A stretch of 43,855 nucleotides of DNA from Candidatus Dadabacteria bacterium (GTDB lineage Bacteria > Desulfobacterota_D > UBA1144 > Nemesobacterales > CSP1-2). The notes under the pieces were generated by a model. It saw only the letters and a program-made list of their open reading frames with translations. It was not told where the DNA came from and did not search any database. How positions within the stretch are numbered: position 1 is the first letter of the stretch; the number at the start of each line of letters is the position of its first letter. The position numbers and the translations under genes were made by a program. Below are positions 1 through 43,855 of this stretch, piece after piece. The DNA lies in the NCBI GenBank assembly GCA_023250035.1, contig JAHFBK010000002.1, forward strand, positions 1 through 43,855. The letters run 5' to 3'.

Positions 1-17
1 GAGAGAAATCGACACTC

Positions 18-135
18 GTAGTGGGAAGACACATGCAGTGGTGTTGCCTATATGACAAATTTAAAGTGTAAAGGATGTCATGGCACACTTTGTAAAGCTT
101 GTCTTGGCATAAAACACACACGGGTCTGCCCCTAC
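18..135. repeat. Degenerate GTAG...CCCCTAC REP-like element
   Basis: Ends acacacacgggtctgcccctac, nearly identical to gacacacaggtctgcccctac ending at 6947; starts GTAG. Confidence 0.5.
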
Positions 136-224
136 ATTGAAACCTTAATAATGCTGGTATCACATTTTAGTATGTTATAGTTTAACAACTTTATTATAGA
201 CCGGCATATGCGGGGTATAGGAAT

Positions 225-1352
225 ATGATTGGAAAGGGAGTAAGACTTACTAAGATTTTTGGAATAGAAATCTGGGTTGATTATTCATGGTTAATAATTT
301 TTGCCCTTGTTGTGTGGAGCTTGGCTTCTAGTTATTTTCCACATGAGTATCCGGGACTAGGAGTTACACCTTATTGGATTATGGGGGCTGTTTCAGCGAT
401 CCTTCTTTTTGTCTGCGTTCTTCTCCATGAACTCTCCCATTCATATGTTGCACAAAAATCTGGTATAGCGGTTCCTAGAATCACACTTTTTATTTTTGGT
501 GGTGTAGCCCAGATTTCTGAAGAGCCCCGTAGTGCTAAGATGGAGTTTAATATAGCTGTTGCTGGTCCTATTTGTAGTTTTATACTTGGAGTTATCTTCT
601 GGATTTTATCAAAAACTGGTTTCGCATCAACTCATAAGGGATTTCTTGCAATATTCGAGTATCTTGCCTTCATAAACATAGCCCTTGTTATCTTCAATAT
701 GATTCCTGGGTTTCCACTTGATGGAGGAAGGATACTCAGAGCCTATCTCTGGAACCGGTGGCAAGACATTAGAAAAGCTACCTACACCGTGTGTCAGATA
801 GGAAGCGCATTTGGGATAGGTTTGATGTTACTAGGTTTGGTTAACTTCTTCCTTGGAAATCTTATCGGGGGAATCTGGTTTGTTTTTATCGGTATGTTTC
901 TAAACCAAGCTGCAAAGTCAGGTTACCAAATGACTGTCTTTAAGGATGTTTTATCAGGAGTGAAGGTCAAGAATGCAATGACTTCAAACGTTATTTCTGT
1001 ACCCGAATCTCTTTCCCTTAATGAACTTGTTCAGAATTATTTCTATCACCATCTCTTCGTGAGCTTTCCTGTCGTAAGAGATGGAGGAGAGTTAATAGGT
1101 ATTGTTTCAGTAAGTCAAGTAAAAAATGTTCCGAAGGATAGCTGGCATGAAAAAAGGGTAGGGGACATAATGATGAAAGCATCAGAGATCCAGCTTATTA
1201 GTCCTGAGGATGAAGCCACAAGTGCACTTAATTTACTTATGAGAAATGAGCTTGGAAGACTTCCCGTAGTTGATGGGAAAAAACTAGTTGGGATCATAAC
1301 AAGAAGGGATATAATGACACTTCTCATGATTAGGTCAGATTTGGGAGTTTGA
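225..1352 (+). CDS. Site-2 (M50 family) intramembrane zinc metalloprotease with C-terminal CBS pair
   Basis: HELSH zinc motif, NMIPGFPLDGG motif, several TM segments, two CBS repeats (FPVV..LIGIVS; LPVVD..LVGIIT). Confidence 0.93.
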   Translation: MIGKGVRLTKIFGIEIWVDYSWLIIFALVVWSLASSYFPHEYPGLGVTPYWIMGAVSAILLFVCVLLHELSHSYVAQKSGIAVPRITLFIFGGVAQISEEPRSAKMEFNIAVAGPICSFILGVIFWILSKTGFASTHKGFLAIFEYLAFINIALVIFNMIPGFPLDGGRILRAYLWNRWQDIRKATYTVCQIGSAFGIGLMLLGLVNFFLGNLIGGIWFVFIGMFLNQAAKSGYQMTVFKDVLSGVKVKNAMTSNVISVPESLSLNELVQNYFYHHLFVSFPVVRDGGELIGIVSVSQVKNVPKDSWHEKRVGDIMMKASEIQLISPEDEATSALNLLMRNELGRLPVVDGKKLVGIITRRDIMTLLMIRSDLGV

Positions 1353-1379
1353 TTCATTAATATACCCCTCAAAATAATT

Positions 1380-1994
1380 TTGGCTTCATCTTCTCCTAGA
1401 AGAAGGGAGCTTCTAGAAAAACTCGGAATAAGATTTGAGGTTATACCAAGTTTGGTGGACGAAACTCCACGTGAAGGTGAATCTCCAAGGGATTTTGCAT
1501 TAAGAGCCTCTATAGAAAAAGCCTTAGCTGCAGCTAGAAGTCTAAATTCGGATTGTGTTGTCATTGGAGCGGATACTATTGTTGTGATAGATGGAGAGAT
1601 ACTTGGTAAGCCCAGGGACGAAGAAGAGGCAAGATTTATATTGAAGAAAATTTCGGGAAGAGAACATAGGGTCATAACAGGATTTTCAATCGTGAAGCCA
1701 AAGATGGAGGTTTTGCATAGGGAATTTGTAGAAAGTAGGGTTAAGATTAAAATCCTTGCACCGTGGGAGATAGAAGGTTACATTAACACCAAAGAGCCAA
1801 TGGATAAAGCAGGGGCTTACGGGGTGCAAGGCATTGGGGCATTTATGGTTCAGGAAATACACGGCTCTTACACAAACGTAGTTGGACTTCCCCTAGCTCA
1901 GCTTGTCGGTGCACTGACAAAGCTTGGGATATTAAAACTCTTTAGTGAAGATGAATATAGCTCAAAACCTAAAAAGGGTCCGAAGGAGAATTAA
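1380..1994 (+). CDS. maf: Maf/YhdE nucleoside triphosphate pyrophosphatase; true start probably upstream, about 1356-1371
   Basis: (KIIL)ASSSPRR, IGADTIV, GKP, DKAGAYG and NVVGLP motifs. Confidence 0.93.
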   Translation: MASSSPRRRELLEKLGIRFEVIPSLVDETPREGESPRDFALRASIEKALAAARSLNSDCVVIGADTIVVIDGEILGKPRDEEEARFILKKISGREHRVITGFSIVKPKMEVLHREFVESRVKIKILAPWEIEGYINTKEPMDKAGAYGVQGIGAFMVQEIHGSYTNVVGLPLAQLVGALTKLGILKLFSEDEYSSKPKKGPKEN

Positions 1995-2640
1995 AATAGC
2001 GGCTCTTAAAGCTCAAAGAAGTGTAGGGGAAATAAAACTTGTTGCCGTGTCAAAGGGAATAGAAGCAGAAAGTGTTATTGAGGCAGCTCGGTGCGGCATT
2101 AAAAGCTTTGGGGAAAATTATGCTCAGGAGTTTAGAGATAAATACGACTTGGTTGAAAAAGCTGTTGGTAAGAAGGTTGAGTGGCATTTTGTAGGTCGCC
2201 TGCAAAGAAATAAGGTGAAATACATCTTGGATAAAGTTAAGCTTATCCATTCGCTTGATAGCGTTTCTATAGCCGAGGAGATAAATAAAAGAGCCGAAAA
2301 AATCGAAACTAAGGTTTCTGTTCTTATTGAACTAAATACTAACGAAGAAGCAAAGGGAGGAGTTAAGTTTGATCAAATTGAAGATTTTTTGCTTGAGTTA
2401 AGGAGGTTCCCTCAAATAGAAGTTAAGGGTTTTATGATAATGCCTCCCTTTTTTGATAACCCTGAAATGACAAGACCATATTTCAGAAATGTAAGAGAAT
2501 TAAGAGACAAGCTTCAAGGTAGATTTCCGGGTCTTCGCGAGCTTTCCATGGGGATGAGCGGGGATTTTGAGGTTGCAATCGAAGAAGGAGCAACAATTGT
2601 TAGAATTGGAACAGCGATCTTTGGACCAAGAGTGGAATAA
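1951..2640 (+). CDS. yggS: YggS/PLPBP pyridoxal-phosphate homeostasis protein
   Basis: [43 protein letters not shown]; ATG 1951 or GTG 1945; overlaps the maf end. Confidence 0.95.
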
Positions 2641-2644
2641 AACA

Positions 2645-2732
2645 TTAGCCACAGAGAGCACTGAGAACACTGAGAAAAGATTTAAAAAATAAAATTTTCA
2701 TTTTTTCTTCTCTCTGTGTCCTCTGTGGCTAA
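2645..2732. repeat. AGCCAC...GTGGCT palindromic element (MITE/REP-like)
   Basis: Perfect 12-bp terminal inverted repeat ttagccacagag/ctctgtggctaa with 9-nt periodic internal units. Confidence 0.8.
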
Positions 2733-2754
2733 ATAGCAAAATCAGGAGTATGAG

Positions 2755-3570
2755 ATGAAAAAGATCGGTTTCATAGGCGCAGGAAACATGGCTGAGGCTC
2801 TTGTAAAGGGGTTACTTACATACGGTGCATTTACAAGGGACCAAATAATATTGAGTGATGTCATACAAGAGAGATTGCATCTTATATCCTCTCTTTATGG
2901 AGTCAAGACTACACTTAAAAATAAGGAGGTTGTGAAATCCTCTGATCTGATTGTACTCGCTCTAAAACCAAATATGATTGGTAGGGTTATAAGTGAGATA
3001 AAGGGAGGGTTGACATCTAAAAAGGTTCTTATCTCTATTGCGGCGGGCATAACCACTTCTTATATTTCCGAAGCAATAAAAAAGAAAATGAAAATAGTTC
3101 GTGTGATGCCTAATACACCTGCAATTGTGCTTACAGGAGCTTCAGTTCTATATTTCAACTCTCAAATAAACCAAAAAGAGAAAGATAGCATTAGAAGAAT
3201 TTTTGAATCTGTAGGGACTGTAGATGTTGTTGAACACGAAGACCTTCTTGATGCTGTTACAGGTTTAAGCGGTAGTGGTCCGGCTTATGTAGCTATGTTT
3301 ATAGAAGCCCTATCCGATGGAGGAGTTAAGATGGGGCTCACAAAAAATATGGCCCTTAAACTCGCTGCTCAAACTGTTTATGGTACTGCTAAAATGGTGC
3401 TCGAAGGCGGACTTCATCCTGCAGAATTTAAGGATAAGGTTACGTCTCCTGGTGGTACAACGATTGAAGGGATTCATGAACTGGAGGTGGGTGGCTTAAG
3501 GGGGAGTGTTATCTCTGCTGTTCAAGCTGCTACTAGACGTTCAAAAGAATTATCCAAGGAGGGAAAGTAA
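2755..3570 (+). CDS. proC: Pyrroline-5-carboxylate reductase
   Basis: GFIGAGNMA, RVMPNTP, TGLSGSGPAY, VTSPGGTT; SD aggag. Confidence 0.97.
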   Translation: MKKIGFIGAGNMAEALVKGLLTYGAFTRDQIILSDVIQERLHLISSLYGVKTTLKNKEVVKSSDLIVLALKPNMIGRVISEIKGGLTSKKVLISIAAGITTSYISEAIKKKMKIVRVMPNTPAIVLTGASVLYFNSQINQKEKDSIRRIFESVGTVDVVEHEDLLDAVTGLSGSGPAYVAMFIEALSDGGVKMGLTKNMALKLAAQTVYGTAKMVLEGGLHPAEFKDKVTSPGGTTIEGIHELEVGGLRGSVISAVQAATRRSKELSKEGK

Positions 3571-3878
3571 TGTTTGTTCTTGGGAATCTTGTTGGAGCCT
3601 TAGCGATAGTGCTTCACTATTTGCTTAATGTCTATATGTGGATTGTGATTATAAGGGCTATAATCTCATGGGTAAGCCCTGATCCATATAACCCGATTGT
3701 CCGTTTCCTTTATAGGGCAACTGAACCAGTGCTTGGATATGTAAGGAGAATTGTTCCGTCCCTGGGTGGAATTGATGTATCACCGATTTTGGTTCTCGTG
3801 CTAATTGTATTTTTAGATCAATTTCTAGTTGAAACCATAACAGAACTTGCATTTAAGTTAAAGGCAGGGATCCCTTAG
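3570..3878 (+). CDS. yggT: YggT family membrane protein
   Basis: IISWVSPDPYNP, TEPVL, GGIDVSPI; TAATG coupling with proC. Confidence 0.93.
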   Translation: MFVLGNLVGALAIVLHYLLNVYMWIVIIRAIISWVSPDPYNPIVRFLYRATEPVLGYVRRIVPSLGGIDVSPILVLVLIVFLDQFLVETITELAFKLKAGIP

Positions 3879-4172
3879 ATGTCTTATTCAAAGGAAGAAT
3901 CTGAGGTAACGATCGAAGTTCGGGTTCAACCTAAATCATCATGTGATGAGATTTTCGGACTTCAGAATGGCAGATTCAAAGTGAAAGTCACTGCTCCCCC
4001 AGAAGATGGGAAAGCGAATGAGAGGCTTATAGAGATCATTGCGAGAGCGCTCGGAGTTTCAAAATCATACGTTAAGATAGTTAGAGGAGAGACATCGAGA
4101 ATAAAGATTTTGAAAATTAAGGGTGTAAATAAGGATAAATTGGATTCGTTTATGAAAAGATTTTCTAATTAA
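3879..4172 (+). CDS. yggU: DUF167/UPF0235 (YggU) protein
   Basis: VRVQPKS, VTAPPEDGKAN, IVRGETSRIK. Confidence 0.93.
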   Translation: MSYSKEESEVTIEVRVQPKSSCDEIFGLQNGRFKVKVTAPPEDGKANERLIEIIARALGVSKSYVKIVRGETSRIKILKIKGVNKDKLDSFMKRFSN

Positions 4173-4221
4173 TTGTTACTAAAAAGCCTTATTGCTCAAT
4201 CTCCTATGTTTTTTAATTAAT

Positions 4222-4249
4222 GTAGAGACGCAATTAATTGCGTCTCTAC
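4222..4249. repeat. GTAG-type REP, perfect 28-bp palindrome
   Basis: gtagagacgcaatt|aattgcgtctctac. Confidence 0.85.
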
Positions 4250-4274
4250 GTAAGTTGCAGGGATATTAGCAGGC

Positions 4275-5051
4275 ATGCTTAGCGCTTTCGTCAAAGGGTT
4301 AAAAATAAACTATATCGCAGGAGAAGCTTTAGAGAAGTCACGTCCGAGCATTTTAATGATTCACGGTGCGGGACAGAGCAGTCTCACTTGGGAATATCAA
4401 GTAGATGAATTAAAAAAACACTCAAGGTTTAATCTTTTTATCCTAGATCTTCCCGGGCACGGTAAGTCCGAGGGAAGCGGTTTGAGTAGCATTAAAGAAT
4501 ACAGCGGCTTCATAAAGGATTTTACTGACACTCTTGCTTTAGAGAAACTCATACTTGTAGGACACTCGATGGGCGGTGGTATAGCACAGGTTTTTACGAT
4601 TGATTATCCCGACACGGTCTTTGCTTGTGTTCTAGCAGGTACCGGAGCAAGGCTCCGTGTTGCTAAGGAAACCCTAGAAGCCGTTAAAAACAACTACGAG
4701 GCATACTGCAAAATTGCCCCGACAAGAGCCTTTGGAAGCTCATCGCCCGAGGATCTAAAGAGAAGGTTTGTAAACGGAATTCTTAGAACCCCACAATCAG
4801 TTGTACACCTGGATTTTATAGCATGTGATGAGTTTGATTTTACGAATGAGGTCGAGAAGATAAAGGTTCCAACTCTAATTATTTCTGCAACAGAAGACAT
4901 ATTAACTCCGGTAAAATATGGTGAATATTTGCACAATAGAATCGAAGATTCAAAATTCCATGTTATTAAGGATGTAGGACACTTTATGATGCAAGAGAAG
5001 GCAGACGAGTTTAACCGGGTCTTGCTTGAGTTCTTGATTTCCCTCTGTTGA
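4275..5051 (+). CDS. Alpha/beta hydrolase
   Basis: IHGAG oxyanion motif, DLPGHG, GHSMGG nucleophile elbow, ED and GH triad positions. Confidence 0.92.
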   Translation: MLSAFVKGLKINYIAGEALEKSRPSILMIHGAGQSSLTWEYQVDELKKHSRFNLFILDLPGHGKSEGSGLSSIKEYSGFIKDFTDTLALEKLILVGHSMGGGIAQVFTIDYPDTVFACVLAGTGARLRVAKETLEAVKNNYEAYCKIAPTRAFGSSSPEDLKRRFVNGILRTPQSVVHLDFIACDEFDFTNEVEKIKVPTLIISATEDILTPVKYGEYLHNRIEDSKFHVIKDVGHFMMQEKADEFNRVLLEFLISLC

Positions 5052-5390
5052 ATGATTATGCAGCATGTCTTGGTTAAGCAGTTAAACAAAGTTTAATGTG
5101 TGTGTTGTAGCTTTTAGCAATTATTTCTCTTTGGTAAATCCTTTTCCAATAAAACCGGGTTATCCTTATTTCTGATAGGGATTGAGTTATTAATTAGAAT
5201 AGTTCATAATTAAATAATAGCTATTCTCTGGTTCTTCAAAGAGCTTAGGGGCTCCGTTAGTTCGAATTTATGGACGATAAAATCTATTTCATTAATGCTT
5301 AATGTTAAGCACAAAATGAGGGGAATTATTTTAGGAGTATAAAATTCCTGATAAAAGAAAAAAGCAATATATTGTCGAGAGGGATCTAAT

Positions 5391-5609
5391 ATGAAGGCAG
5401 AGAGATGCCGGTTCTGCGGGGCTCCGGTATTAGAAGGAAATTTTCGTGACAGGCACTTTGATGGTAAAGTTGCATGTTTTGAGTGCTACAATAAGTTTAA
5501 TGATACCCAAGAGAATAAGGAAAAATACAGGCTTCTCTACCATTACTGTAGACGGTTTACTGCACCTTGGTCAGGAAAGGCCCAGGATGGCAAAGGGAGA
5601 ACAAGATAA
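5391..5609 (+). CDS. Small putative zinc-binding protein
   Basis: CRFC and CFEC pairs; SD-like gaggga upstream. Confidence 0.55.
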   Translation: MKAERCRFCGAPVLEGNFRDRHFDGKVACFECYNKFNDTQENKEKYRLLYHYCRRFTAPWSGKAQDGKGRTR

Positions 5610-5670
5610 CAGGAAATAATCTTGAATATACAATTTTGACTATGTTAAAATTTTAAATCTGACTACTAAG

Positions 5671-6090
5671 ATGCGAGTACTTACTTTTATAATTTTTTTA
5701 ATTTTTGTAACTACTGTGTCATCTGTCTATCCAGGTGAAATTAATAATACGAACGGGAATGGCAACAGTCTGTCTAATAATAACAATGAGTTATTCCCAT
5801 ATGGTTTTATATTCTTAAAAAACGGTACATTTGATGACTTGATGCTTGACATATCTGAGGAGTGGGAATTAGAACAGCTTTTAGGCTCTAATATCATATG
5901 GACAGTAGAGGAATTCGATTGGCTAAAATGGCTCGATTCAAGAAAAAATGTTAACTCCAGAGCGCTTCTTGGAGGCCTTCCCTTTTTTTCTATACCAAAG
6001 CATAGTAGGCAATATGATGAAGAGAGGGATCCTGCATTCATTTCTACTGACAAGTTTTTTTTCTTCTGGTATTTTAAACAAAAGTTCTAA
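5671..6090 (+). CDS. Hypothetical exported protein
   Basis: Signal-peptide-like N-terminus MRVLTFIIFLIFVTTVSS, Asn-rich linker, aromatic C-terminus ending in Phe. Confidence 0.6.
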   Translation: MRVLTFIIFLIFVTTVSSVYPGEINNTNGNGNSLSNNNNELFPYGFIFLKNGTFDDLMLDISEEWELEQLLGSNIIWTVEEFDWLKWLDSRKNVNSRALLGGLPFFSIPKHSRQYDEERDPAFISTDKFFFFWYFKQKF

Positions 6091-6201
6091 TGATTTAATT
6101 AAATGAAGTTACAAAAGCTACTCTTATTCAATTTCTATATTACTCTTTAATACCATTAGTTAAAATAAATCCAACTTAAAATATCGTAGGAGAAAGCAAA
6201 T

Positions 6202-6861
6202 ATGAAAATTGCACTCTTAGGTGGTACTGGTGATATAGCAGAAGGACTCGTGCTCCGTTGGTCAAAGGTGGGACACAAGATTTTTATAGGCTCAAGAAGC
6301 GATGAAAAGGCAAAGGGGATCGCATCAGAGTATAGAGATATACTATTTAAACTCGGAATTAATTCAAGCATAGAAGGTATGGTTAATGCCGAAGCTGCCT
6401 TTGCGGCCGAGATTATTGTGATTAGCTTGCCATTTGAACATGCAACATCAACTATACGTCAAATCCAAAGCAGCTTTACAAATCAGATTGTGATTTCCCC
6501 AGTTGTACCAATGGTTAACAAGGGGAAGGTTTTTGTTTATTCTCCTCCACCACAAGGTTCTGCAGCGCTAGAGATAAAAGAGGCCTTGCCTAATACGGTA
6601 AAACTGGTTTCTGCTTATCATAACCTTCCTGCAAAGGAACTAAGAAAGATAGATCACGTTCTAGAGTATGACGTTGTTATATGTGGAGATGATGAAGAGG
6701 CAAAGGCTGTGGTAAAACGACTAACGGAGGAAATGCCTAATTTAAGGGCCCTTGATGCAGGATCTCTTGAAGCTTCGATGATGATAGAAGCCATTACACC
6801 ACTTATAATTAATTTAAACATGAGATATAAGCCTCAAGAGTTTTCAGTAAAGTTTGTATGA
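6202..6861 (+). CDS. npdG: F420H2:NADP+ oxidoreductase (Fno/NpdG)
   Basis: MKIALLGGTG, IGSR, VSAYHN, DVVICGDD, IEAITPLIINLN; SD aggag. Confidence 0.88.
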   Translation: MKIALLGGTGDIAEGLVLRWSKVGHKIFIGSRSDEKAKGIASEYRDILFKLGINSSIEGMVNAEAAFAAEIIVISLPFEHATSTIRQIQSSFTNQIVISPVVPMVNKGKVFVYSPPPQGSAALEIKEALPNTVKLVSAYHNLPAKELRKIDHVLEYDVVICGDDEEAKAVVKRLTEEMPNLRALDAGSLEASMMIEAITPLIINLNMRYKPQEFSVKFV

Positions 6862-6865
6862 ATGG

Positions 6866-6947
6866 GTAGGAGCGAACCTAGCCTGCAGTGAGCATTGTCG
6901 AACTGTGTTCGCCCCTTATCAGAGAAGACACACAGGTCTGCCCCTAC
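6866..6947. repeat. GTAG REP-like element with a nested 23-nt micro-element at 6881-6903
   Basis: gtaggagcgaaccta [gcctgcagtgagcattgtcgaac] tgtgttcgcccc ... ggtctgcccctac, between convergent genes. Confidence 0.75.
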
Positions 6948-6949
6948 AA

Positions 6950-7369
6950 TTATTCACCTATAATCTGAAGGATTACATCCCTCCTTCTTGACCTATTGTC
7001 AAAGTCAACAAGCACTATCTGTTGCCATGTACCTAGGAGAAGCCTTGATGATGAGAACGGGACACTTATAGAAGGCCCGAGGAGTGCGGCTCTAATGTGA
7101 GAGTATCCATTTCCATCACCCCATCTTGCATCATGGTCATAGTGAATATTCTTTGGTGCAATTCTTTCGATGGCTCCTTGAAAGTCCCTTATAGCTCCGC
7201 TTTCATATTCAATTGTTGTAATCCCAGCGGTAGAGCCGGGTACAAATACAGTAACAATACCAGAGGTGATTCCAGAATCTTTAACGAAGTTTTCTACCTT
7301 TCGAGTTATATCAATTAAATCTGTTTCTCCCTTTGTTTCGATTTTCATACTTTGGGTTTTTACAGCCAT
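6950..7369 (-). CDS. yjbQ: YjbQ/UPF0047 family protein
   Basis: GSTAGITTIE, DGNGYSHIRA, LGTWQQIVLVDFD; SD ggagg. Confidence 0.93.
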   Translation of the reverse strand: MAVKTQSMKIETKGETDLIDITRKVENFVKDSGITSGIVTVFVPGSTAGITTIEYESGAIRDFQGAIERIAPKNIHYDHDARWGDGNGYSHIRAALLGPSISVPFSSSRLLLGTWQQIVLVDFDNRSRRRDVILQIIGE

Positions 7370-7610
7370 TTACTTCCTCCCAGAAAAGTTTTAATTTTGA
7401 GGGTTTCTATAGTATGCTTGCGTTGAATCTTCATTGAACATTCATGCAAAATAATAACTAAAACCCCAAATAAATATACACCCTTAATTCCTTAAATCTC
7501 TGCAAGCTGAAGAAGCGAATCATAATCAGCATTGCTACTTAGAGAAGGCCATTCATACAGTAAACAGCATGATAATTATTGTTTTAGTGTATACATCTGC
7601 ATTTAAGCAA

Positions 7611-7639
7611 TTGAGAGCGGTTGCTTAAGTTGCTATAAT
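7611..7639 (+). promoter_or_regulatory. Sigma70-type promoter for mutS
   Basis: ttgaga-17 nt-tataat with extended TGn; ends 10 nt before the ATG. Confidence 0.6.
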
Positions 7640-7649
7640 CATTCTAGCC

Positions 7650-10238
7650 ATGCCTGTAGATACACCTATGATTAAGCAGTACATGAAGATTAAAAAGCGA
7701 TACCCGGATGCCATACTCTTTTTTCGCCTAGGGGATTTCTACGAGATGTTTTTTGAAGATGCTAAGACAGCGTCAAAGATTCTTGGCATTGCCCTTACCT
7801 CTAGAAATAAATCTGAGAAAAATTCTGTTCCACTATGTGGTGTTCCATACCATAGCGCTGAGCCTTACGTTGCGAAACTCCTTCAACACGGTCATAAGGT
7901 AGCCATATGCGAACAGGTAGAGGACCCTAAGTTTGCAAAGGGGATTGTTGAAAGGAAGGTTATCAGAATTCTTACACCTGGAGTTATTCTTGATACGGAG
8001 AAGCTCGATTCTAAATCAAATAATTTCCTTGCAAGTATATACTTCGATGGGAAATCTTACGGTTTTTCATATGCTGATATATCTACTGGTGAGTTCAGGA
8101 CAACTTCGTTTTCTACCCTTGATGAACTCTTAGACGAACTTGCTCATCTTGAACCTAAAGAGATTCTTCTTACGGAAGAACTTTATCAAAATGATGAACT
8201 GTCTTCCTTTTTTTCACTCGGTTGGGATCCTCTTCTTACTAGAATCGATTCATACATCTGGGATTTGGATAGAGCGAGAGAGCTTTTAGAGGAAAAATTA
8301 GCCTCGAAAACATTAGAAGCCTTTGGGCTTGAGAATCACCCGGAATCAATTGCCGCTTGTGGGGCACTTGTTCATTATCTCAAAGAAATCCAGATAGAAG
8401 ATAAGCCTCCCTTAGAGGATCCATTATATTATCAAACTACCGATTATCTTTTAGTTGACGAATCTACAAAGAGAAACCTCGAGATTGTTAGAACAATTCG
8501 GGGTGAATCAGAAAGTGGTTCACTTTTATGGGTTCTTGATGAGACACTAACGGCAATGGGAGGGAGACTTCTTAAGAAGTGGATAAATTATCCGCTTATA
8601 GATATAGAAAAGATTAGAGAAAGGCTCAATGCCGTTGAAGAACTCAAAGAAAAACCAAGCTTTAGAAAAATGGTCAGGGGCGCCTTAAAAGAGATAAGCG
8701 ACATAGAAAGGCTTATTGGGAGAATATCTACTACCTCCGCAAGACCTAGGGACCTAGGAGCACTCAGGGATTCGTCATATTTTATCTCTAATATAAAAGG
8801 TATTCTGAGCGACTTTCAGTCCACACCACTTGCTAGAATTAGGGATGTTCTTGACGATTTAGCTGATATAAGGGAACTACTAGAGAGTTCGTTAGTTGAT
8901 GAGCCTCCGATTTCTTCTCGTGATGGAGGAATAATTAAGGACGGTTTTAACAGTGAGCTTGATGAGCTTAGGGTTACAAGGCGCGACGGAAAGAGGTGGA
9001 TATCAGCGCTTGAGACGAAAGAGAGGAAATTAGCAGGGATCAACTCGCTTAAGGTCGGATACAATAAAGTATTCGGTTATTACATCGAGGTTACAAAACC
9101 GAACCTTCATCTAGTTCCGGAGAATTATATTAGAAAGCAGACGCTGGTAAATGCGGAGAGGTTTGTTACTCCTGAGCTTAAGGAGTATGAAGAAAAGATT
9201 CTTGGGGCTGAAGAGAAGATTCTAGAACTTGAAAGGGATCTTTTTAACGAGATAAGGGAAAGGGTAGCGAAGGAATCAGAGAGAATAAGACAGACTGCTT
9301 CGCTGATAGCTGAGCTTGATGTCCTTTCTTCTCTCGCAGAGGTTGCTGATAAATACAATTACACTAAACCTGATGTAAGCGACTCAGGGATTATTGACCT
9401 TAGGGAAAGCCGGCATCCTGTTGTGGAAAGGATGGATCTAGGGGAAAGATTTGTATCAAATGACATAACGCTAGACACAGAAGAAAACCAGTTTCTCATA
9501 ATAACTGGTCCTAATATGGCTGGGAAGTCCACTCTCATTCGTCAGGTTGCGCTAATAGTTCTTATGGCTCAGATTGGAGGCTTTATTCCAGCAAGGGAGG
9601 GAAGGATTGGAATTGTAGATAGGATATTCACACGCGTTGGTGCTTCTGATAATCTAGCACGGGGACAATCAACATTCATGGTGGAGATGGTAGAGACCGC
9701 TTACATCCTGAGACATGCCACGCAAAGAAGTCTAGTGGTGCTTGATGAAATAGGGAGGGGAACAAGCACATTCGATGGGATGAGTATTGCGTGGGCTGTA
9801 GGAGAATTCCTCCACGATTTAGGATGTAGATCCCTATTTGCTACACATTACCATGAGCTTGCCCAGCTTGCCATCACAAAACGAAGGGTTAAGAACTACA
9901 ATGTCTTTGTAAAAGAGGACAAGGGAAAGGTCGTGTTTCTAAGAAAGCTCATTCCAGGCGCGGCTAGCCATAGCTATGGAATTCAGGTAGCAAGGCTAGC
10001 AGGGGTTCCTGAAAGGGTTCTTAAGACTGCGCGCGAGGTTCTATTCAAGCTTGAGAAAGCGGAATCTAATCTTGGAAGTGCTATTCGCGGCGGACAGCTT
10101 GGACTTTTTGAGAAGAAGGAAGATGAAATAGGTGATGAGGTTTTAGAGGAGATTAACAAACTCGATCCTAATTCTATGACCCCGCTCGAAGCACTCTCTA
10201 AGCTAGCTGAGATTAAAGGTAAGTTAGAGAATGAATGA
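7650..10238 (+). CDS. mutS: DNA mismatch repair protein MutS1
   Basis: GDFYEMF, GPNMAGKS, STFMVEM, LDEIGRGTST, FATHYHEL, SYGIQVA; QLGLF beta-clamp motif. Confidence 0.98.
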   Translation: MPVDTPMIKQYMKIKKRYPDAILFFRLGDFYEMFFEDAKTASKILGIALTSRNKSEKNSVPLCGVPYHSAEPYVAKLLQHGHKVAICEQVEDPKFAKGIVERKVIRILTPGVILDTEKLDSKSNNFLASIYFDGKSYGFSYADISTGEFRTTSFSTLDELLDELAHLEPKEILLTEELYQNDELSSFFSLGWDPLLTRIDSYIWDLDRARELLEEKLASKTLEAFGLENHPESIAACGALVHYLKEIQIEDKPPLEDPLYYQTTDYLLVDESTKRNLEIVRTIRGESESGSLLWVLDETLTAMGGRLLKKWINYPLIDIEKIRERLNAVEELKEKPSFRKMVRGALKEISDIERLIGRISTTSARPRDLGALRDSSYFISNIKGILSDFQSTPLARIRDVLDDLADIRELLESSLVDEPPISSRDGGIIKDGFNSELDELRVTRRDGKRWISALETKERKLAGINSLKVGYNKVFGYYIEVTKPNLHLVPENYIRKQTLVNAERFVTPELKEYEEKILGAEEKILELERDLFNEIRERVAKESERIRQTASLIAELDVLSSLAEVADKYNYTKPDVSDSGIIDLRESRHPVVERMDLGERFVSNDITLDTEENQFLIITGPNMAGKSTLIRQVALIVLMAQIGGFIPAREGRIGIVDRIFTRVGASDNLARGQSTFMVEMVETAYILRHATQRSLVVLDEIGRGTSTFDGMSIAWAVGEFLHDLGCRSLFATHYHELAQLAITKRRVKNYNVFVKEDKGKVVFLRKLIPGAASHSYGIQVARLAGVPERVLKTAREVLFKLEKAESNLGSAIRGGQLGLFEKKEDEIGDEVLEEINKLDPNSMTPLEALSKLAEIKGKLENE

Positions 10239-10336
10239 TGCAAGATGCAAGAAGAATCATGTATCGTGAACGACACATCATATATCATTTTACTATTAGT
10301 GTAAATTCGTGCTAATTAGTGGTTAGGTAATTAATT

Positions 10337-10696
10337 ATGATCGATAAAAAATCCCTCGGACAAATGGGTGAGGATATAGCATCCAAGGCTCTAAAAAAGG
10401 ATGGATACCGCATTATCGAGAAAAATTTTAGATGCAAGCAGGGTGAGATAGACATCATCGCTGAGCAAAAGGGGGTTGTTTGCTTCATAGAGGTTAAAGC
10501 CCGTTCATCTGAAAACTTTGGACTGCCGGAAGAGGCTGTTACAAGTTGGAAACAGCGAAGACTCTTGGCTGCGGCTTATGTGTATCTAGAAAAAAAGAAA
10601 ATCAAATCAAAAGATTTGCGCTTTGACATAGTCTCGGTTGATCTTACGAATGAAATGGCTAGAATCTTGAAGAACGCCTTTGAAGTGAATTATTAG
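10337..10696 (+). CDS. yraN: YraN/UPF0102 endonuclease-fold protein
   Basis: GQMGEDIA, GEIDII, FIEVKAR, RFDIVSV. Confidence 0.94.
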   Translation: MIDKKSLGQMGEDIASKALKKDGYRIIEKNFRCKQGEIDIIAEQKGVVCFIEVKARSSENFGLPEEAVTSWKQRRLLAAAYVYLEKKKIKSKDLRFDIVSVDLTNEMARILKNAFEVNY

Positions 10697-11018
10697 GTTG
10701 AGAATACGGTCAGGGTTTTAATCGTACATTTTTCTTAATCAAGATTATCGTATCATAATACAATCCCACAATCTTCCGAATCTCAAAAATGTGTTTTACT
10801 TAGTTATTCAATTCTTTGGCATTAGACCAGAGGAGTAGAATATATGAAAACCTTATATTTCAAGACCTGATCTCATTTTCTCTCCTTGATATAAAGCCAA
10901 GAACTGACCCCTTCTTTTCCTTTGGTCTTTAATATTAAGTTTAATAGAATCATATCTACTAGAAGTAAGTGCTAAAGGATACTTATGTAAGATTTAAGAA
11001 TTAAATAGGGAAGAGTGA

Positions 11019-11441
11019 CTACCTATGTAATTTTTTTGGACGCCTTAGTATTATAGCTGGGTATCCGTAGTCTGTATTTTTATCCAAACTGAGAACATAA
11101 TCTCTTAAAATATTTAATTCATGCTCGACATCGATATATTGTCCTAGTTTGCTGATCCATTTACCATTTTCCAATTGTCGTGCGGCATGAGTTGGTTCCC
11201 CATTATCGTCAACGAAAATTACAATTTTTTCAAAACAAGAATCAAGTTCGTAATTATCACAAGGCACGTAATCTAGAGTAGAAAAAGCCTGTATAAAAAC
11301 TTCTAAGGTTACATCTTTTGAAATACCTTTTGGCCAATATGAGTCACCTGCAGGCCACCACCATCGAGTGTCATCCCCGGCTGACAAAGCAATGCAATTA
11401 TAAGTTGGTGTTTCAGGACTACGCGCAATAACCCCGATCAT
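11019..11441 (-). CDS. Uncharacterised protein with a putative Cys-His dyad (DUF7689-like)
   Basis: SPETPTYNCIA, WWWP..YWP, THAARQ, WISKLG motifs; family name recalled from memory. Confidence 0.65.
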   Translation of the reverse strand: MIGVIARSPETPTYNCIALSAGDDTRWWWPAGDSYWPKGISKDVTLEVFIQAFSTLDYVPCDNYELDSCFEKIVIFVDDNGEPTHAARQLENGKWISKLGQYIDVEHELNILRDYVLSLDKNTDYGYPAIILRRPKKLHR

Positions 11442-11447
11442 TCATTA

Positions 11448-11873
11448 TTATTCAATATATCCGTGCTCTTTACCCCATTTTAACCAAGCTTCTCTAATTT
11501 TCATGAGATTACCTCGATCTTCTAAAGCCACGGGATCCTCCCCTGTAATGGCTCTAAGAGCCCAGGACCAGTGATTAGGTTCACGCTCAAATTCTCTAAG
11601 GATCAAAGGAATAACATCTTGTCCCATACCTATTATACGTTGGTAAGATGGATGAGTAACAATTTTTGTAGTTGATGATAGCAATAACACTTCTTTTTTC
11701 CAAGTTCTCATTAAGGTGTAAAATTTTTCTTTAGTGCTTTGTCTTGATGCAGGGAAACAAAAATGTTCAGCAAGTTCTGACATTTTTTTTAAAATAAAGT
11801 AAGATTCTATACTAATCCCAGCTGATTGATTGCCTCCAGAAGTAAGAGAATAATTAATTGCGACTCCACTCAT
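11448..11873 (-). CDS. Uncharacterised helical (HEAT-like) protein
   Basis: HPSYQRIIGMG, PLIL, HWSWALRAITGEDPV, WLKWG; ATGA overlap with the upstream gene. Confidence 0.7.
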   Translation of the reverse strand: MSGVAINYSLTSGGNQSAGISIESYFILKKMSELAEHFCFPASRQSTKEKFYTLMRTWKKEVLLLSSTTKIVTHPSYQRIIGMGQDVIPLILREFEREPNHWSWALRAITGEDPVALEDRGNLMKIREAWLKWGKEHGYIE

Positions 11874-12628
11874 TTAAACAACTCCTTTGTTTTATTTGTT
11901 AAATTCTTAAAAAAGATATCATTCTTAAATTTTCGCAATCTCAGCATAATATTCCATATTTCTTCATCCGCGGGATCTAACGTTACAATTTTAAATACAT
12001 CGATATCAAATATCAATGGTAATAATTGTTGATCGTTCTTTACTTCTGGAGATTCGGTTGCTTCTATTATAATCGCCTCAGATTCTAATTCCTTATTTTG
12101 TATTACTAATCTCATCACAACCTGAGTTAGAGCATCCGGTATCCCAGGAGCAATTTCAGGAACTGTTAGTATATATTCTTTAAGATCTTTTATAGGAAGT
12201 GGTATTTCAATCCGATTAATATAACGCAGGGCTAGTCTAGTTACATTTTTAGGTTTGACAATCTTGACATAGTAGTTCCAGAGCTCTCTTGCCTCGGTAC
12301 TAAAAACCTCCCAATTTTCATACGGTTTTAATTTGTTAAATGTAAAGCCATCTAATCTGGATTGAACAACTTTTGTATTATCAGAAGAACGAAAAAGATA
12401 TCCCTCTATTGCTCCCGAGTGTTCAGAAATTTGTGGCCCAATACCAGGTTTTAGTTCAAATTGAGTTTTCAAATGAAATTTTTCTTCTTTTTGGGGGAAA
12501 CGGGTTTTAACTTCCTCATGAAATTCACCAACAGTATTAAGGTTTACTTCCTTTGGAAGGGTAACTCGTATATCTATCAAGGCTTCAGTTATTGGCGGAT
12601 TATGAAAGATTTCGTATTCATTGATCAT
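11870..12628 (-). CDS. TIGR04255 family protein
   Basis: NPPITEALIDIR, GYLF, PYENWEVF, RLALRYINRI, IFDID, KNDIFF. Confidence 0.8.
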   Translation of the reverse strand: MINEYEIFHNPPITEALIDIRVTLPKEVNLNTVGEFHEEVKTRFPQKEEKFHLKTQFELKPGIGPQISEHSGAIEGYLFRSSDNTKVVQSRLDGFTFNKLKPYENWEVFSTEARELWNYYVKIVKPKNVTRLALRYINRIEIPLPIKDLKEYILTVPEIAPGIPDALTQVVMRLVIQNKELESEAIIIEATESPEVKNDQQLLPLIFDIDVFKIVTLDPADEEIWNIMLRLRKFKNDIFFKNLTNKTKELFK

Positions 12629-12942
12629 ATTTTTCTATTAGAAGGTTTTAATCTGAATTAAAGCTTTTTATGCAAATTATAGCATTCATGATATTCGATG
12701 CAAATAATTTGATAATAATAGTAGATTGTGGGCAGGGTCTTGGATTGTGAATTATTTTTATTAACTATCTTGGTTATTGTGCCATTGTGCAAACCCAAAC
12801 CCTACCAAAATCTAGAAGCGTGTACACATAATTTAAGTGCGCATCCTGCATCAAAGATTCCTTATCAGTACGAACGAGATTAAAAAATTTCCACTTTAAA
12901 ACGAATATTTAATGATTATATTGAAAGTTAAGGTGATAAGAT

Positions 12943-13176
12943 ATGGACAAACAATTTGATGGCTATACAGCTATACAAACTGCGGAGGGTTTCCACGTGG
13001 TGTTTCACGATTCTTCGAGAAACCCACTAGATGTAAAATTTAACGATTTTCAAGAATTCGCAAATAAATACAGCCAGGAAATATTGGCTGGAAAACTTCC
13101 AAAACTTTCTGAACAAGAAGCAGTTTTGCTTTCGCTATGGGAGTTAATGCTTATACCAGCTAACACAATACATTAA
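12943..13176 (+). CDS. Hypothetical 77-aa protein
   Basis: ATG with SD aaggtg; protein-like composition. Confidence 0.6.
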   Translation: MDKQFDGYTAIQTAEGFHVVFHDSSRNPLDVKFNDFQEFANKYSQEILAGKLPKLSEQEAVLLSLWELMLIPANTIH

Positions 13177-13290
13177 GGTAGTGAGATCGGGGTTCTATCC
13201 ATATATATCGAGATTTAGGTCAACCTTATTTAAACTGACCTTTTCTTGAATAGGTTTGTAAATAGATAGCATCCTACGTCATTATTACTC

Positions 13291-13319
13291 TTGACACCTT
13301 CGGGATTGATGCATATCTT
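13291..13319 (+). promoter_or_regulatory. Sigma70-type promoter of groESL
   Basis: ttgaca-17 nt-tatctt directly before the CIRCE. Confidence 0.75.
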
Positions 13320-13323
13320 ATAC

Positions 13324-13350
13324 TCAGCGCTCATCTAACTAGAGTGCTAA
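13324..13350. promoter_or_regulatory. CIRCE element (HrcA operator)
   Basis: tcagcgctc-N9-gagtgctaa versus TTAGCACTC-N9-GAGTGCTAA; 2 mismatches, both in the left arm. Confidence 0.88.
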
Positions 13351-13383
13351 TTCCATTTATATACCAATCCAGGAGGTAAAACC

Positions 13384-13674
13384 ATGAATGTAAGACCACT
13401 TCACGATAAGATTTTAATCAAAAGAATAGATGCCCCCCAGATGACAAAGGGCGGAATTGTCATTCCGGATACTGTCAAGGAAAAGCCACAGGAGGGAAAG
13501 GTAGTAGCTACTGGTAAAGGTAGGATTCTAGAGGATGGTAAGGTTGTTCCATTAGCGGTGAAGAAAGGAGACAGGATACTCTTTGGCAAATATGGGGGAA
13601 CAGAGATTAAACTCGAGGGTGAGGATTATATAATCCTAGATGAAAATGAGGTTTTGGCTATAATCGAAGAATAA
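13384..13674 (+). CDS. groES: Co-chaperonin GroES
   Basis: RPLHDKI, TKGGIVIPD, KEKPQEG, GKYGGTE; SD aggagg. Confidence 0.98.
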   Translation: MNVRPLHDKILIKRIDAPQMTKGGIVIPDTVKEKPQEGKVVATGKGRILEDGKVVPLAVKKGDRILFGKYGGTEIKLEGEDYIILDENEVLAIIEE

Positions 13675-13682
13675 ATTTTTAA

Positions 13683-15332
<1,650 letters not shown>

Positions 15333-15336
15333 TTCA

Positions 15337-15363
15337 GTAGGGGCACGTCTCAACGCGCCCCTA
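15337..15363. repeat. GTAG REP hairpin between convergent groEL and speB; possible bidirectional terminator
   Basis: taggggcacgt-ctca-acgcgccccta followed by a T-run. Confidence 0.7.
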
Positions 15364-16251
15364 TTTTTTACTGAACTTATAACCTATAGTTTTATATGCA
15401 AGCTTTGCTGCAAGCACATCGGGACCAAGTAGTCCTGAGAATGGTGCAAGTTCCATTATATCAAAACCAATAACCTTTCTTTTTTTAAACACTGTTTTAA
15501 TAAGCTCAGTAACGTCATACCAACCTAACCCTCCGGGCTCTGGTGTGCCTGTTGAAGGAACAAAGGATGGATCAAATACATCAATATCAACGCTTATATA
15601 AACTTGTGGAAGAAGACTAGATATAACCTCATCCATCCATTCTTGATTTTTGCTTTTAAAGATTTCTCTTGCGTGAATGACTTTTAGATTTTTATTCCCT
15701 TTGATAAACTCAGCTTCCTCTTTTGAATAACTTCTTACACCAACCTCGACTACATTATATCCCTCTTCTAAAACCCTTCTCATAACACATGCGTGGTTAA
15801 AAGGAGTTCCCTCATATGAATCTCTCAAATCACAGTGTGCATCAAGATTTAAAACAGAGAAATCTTTGAAACATGTCTTGTGTCCTTTTATGGCTCCCAG
15901 AGTAATCGAATGCTCGCCGCCTAAGGTAATTATGAACTTATTTAATCCAAGTAGTTGAGAGCAGACCTCACTAACTGCGCTTACCATATGAGCAGGGTCA
16001 ACAGAACCGCATTCAAGCTCTGCAAGTGTATGGACTCCACAGGTATAAGGGTCGCATCCGAGTTCATCATCGTAAAGCTCCAGGCATCTTGATGAGTAAA
16101 TTATAGAGGAGGGTCCCCTTGATGTCCCTCTTCCAAACGATACCGTTCTCTCAAAAGGTACAGGAAGTATAACGACCTTTGATGTCTCAAATCCTGAGCT
16201 GTTTTCATCAAGACCAAGGAAATTAATAGGAATAAAATTTCCCTGAATCAT
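15361..16251 (-). CDS. speB: Agmatinase (ureohydrolase family)
   Basis: GGEHSIT, DAHCD, SVDIDVFDP, TGTPEPGG. Confidence 0.92.
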   Translation of the reverse strand: MIQGNFIPINFLGLDENSSGFETSKVVILPVPFERTVSFGRGTSRGPSSIIYSSRCLELYDDELGCDPYTCGVHTLAELECGSVDPAHMVSAVSEVCSQLLGLNKFIITLGGEHSITLGAIKGHKTCFKDFSVLNLDAHCDLRDSYEGTPFNHACVMRRVLEEGYNVVEVGVRSYSKEEAEFIKGNKNLKVIHAREIFKSKNQEWMDEVISSLLPQVYISVDIDVFDPSFVPSTGTPEPGGLGWYDVTELIKTVFKKRKVIGFDIMELAPFSGLLGPDVLAAKLAYKTIGYKFSKK

Positions 16252-16354
16252 GGGAGAAAGAGTTTAATGGTTAGACCCCTCTTGTCAATTAAAACCCTTT
16301 AGAAGCTCTTTGAGTAATATCAAACCCGCATGGCCAATATACATAAATGGTGAA

Positions 16355-16446
16355 GTAGGAGTGCCATCCCTTCGACCCTTCGACAAAGCTCAGGGCTCAG
16401 GACAGGGTTGGCGTGGGGCTGAGTCGCGGCTGGAAGCAACTCCTAC
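16355..16446. repeat. GTAG REP-like element with a doubly nested TTCGAC..GCTCA micro-element
   Basis: gtaggagtgcc ... ccttcgac-ccttcgacaaagctcaggg-ctcaggacagg ... gcaactcctac. Confidence 0.75.
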
Positions 16447-16464
16447 AGAAGAGAAAAGAATTAA

Positions 16465-17112
16465 TTAACTAGATTTGACATACCCTATTTTCTCTAGCTC
16501 TCTATAGGTTTTTGTAGGACTCTTTTGTGATGCAAAAAGTGATAGATCCTCAGGTTCGTCTATGTCGAGCGCCGCTCTGGGAAGTTTATGTATTTCGTAT
16601 GGGATATTTCTCTTTCGTGCTTCTTCAATATGTTTTTTAAAGCTGTCGTATCCAAATCGAGATGGAATCACGTCAGGTGGTTTTCTAAGGATTGCGTTTG
16701 TTCCGAGTTCATCTCTAGCAGGGACTAGAATAACTGAATGAAGGGGTTTCTCCTTCTCTAGAATAAAATCCACATCCTCTGCTGTTATAAGTGGAGCGTC
16801 CCCAGGGATAACTAGAACTGATTCCGCACCCATCTCCTTACAAATGATAGAAGCCCAGTCTACCGATTCGCTTTCTCCATTTTGTTTAGTTTCTTTAATT
16901 ACTTCTATATCTAAGCTCTCAGCGAGTTTAATAGCATTTTCATCCAAGGTTACAACTAAGATGCGGTCTAATAGTCTTGAGCCTCTCAGTGCTATAAGCA
17001 CGTCCTCTAACATAGCATAGGCGAGATCTGTTCTTTCACTTTGAGAAAGGATTGGAGAAAGTCTCTCCTTTGCCTTTGATAGGTCCTTTACAGGTACAAG
17101 AGCGAATCTCAT
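16465..17112 (-). CDS. cofC: CofC/FbiD guanylyltransferase (F420 biosynthesis)
   Basis: ALVPVK..AKERLS, AMLEDV, GDAPLI, GTNA, FGYDSF..H, DIDEPEDL. Confidence 0.9.
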   Translation of the reverse strand: MRFALVPVKDLSKAKERLSPILSQSERTDLAYAMLEDVLIALRGSRLLDRILVVTLDENAIKLAESLDIEVIKETKQNGESESVDWASIICKEMGAESVLVIPGDAPLITAEDVDFILEKEKPLHSVILVPARDELGTNAILRKPPDVIPSRFGYDSFKKHIEEARKRNIPYEIHKLPRAALDIDEPEDLSLFASQKSPTKTYRELEKIGYVKSS

Positions 17113-17298
17113 CCCTAAAAAATTTACAGGGATTTTTTTGTGTTTGCTATAAATAATTTCAAGAGGTGATAAGTTCCTGCAAATTACACTATTTTACGAT
17201 GCGTTAAGCGTCTACTTCTATAATCGCTCTACTATTAGGTTTGATATAAAAATCCACGTAAGCTAAATTTGTAAGAATCTCTTCCTTTAATCACGACA

Positions 17299-18675
17299 AT
17301 GAATAAAAAGCTTCATTTTGGATGGGTTGGCGAAGACAACATGGCGCTTCTTACAGACCTTTACGAGTTTACTATGGCTGATAGTTATCTAAGAGGCAAA
17401 AGAAATGAAGAGGCGACATTTGATCTTTTTATACGTCATCTTCCAGAGAGCAGGTCATTCCTAGTAAGCGCTGGGCTAGAAGATATTGTCCATTTCTTAG
17501 GTATAATGCGTTTTACAGATGATTCGATTCATTATCTACGAACATTAAATATGCTCAGTGAAGATTTTCTAAGTTACCTAAAGAATTTTCGCTTTACAGG
17601 CACTGTTTATGCAATTCCCGAGGGGGAGATCTACTTTCCAAGCGAGCCAGCTATTGTAGTCACGGCTCCCAGGATAGAAGCACAGATAGTAGAAACATTT
17701 CTACTAAACACCTTTAATTTCCAGTCTGTTATCGCTTCAAAGGCTGCGAGGGTTGTGATTGCTGCTGAGGGTCGTCAGGTTGTGGATTTTTCTCCTAGAA
17801 GGGATCATGGGACGGATGCGGCGATGAAGGTAGCGCGTTCCTCGTACATAGCTGGATGTGTTGGTACGTCGAATGTGCTTGCCGGAAAGGAATTTGGCAT
17901 CCCTGTTCACGGAACAATGGCTCATTCTTATGTAATGTCTTATAAATCTGAGATCGAGTCTTTTAGAGAATTCGTTCGCGATTTTCCTGAAAACTCGGTA
18001 CTCCTTATTGATACATACGATGTAATAGAAGGTGCCAGGAACGCAATCATTGTTGGAAAGGAGATGGCGAGGAAGGGTCAAAAACTTAGGGGTGTAAGAA
18101 TAGATTCGGGTGATTTGGCTCGACTTTCTAAGAGGGTTAGACGAATGTTTGATGATGCAGGACTAGGTTACGTAAGGATTATGTTAAGTGGTGATCTAAA
18201 TGAATACCGTATAAAGGAGATAATCCAAAAAGGAGGAAGCGCAGATGTATTCGGTGTAGGAACGGATATGGGGACATCGAGGGACGCCCCTGCACTCGGC
18301 GGTGTATATAAGCTCGTAGAGGACAACCTAGGACCCAGGATGAAATTTTCAAAGGGTAAAGTAACACTTCCAGGAAAGAAATCCGTGTTTAGGATCCTTG
18401 GAGAAGATGGGAGATTTCGAAAAGACGTGATAACTGAAGAGGGAGGAAAACCTAACTCAGGAGACTACTATCCACTTTTGATAAAGGTGGTGGAGAACGG
18501 AAATATAATCTACGATCCTCCTTCGCTTCCCAAGATAAGGGATAGATTCTTGGAGAACCTTAAAGGGCTTCCTGATGATTTAAAAAAGATAGATGAGATA
18601 CACGAATATAAGGTTGAAATTAGCCATTCGTTGAAGAGTATTATTAAAGGGATCAGGTCAGAAATTATGACTTGA
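17299..18675 (+). CDS. pncB: Nicotinate phosphoribosyltransferase
   Basis: [45 protein letters not shown]. Confidence 0.95.
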
Positions 18676-18676
18676 T

Positions 18677-19294
18677 TTAGCCAATGCTAACTAGTTCCTT
18701 ATGTTCTACGATCTCTCCCCTAGGGTATTTTTCTCCAAATGTTTTTCCTTGAAATCTGTAAACCTCGGTTTTTAAATTCCGCCAGCTATCTATAGGAAGT
18801 ATAGCCTTATAGCATACAGCATTGAGGAAGGCTTCCACATCCCACTTTTCTTTTAGAGGGACCTGGGGAAGAAGAATACCGGAATAAACCCCAAATCTTA
18901 TCAGGATTCCATCTTTCCCAATCTCTATAGTATTTATGTATTCCTCTGGTGATTCTACCATAAGCCTTTCGGGTGTTGTGAGAATCGTGACCTCAAAGGT
19001 GACCATTTCTAACTCATGGATAGAAAGGGGTGGAAATCTATTATCGCTGAAAGCAGACTGTAGTGAAGATTTAATTAGCGCCTTCCAAAGGGACTGGGTT
19101 GGAAGAGGAAAGCCAGTACACCCTCTAAGTTCAGATTCAGGTGATGTTCTAATGGTTGTAAAAACGCCGCGATTTTCTTGAAACTCCTTAGTGAACCACT
19201 CTGGGATATCAGGTTTTTTATTAAAAAGCTCATCTTCTACTACCTTCCTGGCTATCTTTACTAGTTTCTCACCTTGTGAAAAAACATATACCAT
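18677..19294 (-). CDS. AMMECR1-domain protein (AmmeMemoRadiSam protein A / TIGR00296-like)
   Basis: GVFTT, LRGCTG, DNRFPP, EVTILT, GILLPQV, CYKA. Confidence 0.88.
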   Translation of the reverse strand: MVYVFSQGEKLVKIARKVVEDELFNKKPDIPEWFTKEFQENRGVFTTIRTSPESELRGCTGFPLPTQSLWKALIKSSLQSAFSDNRFPPLSIHELEMVTFEVTILTTPERLMVESPEEYINTIEIGKDGILIRFGVYSGILLPQVPLKEKWDVEAFLNAVCYKAILPIDSWRNLKTEVYRFQGKTFGEKYPRGEIVEHKELVSIG

Positions 19295-19489
19295 TACTTA
19301 ATTAGTATAAATTATTCATGATAATGCATGAAGAGGGTAGGTTCAGAATCAAAAGGAAAATTTTTTTGGATTGGCAATATGTTCTTATTTGTGAGAGAAA
19401 AAGATTCGAGCATAAAATGGGATAAAAAACAAAGCGGGAAAAAGCCATGAAAAACGGAAAGGACAAGAAAACATCACAATGTTTGTATA

Positions 19490-19736
19490 GGCATCAACGG
19501 CTTTTGGCGCTTTCATTTAGTGATGCTAGCATACAATTTCATGAACCTATTTAAGGAACTCGTGTTAGGACAAAAGGATAAGAAGCGAATGGGGGAATGG
19601 ACTCGGCAGAGGTTTTTCTTGATAGTTGGGAAGCTCGTTAGGGGGAGGAGGCTTATTTTAAAGTTTCAAGAGGCTTACTAAGGAGGAGTATAATGAGGTA
19701 GAGGGAAGGGTTAAAGCTTTGGTAGGAGCTGCATAA
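19490..19736 (+). pseudogene. C-terminal remnant of an IS1380-family-like transposase
   Basis: My translation: FHLVMLAYNFMNLFKELVL...RQRFFLIVGKLVRGRRLILKFQEAY* (stop 19679-81), then frameshifted EEYNEVEGRVKALVGAA*; no N-terminus or DDE core. Confidence 0.7.
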
Positions 19737-20069
19737 CTTAGAAAAAATGGGAGCAGAGATTGATAGAGGCTTGAAGGTGGAGGTCGAGAGCTTCTATGGG
19801 CAAAGTTTGCCTAATCCGAGTGGTAGGCATGTGGAAATCCGGAAATCTACTGAATTGTGAGCCTGGGGTATAGGCAATGAGCTTATTTGAGGGTACTCAT
19901 GGAGAAATTGTTTTTGACATTAGACTGTTTTTTTTGATGTAAGTAACTTAAATCGACGAATTGTCAATGAACAAATTTAGTACAACTTTGATGTTACATT
20001 ACCATAACTTATGCATAAAATCGGCTTAAAAACCTTTGAATCTTTTCCTGAGTTGATGTTACTCTAACC

Positions 20070-22073
20070 ATGCAAAACCAAAATGAGGTTGAAACAATGG
20101 AAGACTTAAAAGACGGGGTAAACGAGAAGTTAAGCAAGCTGGCAGCCTCAATGAAGCCAGCGGCAGTTAATTTAATCTTAGCTGGTGCTATTGCTTTGTT
20201 GGTATGTATTTTGATAATCTCCACTACGAGTAAGGCTGACGAGGTGTCCTTTGAGGGATGTGACTCTGCCTCGACCGATTTACGTGACGGCCCTGTCACA
20301 GTAGAAGTATGCTGGCCTGATGGGGGAGAGGATGAAGCCTCTGTCTATCTGAACTTGGCTATAGATGCCCTGCCTCTGATCGAGGAATTTGCAAGATTTT
20401 CCCCTGTTGATTCCTTGCTTCGTATTGAACTGGGTCACAACCATAGTGATACGCTTCTTAATACTGTTAGAATAGCAGGATGCTTAGACCTACATGGGTG
20501 TACTGTAGAAGGGCAATTCTGGCTTCTTCTCCATGAGCTAACCCACAGCTTCGTGCCCTCTAGTATTTCCAGCAGTTGGTTTACTGAGACTACAGCAAAC
20601 ATAATAGCCCTCGTAGTTCTGGCACAGCTTGGACAAAGTGAAAACTTTGACACCCCTCATGATGCAGTGGAGCAGCGAGTTATAAGTAGTGAGGAGAGGG
20701 CAACAAGAGAAGGCTGGATTGATGAAGCTGGCTCAGCCGTTACGCATCTGTCTGATTTACCACCCTACCCCGACGCCGAAGAATATCTGATCGGTTCAGT
20801 TGTAGGCGACGTTTTTCTCGGCAAGATATATCTACTCCTAGGTCATAACCTCTTCTCAGAGGCTTATGCATCTTTAGCGAGCTTGAGCCCAACCTCGGAT
20901 GCCCCACTGACTAAAGAAGATATACGGGATGCCTTTCTTGACCGGACAGGTCAGCTAGCTTGTGCCTACCGGGAACTAGTATGGTTATATTTAGACCACG
21001 ATGACCCGGTTAACTGCAATCTAGACCCGGACTCCTATGAACCGAACGATAGCTTCAACGTAGCCGCTACAATCGGTCCCGGTCGCTATAACCTATCTCT
21101 TCACGAAGCATCTGATATGGACCTCTTTTCTATTTCAGTTCCTGCGGGCCATACATTGGGAGTATATATTAGCAGCCTTCTAAGTAGAAGTGTTAATTCA
21201 TTTCTCTACGATTCTGACATTATATCCATTGCTGATTTTAGTGTTGATGAGGATGGAAACATAACGGCTGAACACACAACTGACTTTCCAGATACTAGCT
21301 TCCTTGCGATATCTAGCGAACAGGGAAGTATTTTACTATACGATTTAACAGTTGAGATTTATGGTGCAGACCGTCTTGCTGAGGACGACTATGAGGACAA
21401 CGACTCCTTGGACGATGCAGTAGAGATAGCAACAGGCTTACATTTGAATCTTACTATCGACACCCCCTGGGATGACGACTGGTACTATATAGAGGTCCCA
21501 GCTAACCACTGGCTTGAAATTGAGATATCCGATATGCGTGAGTATGCTGAGCTAGATGCTTGGATATACTCAAACGGAAGACCAGTCGAAGTCGCAAGAC
21601 CGGAGGGTGAAGAGGGGGATGTAAAAAGAGCACGAGCCTTCGTCCATCCCTGCCATAGTGCTAAAACACTAATGATTTATGTAACAGGTGTTTTAGGTGA
21701 ATATGCACGGTATATAAGTGAATACAACTTTGAAATAAACTTAGTTGAAGAAGGATTCAATCCACAGAGGCTTTGCGATATTGCCAGGCTACTTGCAGAG
21801 AGTGATCAGTCTTACGTTTTCAACCTTTTTGCTGGATTCCCTGAAAGGATATGGGTTGAACCTTGTTTAACCTGTCCATTTAAGCAAGGTATAGACAAGG
21901 GGATGAAGATAAAAGTTTTTGTTGAAGAAGATGGCAAGAAATTGTTGGTTGGTACTGTTCCTACGCTGGTTCAATCCAGGAGGGGTCTAAACTCGTTAAC
22001 CTACCGGTTGAACAAGTTAGCTAAGGAGTGGATGCCCGGGGTTTTATTAAATAAATCCGAATACAAAAAATGA
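20070..22073 (+). CDS. Secreted acidic zinc metalloprotease-like protein with two PPC-like repeats; start possibly ATG 20151
   Basis: Signal-like MKPAAVNLILAGAIALLVCILIISTTSKA; HELTH followed by WFTE; DSYEPNDSF..A and DDYEDNDSL..A repeats, each followed by D-x-D-(L/W)-(F/Y). Confidence 0.7.
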   Translation: MQNQNEVETMEDLKDGVNEKLSKLAASMKPAAVNLILAGAIALLVCILIISTTSKADEVSFEGCDSASTDLRDGPVTVEVCWPDGGEDEASVYLNLAIDALPLIEEFARFSPVDSLLRIELGHNHSDTLLNTVRIAGCLDLHGCTVEGQFWLLLHELTHSFVPSSISSSWFTETTANIIALVVLAQLGQSENFDTPHDAVEQRVISSEERATREGWIDEAGSAVTHLSDLPPYPDAEEYLIGSVVGDVFLGKIYLLLGHNLFSEAYASLASLSPTSDAPLTKEDIRDAFLDRTGQLACAYRELVWLYLDHDDPVNCNLDPDSYEPNDSFNVAATIGPGRYNLSLHEASDMDLFSISVPAGHTLGVYISSLLSRSVNSFLYDSDIISIADFSVDEDGNITAEHTTDFPDTSFLAISSEQGSILLYDLTVEIYGADRLAEDDYEDNDSLDDAVEIATGLHLNLTIDTPWDDDWYYIEVPANHWLEIEISDMREYAELDAWIYSNGRPVEVARPEGEEGDVKRARAFVHPCHSAKTLMIYVTGVLGEYARYISEYNFEINLVEEGFNPQRLCDIARLLAESDQSYVFNLFAGFPERIWVEPCLTCPFKQGIDKGMKIKVFVEEDGKKLLVGTVPTLVQSRRGLNSLTYRLNKLAKEWMPGVLLNKSEYKK

Positions 22074-22102
22074 CACTCAATTATTAATAGAAATTGCTAG
22101 AG

Positions 22103-22135
22103 AGGCAGTTGAGCCCAAAACTTAGCTGCCTTTTT
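22103..22135 (+). terminator. Intrinsic terminator
   Basis: aggcagttgag-loop-cttagctgcct followed by tttt. Confidence 0.7.
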
Positions 22136-22340
22136 GTTTCCTCACCTCCGCATCAAAAAAGGATTCTGCTATCACGCTGCTGAGTCATACATGGGGTTAA
22201 TATTAACTGGAGTAATGAAATAATAGGATTAGATGATAGAGACTATTTTTTTCTAACCTCTAATCCCTTTCTAATTCTTGAAACTTGTGGGTGAGTGGTA
22301 TAGATTTACATAAAAATATTAACAAAAGGCGAGAATAATA

Positions 22341-23942
22341 ATGATTCTTGATATGTTAAGGAAGGGTCAGACCTGGGTTACAAAGGGGATCTTGATCGTT
22401 CTTGCGATCACCTTTGCTTTCGGATTTGGGTTTAGCTTCAGTAAATTTGGCTTTGGAGGGAGGGTTTCTGAAGGGACTGCTGCGGACGTAAATGGCCATA
22501 AGATATCCCTTTTAGATTTCTATAGGACTAGAGAACGTCTTCGCGCGCAATATCGGGAGAGTGGTGTTCCCGAAGAGGCTTTAAATCAGAACTTTATTGA
22601 TATGACAGCACTAAATCAACTCATTGACTTACAACTACTTTCTCAAAAGGCTAAAGAGCTTGGCTTTATGGTAACTGATGAGGAACTAAGTGAAGCAATA
22701 AGGTCTAACCCAGTTTTTCAGGTAGATGGGCAGTTTATTGACGCTAATGAATACAGGGCTTTCGTAGTGCAGAGGTTAAATCAATCTGTAAGCGATTTCG
22801 AGAAAAGTTATAGAGAAGAACTGCTTGCTCAAAAATTAGTAAAGCTAATGTTTGAAACACTTAACGTTACAGACGAAGAGCTGTTTGATACCTATAAAAT
22901 CAGTAATGAAAAGGTAAATCTTAATTTTGTCACTATCTCACCTGAAGATTTTAAAGATTCTTACACACCAAATGAGGAAGAGATAAAAAAATACTATGAA
23001 AATAATAAAAGCGAGTTTAAAACATCTGAACTTAGGAGTGTTCGCTACGTTATTATATCTCCCGATGATTTTATAAATAGAGTGGATGTGTCTCAAGAAG
23101 AAATAAAGTCTTATTACGAAGCACATCCTGATAAATTTAGATCTAATGAAAATGAAAGTCGGCCACTATCAGAGGTAAAAGGCGAGGTGGAAGTGGATAT
23201 TAAGAAGGAGGGTGGAAAGGCGTTATTCAGGGAATTCCATGAAAATCTTAAAGAGTCAGTTGATAAGAAGTCCATCGATGAGATAACAAATGAAAATGGT
23301 TTAGGAGAAGTAAAAGTTGTAGGTCCAATTTCTGTTACTGAAAAGCTTGACGATATTCCATCTAAGGTGGTTGAAAAGGCGTTTACGATTAAACAAGGAG
23401 AAAAGGCCTTTGCTCAAGTAGGAGAGAAAATATACATTATTCAGGTTTCTGAGGTAGTTCCATCTAGGGGAAAGACCTTGAAAGAGACAGAGGGTGAAAT
23501 CAGTAAGCGCCTTCAGTCTATGAAGGCAAAAGAGGTTGCTATGGCGAAGGCTAATGATTTACTTAATAAGGCAAAAATGAATGGTGGGAATTTGGAAGAA
23601 GCTGCGATATCCTTTGGTCTTAAATTGCAGGAGACAGGTTATTTTTCCAGACTTGAACGTGTTCCTGAAATCAACTCGGATGAGATAAAAGTAGATGCGT
23701 TTTTCCTTGACAAAAAAAATCCTCTGGCTTCTAAGGTCTATGAAACCGATGAAAAAATTTATATAGTGTCCCTTAAAGAAGAACAGGATGCAGATCCCAA
23801 AAGGTTTGAGGAAGAAAAGGGTCAGCTAAGAGAAGAAGAACTTTCTCAAAGAAAAAAAGAGCTTTATCTGGACTGGATTCAAAGACTCAGGCAGGAGTCG
23901 AAAATCAATATCAATGATAAGCTTTTACTACCTCAAGGGTGA
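22341..23942 (+). CDS. ppiD: PpiD-like membrane-anchored periplasmic chaperone (SurA_N domain)
   Basis: MILDMLRK N-terminal anchor, ADVNG..IS, ALNQLID..LL...A..LG..VTDEE, F..DGQF, C-terminal WIQRLR. Confidence 0.8.
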   Translation: MILDMLRKGQTWVTKGILIVLAITFAFGFGFSFSKFGFGGRVSEGTAADVNGHKISLLDFYRTRERLRAQYRESGVPEEALNQNFIDMTALNQLIDLQLLSQKAKELGFMVTDEELSEAIRSNPVFQVDGQFIDANEYRAFVVQRLNQSVSDFEKSYREELLAQKLVKLMFETLNVTDEELFDTYKISNEKVNLNFVTISPEDFKDSYTPNEEEIKKYYENNKSEFKTSELRSVRYVIISPDDFINRVDVSQEEIKSYYEAHPDKFRSNENESRPLSEVKGEVEVDIKKEGGKALFREFHENLKESVDKKSIDEITNENGLGEVKVVGPISVTEKLDDIPSKVVEKAFTIKQGEKAFAQVGEKIYIIQVSEVVPSRGKTLKETEGEISKRLQSMKAKEVAMAKANDLLNKAKMNGGNLEEAAISFGLKLQETGYFSRLERVPEINSDEIKVDAFFLDKKNPLASKVYETDEKIYIVSLKEEQDADPKRFEEEKGQLREEELSQRKKELYLDWIQRLRQESKININDKLLLPQG

Positions 23943-24145
23943 TAAATCAAGTAGTATGATTTTAGGGGGCGGAGGAAAATGCAGCACATAAACATTCTAT
24001 TACCCGAAGCTATCAGTCAATTTTTATTGTTTAGAACAAAATTTAATCTCGACCATAGATTATAAGTAAAGGTTTATTGTATACTTTAAAAATGTAAGAG
24101 AAAGAACTCGGGTTTTGATCCAATTTCTTTGAGAAGTGATGTAAG

Positions 24146-24192
24146 ACACCATATATAGTAGTTTTCTACTAATACACCACATCAATTTGTAT
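24146..24192. promoter_or_regulatory. Tandem NrdR-box-like sites upstream of smc
   Basis: acaccatatatagtag (24146-61) matches acaCwAtATaTwGtg; weaker ccacatcaatttgtat starts 31 nt downstream. Confidence 0.5.
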
Positions 24193-24199
24193 ATATTTA

Positions 24200-24228
24200 T
24201 TTACAACCTATTATGAATATGATATTAT
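24200..24228 (+). promoter_or_regulatory. Sigma70-type promoter for smc
   Basis: tttaca-17 nt-tattat with extended TGn. Confidence 0.5.
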
Positions 24229-24241
24229 TCAATTTTAAAGA

Positions 24242-27200
24242 ATGAGAATTAGGTCTCTCGAACTGATTGGTTTTAAATCCTTCTATGAAAAAACTACTGT
24301 TCAGTTTCAGGATGGAATAAATGCCATAGTTGGTCCCAATGGGTGTGGGAAATCCAACATATTAGATGCGATACGTTGGGTTCTCGGGGAGCAGAATCCC
24401 AGGCGCCTAAGAGCGGAGGGGATGGAAGAGGTCGTATCTAATGGGGGAGAGACCTCAAAACCCTTTGGAATGGCAGAGGTTTCCTTAGTGCTAACAGACG
24501 CTTTGCATAAAGGGTATGAAGAGGTTGTAATCAAGCGAAGGCTCTTTCGTTCTGGGGAGAGCGAGTATTACATAAACGGCACACCTTGCAGGTTAAAGGA
24601 CATAACTGAGATGTTTTTAGATACGGGTGCAGGCGCAAGGGCCTATTCTACCGTAGACCAAGGAAAGGTGGAGCATCTAATTACAGCAAAACCTGAAGAA
24701 AAGAGGACATTGATTGAAGAGGCTGCAGGGATAGTGAGATATAGGGTAAGACGTCGTGAGACTGAAAGAAAGATTGAATCTACTAAAGAGAATCTGAGAC
24801 GCTTGAAAGATGTTATGGATGAAATAAATCGGCAGATGGGTAGCCTAAGCCGTCAGGCAAGGGATGCAGAGGGGTTTAAACGCCTTTCGGAAGAAGCCAG
24901 GAGCCTTGAGTTGAGGATAATCTACTCAAAGCTTTATAAAATGGAAGAAGAAAAAAATAGGCTTCTTCAAGAGAAATCAGAGCTCGAAGAAGAGGTTCTT
25001 TCTTTGTCTGGACAAATAAAGAACAAAGAATCCATTTATGAACATATCGAAGCAGAGGTCCATCTTGTCGAACATGGGCTGGAGGAGTTGGGGAAAGAGA
25101 TTTACGATCTCAAATCGGAGCTACAAGCAAAAGAGGCTCTTGGAGAGCTTGTAAGGAGTGAGGTTTCAGGGATTGATGAACTTATTAAGAGGTTGGAAAA
25201 AGAAATTGAATTACTACTGGAAGAGAGCGAAAGGGTAAATATTCAAATTAATCTCAAGCAAAAGATTTTGGAGGAGGTTAAGGCAGACCTATCCAATAAA
25301 GAACATGAGCTTAAGCGAAGAGAAGAGGTCCTTTCTGAAATCAAGGCTGGGTTTACAAAAAACCAGACTGAGCTTGAGGGTATAAGGACATCACTCTTTG
25401 AAATGTTGGATAAGTACAGTTCTCTAAGGGGTAGTGCTTTAGGATACGAAAGGGAGCTGTCTGAACTTCGATCAAGAAGGCAAAGAACAAACAAAGAGAT
25501 TGGAGAAGTAGAAATTGAGAAGAAAAAAACAATATCACGAATCTCGGAGCTTCAAGGTTATGTGAACGCTGACGAGGAGCGTAGAATCAAAGTTGAGGGA
25601 AGGAAAGAAGCTATCGGATTATCTCTCGCTTCTTTAAGTGCCACTCAAGGGTCGAAAAGAAATGAAATAGAAGGGCTAAGCGAGCGTTTTAAAGAGGCGC
25701 AGTCTAGGCTTAACGTTCTAAAACAGATTGAGACAAGCTACGAATGGCTTCCCGAAGGAATAAGGAGATTTTTACTTGAGAAAAAGGGGAACGGAATTTT
25801 AGGGGTGATTGCAGATTTTATATCAGTTCCAAAGGGCTATGAGCGGGCACTTGAGGCAGCATTTGGTGAGAAGCTTAAATGGGCGATTGTTAGAGAAAGC
25901 GAGGAAGCACTGAGTGCAGTTGAACATTTGAGAGAGCTATCCCTTGGAAGAGGCACGTTTGTCCCTATTAATAACACAAGAAAGATTGAGGTTCTTGATA
26001 AAAATGGAAATGGAATTTTGCCTCTCAGTGACATAGTTAAGATTGAGGGAATAGATAAAGACATAATTGACAACATGCTGACTAATGTGTTTGTTGTATC
26101 TTCTCTTAGAGAGGCTCTAAACCTCAAAGACACAATTCAAAATGGCGCCTCTTTTGTCACAATGGGAGGAGATATGCTTGACTCTACCGGTGCGATATCG
26201 GGTGGGCTTACTATCGAAGGTGTGTTTGAGAGAAAAAGGGAAATTGAAGAACTAACAATAGATACTCAAAACCTTGAAGCGGGGCTCTCAAGGATTTCAA
26301 AGGAGATAGAGTCAAATCAGGAAGAGGTTGAAAAACTGCAACTTACGCTTAGGGATCTAGAAAATGAGTTAATAGAGATTGAGATAAAGGGAGCCGAGAT
26401 TAAGACAGATATTACTAATCTTCAAGATAACATCGCAAAAACCAATATGAGATATGAGGTAGTTGAATTTGATTTAAGTGAGATAGATTCTGAAATTCTT
26501 GATAGAGAAGGAAAACTACAAGAAGCACAAGAGGCTATAAAACAAGTTGAAGATCAGAAGATATTTCTTGAGGAAAAATATGCAAAATTAAAAGAAGGTG
26601 CGGAGAAGCTTGAAGAGGAGGAGAAACATATAGAGATAAAAATCACAGATCTCAAGGTTGAACTTGCAGCGCTTATTGAAAAAGAAAAAGGCATCAATGA
26701 AGACCTAGGTGAGCTAGGAAGAAGGCAGAATCATATAAGAGAAAGGATTGAGATTGAGGCTAAGGAGGTTGAAAAGAAAAAACAGGAAAAACTGAATTTC
26801 ATTAAATCAGAAGAAGATGCAAAGCGAGAGGCTAAAGCTGTTTTATCTATTCTTAGCCAGAAGGATGAAGAACTATTAGTTAAGAGAAGTGAGAAGGAAG
26901 AGCTTTTATTGCAAATTAAAACTTCTCTCGGAGATAGAGAAAGGTTAAGGGAAGAGATAAAAGGGTTTGAAAAGAAGATCAGCGCTCTTGATCTTAAGCT
27001 AAACGGCCTTCAAATTGAAATCGAGCATCTTCGAGAAACAATTTGTGAAAACAGTTCCTATCCTGGTCACGATGACGATAATGAGGCTCTTAGGTCTATT
27101 GATCCAGAAGGTTTAAAAAGCCTAGTTACTGAAGGTGAAGAAGCAAGGCTCCTTAAACTTAAAGAAAAGATAGAGAAATTTGGTCCCGTGAATCTCCTTG

Positions 27201-27778
27201 CACCTGTGGAGTACAAGAATCTCGAAGAAAGGTTTAAATTCTTAGGCGCTCAGAATGAGGATTTAGTAAATGCTATCTCATCACTTAAGAAGGCTATGAA
27301 TAAGATAGACAAGGAGTCTGAAAAAAGATTCAACGCTACGTTTGAAGTTCTGAATAAAAAGTTTCAAGAGGTCTTCAGCAGGATGTTTAGAGGTGGCGAG
27401 GCAAAGCTTGTTCTTACAAATAGCGAAGACCTCCTCGAAACCGGTGTTGATGTCATGGTAAGACCGAAAGGGAAAAGGTTTCAATCAGTAAACCTGCTTT
27501 CAGGCGGAGAAAAAGCCCTTTCAGCGATTGCTCTTGTACTTTCTGCTTGCTTTATAAGACCCGCCCCATTTCTTCTATTTGACGAGATTGACGCACCTTT
27601 AGACGATGCAAATACTAGTCAGGTTACCGATTTGCTTGAGGAAGCAACAAAGGATTCTCAGATTATAATTATTACTCACAATAAAAAAACTATGAAGGTT
27701 GCAAGAACACTAGTTGGAATAACTTCTGATGGTAGAAGCACATCCAAGGTAGTTTCCGTTGAGCTTAGGGGTAATTAG
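24242..27778 (+). CDS. smc: Chromosome segregation protein SMC
   Basis: GFKSF, GPNGCGKSN, coiled coils, hinge GDMLDSTGAISGG, GPVN, LSGGEK, LLFDEIDAPLD. Confidence 0.97.
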   Translation: MRIRSLELIGFKSFYEKTTVQFQDGINAIVGPNGCGKSNILDAIRWVLGEQNPRRLRAEGMEEVVSNGGETSKPFGMAEVSLVLTDALHKGYEEVVIKRRLFRSGESEYYINGTPCRLKDITEMFLDTGAGARAYSTVDQGKVEHLITAKPEEKRTLIEEAAGIVRYRVRRRETERKIESTKENLRRLKDVMDEINRQMGSLSRQARDAEGFKRLSEEARSLELRIIYSKLYKMEEEKNRLLQEKSELEEEVLSLSGQIKNKESIYEHIEAEVHLVEHGLEELGKEIYDLKSELQAKEALGELVRSEVSGIDELIKRLEKEIELLLEESERVNIQINLKQKILEEVKADLSNKEHELKRREEVLSEIKAGFTKNQTELEGIRTSLFEMLDKYSSLRGSALGYERELSELRSRRQRTNKEIGEVEIEKKKTISRISELQGYVNADEERRIKVEGRKEAIGLSLASLSATQGSKRNEIEGLSERFKEAQSRLNVLKQIETSYEWLPEGIRRFLLEKKGNGILGVIADFISVPKGYERALEAAFGEKLKWAIVRESEEALSAVEHLRELSLGRGTFVPINNTRKIEVLDKNGNGILPLSDIVKIEGIDKDIIDNMLTNVFVVSSLREALNLKDTIQNGASFVTMGGDMLDSTGAISGGLTIEGVFERKREIEELTIDTQNLEAGLSRISKEIESNQEEVEKLQLTLRDLENELIEIEIKGAEIKTDITNLQDNIAKTNMRYEVVEFDLSEIDSEILDREGKLQEAQEAIKQVEDQKIFLEEKYAKLKEGAEKLEEEEKHIEIKITDLKVELAALIEKEKGINEDLGELGRRQNHIRERIEIEAKEVEKKKQEKLNFIKSEEDAKREAKAVLSILSQKDEELLVKRSEKEELLLQIKTSLGDRERLREEIKGFEKKISALDLKLNGLQIEIEHLRETICENSSYPGHDDDNEALRSIDPEGLKSLVTEGEEARLLKLKEKIEKFGPVNLLAPVEYKNLEERFKFLGAQNEDLVNAISSLKKAMNKIDKESEKRFNATFEVLNKKFQEVFSRMFRGGEAKLVLTNSEDLLETGVDVMVRPKGKRFQSVNLLSGGEKALSAIALVLSACFIRPAPFLLFDEIDAPLDDANTSQVTDLLEEATKDSQIIIITHNKKTMKVARTLVGITSDGRSTSKVVSVELRGN

Positions 27779-28054
27779 GTCTACCATCAACTATTTAAAA
27801 TCCTTGAGCGTCATTATATGGTATAATTTACTTTATAGAAATTAGTAAGTTAGCTTTAGGGACGTTTGCTAATACACGCTCATCAATGAATTTAGCTATA
27901 AAGATACCAATCTACCTTCTTCTTATTGGATTCAATGTGGTTGACTAGTCTTATTTAGTAGCGATTCCTTACTAAACATAAATAGTTGAAAATTGTTTAT
28001 CTTTTGCCATTTCATTCTTATTTACGAAACACAGAATAAATAGACACCATCTAC

Positions 28055-28083
28055 TTGTTATAAGGGGGTTTTGGGCTTATAAT
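28055..28083 (+). promoter_or_regulatory. Sigma70-type promoter for secA
   Basis: ttgtta-17 nt-tataat. Confidence 0.45.
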
Positions 28084-28116
28084 TTTAAACGGTTTTTGTA
28101 TTATTGGAGGTTTTAT

Positions 28117-30969
28117 ATGTTTAACTACATTATGAAAAAGATTATAGGGACCCAGAACGAGAGAGAGATTAACAAACTACGTTCTGTTGTTTTACACGCA
28201 AACGAGATTGAGCCTGAATTAATAAGGCTTTCAACCTCGGGGCTCATGGACAAAACCGATTATTATAAAGAATCAATAAAAAACCAACTTAACGAACATC
28301 GTGAACAAGACGAAGGTGAATATTTCAAGAAGATGGAGGAGATCCTATGGGAAATCCTGCCCGAAGCCTTTGCCGTAGTCCGAGAGGCATCTCGAAGAAC
28401 CTTAGGAATGCGCCATTTTGATGTTCAGATTATAGGCGGCATAATCCTTCATCAAGGAAAGATCACAGAGATGAAAACAGGTGAAGGAAAGACTCTTGTT
28501 GCTGCTTTACCTCTTTATTTAAATGGTATCACTGGCTTTGGCGGGCATCTGGTTACAGTAAATGACTATCTTGCTAGACGTGACGCAATATGGATGGGGC
28601 CCATTTATAAACTCCTTGGACTCAAGGTTGGTGTTATAAATCACGAGATTTCATATCTTGTAGAGTGGGAAGACCCTGAAAGGGCAGAACAGGCAATGAA
28701 GAAGAATCTCAGTGTTTGGCCTAATGAGTATATTGGACTCGATTTGCCGCCTGAAAGAAACCTTGAGGCATTTGCTGCTTATAAGACAAAGTTGGTCGAG
28801 AGCACAAGGAAGGAGGCCTACCTAGCCAATGCCACTTATGGGACAAACAACGAATTTGGCTTTGACTACCTTCGCGATAACATGAAATTTTCCCTTGAAG
28901 ACTATGTTCAAAGAGAACACAGTTATGGAATTGTGGATGAAGTAGATAGCATACTGATAGATGAGGCAAGAACGCCTTTAATAATATCAGGTCCTTCAGA
29001 AGAATCTACTCAGCTCTACTATCAGATAGATAATGTTGTGAGAAAGCTTAGAAAAGAGGTTGACTTTACTATTGATGAAAAAACCCGTCAGGTAACACTT
29101 ACCGAAGAGGGTGCAACAAAGGTTGAGAGGGTGCTTAGTGTAAATAATATCTATGACACTATACATCTAGAGCTACTTCATCACGTGATTCAGGCTCTTC
29201 GCGCGCATAACCTCTTTCAAAATGATGTGGATTATATAGTGAAAGAGGGAAAGGTAATAATTGTGGATGAGTTCACTGGAAGACTTATGCCGGGAAGAAG
29301 ATGGAGCGATGGGCTTCATCAGGCGATCGAGGCGAAAGAGGGTGTCGAGATAGAAAGTGAAAATCAGACACTAGCTACAATCACGATTCAAAACTATTTC
29401 AGAATGTATAGAAAACTCGCCGGGATGACGGGAACCGCCGACACAGAGGCGCTTGAGTTTAAGAAGATTTATAACCTAGATGTAGCAGTCATCCCCACGC
29501 ACAAACCTATGATAAGGATTGACTCCAATGATTCAGTGTATAAAACTGAGCGTGAGAAGTTTAATGCGGTTGTTGATGGAATAAAAGACCTTCACACTCA
29601 GGGAAGACCTGTACTTGTGGGAACCACATCTATTGAGAAATCAGAGAAGCTAAACAAGATGCTTGATAAACTTAGAATCAATCACCAAGTCCTGAATGCA
29701 AAGCAGCATGAAAGGGAGGCTGAGATAATAGCCCAGGCAGGGAGGATTGGGTCAGTAACTATTGCTACAAACATGGCTGGTCGAGGAACGGATATCCTCC
29801 TTGGAGGGAACCCAGAGTTTCTTGCAAGGGATATTACACTGAGAAAGTTCAAAATTGAATTACATGAAGCGGAGCCCCATCAATTTGAGGAAGCCATGCT
29901 TGAGGCTAAAGCTATTTGTGAGGATGAGAAGAGAAGGGTTCTTGAGCTAGGCGGTCTTCACATAGTAGGTACGGAACGACATGAAGCTAGACGAATTGAC
30001 AATCAGTTGAGAGGAAGGTCTGGAAGACAGGGTGATCCAGGTTCGTCTCGTTTTTACGTGTCGCTTGAGGATGATTTGATGAGGCTTTTTGCATCTGACA
30101 GAATCTCCCGAATAATGGACAAGCTAGGATGGAATGAAGGGGAACCCATTGAACATAAGCTGATTACTAAATCAATAGAGAATGCCCAGAAGAGGGTTGA
30201 GGCAAGAAACTTTGACATTAGAAAGCACCTTCTTGAATATGATGACGTTTTAAACACACAGAGGGACGTTGTTTACACGAAGAGAAAAGAAATACTTGCC
30301 GGAGAGAATCTTAAGGAAGGCCTCTACGAGATGGTGGATGAACTATTGGACGAAATCGTTCCGATTTATGTTCCTGAAAAAACCAATTCAAACGAGTTGG
30401 ATCTAAAGGGACTAGGCGATGCCATCTTCAGGGATTTCAATGTGCATGTCAGCTTCGATGGTGTTTCTTTTGATGGGATGAAGAACCAAGATATAGTTGA
30501 GATTGTGAGAGAGAAGGTCCGTTCCTCCTATGAGGATAAGGAAAGTCAGATAGGGGGAGAGACCTTAAGACATGTTGAAAGATATATAATGCTTCAGACA
30601 CTTGATTACCTTTGGAAAGACCACCTCCTTAGCATGGATCATTTAAGGGAGGGAATTGGGCTTAGAGGCTATGCTCAGAAGGACCCTCTATATGAATACA
30701 AGAAGGAAGGATACGAGATGTTTTCAGCGATGATGAATCGCTTCAAAGAGGAGGCTTGTGAAAAGTTATTCAGGGTAAAACCTGTGAGCGAAGTAGATAT
30801 GGAACGGCTTGAGAGAAGAAGAAGGCTTGAGCAACAACGTATGGTTTTGAGCAGGGGAGAGGGTGAGGAAAGAAAGGCGCCCATAAGGCGTGATAGAAAA
30901 ATCGGAAGAAACGATCCTTGCTACTGTGGAAGCGGAAAGAAATATAAGAAATGCTGTGGAAGGGCGTAG
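28117..30969 (+). CDS. secA: Preprotein translocase ATPase SecA
   Basis: [55 protein letters not shown] tail [18 protein letters not shown]; ATG 28117 follows SD ggagg (preferred over TTG 28096). Confidence 0.98.
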
Positions 30970-30999
30970 TGATAACATGGCTAAGTTAAATAGCAAGAG

Positions 31000-31082
31000 G
31001 TCATTGCGAGGAGCGATAGCGACGAAGCAATCCCCTCGGGATACAAGAGATTGCTTTGCTCCTTTTAGTCGCTCGCAATGAC
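31000..31082. repeat. GTCATTGCGAG...CTCGCAATGAC palindromic element
   Basis: Perfect 11-bp terminal IR plus inner aagcaatc/gattgctt stem. Confidence 0.85.
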
Positions 31083-31119
31083 ACTTAATAGCATCGTAGC
31101 CTAGGAGGAGGTAGTTAAT

Positions 31120-32061
31120 TTGGAGGCATTTCTGCCTATCAAGAAGATTAATATCCTTGAGAAAAACATACAAGCTGTTATAAAGGGGAAACCAGAGGCA
31201 GCAAAGGCAACACTTGTTGCATTTCTTTCACAAGGACACATGCTGATTGAAGATGTGCCAGGTGTTGGAAAAACAACACTTGCTCAGGTACTTGCAAGAT
31301 CAACAGATCTTTCTTTTAAGAGGGTTCAATTTACGAGCGACCTTCTTCCATCGGATATTCTCGGAGTATCTATTTACGACCAGAAAACTGGGGAGTTTGA
31401 TTTTAAAGCAGGTCCAATCTTTGCAAATATAATTCTTGCTGATGAGATAAACCGAGCGACACCTAAAACTCAAAGCGCCCTTTTAGAAGCGATGAGCGAA
31501 TCTAAGATAACAATAGATGGAAAAACCTACGAGCTACCAAAACCTTTTATGGTAATTGCCACCCAAAACCCATTTGAGTATCGAGGAACCTTTCCACTTC
31601 CTGAAAATCAGTTAGATCGTTTTTCTATGAGGGTAAGCATTGGGTATCCGGATTATGAGAGTGAAAAGGAAATCCTCTTAAAGTTCAACCCGGCAAAACC
31701 TTGGGACGGTATACAATCAGTTGTATCTAGGGAAGAGGTGCTAGTTATACAGACTATGGTTGAAAGGGTTCATCTGGATGAATCTATTCTTGACTATATT
31801 TTGACAATTATAAAAGAGACAAGAAACCCTAAGGTATTTGAGCTTGGAGTGAGTCCAAGGGGAGCGATAGCCCTTAAGCGTGCGGCTCAGTCACATGCGC
31901 TTATCGAGGGTAGAGCATACTGTATTCCAGATGATGTAAAGGAAATGGCTGTGCCAGTTCTTTCTCATAGGGTCATTCTTAAACACGATCGCATGGGGGG
32001 AAAGGGAAGGGAGGAAGAGGCACTTATAGAGGTACTAGAGCGAGTTAAGGTTCCAATTTAG
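31120..32061 (+). CDS. moxR: MoxR-family AAA+ ATPase
   Basis: EDVPGVGKT, RVQFTSDLLPSD, LADEINRATPKTQSALLEAM, ATQNP, GVSPRG; TTG after SD aggagg. Confidence 0.94.
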   Translation: MEAFLPIKKINILEKNIQAVIKGKPEAAKATLVAFLSQGHMLIEDVPGVGKTTLAQVLARSTDLSFKRVQFTSDLLPSDILGVSIYDQKTGEFDFKAGPIFANIILADEINRATPKTQSALLEAMSESKITIDGKTYELPKPFMVIATQNPFEYRGTFPLPENQLDRFSMRVSIGYPDYESEKEILLKFNPAKPWDGIQSVVSREEVLVIQTMVERVHLDESILDYILTIIKETRNPKVFELGVSPRGAIALKRAAQSHALIEGRAYCIPDDVKEMAVPVLSHRVILKHDRMGGKGREEEALIEVLERVKVPI

Positions 32062-32161
32062 GTATTTGTCGTTTGGGGTTCGTGTTTCGAGACCCGTTTT
32101 CACATTGCGTGATACTAGATCTCGACTTACAATTCACTATTCACGAAAATGGAGGGGAACA

Positions 32162-32434
32162 TTGAATACAAAGCCTAGAATCTATTTTTATAAGGGCAAG
32201 TTACCATTATCTATCATTCCACTTGTTTTATTTGTACTAATAGTCCTTATTTTATTTGCTATTCTAGGTCTTTTTATCGGCGTTATCCTTGGAGCTGCTA
32301 TGTTAGGATTTATCGTTCTCCGTCTCCTTATTTCATCCAAGAAGAAACAAGCCAAGCCGGTAGAAGAAGATAGTCGTACCATTGTACTAAATGAAAGAGG
32401 TTATGAAATTATAGAAAAGGGAAGAAAAGAGTGA
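32162..32434 (+). CDS. Small membrane protein (hypothetical)
   Basis: TTG 32162 after SD ggagg, in frame with track ORF 32066; long hydrophobic hairpin and charged tail. Confidence 0.65.
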   Translation: MNTKPRIYFYKGKLPLSIIPLVLFVLIVLILFAILGLFIGVILGAAMLGFIVLRLLISSKKKQAKPVEEDSRTIVLNERGYEIIEKGRKE

Positions 32435-32493
32435 ATCGTGCTTACATGATCGAACCTCGAATCACTATACACGATTCACAAGCCACGAACCAC

Positions 32494-32772
32494 TTATTTA
32501 GCTTTATCAATCTTCTTTGCTAGGTTGATGTCATTATCAGTAACACCACCCTGACTGTGAGTCGAAAGGGTTAGAGTAACCTTATTATATTGAATCAGAA
32601 AGTCTGGATGATGGTTTGCTTCTTCAGCTAGGTCTGATACCGTATTTACGAAGGCAATCGCATCTTTAAATGTCTTATGTTTGTAAATCTTATAGATTTC
32701 GTTGCCCTTTAGTTCCCAGCCATCTAGGTCTTTAAGTTTATCTTTTATTTCTTTTTCTGATAAGACCGCCAT
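32494..32772 (-). CDS. phhB: Pterin-4a-carbinolamine dehydratase
   Basis: AEEANHHPD, YNKV, STHSQGGVTDND; SD ggagg. Confidence 0.93.
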   Translation of the reverse strand: MAVLSEKEIKDKLKDLDGWELKGNEIYKIYKHKTFKDAIAFVNTVSDLAEEANHHPDFLIQYNKVTLTLSTHSQGGVTDNDINLAKKIDKAK

Positions 32773-32946
32773 GTCGTTACCTCCGTTGATTCATAGTAAG
32801 GTTGAGTATGATGATATATACTATCACGAGATTTGTGATGATCATAAACCTGGGTGAGTTCTGCACAAATAAACATCTTTATATTCATTTTAAGCTCTTT
32901 TTCAAGCACTTTCATATGGATTTAAGCGGGATTCAAAAGAATTACG

Positions 32947-33492
32947 AACGAGTCAGAGCGGGATTTTAGGATACGACTCCAAGAGGCATCACGTGAAGAG
33001 AGAGATCAATTAGTTGAAAGGCTTGGGCAAAAGTATGCACCTAAGATTGCCGCCCTTGAGGAACGCATTCGCCGCGCGGAACAGGCAGTAGCCAGACAGG
33101 AAGAGCAAGCTAAGCAGCAGAAGCTACAGACTGCTATCTCATTTGGAACCACCTTGCTTGGCGCTTTTCTCGGAAAGAAAAGGGTAAGTGTCTCTACTTT
33201 AGGAAGAGCCACGACCGCCGTGCGCGGAGTTGGGCGTACTATGAAAGAATCACAGGATATTGATCGCGCCGAAGAGACTTTGGATGTTTTGAAGAATCAG
33301 CTTGCCGAGCTCGAGGCCCGGTTCCAAGCAGAAACTGAGGAAATCGCGACAAGAATTAGCTCGCGGACAGAACCCCTTGAAACTTTTGAAATAAGGCCAA
33401 AAAAATCAAACGTATCAGTCAATGTACTTGCACTTGTTTGGGTTCCCTATTGGCAAGATGAGCAAGGCAGAATGAAACCTGCATGGACTTAG
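32947..33492 (+). pseudogene. C-terminal fragment of a large HerA-like ATP-binding protein
   Basis: Frame reads NESERDFRIRLQEASREERD..KYAPKIAALEERIRRAEQ..QTAISFGTTLLGAFLG..LVWVPYW; in-frame stop at 32923, no ATG/GTG/TTG before TTG 33154, no P-loop. Confidence 0.65.
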
Positions 33493-33500
33493 TGAAACTA

Positions 33501-33624
33501 CAAATCCAAAATCACAAAATACAATCTCTAAATAAATTCAAATGACCAAAACTCAAAATTTAATACAGCTTGGAATTTGGCACATGGAATTTGTTTGTTG
33601 TTTGGTGCTTGTGATTTGGAATTT
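33501..33624. repeat. Long imperfect hairpin built of ~7-nt units
   Basis: aaatccaaaatcacaa ... ttgtgatttggaattt arms with heptad periodicity. Confidence 0.7.
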
Positions 33625-33647
33625 GTCTTAATTCGGAGCTTATTCAA

Positions 33648-34175
33648 ATGCCAATAGCCTTTATAGGAATAGGTTCAAATCTTGGAAACAGGATTGAAAA
33701 CTGCGCTAAAGGTGTTGAGGAAATCTCGACTTTCACAAAGATTATCGTTGTTTCCTCTTTTTATGAAACCGAGCCTGTCGATAAGGAAGACCAGTCAGAT
33801 TTCATAAACTGCATGATAAAGATTGAAACTGCTCATCCCCCTTTGGAACTTTTGTCCTTTCTTAAATCTTTGGAGAGACAACTTGGAAGGAAGAACAAAG
33901 AAAAATGGGGTCCGAGAATAATTGACTTTGATATTATATTTTATGACGATCTTATAATCGAAACAAATGATCTCACTATTCCTCATCCAAGGGCTCATCT
34001 TAGACGTTTTGTCCTCCAACCCCTATTTGAGATTGCCCCGAATTTTATACATCCGGTATTAAGGAAATCTGTTTCTGAGCTTCTAAGTGAGGTTAGGTGT
34101 ACTAAGAAGGTATTAAAAGTAGGCGATTTTTCAACATGCTATTCACATAAATCCACAACTTATCCACAAACATAA
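33648..34175 (+). CDS. folK: 6-hydroxymethyl-7,8-dihydropterin pyrophosphokinase
   Basis: IGIGSNLG, YETEP, FIN, WGPRIIDFDI, IPHPRAHLRRFVLQPL. Confidence 0.95.
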   Translation: MPIAFIGIGSNLGNRIENCAKGVEEISTFTKIIVVSSFYETEPVDKEDQSDFINCMIKIETAHPPLELLSFLKSLERQLGRKNKEKWGPRIIDFDIIFYDDLIIETNDLTIPHPRAHLRRFVLQPLFEIAPNFIHPVLRKSVSELLSEVRCTKKVLKVGDFSTCYSHKSTTYPQT

Positions 34176-34323
34176 AACATAACTTTCCATAACTTATCCA
34201 CATCTATGGGATTTTTTTCTTTAAATATAACTCATTAAAAATACAACGTTATTTACACCATCTTAATTAAAAATAGTGCTAATAATGAATAATTATTACA
34301 TAATAGCTTCGAAGTTATCCACA
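34139..34323 (+). promoter_or_regulatory. DnaA-box cluster
   Basis: Perfect TTATCCACA at 34160, 34194 and 34315; imperfect boxes at 34139, 34149, 34183 and 34249; all in the same orientation, in AT-rich DNA. Confidence 0.75.
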
Positions 34324-34768
34324 AGACATGTTAGAGATGTTTTTTATTAGTTACGTACAACGACTTTAGAGATTAAGGCATTCCTGATACATTCATGCTC
34401 CAAAATCAAATCACCATTTATTAGTATTGGTACAATAGCAGCTAACTAACCATATTGACTTGATTTTAATATTCAAAATAAGCTATTATAGTAATAATAC
34501 TTTATTAAGAATGGTTTTGAGATGGGGTCAACCTACGACAAATACGGACTTAATTGCTTAGTTCTCTCAGCACAAATATACCCAATTAAAATAGAATGTG
34601 ACCACCCTTTTAAACTGAAATTAAAAGCGGAAAATACACATATTCATACGAGCGTATTATATGATCAAAAGATTATCAAAGAACTGGTATTAACCATTTT
34701 TACTGGAGAGTTTTACAAACCGAGAGATTTAATAGTCTTAAATTACTGTCTGCTTTAGGAGGTAAAAC

Positions 34769-37700
34769 ATGGGGGATGAATATTTACCTCAGAATCAAAC
34801 CACAAATGAAAAGATTTCTGTGAACGAAGGAATTGTAGGATTCGATTCACTTGAAACCCACTACAAACAAACGAAAGAAAAGTTACGTTTCCATGAGAGC
34901 CTAATCTACTCGATGACTGATGCCTCCCCGTTGGCCTTTTATGTTGTAGACAATCGTACCGACGAAATACTTTACTTTAACCATAGGTTCTGTGAAATAT
35001 GGGGCATCACCCATCTTGAGGAAGCCATGAGGAGGGGTGAGCTCAAGAATCAGGATATTGTTCCTTACTGTCTTCCTCTTGTTAAGAATGTTCCAGCATT
35101 CCTCGAATCATGCAAGCCGCTACAAAACGAGGAAGTGCGTTTCACTGTTGAGGATGAAATTCAATTCGTTGATGGTCGTACGATTAGACGAGTTTCCTCA
35201 CAAATTCGAGGCGAACTCGACCGTTACTTTGGTCGCCTATATATTTTTGAAGATGCCACAGATCGTAAACGTTTAGTTGATGAGCTTAGGAAAATAACCG
35301 AACGAATTATTAACTATCAAAAGGCACTCCTTGAATTAGCGAAGATGGATAACTCCGATCTTGAATTGACACTGAAAAGGGTAACTGAAGTAGGTTCGAA
35401 GACGTTAGGTGCAGAGCGTGTAAGTGTCTGGCTTTTCAACGAAGACCATTCAGAAATTGTCTGTAAAGATTTATACAAAATGAGCGAAAATGTTCATGAA
35501 AAGGGATTAAGGCTTCAAGCCAAGGATTACCCTAGGTATTTTCATGCATTGGAAGAGAGCCGCACCTTGGCGGCGAATGATGCCTTAACCGATCCTCGTA
35601 CAAGTGAATACACCGAAGGGTATTTAAAACCATATAGAATTTCATCGATGATGGATGTGCCTATTCGTGTTGATGGAAAAGTTGTAGGTATTGTTTGTCA
35701 CGAGCACACAGGACCGATGAGAGAGTGGGTACTAGAAGAACAAAACTTTGCAGCCTCGATTGCCGATGTGGGTTCTCTCGCTTTGGAGGCTTCAGAGCGG
35801 AATCGGATTGAAGAGGCACTACGAAAGAGTGAAGAAAGGTACCGTGCTTTGTACGAAGATAACCCGTCTATGTACTTTACTGTGGATCTAGAAGGAAAAG
35901 TTTTATCAGTCAACCTATTTGGGGCAGAACAACTTGGTTACAAGGCTCATGAGTTAGTTGGGCAATCCGTTCTTATGATTTTCCATCCGGATGACCGAGA
36001 AGGGGTACTGAAGCAAATGAGGGTTTGTTTACAGAACCCCAACCAGCTATTCCAATGGGAATTTCGCGAGATCAGAAAGGACGGCGGTATCTTGTGGGGG
36101 AAAGAGGCTGCCCGTGCAGTACAGGGTGCTGAAGGCGGTGTAGTTGTTCTTATCTCTTGTGAGGACATTACCGAGCGGAAACGGATGGAGGAGGCTCTCC
36201 GAAAAGCTAAGTATGATCTAGAAATAAAAGTAGAGGAACGTACTTCTGAATTAAGGAAATCTAATGAGCGACTATTAGCTGAGATCAGTGACCGCAAGCG
36301 GACGGAAGAAGACTTAAATAATAGAAATAGGGACCTAGAAATTCTAAATGCTATCACTCAAGCGGTACATCAGTTCCTTGCCCCGAAGGAGGTCTATAGG
36401 GTTGCATTGGATAAAGTTATTGAACTAGAGAATGTAGACCTAGCATGTATTTATCTGGTTGACGAAGCTAGGAATGAAGCAGTAATTCAGGACCAAAGGA
36501 ACATTCCAGAGTGGTTTATCAAGAGAGCCGGGAGGATCCCATGCCCTAAGGGTGTAACCTGGAGGGTCATAAATACGGGAAACATAGTAAACGTTAAAAA
36601 CGCTCAGGAAGACCCTGATGTAGGACCCGCAGGACGGGAACTTGGTTTTCGGGGCATGCTTGGGATACCTATAACCCTTGAGAGTAAAACCATAGGAGTA
36701 ATATGGCTTATTAGCTATAAAGAGTATCTTTTCACCCGGAGTGAAGAGGAGCTACTTTTATCTATTTGCAGTCAGACATCCATAGCTATAAGTAAGGCAA
36801 GACTCTATGAAAGAGAATTTAATCAAAGGAAGAGGATAGAAGCTCTACAGGTAGTTTCTCAATCTGTTACTTCCAAACTGGATTACAGGAGTGTCCTTCA
36901 GGATGTTGTTGAAAATACTAACAGTTTTATGGGTTCAAGATTCTCGATCATAGCCCTTCAAGAAGGTGATTACTATATCCCGAAGGCTGTAGCCGGTGAT
37001 GACGAGGGTCTAAGGGAGGTTATCCAAATAAGCCCTGATCCAGAGAATATGTGGGGAAGGGGACGTGGTGGGGAGTGCCTACGCACAAAAACCCCTATAG
37101 TTGCAAACGACCTAAGGAATGCCCCGCCACTAATATGGCGAACTGAGCTTATTAAAAGAGGAATCCTATCTGTTGCTATTGTGCCACTTATCATTAAGGG
37201 GGAGGTAAAGGGGCTTTTACTGACCTACTCTCAAGAGCCCTATGCCTTTGATAAAGACAAAACAAATCTCCTTACCTCTTTTGCTAATCAAGCAGCTATT
37301 GCTATTGAAAACGCCAGACTCTATGAAGAAACTAAAATGCAGACCGAGGCTCTCAAGGAGAGTGAGGAACGTTATCGTAGTCTCTTTGAAACTGCTCCCG
37401 AAATCATTTTCAGCGTTTCTCCCGACGGAATGATTGCTTCACTGAATCCTGCGTCAGAAAGGATTACAGGGTGGTTACACAAAGATGTCATTGGACAGCC
37501 TTTCATATCTTTTATACATCCTGATGACCTGCCTTTGGTTATGGAGAAGTTTCAGCAAGTCTTGCAGGGAGAGGCGATACCGCCCTTTGAATTACGTGTT
37601 TTATCTCAATCTGGTGAGTTTCTGATTATAGAAGCTGTTGGCTCAACGCAAATTAAAGATGGACAAGTGGTGGGTGTTTTGGGAATCGCTCGCAATATCA

Positions 37701-39802
37701 CTGAGCGTAAACGTATGGAAGAGGCGCTAAGAGAAAGCGAAGAAAGGTTAAGTGCAATGTTTAATAATACACCAAATGTAGCTGTCCAAGGTTATGATTT
37801 AGAAGGAAGGGTTTTGTACTGGAACAAGGCTTCAGAAAAGATATTCGGCTATACAGAGAAAGAAGCATTGGGAAAAACCCTCGGCCATTTAATATTCGAC
37901 GAGGAAAATACAAAAAGGTTTCATTCAGTTATCAAGGATGTGAACGAATCAAATAAGCCTCATGGTCCCACTGAATGGATTTTTAGAAATGGGGAAGGAG
38001 TCGAACGCGTTGTTCAATCTACATTATTCACAATACATTCTTCAGAGGGTAAAAAGGATTTCATTTGCATGAATATTGACATCACTGACCGCAAGCGGGC
38101 GGAGGAAGCACTTAAAGAAAACTTTGCCCAATTATCCAAAAAGAACCGGTACGAGACGATAATTAGTACTGTAACTAGAAGCGTTCATCAGACGATAAAT
38201 CTACAAGATGTCCTTGAAAATGCGGTTGAGGCTATGAGTAAGAACATAGATGGTGCAGACAATGTTTCGATCTATCTAGTAGAAGGTGCAGAAGCGGATT
38301 CGACAGGCTCACCACAGGCGGTTATCAAGTCTTATAGGGGCTATTCTGAAGCCTTTATAGGGAAGGTTAGAAGAATTCCATATCCAAAAGGCTTTACCTG
38401 GAAAACGATAATCGAGGGAAAGCCTTTGTATTGTCCTGATGTAGACCAGGATACTGTTATTGGACCAGCCGGAAGGGAAGTAGGAACAAAGAGCTATGCA
38501 TCTATGCCTATTCAGTTTGAAGGCAAGACGATAGGATGCATAAATATCAATTCTTTAGAAAAGGATGCTTTCGATGAAGAAGAGTTAAAGCTATTAGAGA
38601 TTGTTGCGCATCAGATAGAGATAGCAATCACTAATGCCCAGCAGGCAGAGTTGCTATATCAGGCTAAAGAGGAACTAGAACTACGTGTACAGGAGCGAAC
38701 ACAGGAGTTATCTGAGATAAATGAAGAACTTAGGAAGGAGATTGCAGAGCGCAACAGGGTAGAGGAGGAAATCAGACAAACCCAATCATTCCTTAATTCC
38801 GTCGTCGAAAACATTCCAGATATGATATTTGTCAAGGACGCCAAGGATCTCAGGTTTGTGCGTTTCAACAAAGCAGGTGAGGAGCTACTTGGTTATTCGA
38901 GGGGAAATCTAATTGGCAAGACCGACCATGATTTTTTCCCGAAAGAGGAAGCAGATTTCTTCACATCTAAAGATCGGGAAGTGTTGGAAGGTTCCAAACT
39001 CCATGACATCCCCGAGGAACCGATACATACGAGGAATAAGGGAAGAAGAATACTGCATACCAAAAAAATTCCAATTTTCAATGCGGATGGTAAGCCACGT
39101 TATCTTTTGGGCATTTCAGAAGATATCACCGAGCGAAAGCGAGTGGAAAAGCAAATTAGGTCATCATTAGAAGAGAAAGAGGTGCTACTAAAGGAAATTC
39201 ACCATAGGGTAAAAAACAATTTGCAGGTCATTTCAAGTCTACTCGACCTTCAATCTGAATATGTTAAGGGTAAAAAGACTCGCCAGTTGTTCCATGAAAC
39301 TCAGAATCGTGTAAGGGCAATTGCACATATACATGAACGGTTTTATCAATCCAAAGATCTAGCAAGGATTGATTTTGCTGAATACATACGGCATCTAGGT
39401 AATTATTTGTTTCAATCATACGGGGTTGACCCGAATTTTATCAAACTGAAGGTTAATGTCCAAGATGTGGTGCTTGATGTTAATACTGCTATTCCTTGTG
39501 GCTTGATAATAAATGAACTTATCTCAAATTCATTAAAACACGCCTTCAGAAAACGTAAGAAAGGAGAAATCTGTATCGATTTTCACTCTGACATTAAACG
39601 CGCAGATAGCCATAGGCATCGTCTATACACTATGACCGTAAGAGATAACGGTGTTGGTTTCCCAAAGGATCTGGACTTCCGAAACACCGAATCATTAGGT
39701 CTTCAATTAGTAAACGCTTTAACAAATCAGATTGGAGGTTCTATAGGGTTAAATAGAAGATATGGTACTGGTTTTAAGATTACGTTTAGTAATCAGTTGT
39801 AA
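34769..39802 (+). CDS. Soluble multi-sensor histidine kinase: 5 PAS, 4 GAF, HisKA_2 and HATPase
   Basis: Five D/N-I/A-T-E/D-RKR PAS termini, GAF repeats, LLKEIHHRVKNNLQ, NELISNSLKHAF, VRDNGVG, SLGLQLV; SD aggagg; no TM segment. Confidence 0.93.
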   Translation: MGDEYLPQNQTTNEKISVNEGIVGFDSLETHYKQTKEKLRFHESLIYSMTDASPLAFYVVDNRTDEILYFNHRFCEIWGITHLEEAMRRGELKNQDIVPYCLPLVKNVPAFLESCKPLQNEEVRFTVEDEIQFVDGRTIRRVSSQIRGELDRYFGRLYIFEDATDRKRLVDELRKITERIINYQKALLELAKMDNSDLELTLKRVTEVGSKTLGAERVSVWLFNEDHSEIVCKDLYKMSENVHEKGLRLQAKDYPRYFHALEESRTLAANDALTDPRTSEYTEGYLKPYRISSMMDVPIRVDGKVVGIVCHEHTGPMREWVLEEQNFAASIADVGSLALEASERNRIEEALRKSEERYRALYEDNPSMYFTVDLEGKVLSVNLFGAEQLGYKAHELVGQSVLMIFHPDDREGVLKQMRVCLQNPNQLFQWEFREIRKDGGILWGKEAARAVQGAEGGVVVLISCEDITERKRMEEALRKAKYDLEIKVEERTSELRKSNERLLAEISDRKRTEEDLNNRNRDLEILNAITQAVHQFLAPKEVYRVALDKVIELENVDLACIYLVDEARNEAVIQDQRNIPEWFIKRAGRIPCPKGVTWRVINTGNIVNVKNAQEDPDVGPAGRELGFRGMLGIPITLESKTIGVIWLISYKEYLFTRSEEELLLSICSQTSIAISKARLYEREFNQRKRIEALQVVSQSVTSKLDYRSVLQDVVENTNSFMGSRFSIIALQEGDYYIPKAVAGDDEGLREVIQISPDPENMWGRGRGGECLRTKTPIVANDLRNAPPLIWRTELIKRGILSVAIVPLIIKGEVKGLLLTYSQEPYAFDKDKTNLLTSFANQAAIAIENARLYEETKMQTEALKESEERYRSLFETAPEIIFSVSPDGMIASLNPASERITGWLHKDVIGQPFISFIHPDDLPLVMEKFQQVLQGEAIPPFELRVLSQSGEFLIIEAVGSTQIKDGQVVGVLGIARNITERKRMEEALRESEERLSAMFNNTPNVAVQGYDLEGRVLYWNKASEKIFGYTEKEALGKTLGHLIFDEENTKRFHSVIKDVNESNKPHGPTEWIFRNGEGVERVVQSTLFTIHSSEGKKDFICMNIDITDRKRAEEALKENFAQLSKKNRYETIISTVTRSVHQTINLQDVLENAVEAMSKNIDGADNVSIYLVEGAEADSTGSPQAVIKSYRGYSEAFIGKVRRIPYPKGFTWKTIIEGKPLYCPDVDQDTVIGPAGREVGTKSYASMPIQFEGKTIGCININSLEKDAFDEEELKLLEIVAHQIEIAITNAQQAELLYQAKEELELRVQERTQELSEINEELRKEIAERNRVEEEIRQTQSFLNSVVENIPDMIFVKDAKDLRFVRFNKAGEELLGYSRGNLIGKTDHDFFPKEEADFFTSKDREVLEGSKLHDIPEEPIHTRNKGRRILHTKKIPIFNADGKPRYLLGISEDITERKRVEKQIRSSLEEKEVLLKEIHHRVKNNLQVISSLLDLQSEYVKGKKTRQLFHETQNRVRAIAHIHERFYQSKDLARIDFAEYIRHLGNYLFQSYGVDPNFIKLKVNVQDVVLDVNTAIPCGLIINELISNSLKHAFRKRKKGEICIDFHSDIKRADSHRHRLYTMTVRDNGVGFPKDLDFRNTESLGLQLVNALTNQIGGSIGLNRRYGTGFKITFSNQL
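38298..38319 (+). repeat. TTCGAC..GCTCA micro-element inserted in frame in the kinase
   Basis: attcgacaggctcaccacaggc resembles the reverse complement of 6881-6903 (gttcgacaatgctcactgcaggc); gcgg recurs 24 nt apart. Confidence 0.7.
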
Positions 39803-39894
39803 TACTGCTTTTTTGTAATGAAGAGAATTCTGGTTTATTATTTTTAATGGAGAATGTATATAAAAGTAGGAAAAATATATAATGGAGGAACAGA

Positions 39895-41367
39895 TTGCAA
39901 CTGGGGAGTAAACAAATAGCTAAAATCATGGTTGTTGAAGATGAAAGTATTGTCGCTAAGGACATACAAAACAGATTGAAGAGGTTGGGATATAAAGTTA
40001 ATGATATTGTGTCTTCCGGAGAGGAAGCTATTAGTAAGGCAGCCGAGACGCAGCCGGATTTAGTACTCATGGACATTGTGTTAAAGGGAGAAATTGACGG
40101 TATCGAGGCTGCTAAACAGATTAATACACTTTTTAATGTCCCAATAGTGTATCTTACTGCTTATGCTGATGATAGCACAATTCAACGAGCTAAAATAACG
40201 GAACCATTTGGATATATTCTTAAGCCATTTCAAACAAAAGAATTACACTCCGCTATTCAGATAGCTCTATACAAGCATGAAATAGAAAAAAAATTAAAAG
40301 AGAAGAAAAGCTGGTTTGCTACAACACTTAAAAGTATAAATGACGCCGTGATTCTCACCGATACAAGAGGATCAGTAACTTATATGAACGTCTCAGCAGA
40401 AGCGCTGACTGGTTGGAGATGGGAAGATACTATAGGTAAAGATCTGGGAGAAGTATTTCATATCATAAACCAAGAAACACGTACAATAATTGAAAACCCT
40501 GTGACAAAGGCGATTCTTGAAACCCTGGTAGTCAGTCCCCAGAGTCATATAATTCTAATTTCCAAGGATAGAAGAGAAACAATAATTTCGTTAAGTGCCG
40601 CTCCCATTAGGGATGATGTAGGAAAAATCAAAGGTGTCGTTTTTGTTTTCCGTGAAGTAATTGATCACAAAAGAGCGGAAACCGAATTTCTTAAATCTCA
40701 AAAACTTGAATCAAGGATGACTAATGAGTTTAAAAATGCCCATATTAGACTGATGATCGTAACTCCTTCCTCTGTTGTTCGTCAGGGGGTACGCAAGATG
40801 CTTGAATCCGAAAAATATATAGAGATAATAGCAGAGATTTCAAATTACCAAGATATATTATCAATCATTGAACAAAATAAGCCAGATCTTTTGTTTGTTG
40901 ATAAGACACTACCTAGTCTAAATATGTTGGAAATCTTAAGCTCAATCCGTGATAAAAGCCCTACGACAAAAGTACTTTTATTGCTACATAGCTTTGATGA
41001 AGATTTTATTATGAATGCTTTATCTTTGGGTGCACGTGGTTACTTAACAGATACGTCAAACGCGGATCAGTTTATTCAAGCAGTTAGGGCTTTGAGTAAA
41101 GAGGAGATTTGGGGGGAGGTCGAAATTATAACAAAGCTCCTAACTCGACTTTTACATTCTAAAAAAGGTAGTTCTATAGTACCAAGACCACACCTTACAA
41201 AAAGAGAAGACGAGGTTGTAAAGTTAATCATCCAGGGATATTCTAACAAGCAAGTTTCTGAGAAGCTATTTATAAGTGAGAAAACAGTAAAGTCCCACTT
41301 GAATAACGTGTATAAAAAGCTCGGATTAAGCAATAGACTTCAACTTGTCGCGGACTTCCTTGGCTAG
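39895..41367 (+). CDS. Response regulator REC-PAS-REC-LuxR HTH
   Basis: VVEDE..LVLMDI..YLTA..KPF; PAS domain; second REC with LFVD; LTKREDEV..GYSNK..LFISEKTVKSH; TTG after SD ggagg. Confidence 0.9.
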   Translation: MQLGSKQIAKIMVVEDESIVAKDIQNRLKRLGYKVNDIVSSGEEAISKAAETQPDLVLMDIVLKGEIDGIEAAKQINTLFNVPIVYLTAYADDSTIQRAKITEPFGYILKPFQTKELHSAIQIALYKHEIEKKLKEKKSWFATTLKSINDAVILTDTRGSVTYMNVSAEALTGWRWEDTIGKDLGEVFHIINQETRTIIENPVTKAILETLVVSPQSHIILISKDRRETIISLSAAPIRDDVGKIKGVVFVFREVIDHKRAETEFLKSQKLESRMTNEFKNAHIRLMIVTPSSVVRQGVRKMLESEKYIEIIAEISNYQDILSIIEQNKPDLLFVDKTLPSLNMLEILSSIRDKSPTTKVLLLLHSFDEDFIMNALSLGARGYLTDTSNADQFIQAVRALSKEEIWGEVEIITKLLTRLLHSKKGSSIVPRPHLTKREDEVVKLIIQGYSNKQVSEKLFISEKTVKSHLNNVYKKLGLSNRLQLVADFLG

Positions 41368-41402
41368 GGAATGTCTTACCTAGTCCTAGGGCTGAAATCC
41401 GT

Positions 41403-42257
41403 CTAAAACCCTTTAGAATTCTTTGCAGATGAAAATGTATTCCATAGAAGCATAGCAATTGTCATGGGGCCTACTCCGCCTGGGACAGGCGTAATAAATG
41501 CGGCTTTGTTACGAACGTTTTCAAAATCCACATCACCTGCAAGCTTTCCGTCGGGAAGACGGTTTATACCTACATCAATCACAACCGCGCCTTCTTTTAC
41601 CATGTCTTCTGTGATAAGTCTTGCGCGTCCAATTGCAGCCACTAAAATATCAGCCCTCCTTGTAACCTCCCCAAGTGATTTAGTCCTCGAATGACATATT
41701 GTAACAGTTGCATGTCGGTGTAGAAGAAGAAGCGAGACGGGTTTTCCTACTATATTGCTCCTTCCTACTACAACTGCTTCTTTCCCCTGTATTTCTATTC
41801 CGTAGTAATCTAAGAGTTTGATTACGCCGTGCGGGGTACAGGGGATAAATCTAGGATTTCCTTCTACGAGAAGTCCTACGTTTTCAGGATGAAATCCATC
41901 GATGTCTTTTAATGGGGAGACGGTTCTTAGGATTCTTGCTTCATTAATCTGTTTGGGAAGAGGAAGCTGAACGAGTATCCCATGGATTTTTTCATCGTGA
42001 TTTAACTTTTCAATAAGTGTAAGTAAATCGCTTTCTGCAGTTTCTTCTGGAAGCTTATATTCTTCCGAGTAAATGCTAACCTCTTCACAGGCTTTTCTCT
42101 TATTTTTTACATAGATTTGAGATGCAGGGTTATCACCCACAAGCACAGCCGCGAGCCCAGGGACTAATCCTGTTTCCCTCTTGAGCTTATTTACCTCTTC
42201 TGCAATCCCTTTCCTCAGGTGTTCTGCAACCATTTTACCGTCTATTATTTTTGCCAT
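41403..42257 (-). CDS. folD: Methylenetetrahydrofolate dehydrogenase/cyclohydrolase
   Basis: YVKNK, GILVQLPLP, KDIDGFH, PCTP, GRSNIVGKP, TPVPGGVGPMT. Confidence 0.97.
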   Translation of the reverse strand: MAKIIDGKMVAEHLRKGIAEEVNKLKRETGLVPGLAAVLVGDNPASQIYVKNKRKACEEVSIYSEEYKLPEETAESDLLTLIEKLNHDEKIHGILVQLPLPKQINEARILRTVSPLKDIDGFHPENVGLLVEGNPRFIPCTPHGVIKLLDYYGIEIQGKEAVVVGRSNIVGKPVSLLLLHRHATVTICHSRTKSLGEVTRRADILVAAIGRARLITEDMVKEGAVVIDVGINRLPDGKLAGDVDFENVRNKAAFITPVPGGVGPMTIAMLLWNTFSSAKNSKGF

Positions 42258-42291
42258 GGTAGGCTTCTTCCTTCCTTCTAGTAATTAATTT

Positions 42292-42405
42292 AGCCACAAA
42301 GACTCGAAGAAATAAATAGTTTTTTGTTACTAGTGCTTAGTTGTTAGATTAAAAACTAACAACTACAAATTAAACACTTCTTAGTGCCTTCGTGCCTTAG
42401 TGGCT
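42292..42405. repeat. AGCCAC...GTGGCT element with a nested heptad hairpin
   Basis: agccacaaag/cttagtggct ends; inner tagttgttag/ctaacaacta stem. Confidence 0.7.
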
Positions 42406-42413
42406 GGATATAT

Positions 42414-43214
42414 CTACTCTAATTTCCAGAAATGATTTAGGGGCCCGTGCCCCTTACCTAAATTGAAAGAATTTCTTATAGCCTCTGTAACATAGTCTTT
42501 TGCCTGCCTTATGGCTTCTCTCGCGTTTAGTCCCTTTGCAAGCCCTGCACAAATAGCGGCGGAATAGGTACATCCTGTGCCGTGAGTATTTTTGGTTTTT
42601 ATTCTCGGTGAAGGAAAGTCATAAAAATCCTTCCCATCATATAGAATATCTATCGCTTCAGATGACCACTTAAGATGCCCACCCTTCACAAGAACATACT
42701 CGCAGCCAATTGATTTTATTCTTCTTGCTGCTTCTCTCATATCATCAAGTGATGAGACCTTTATCCCCGAAAGCACTTCGGATTCAGGAATATTAGGGGT
42801 AACAACAAAGGCTAATGGCAGAAGCTCTTCTAATAGCGTCCTTTCTGCTTCATGTTTTAGAAGCACATCCCCGCTTTTTGCCCTCATTACTGGGTCTATT
42901 ACCAGTTTTTTGATTCCGTATTGTTTAATCTTTTCTGCGACGGCTGAAATGATTTTCTCATTTGAAAGCATCCCTGTTTTTGCAGCGTCAACCCCAATGT
43001 CATTTAATACTGCTTCAATCTGTAGTTTTACAAAATCGGGTGGTAAATCGTAAATTCCTGAAACTGACTCGGTGTTTTGAGCGGTAATGGAAGTAAGGAC
43101 TGACATACCAAAGACCTTAAATGCTGTAAAGGTCTTTAAGTCAGCTTGAATTCCTGCCCCTCCCCCTGAATCAGAACCTGCGATTGTTAGCGCTCTCGGA
43201 ATTTTTTCACTCAC
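42414..43214 (-). CDS. thiD: Hydroxymethylpyrimidine/phosphomethylpyrimidine kinase; start GTG 43214 or ATG 43235
   Basis: LTIAGSDSGGGAGIQADLKT, KTGML, DPVM, TPNIPE, KGGH, THGTGC. Confidence 0.95.
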   Translation of the reverse strand: MSEKIPRALTIAGSDSGGGAGIQADLKTFTAFKVFGMSVLTSITAQNTESVSGIYDLPPDFVKLQIEAVLNDIGVDAAKTGMLSNEKIISAVAEKIKQYGIKKLVIDPVMRAKSGDVLLKHEAERTLLEELLPLAFVVTPNIPESEVLSGIKVSSLDDMREAARRIKSIGCEYVLVKGGHLKWSSEAIDILYDGKDFYDFPSPRIKTKNTHGTGCTYSAAICAGLAKGLNAREAIRQAKDYVTEAIRNSFNLGKGHGPLNHFWKLE

Positions 43215-43367
43215 CGAATTTAATATTACAGGCATTTGGGTGAGTTTCAAATTAATATTTGCCCGAGAGGGCACAGAGGAAATAGAGAGATTTTTTATTC
43301 AATAAACACTCTGTGTTCTATATGGCTCGATGCCGAATCACGCCATGGCTCATGCTTTGGGCTGTTC

Positions 43368-43397
43368 TTGACAGTCTGGCTGTAATCTAAGTAGAAT
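43368..43397 (+). promoter_or_regulatory. Sigma70-type promoter of tRNA-Val
   Basis: ttgaca-18 nt-tagaat. Confidence 0.6.
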
Positions 43398-43418
43398 AAA
43401 TCCTTACGATTTTGGTAT

Positions 43419-43493
43419 GAGCGCGTAGCTCAGGGGGAGAGCGCTTGCTTGACGCGCAAGAGGTCGCAGGTTCAAATCCTGCCGCGCTCACCA
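43419..43493 (+). tRNA. tRNA-Val(GAC)
   Basis: Acceptor gagcgcg/cgcgctc, anticodon arm cttgc-ttGACgc-gcaag, T-loop ggttcaaatcc, encoded CCA. Confidence 0.96.
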
Positions 43494-43504
43494 TTTATTA
43501 GAAT

Positions 43505-43722
43505 TTAGCCACAAATTGACACAAACGGACACGAATGAAAAGAGTAAGCTATTAGCTATCAGTAATCAGCCCTTAATAATAGCGTTAGGGGTAAATCGTA
43601 AGGCGTTAGGGGTCACGAAATATGCCCTTTTGTCCCTTTTACGCTCTCACGCCTTACGCTTCTAACTAATGTCCGAGGCTGGTTGTTAATTTTGTGTAAA
43701 TTCGAGTTCAATCCGTGGCTAA
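43505..43722. repeat. AGCCAC...GTGGCT element with nested hairpins
   Basis: ttagccacaaattga/tcaatccgtggctaa ends; inner perfect cgtaaggcgt (43597)/acgccttacg (43649). Confidence 0.75.
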
Positions 43723-43741
43723 TATTACGTCTTTTATAAAC

Positions 43742-43855
43742 ATGAGTGAGATACGAATAAAGCTTCCAGACGGAGAGATAAAAGGCTTTCCGAAGGGAAT
43801 AACTATTGGAGAGATATTTAGATCCCTTGGAATTAGAGATAGTGTAATCGGCGCT
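43742..43855 (+). CDS. thrS: Threonyl-tRNA synthetase, N-terminal TGS domain (runs off the window)
   Basis: MSEIRIKLPDGEIKGFPKGITIGEI..VIGA is TGS-like; follows tRNA-Val. Confidence 0.75.
   Translation, partial: MSEIRIKLPDGEIKGFPKGITIGEIFRSLGIRDSVIGA

Follow-up and report, generated by a model that had tools for sequence, protein, structure and literature searches.

A candidate tripartite toxin-antitoxin-like module with a TIGR04255 head protein and a predicted papain-fold DUF7689 effector on a small genomic insert

Three coupled genes on a small inserted island in a Candidatus Dadabacteria genome may form a tripartite toxin-antitoxin-like module, a reading to which we give a probability of about one half. 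In it, a DUF7689 protein (gene 3) would be the toxin, an unnamed helical protein (gene 2) its neutraliser and a TIGR04255 protein (gene 1) a swappable head. The window, that is, the whole stretch of DNA analysed, comprises 43,855 nt of contig JAHFBK010000002.1 (assembly GCA_023250035.1), and the features discussed are collected in Table 1. Our data show that genes 2 and 3 are the conserved core of the module, and that TIGR04255 has the character of an accessory third member in toxin-antitoxin-like operons. Toxicity, neutralisation, direct binding between head and tag and any defence role are what we infer from the observations below.

Table 1. Features of the three-gene locus and its insert (window coordinates)
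Feature	Position	Strand	Description
Gene 1 (252 aa)	11870..12628	-	TIGR04255 family protein; proposed swappable head component
Gene 2, residues 1-45 (N-terminal tag)	11739..11873	-	Linked to TIGR04255
Gene 2, residues 46-141 and stop (Trp-rich all-helical core)	11448..11738	-	Proposed neutraliser/partner of gene 3
Gene 3 (140 aa)	11019..11441	-	DUF7689; predicted papain-fold Cys-His enzyme; proposed toxin/effector
Promoter-like site TTTGCA-17-TATAAT with TG extension	12676..12704	-	About 48 nt upstream of gene 1
Insert, ~2.6 kb	10698..13285		yraN stop to groES promoter/CIRCE; three genes and a 77-aa ORF
77-aa ORF	12943..13176	+	Inside insert; unconserved

The original prediction, made from the letters of the window, had described three coupled, co-oriented minus-strand genes running opposite to both flanks in AT-rich DNA between yraN and groES, and each of these points was recovered exactly from the ORF listing and base composition. 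The TGA stop of gene 1 and the ATG of gene 2 share a 4-nt ATGA overlap (11873-11870), with an AAGGAG Shine-Dalgarno sequence at 11887-11882, 8 nt 5' of the gene 2 ATG, and a 6-nt gap (11447-11442) separates gene 2 from the ATG of gene 3. The flanking genes, mutS and yraN (7650-10696) and groES and groEL (13384-15332), lie on the plus strand. GC content is 0.33-0.37 across 10501-13000 against about 0.40 in the surroundings. In three genomes from other genera of the same family (G001, G004 and G007) the matches to yraN and groES are only about 90-284 bp apart, and the stretch of ~2.6 kb between the two genes is an insert absent from these related genera. Judged by their conservation, the three ORFs are real genes and not chance ORFs. 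None of the fetched loci held a homologue of the 77-aa ORF, which we left out of the system, and no Rfam family was found within 10100-13500. The promoter-like site upstream of gene 1 is no more than a match to the consensus (10 of 12), in a region that holds 17 such sites against 11.7 +/- 3.7 in shuffled sequence.

Searches with profile HMMs, which the original prediction had asked for, assigned genes 1 and 3 to families and left gene 2 in an unnamed one. Gene 3 matches Pfam DUF7689 (PF24738) at 120 bits, above the gathering cut-off of 22.6 (E 1.2e-34), with residues 7-129 aligned to positions 3-114 of 118. The three motifs picked out beforehand are all there: YNC (14-16), THAARQ (84-89) and WISKLG (95-100). 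In an alignment of 42 DUF7689 sequences N15, C16, H85, D104 and H107 are invariant. The structural model (pLDDT 93.1) has C16 as the first residue of helix 16-20 and H85 within strand 83-89, the papain-like arrangement of a conserved Cys at a helix N-terminus and a conserved His on a following beta-strand. An exhaustive structural search with this model against 48161 chains gave 13 at Z>=5, headed by the NlpC/P60 protein 6bim (Z 6.2, rmsd 3.3, 91 aligned) and then AvrPphB 1ukf (Z 5.7, rmsd 3.8, 126 aligned), all modest scores (Z<=6.2) in a range, under 8, where a match can mean a common arrangement only. Judged by title, most among the 50 structural matches listed are papain-fold enzymes. Foldseek gave a best E of 0.17 with the same model, and the gene 3 sequence matched no solved structure at E<=10. 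Predicted fold and invariant Cys and His agree in supporting a papain/NlpC-P60-like fold, as had been proposed, and gene 3 is accordingly a predicted Cys-His enzyme.

Gene 2 (141 aa) consists of a helical core of ~95 aa, which holds all five of its Trp residues, and the N-terminal extension of 45 aa. The model of gene 2 has a pLDDT of at least 94 over residues 51-140, and in the family alignment the core is conserved, with conservation running to the C-terminus. The family is large (8496 cluster representatives at E<=0.001), and no Pfam, NCBIfam, PADLOC or PHROG family was found for it. No DNA-binding domain was recognised in gene 2 with Pfam or NCBIfam, which counts against a toxin-antitoxin reading. 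Foldseek gave no matches for its fold. A HEAT/ARM-like fold was considered and set aside, the rows of the exhaustive search lying at Z<=5.8, under the noise level for helical proteins.

The link between genes 2 and 3 is strict. The 80 genome loci of the DUF7689 pair come from at least 15 phyla. In 78 of them DUF7689 is immediately preceded, on the same strand, by a gene 2 homologue, the other two being cut by contig ends, and the spacing is <=20 nt in 76 of the 80 pairs. In a sample of 401 Gammaproteobacteria, 400 of them published genomes, both genes occur in the same 2 published genomes, where they are adjacent. Small, adjacent, co-oriented, conserved as a pair and sporadic, genes 2 and 3 have the layout of a type II pair. 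In the three-chain complex prediction (genes 1 and 3, with gene 2 as partner) the scores were 0.84, 0.82 and 0.83 and those of partner-replaced controls 0.00 and 0.00, with 0.85 when gene 1 was replaced; by the rule of the method such a pattern speaks neither for binding nor against it, and a three-chain design does not separate the two interfaces.

TIGR04255 is a less constant companion. Gene 1 matches the NCBIfam model over its full length (residues 8-252 on positions 2-252; 140.4 bits against a cut-off of 30, E 8.8e-41), and no Pfam family was found for it. Searches of the atlas with genes 1 and 2 returned unnamed or TIGR04255 clusters only, and sequence searches against solved structures gave nothing useful for any of the three proteins; the sole profile match of TIGR04255, 9hnh_A (E 0.0014), resembles a repeat protein and was judged uninformative. 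The trio had been expected to be conserved as a unit. This holds for genes 2 and 3 but not for the head, which stands beside the pair in only 31 of the 80 loci, so the trio is not obligate. In four of five genomes whose pair lacks TIGR04255, the family is absent altogether. Most genomes with the pair thus have no TIGR04255, so the pair does not need the head. Proteins of ~227 aa upstream of gene 2 in such loci were considered as TIGR04255 relatives and dismissed at an hhalign probability of 0.1. The sporadic distribution attributed to TIGR04255 is borne out by two samples, in which it was found in 28 of 120 and 48 of 401 genomes. It is also present on three plasmids, and in the record of a P2-like Ralstonia phage it is accompanied by a coupled pair.

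What varies together with the head is the extension of gene 2. The original prediction was right that some 45 Ser/Gly-rich residues (12 Ser and Gly among residues 1-45) precede a Trp-rich helical core; its conservation further indicates a tag tied to TIGR04255 and not a loose linker. Among gene 2 homologues that come after TIGR04255, the alignment has a conserved layout of a small/hydrophobic start, a G-x-S/G-x-E/D-S motif, a helix and an HYxxPxSR-like motif, and in 26 of the 31 loci the gene 2 start and the TIGR04255 stop share 4 nt. A profile of the tag matches 29 of the 31 TIGR04255-linked gene 2 proteins, which it does by construction (L018 and L074 are unmatched), and none of 49 gene 2 ORFs in 47 loci without TIGR04255, all of these being counts of related and not independent sequences. 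In the gene 3 tree the tag-bearing forms cluster, and well-supported branches force only two changes. Two loci, L071 and L075, have 704 bp (core and gene 3) in common at 90.9% identity: L075 has neither TIGR04255 nor tag, and the break falls at the junction of tag and core. Since head and tag come off naturally (L071 against L075) or could be exchanged between cassettes, the reading would, if it holds, offer a clean, testable model.

TIGR04255 is not confined to one kind of partner. A coupled gene comes after it in 25 of the 29 loci from the window's phylum (20 of them with two such genes) and in 24 of the 29 from Gammaproteobacteria. The last gene of such operons encodes PIN in three loci (L105, L129, L132), YhaV in one (L142, 156 bits), HNH in another (L137) and a HEPN-like protein in L085, this last at 19 bits and under the cut-off; in a Vibrio plasmid operon it is an annotated zeta toxin. 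A tree of 73 TIGR04255 proteins shows at least 12 changes of middle-protein family, with the gene 2 type appearing in five places. The tag profile reaches 4 of 45 unrelated middle proteins at E<=0.1 (best L133, E 1.6e-7), and the middle proteins of the plasmid and phage loci are unmatched. A layout like that of toxin-antitoxin-chaperone (TAC) systems had been proposed for the trio; TIGR04255 is indeed an accessory third gene, but one that also heads many unrelated pairs. Because it is an accessory component of toxin-antitoxin-like operons, comparison with TAC systems is apt.

In SecB-type TAC systems the third protein is reported to be common to different toxin-antitoxin families, to be tied to the ChAD extension and to double, as a chaperone, as a phage sensor (PMC5105189, PMC6377645, bioRxiv 10.1101/2024.02.24.581848). 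The likeness is threefold: TIGR04255 is common to different toxin-antitoxin families, a short extension on the protein in antitoxin position is tied to it, and head and toxin-antitoxin unit combine modularly. The chaperone gene comes last in TAC operons, whereas the head gene comes first here. Unlike the TAC chaperone, gene 1 has no SecB match in Pfam or NCBIfam at E<=1, and the extension is N-terminal, that of the TAC antitoxin being C-terminal. The locus is comparable to SecB-type TAC but not a member of it.

Gene 3 can likewise be set beside known papain-fold toxins and hydrolases (NlpC/P60, CHAP amidases, YopT/AvrPphB); its model shares with them the position of the Cys, where a helix begins, and that of the His, in a strand. 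Cpe1, an interbacterial papain-like protease toxin reported to cut GyrB/ParE, provides a precedent for such an enzyme poisoning a cytoplasmic target (PMC12136450). DUF7689 differs from these toxins as a minimal stand-alone cytoplasmic protein of 140 aa with no signal or delivery domain (only two of 175 candidates are longer proteins, of 266 and 277 aa) and in its own motif set of YNC, THAARQ and W-x-SKLG. Its partner gene lies upstream and is not a downstream immunity gene, which together with its stand-alone form also sets it apart from polymorphic toxin/immunity cassettes. Another parallel is Panacea (PanA), a hyperpromiscuous antitoxin domain of the NetFlax network: there too one conserved component goes with many unrelated toxin families, but Panacea is a domain within the antitoxin while TIGR04255 is a separate protein (PMC10440598). 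The terms tripartite, three-gene, third gene, papain and cysteine protease do not occur in the NetFlax main text (PMC10440598).

In the mechanism we propose, gene 3 would be a cytoplasmic papain-fold cysteine-histidine hydrolase or transferase acting as a growth-arresting effector. Gene 2, produced by translational coupling just ahead of it, would be its dedicated partner, and the helical core would keep the enzyme inactive. TIGR04255 would be an add-on head that acts via the 45-residue tag. It could stabilise the neutraliser, or let go of it once some trigger, for instance a phage protein, binds the head in competition; either role is modelled on the SecB-type chaperones of TAC systems.

Strict pairing and translational coupling would also fit any two-subunit enzyme, and genes 2 and 3 could be a non-toxic enzyme of the cytoplasm (amidase, peptidase, deamidase or acyltransferase) that serves some accessory purpose in metabolism or stress, in which gene 2 is a helical regulatory or substrate-adaptor subunit and TIGR04255 an optional one. 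We consider this unlikely, although several observations agree with it. With a family median pI of 5.0 DUF7689 is acidic, and the core of gene 2 is neutral to basic (median 7.3, and 9.0 in this locus); this is the opposite of the usual type II pattern and counts against a toxin-antitoxin reading. So does the absence of DUF7689 matches from 72,556 plasmids and 50,697 phages, and PADLOC-DB 2.0.0 gave no family for any of the three proteins at E<=1. A single database protein (P0318) looks like a fusion of genes 2 and 3, but the tail of its gene 2 part departs from the family, which makes frameshift and true fusion equally likely. Against an ordinary enzyme speak the sporadic distribution, as a rule with a single copy in a genome and in this case on an insert missing from relatives, the occupation of the same position in TIGR04255 operons by PIN, YhaV, zeta and HNH, and one locus (L035) with three tandem gene 2-gene 3 pairs. 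No conserved metabolic neighbours were seen either, the genes on both sides varying by locus.

The toxin-antitoxin-like pair could also be kept and the head read differently, not as a chaperone or sensor but as an enzyme or regulator that, for example, covalently modifies tag or toxin or controls transcription of the operon. TIGR04255 is always the first gene of its operon, and across 35 sequences it has invariant or nearly invariant polar residues (E15, Y103, N138 and D208; Q89, R131, R135 and Y152), as expected of an active site or a pocket for a ligand. Gene 1 matched no known family of enzymes or DNA-binding proteins. The presence or absence of the tag tracks the head; direct recognition would account for this, and so, just as well, would an enzyme acting on its substrate. 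On balance an enzymatic or regulatory head seems improbable to us. A C39-like leader peptidase that cuts the gene 2 extension at Gly-Gly in peptide maturation is suggested by an 'SGG' at gene 2 residues 12-14 and by C39 peptidase domains among the fold matches of gene 3 (Z 4.1-4.6). We rejected this as highly improbable: the Gly-Gly is not conserved in aligned tags, gene 2 proteins with no tag (about 100-113 aa) are paired with gene 3 all the same, and no transporter lies nearby.

The preferred reading of the locus, a toxin-antitoxin-like pair with a swappable head, can be extended to TIGR04255 as a whole, if only tentatively. The family may represent a widespread and as yet undescribed class of three-part systems, of toxin-antitoxin or defence type, in which the head recognises an N-terminal antitoxin tag, controls stability or release of the antitoxin and is possibly a phage sensor. 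Such a class would have arisen independently of SecB/ChAD TAC and been combined with PIN, YhaV, zeta, HNH and HEPN as well as with new toxins, among them DUF7689 as a papain-fold toxin family with its own neutraliser family of thousands. A literature search covering the papers proper found none naming TIGR04255, DUF7689 or IPR026349; the original prediction, too, knew of no functional description of the trio. If the reading holds, it gives TIGR04255, DUF7689 and the unnamed gene 2 family their first functional frame, and it would be a second, independently evolved case of "accessory protein plus addiction tag" after SecB-type TAC. A coupled pair downstream of TIGR04255 would then be a genomic predictor of a toxin, and by that rule several unnamed third-gene families of ~130-170 aa would be toxin candidates. 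The window's genome itself has a second TIGR04255 protein, 40% identical to gene 1, that heads an unrelated pair beside an integrase fragment (L082). By BLASTP the middle protein encoded beside this second copy is not similar to gene 2 (E 1.4), and the tag profile matches that protein only weakly (E 0.0082).

The three minus-strand genes that the original prediction placed between yraN and groES are present as ORFs, and their coupling and surroundings are as had been described: an ATGA at 11873-11870 is shared by genes 1 and 2, gene 2 ends 6 nt before gene 3, and GC content falls to 0.33-0.37 across 10501-13000. An AAGGAG is read 8 nt upstream of the gene 2 ATG, and gene 1 is preceded, 48 nt upstream, by a promoter-like sequence. 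The yraN and groES matches are ~90-284 bp apart in G001, G004 and G007, genomes of other genera in the same family, versus ~2.6 kb in the window; the right edge of this insert falls just before the groES promoter and an inverted repeat that we take to be a CIRCE-like element. G004 carries a copy of the module at another site, on a 2.1-kb contig. The insert also carries a divergent 77-aa ORF, for which no homologue occurs in any of the fetched loci. Separately, the interspersed repeat between mutS and yraN matches the window's own genome at 10 places, with 73-83% identity, and is also present in related genomes; Rfam has no match to it, and it is not predicted to fold stably (z -0.5).

Features of the module and its flanks in the window
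Feature	Position	Strand	Remark
mutS + yraN	7650-10696	+	left flank of module
Interspersed repeat, ~95 bp	10237-10325		between mutS and yraN
Gene 3, 140 aa	11019-11441	-	ORF; Pfam DUF7689 match
Gene 2, 141 aa	11448-11873	-	ORF
Gene 1, 252 aa	11870-12628	-	ORF; TIGR04255 match
groES promoter (TTGACA), then inverted repeat GCGCTC-N9-GAGTGCTAA	13291-13345		conserved in G001
groES + groEL	13384-15332	+	right flank of module

We consider the pairing of gene 2 with gene 3 practically certain to be obligate. A pattern scan of one genome per species gave at least 581 stretches encoding relatives of DUF7689 (PF24738, the family of gene 3), of which the best 80 loci were kept. Of these, 78 have a gene 2 homologue as the next gene upstream, in the same orientation, and L009 and L019 are cut by the contig end where gene 2 would be. 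The 80 loci span at least 15 phyla, and in 76 of 80 pairs no more than 20 nt separate the gene 2 stop from the earliest possible start of gene 3. Among 401 sampled Gammaproteobacteria, the gene 2 profile matches two of the 400 scored genomes and DUF7689 occurs in three of 401, of which the two published ones are the same two that have gene 2, with the genes adjacent; the third, unpublished and with a fragmentary match, was left out. Of the three genes, the conserved unit is this pair; TIGR04255 (the family of gene 1, here the head) is optional and stands upstream of gene 2 in 31 of the best 80 loci. A Planctomycetaceae genome (L035:4609-7781) has three tandem pairs without TIGR04255.

No family in Pfam, NCBIfam, PADLOC or PHROGs matches gene 2. 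An exhaustive profile-free search returned 8496 cluster representatives at E ≤ 0.001, of which 5875 reach E ≤ 1e-10. Aligned relatives share a conserved C-terminal core of ~95 residues with invariant Trp residues, and their N-termini differ in length and sequence. The predicted structure is all-helical, confident from residue 46 onward and poor over residues 1-20, and no solved fold stands out in fold searches. The public call (P0121) is 111 aa long and begins at Met31; the 141-aa form is favoured by its Shine-Dalgarno sequence, by the ATGA that couples it to gene 1 and by sequence conservation across residues 1-45.

Gene 3 scores 120 bits against DUF7689 (cut-off 22.6). Of 177 candidates of similar length in a word-indexed search, 168 proved to be relatives. 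Aligning 42 of these shows that N15, C16, H85, D104 and H107 are invariant, as are several Trp, Pro and Gly residues. The AlphaFold model (pLDDT 93.1, pTM 0.87) places C16 in the first turn of helix 16-20 and H85 within strand 83-89; a Cys at the start of a helix and a His in a strand are characteristic of papain-like enzymes. A Foldseek search of the PDB had no match at E ≤ 0.001, the top rows (best E 0.17) being NlpC/P60, phytochelatin synthase, AvrPphB and deubiquitinases. Exhaustive structural alignment to 48161 chains placed 13 of them at Z ≥ 5, all below Z 8, led by NlpC1 (6bim; Z 6.2, rmsd 3.3, 91 residues) and AvrPphB (1ukf; Z 5.7, rmsd 3.8, 126 residues). Judged by their titles, most of the 50 fold rows listed are papain-fold enzymes, including NlpC/P60, CHAP endolysins, staphopains, C39 domains, Tae3, Tse1, Josephin and viral deubiquitinases, and a viral structure library gave the same picture weakly. 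The model and fold matches support the proposed papain/NlpC-P60-like class, to which gene 3 very probably belongs, with peptidase, amidase, deamidase and transferase as candidate chemistries. DUF7689 stands alone almost throughout, with only two longer proteins among 175 candidates. One of the two, P0318 (277 aa), reads as a fusion of the gene 2 core to DUF7689, with a junction that looks frameshifted. P0091 (172 aa) is a DUF7689 protein with a C-terminal SEC-C metal-binding motif (PF02810).

TIGR04255, which gene 1 matches at 140.4 bits (cut-off 30), is in all likelihood a shared third component. In four of five genomes checked that have the pair without an adjacent TIGR04255, the whole genome is without it. 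Of 120 genomes from the window's phylum 28 carry the family, as do 48 of 401 Gammaproteobacteria (44 of 397 minus four unpublished genomes). In 25 of 29 distinct phylum loci it is followed by one or more coupled genes of ≥ 100 aa, and in 20 of 29 by two, counts that are not independent since many loci share one genus; in Gammaproteobacteria a coupled gene follows in 24 of 29 loci, two from unpublished genomes having been removed first. Some loci lacking TIGR04255 have ~227-aa proteins of no family before gene 2, with the same overlap. One such family, not detectably related to TIGR04255 and without Pfam or NCBIfam match, is found in seven loci (broken in L062), and the gene 2 behind it also has a long, but different, N-terminus; it is possibly an alternative head protein. 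Its copies overlapping the gene 2 start lie at about 3700-4550 in each of L005, L047, L059, L061, L077 and L078.

The genes downstream of TIGR04255 belong to several unrelated families. The last gene matches PIN in L105, L129 and L132 (31.4, 35.8 and 56.7 bits), YhaV toxin in L142 (156 bits), HNH in L137 (31 bits) and a HEPN-like family in L085 (19 bits, under the cut-off of 22), and is annotated as a zeta toxin family protein on a Vibrio parahaemolyticus plasmid. Some middle proteins, encoded by the second gene, have an Xre-type helix-turn-helix, of which only that of L130 (25.2 bits) is above the Pfam cut-off. TIGR04255 with coupled pairs also occurs in a P2-like Ralstonia phage record and on a Crinalium plasmid. 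The window's own genome has a second TIGR04255 (40% identical, E 5e-60; contig C68, L082:1480-3132) whose gene shares 4 nt with that of a 170-aa protein, a gene for a 128-aa protein coming next; neither protein is related to gene 2 or 3 by BLASTP, and the cassette adjoins a truncated phage-type integrase (L082:771-1265). A FastTree phylogeny built from 73 TIGR04255 proteins implies at least 12 switches of middle-protein family, and the gene 2 type appears at five places, all forced by well-supported branches. By their places in this recurrent three-gene architecture, DUF7689 therefore sits where the toxin would be expected and gene 2 where the antitoxin would.

Sequence comparison ties the extension at the gene 2 N-terminus to the TIGR04255 head. 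Gene 2 starts 4 nt before the TIGR04255 stop in 26 of the 31 linked loci, and the 45-55 residues before the core align among linked proteins, showing a small/hydrophobic start, a G-x-S/G-x-E/D-S motif, a helix and an HYxxPxSR-like motif. A profile of this tag matches 29 of the 31 (exceptions L018 and L074), by construction, as all 29 were in its training set. In the 47 loci that lack TIGR04255 it matches none of the 49 gene 2 ORFs, with E up to 10 allowed. Of 45 middle proteins from other TIGR04255 cassettes, each searched over its first 80 residues, it matches four at E ≤ 0.1: L133 (1.6e-7, residues 1-46), L112 (0.0079), L082 (0.0082) and L135 (0.051). The similarity between cassettes is weak except for L133, whose middle protein has another C-terminal domain and is missed by the gene 2 profile. 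One of 38 third genes matches; in five random control sets the only strong matches, L083 (3.4e-15) and L099 (0.00017), are true gene 2 proteins drawn by chance, and no further ORF reaches E ≤ 0.1. L075, with a 105-aa gene 2 and neither TIGR04255 nor tag, shares 704 bp at 90.9% identity with L071 across gene 2 core and gene 3, and the similarity stops at the tag/core junction. These relatives are not independent: on a poorly resolved gene 3 tree, head presence calls for 15 changes, but well-supported branches force only two of them.

We give about one chance in two to the reading of the locus, by analogy, as a tripartite toxin-antitoxin-like module with its full mechanism. DUF7689, as a Cys-His enzyme, would damage a cytoplasmic target, the gene 2 core would neutralise it, and TIGR04255 would act on the tag so that the neutraliser is stabilised or released, possibly serving as a sensor as in SecB-type toxin-antitoxin-chaperone (TAC) systems. 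Several results count against it: median pI is 5.0 for the gene 3 family and 7.3 for the gene 2 core, the reverse of common type II pairs; gene 2 has no recognised DNA-binding domain; DUF7689 is absent from the plasmid and phage collections searched; and PADLOC gave no match. That genes 2 and 3 form a non-toxic two-subunit enzyme is a live alternative, as is an enzymatic or regulatory role of TIGR04255, which its invariant E15, Y103, N138 and D208 favour.

In SecB-type TAC systems the chaperone is reported to recognise the antitoxin addiction element and a phage tail protein via similar patterns (10.1101/2024.02.24.581848). The toxin-antitoxin-like module would work like these, but it has no SecB-like protein, and the extension on the protein in the antitoxin position is N-terminal, whereas TAC systems are defined by a SecB-like chaperone and a C-terminal extension. 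A polymorphic toxin cassette is ruled out by the stand-alone DUF7689 and the upstream partner gene. A literature search of full texts found no paper with TIGR04255, DUF7689 or IPR026349, and the NetFlax main text has none of the terms looked for on three-gene systems or papain toxins; supplements may list these families under other labels.

The L082 type of cassette, with an 'NWDGYG'-motif middle protein and a third gene of ~130 aa, is found in many relatives, and also in the gammaproteobacterium L133 and the Ralstonia phage record L156. Middle proteins of the TIGR04255 cassettes in L089:2210-2707, L091:980-1492 and L110:821-1477 match the PADLOC candidate model PDC-M32A weakly (E 0.0045-0.012), all at model positions ~270-340; those of L089 and L091 are of the 'WDGYG' type.

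Follow-up and report, generated by a model that had tools for sequence, protein, structure and literature searches.

A stretch of 24 bases lying in frame within a sensor kinase gene (38295-38318 of the 43,855 nt of DNA analyzed here, hereafter the window) belongs to a widely distributed family of tiny repeats that is dispersed throughout the genome. The initial annotation had proposed that a very small non-autonomous element was adding protein sequence at this point, and this idea is supported by an empty ortholog, an approximately 40-fold excess of the motif in the genome, in-frame insertions in seven of eight further genes, and presence/absence differences between relatives. On balance, we favor the explanation that the family is mobilized in trans by a UPF0213-like GIY-YIG nuclease whose own gene lies between inverted copies of the motif, with the kinase insert being one copy.

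The host gene (34769..39802, + strand) is an open reading frame for an intact 1677-aa PAS/GAF HisKA_2 sensor kinase, based on Pfam domains, and the next gene encodes a response regulator (39895-41367). The element (38295..38318, +) is of the subtype Y-GGA-TTCGAC-NN-GCTCA-CCA-CAGG, and a pattern match places its conserved core, TTCGAC-N2-GCTCA, at 38299..38311 (+). The letters first quoted for 38294-38321 agree with the window and are in frame in the 1677-aa kinase; the insertion had been sized at ~22 nt, and of this description the in-frame character stands, whereas the length must be corrected to 24 nt. In the reading frame of 34769-39802, the peptide across the element is ...IYLVEGAEADSTGSPQAVI..., and the eight residues added are DSTGSPQA (or ADSTGSPQ, if the junction is placed differently). 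They fall in a GAF domain (Pfam GAF_2, aa 1144-1287; 38198..38629, +), where the insert is predicted to occupy a surface loop: in a single-sequence AlphaFold model (mean pLDDT 70, ~55 at the insert), DSTGS forms the tip of the first beta hairpin, which is lengthened. The peptide is likely near-neutral for the protein. Contigs of runs X4, X5, and X14, which come from three studies, contain near-identical filled alleles that show no 24-nt gap; no RNA run is among the holders listed.

The paralogous GAF of the same protein was initially used as the comparison. Its turn does read IYLVDEARNEAVI (36449..36487, +) and is without the element, but it is DEARNE-type, a different GAF subtype, and thus not a suitable reference. 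We therefore rely on orthologs, whose alignment had also been suggested as a way of finding the empty site. The GAF domain was searched against 41 related genomes, and most homologs span 426 nt, versus 450 nt in the window kinase. A contig of a genome from the same genus (G002:C146) is syntenic with the window, with the order HPPK gene, kinase, response regulator and 74-79% identity. Its orthologous GAF (86% identical) reads YFVEGREAVI, is eight residues shorter, and lacks the element. The possibility that all orthologs carry a loop of this length, which would have counted against an insertion, is thus contradicted by the G002 sequence.

The core in its general form, TTCGAC-N2-4-GCTCA, occurs 85 times in the 2.39-Mb source assembly (G000), versus ~2 expected (~0.73 per spacing, taking the two words as independent), and the reversed pattern has 2 matches. 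A scan for this pattern had been put forward as a check, with the lack of any excess as the unfavorable outcome; the core is over-represented ~40-fold. There are three matches in the window, versus 0.05 expected, and this number was reached in 0 of 100 shuffles. Besides the kinase copy they comprise the two intergenic matches pointed out originally, both of which are real. One is a 24-nt unit on the minus strand (6882..6905), with CAG/CTG arms and a CAGG tail, within a GTAG-type REP palindrome starting at 6866. The other is a nested, 39-nt double unit (16368..16406, +), in which one core sits inside the loop of another (24+15 nt), within a GTAGGAG...CTCCTAC palindrome at 16355-16446.

In the assembly as a whole, the preference for hairpin hosts is modest (29 of 65 non-ORF copies versus 18% in the control, by motif list), and inverted repeats flank 15 of the 65 non-ORF copies (control, 15%). 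With respect to the replication strand, the count is 56/85 by third-position skew, which tracks gene strand (r 0.6), and 49/85 by whole-contig skew. Only 20 of the 85 copies lie inside ORFs of at least 200 aa, versus 54 expected, and none of the seven copies of a 25-nt subtype is in an ORF, so frame-breaking arrivals are likely purged. Comparison of the window and 12 repeat-bearing loci with Rfam returned no family at the gathering score, and blastn of the insert against plasmids returned chance-level matches only.

The 24-nt unit consists of a 3-nt arm, TTCGAC, a loop of 2-4 nt, GCTCA, a complementary 3-nt arm, and a short tail (CAGG in the kinase copy). The bases flanking the core pair in 77, 78, and 62 of 85 copies at positions 1, 2, and 3, respectively, compared to shuffle maxima of 54, 57, and 52; pairs of all kinds are used (C-G, G-C, A-T, T-A), and pairing is at chance from position 4 onward. 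Across 13 aligned units, 88.5% of the cells are paired and the covariation is 0.705, which is as high in 0 of 500 shuffles and beats all slid controls. As RNA the unit folds no better than shuffles, and as DNA the fold is weak, with neither strand preferred (43 of 85). A thermodynamically stable hairpin is thus rejected, and the stem is probably short and either protein-read or non-canonical; we infer tandem G.A pairs on the TGAG..CGAA strand.

Several tail classes exist among the 85 copies of the assembly (RCAGG, 32; nested inner, 16; CGAACGG, 9; CGAAG, 7; TAAACT, 5; ACG, 4; others, 12), and copies nest in each other's loops as well as within other hairpin repeats. RCAGG units are 24 nt long and usually have a 3-nt loop, and in the kinase copy the loop is 2 nt and an additional A precedes the core. 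It should be noted that this extra A is not a frame-restoring mutation, because it belongs to a fixed subtype that is also found where no frame is open. The exact subtype is present in at least 120 metagenome stretches, and in the 80 metagenome loci examined we found 83 distinct contexts, in which the first base is always Y. Full flanks were available for 73 metagenome contexts, of which 39 have no open frame and 34 are in a frame that is open over 443 nt. The peptides encoded in the open contexts include DSTxSP (15), FDxLT (8), and VVSxSN (8), among others.

Differences between close relatives indicate that copies come and go. The genome G001 is 88-98% identical to the source assembly at most mapped sites. 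Mapping took ~114 of the 119 exact copies listed for G001 and G002, and for 51 copies both flanks could be mapped to the source assembly: 25 are shared, 12 were scored as absent there (two of which proved by eye to be mis-mapped), and 14 are at sites too diverged to judge. The source assembly also carries copies absent from G001 or G002. Clean presence/absence units of 24-25 nt are seen at four loci (L117, L135, L174, L178), and nested differences of +15 at two (L165, L180). Seven of eight further genes in the source assembly have an in-frame insertion relative to empty homologs (2-5 homologs each), and for the eighth there were filled homologs only. The seven encode PriA, an Ile/Leu/Met/Val (class I) tRNA synthetase, a DHH protein, a GT4, a ribonucleotide reductase, an FAD oxidase, and a protein without a Pfam match; the FAD oxidase insertion is nested and 39 nt long, and the other six are 24 nt. 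Relatives thus differ by presence or absence of the unit at exact positions, and within genes the insertions are in multiples of three only. Losses also happen, because for PriA the nearest relative is empty and two more distant ones are filled.

The ends of the unit are constant, and insertion leaves no fixed duplication. Among 76 non-tandem copies of the subtype found in the kinase, the junction repeat measures 0 nt (30 copies), 1 nt (33), 2 nt (5), 3 nt (6), or 5 nt (2), and thus 0-1 nt in 63 of 76, and most gene pairs lack any duplication. The next target base is C for 7 of 8 units that begin with C and for 22 of 68 that begin with T (p 0.004), and this suggests a one-base slip at the junction. 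The gcgg repeat reported on both sides of the kinase copy is there in the letters; however, given the lack of a fixed duplication and the slip, it represents one slipped base plus chance, and its interpretation as a target-site duplication is rejected in favor of what is mostly chance microhomology. Nor are the arms copied from the target: empty sites have no arms, so the arms come with the donor.

The GAF turn appears to have been hit repeatedly. In a codon tree computed without the loop columns (34 of 37 rows, without three on long branches), the filled window domain (L001) and the empty G002 domain (L002) are sisters (support 99/93). The same turn in G004 (L003) carries an element identical to that of the window, although elsewhere the identity at third positions is 54%; L001 and L003/L095 have 8 of 8 third positions in common over the element and the two codons that follow. 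Other homologs have, at the same turn, a double insert with one copy nested in the other (L030), worn copies in forward (L091, L092) or opposite (L029, L093, L005) orientation, or unrelated loop extensions (L017, L024), and given the last two, the turn tolerates length change. On the tree, three changes are required to account for the forward-filled rows, which are grouped in 0% of 200 bootstrap trees. From these sequence comparisons we favor independent arrivals, although they are not proven. The other possible history, one old arrival followed by precise losses through the short flanking repeat that gave rise to empty alleles such as that of G002, strikes us as rather unlikely. AU tests do not reject a single clade (p 0.18 for L001 and L095; p 0.051 for all five forward-filled GAFs), and the PriA site, empty in the closest relative (G001) with worn copies in the more distant G002 and G004, is what loss would produce; the identical element in otherwise diverged domains, the three changes, the bootstrap result, and the inserts of opposite orientation in the same turn argue against it. 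This question concerns the GAF site only, and a single arrival is compatible with a nuclease-mobilized repeat.

A linked nuclease or transposase had been suggested as something to look for, and a candidate nuclease was found, in genomes other than the source. Among the short GIY-YIG genes of relatives, one subfamily is adjoined by the motif in 6 of 6 cases, and Ssn-like genes have GTCA-type hairpins. When the subfamily was used as a query against species-level genomes and the best 80 of 596 loci were examined, the motif (in relaxed form) adjoined the nuclease on at least one side in 71 and on both in 58. In these best 80 of 596, the flanking copies are mostly inverted, with the CGAACGG tail outward, and motif density is 4.8 per kb near the nuclease versus 0.11 per kb further away. 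The hosts include Desulfobacterota-like organisms, Binatia, Gamma- and Betaproteobacteria, Nitrospirota, Cyanobacteria, and others. The protein is a stand-alone single domain of ~95 residues, with invariant Y6, Y16, R26, and E63 of the GIY-YIG catalytic type. In a tree that took every fourth of the 80 GTDB loci, the nucleases form a clade on a long, supported branch, and 24 of 29 rows inside it are motif-flanked versus 3 of 26 outside. The nearest solved structures are UPF0213 proteins (1zg2, 1ywl), and the match to UPF0213 has an E of 3e-21 for the clade (profile query) and of 0.014 for an SRM-flanked protein (single-sequence query). NCBIfam has no fitting model for the clade, and matches in the ESM Atlas are to GIY-YIG clusters only. 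Our literature search returned no paper linking the motif or UPF0213 proteins to repeats, and the supplements of PMC11893778 and PMC3733652 may list the motif or the clade.

The association between the clade and the repeat extends to genome content, with complications. Across 99 genomes of the phylum, the clade is present in 6 of the 25 that are repeat-rich (at least 10 copies) and in 0 of the 74 with fewer (p 0.0002, ignoring kinship, which overstates the significance because kin are not independent). We did not find it in the window or the source assembly (89% complete), or in 18 other repeat-rich relatives, among them G028 (160 copies, 98% complete, 20 contigs) and G007 (40 copies, 99% complete, 9 contigs). 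There is no nuclease ORF between the paired copies of the source assembly (11 pairs, 150-1500 nt apart). Where G001 has a nuclease cassette, the syntenic place in the source assembly holds a heptamer repeat array rather than a clean empty site; the cassette, being missing there, comes and goes. Two observations speak against a strict link: the form flanking the nuclease is CGAACGG-tailed and the kinase insert is CAGG-tailed, and there are repeat-rich genomes without the clade, yet the source assembly holds copies that G001 or G002 lack.

We know of no GIY-YIG nuclease that has been shown to transpose anything, and we infer mobilization by this one from the arrangement of its loci. The nuclease would recognize the motif on single-stranded DNA, probably on the TGAGC..GTCGAA strand (in which tandem G.A pairs are possible), and would nick close to the end that bears the tail, in the way SsnA cuts at its hairpin. 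Host repair or template switching could then insert the oligonucleotide, whether released or copied, into single-stranded DNA that is exposed. Copies that keep the frame in tolerant loops would survive, and the rest would be purged.

Movement of the repeat may need no dedicated enzyme and result instead from events at stalled forks (template switching or short-patch gene conversion), in which case the nuclease would only recognize the motif, as an SsnA-like filter on incoming DNA; we regard this as unlikely. Such movement agrees with the 19 of 25 repeat-rich genomes that lack the clade, with the absence of target duplication, and with nesting and tandem 24-nt arrays (found at L402 and L438), which fit copy-choice, and the role shown for SsnA is the restriction of transforming DNA. 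However, the unit recurs with exact ends at unrelated targets that have little homology, which argues for a boundary defined by an enzyme, and all six of the genomes with the clade are repeat-rich.

Mobilization by a REP-associated tyrosine transposase (Y1/RAYT, HUH) or by another hairpin nuclease is, in our judgment, quite improbable. The source assembly does have 8 Y1_Tnp matches, both intergenic window copies are within GTAG-type REPs, and the lack of target duplication is typical of HUH transposition (e.g., of the IS200/IS605 type). Nevertheless, the relaxed motif is within ~500 nt of only 4 of 30 Y1 loci (one with several copies), compared to 71 of the best 80 of 596 GIY-YIG loci, and the element has no GTAG tag. 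Finally, the suggestion of an ordinary eight-residue extension of the loop that resembles the intergenic motif by chance, for which the two unrelated extensions at the same turn (L017, L024) offer a precedent, is ruled out by the empty ortholog, by the excess in the genome (85 copies versus ~2 expected), and by the match of 23 specified bases to a subtype seen in 83 other contexts.

Returning to the nuclease explanation, its general form may be put as follows, as a possibility that goes well beyond the kinase insert. The UPF0213-like GIY-YIG clade could be the mobilizer of a cross-phylum 24-nt family that is about the smallest mobile DNA, pasting it without duplication into single-stranded loops. 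Open in five of six frames, the unit could steadily supply housekeeping and signaling proteins with eight-residue loops, and the clade could be the missing enzyme for SDR-type repeats. To our knowledge, how repeats of 21-27 bases move has been an open question since the cyanobacterial SDRs. The ends of the present element are defined, filled/empty pairs are numerous, and there is a specific ~95-residue candidate enzyme; the question of movement can therefore be tested in the tube. The main value of the finding is that the smallest mobile repeats now have a candidate enzyme open to direct test. If true, it would provide a function for part of the uncharacterized UPF0213 family, place a second class of nucleases alongside Ssn as candidates for sequence-specific ssDNA cleavage, and explain recurring short inserts (DSTxSPQ, FDxLTT, PVVSLSN, LRxGSGQ) that disturb alignments and annotation in many environmental genomes.

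Elhai and colleagues reportedly described, in 2008, the small dispersed repeats SDR1-8 of Nostoc, which are 21-27 nt long, are mobile and non-coding, occur in frame in genes, and conserve a predicted structure while varying in sequence. The 24- and 25-nt units of our family are inside that size range, and the family also has filled and empty orthologous sites, including in-frame sites in genes; the likeness is one of size and behavior. The hallmark of SDR5 is that it interrupts HIP1 after the third base. We looked for HIP1-embedded copies with two exact patterns in 101 cyanobacterial genomes and found none (one near-fit is on a Tolypothrix plasmid), so identity with SDR5/HIP1 is rejected as tested. 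The core itself does occur in Cyanobacteria, with 138 copies in one MAG (G104) and also on the Tolypothrix plasmid. The SDRs of Nostocaceae are cited in passages of PMC4390886, PMC5861425, and PMC3116915; these describe them as reported only in that family (PMC5861425), unlike the 24-nt family, which spans many phyla, and list their origin as unresolved (PMC3116915). A linked nuclease is not mentioned for SDRs in the relevant passages of these citing papers.

In its arrangement, the family resembles the Ssn system. According to the sections of the report on which we draw, Ssn GIY-YIG nucleases cut single-stranded DNA beside flanking hairpins, with mobility only hypothesized, and what was demonstrated for SsnA is limited to cutting and reduced transformation (Chenal et al. 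2025, PMC11893778). Common to both, as those sections describe it, is a single-domain GIY-YIG gene of ~95 aa framed by an inverted, dispersed motif of 20-30 nt with an unpaired tail, and this flanking on both sides was seen in 58 of the best 80 of 596 nuclease loci. There are also differences. The repeat is not an SRM, given that the SRM pattern has 6 matches in the source assembly and 0 of the 85 copies overlap one or lie within 100 nt. The nuclease falls in a long-branch clade of its own, apart from SRM-flanked proteins and with UPF0213 structures as its nearest, and the E values given above point away from cd10448, to which Ssn corresponds. In addition, the NTS is described in the same sections as a perfect palindrome that is rarely intragenic (2%) (PMC11893778), whereas about a quarter of the copies of the 24-nt family are in ORFs.

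Other short repeats were compared as well. The initial annotation likened the element to those of Rickettsia, and this holds for in-frame insertion; the 21-27-nt SDRs and Ssn/NTS pairs are closer to it than are RPEs of 100-150 nt. RPEs are given as 105-146 nt in the part of PMC3184786 cited here, and are palindromic, whereas our unit is 24 nt, has no stable fold, and has a covarying stem of only 4 bp. Both RPEs and the intragenic CGTC/GTAG REPs, as covered in portions of Di Nocera et al. (2013, PMC3733652), resemble it in lying in frame in working genes, many of them for DNA replication or repair, but the CAGG-tailed unit has neither a GTAG nor a CGTC tag. REPIN/RAYT systems, as outlined in passages of PMC3116915, likewise have an enzyme whose gene lies between copies of its short repeats, which also occur as dispersed doublets; here a GIY-YIG nuclease takes the place of the HUH Y1 transposase, and the mobile unit is a single 24-nt copy. 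With no GTAG in the unit and the motif near 4 of 30 Y1 loci, GTAG-REP/RAYT membership is rejected, as is membership among MITEs (terminal inverted repeats plus a fixed duplication), with 63 of 76 junctions at 0-1 nt. Although it is a member of neither as tested, the repeat works like an SDR and is arranged like Ssn/NTS.

The GAF domain and the insert that it carries are shuffled among kinases as a single module. Against window positions 38096-38800, two sequencing runs (X5 and X14) gave an insert-bearing GAF module at 97-98% identity that was joined to different upstream sequence, and it is this combination of a closely matching filled module with a different leader that indicates domain shuffling between kinases.

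Element copies also occur in multiples. At loci L402 (301-371) and L438, 24-nt units lie in head-to-tail tandem in an open frame, and the encoded peptide is a repeated DSTSSPQA. At C74:12432 of the window's own genome, G000, and at L135, a start codon is followed directly by nested and tandem copies, giving a new N-terminal peptide; the closest relative, G001, has one unit more there than G000. A subtype with a 4-nt loop (contigs C36, C45, C137, C155, and C184 of G000) shows insertion specific to YCA/TC, with a TC repeat at each end. The RCAGG-tailed unit is frequently nested inside this subtype, yielding peptides such as DxREPFDxAQDRxQSNDE.

The 25-nt subtype is frequently located within heptamer arrays (TGCATC-like and CACGA-like), which are found in the window at 10249 and ~32430 and in G000 at C220:1721-1822. 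The site of the G001 nuclease cassette is taken up in G000 by a heptamer array.

Copies are strongly strand-asymmetric in four further genomes: G040, G077, and G078 (6/31, 24/62, and 20/66), and G028, where they form long same-strand runs. This asymmetry is possibly linked to replication or gene direction.

A GIY-YIG nuclease 96% identical to that of G001 is encoded on a 1.7-kb contig labeled Nitrososphaera (L199), which is probably mis-binned, the other explanation being transfer to an archaeon. At L050 (genome G034), a sister GIY-YIG gene has a TTCGGC version of the element core as its flanking motif, hinting that nuclease and motif co-vary.

The window holds other repeat types as well. REP-type palindromes (GTAGGGGC/GTAGGAG) are present at 135, 6866-6947, 15337, and 16355-16446, and G000 has eight matches to the Y1 transposase family Y1_Tnp. 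A further type is the AT-rich palindrome at 2645-2732, with ends CCACAGAG..CAC, for which an Rfam search returned only miRNA matches, all spurious. Finally, an inverted pair of GTCATTGCGAG hairpins (31000-31082) lies between secA and a MoxR-like ATPase gene, and is of the same type as the hairpins adjoining Ssn-like GIY-YIG genes of relatives.
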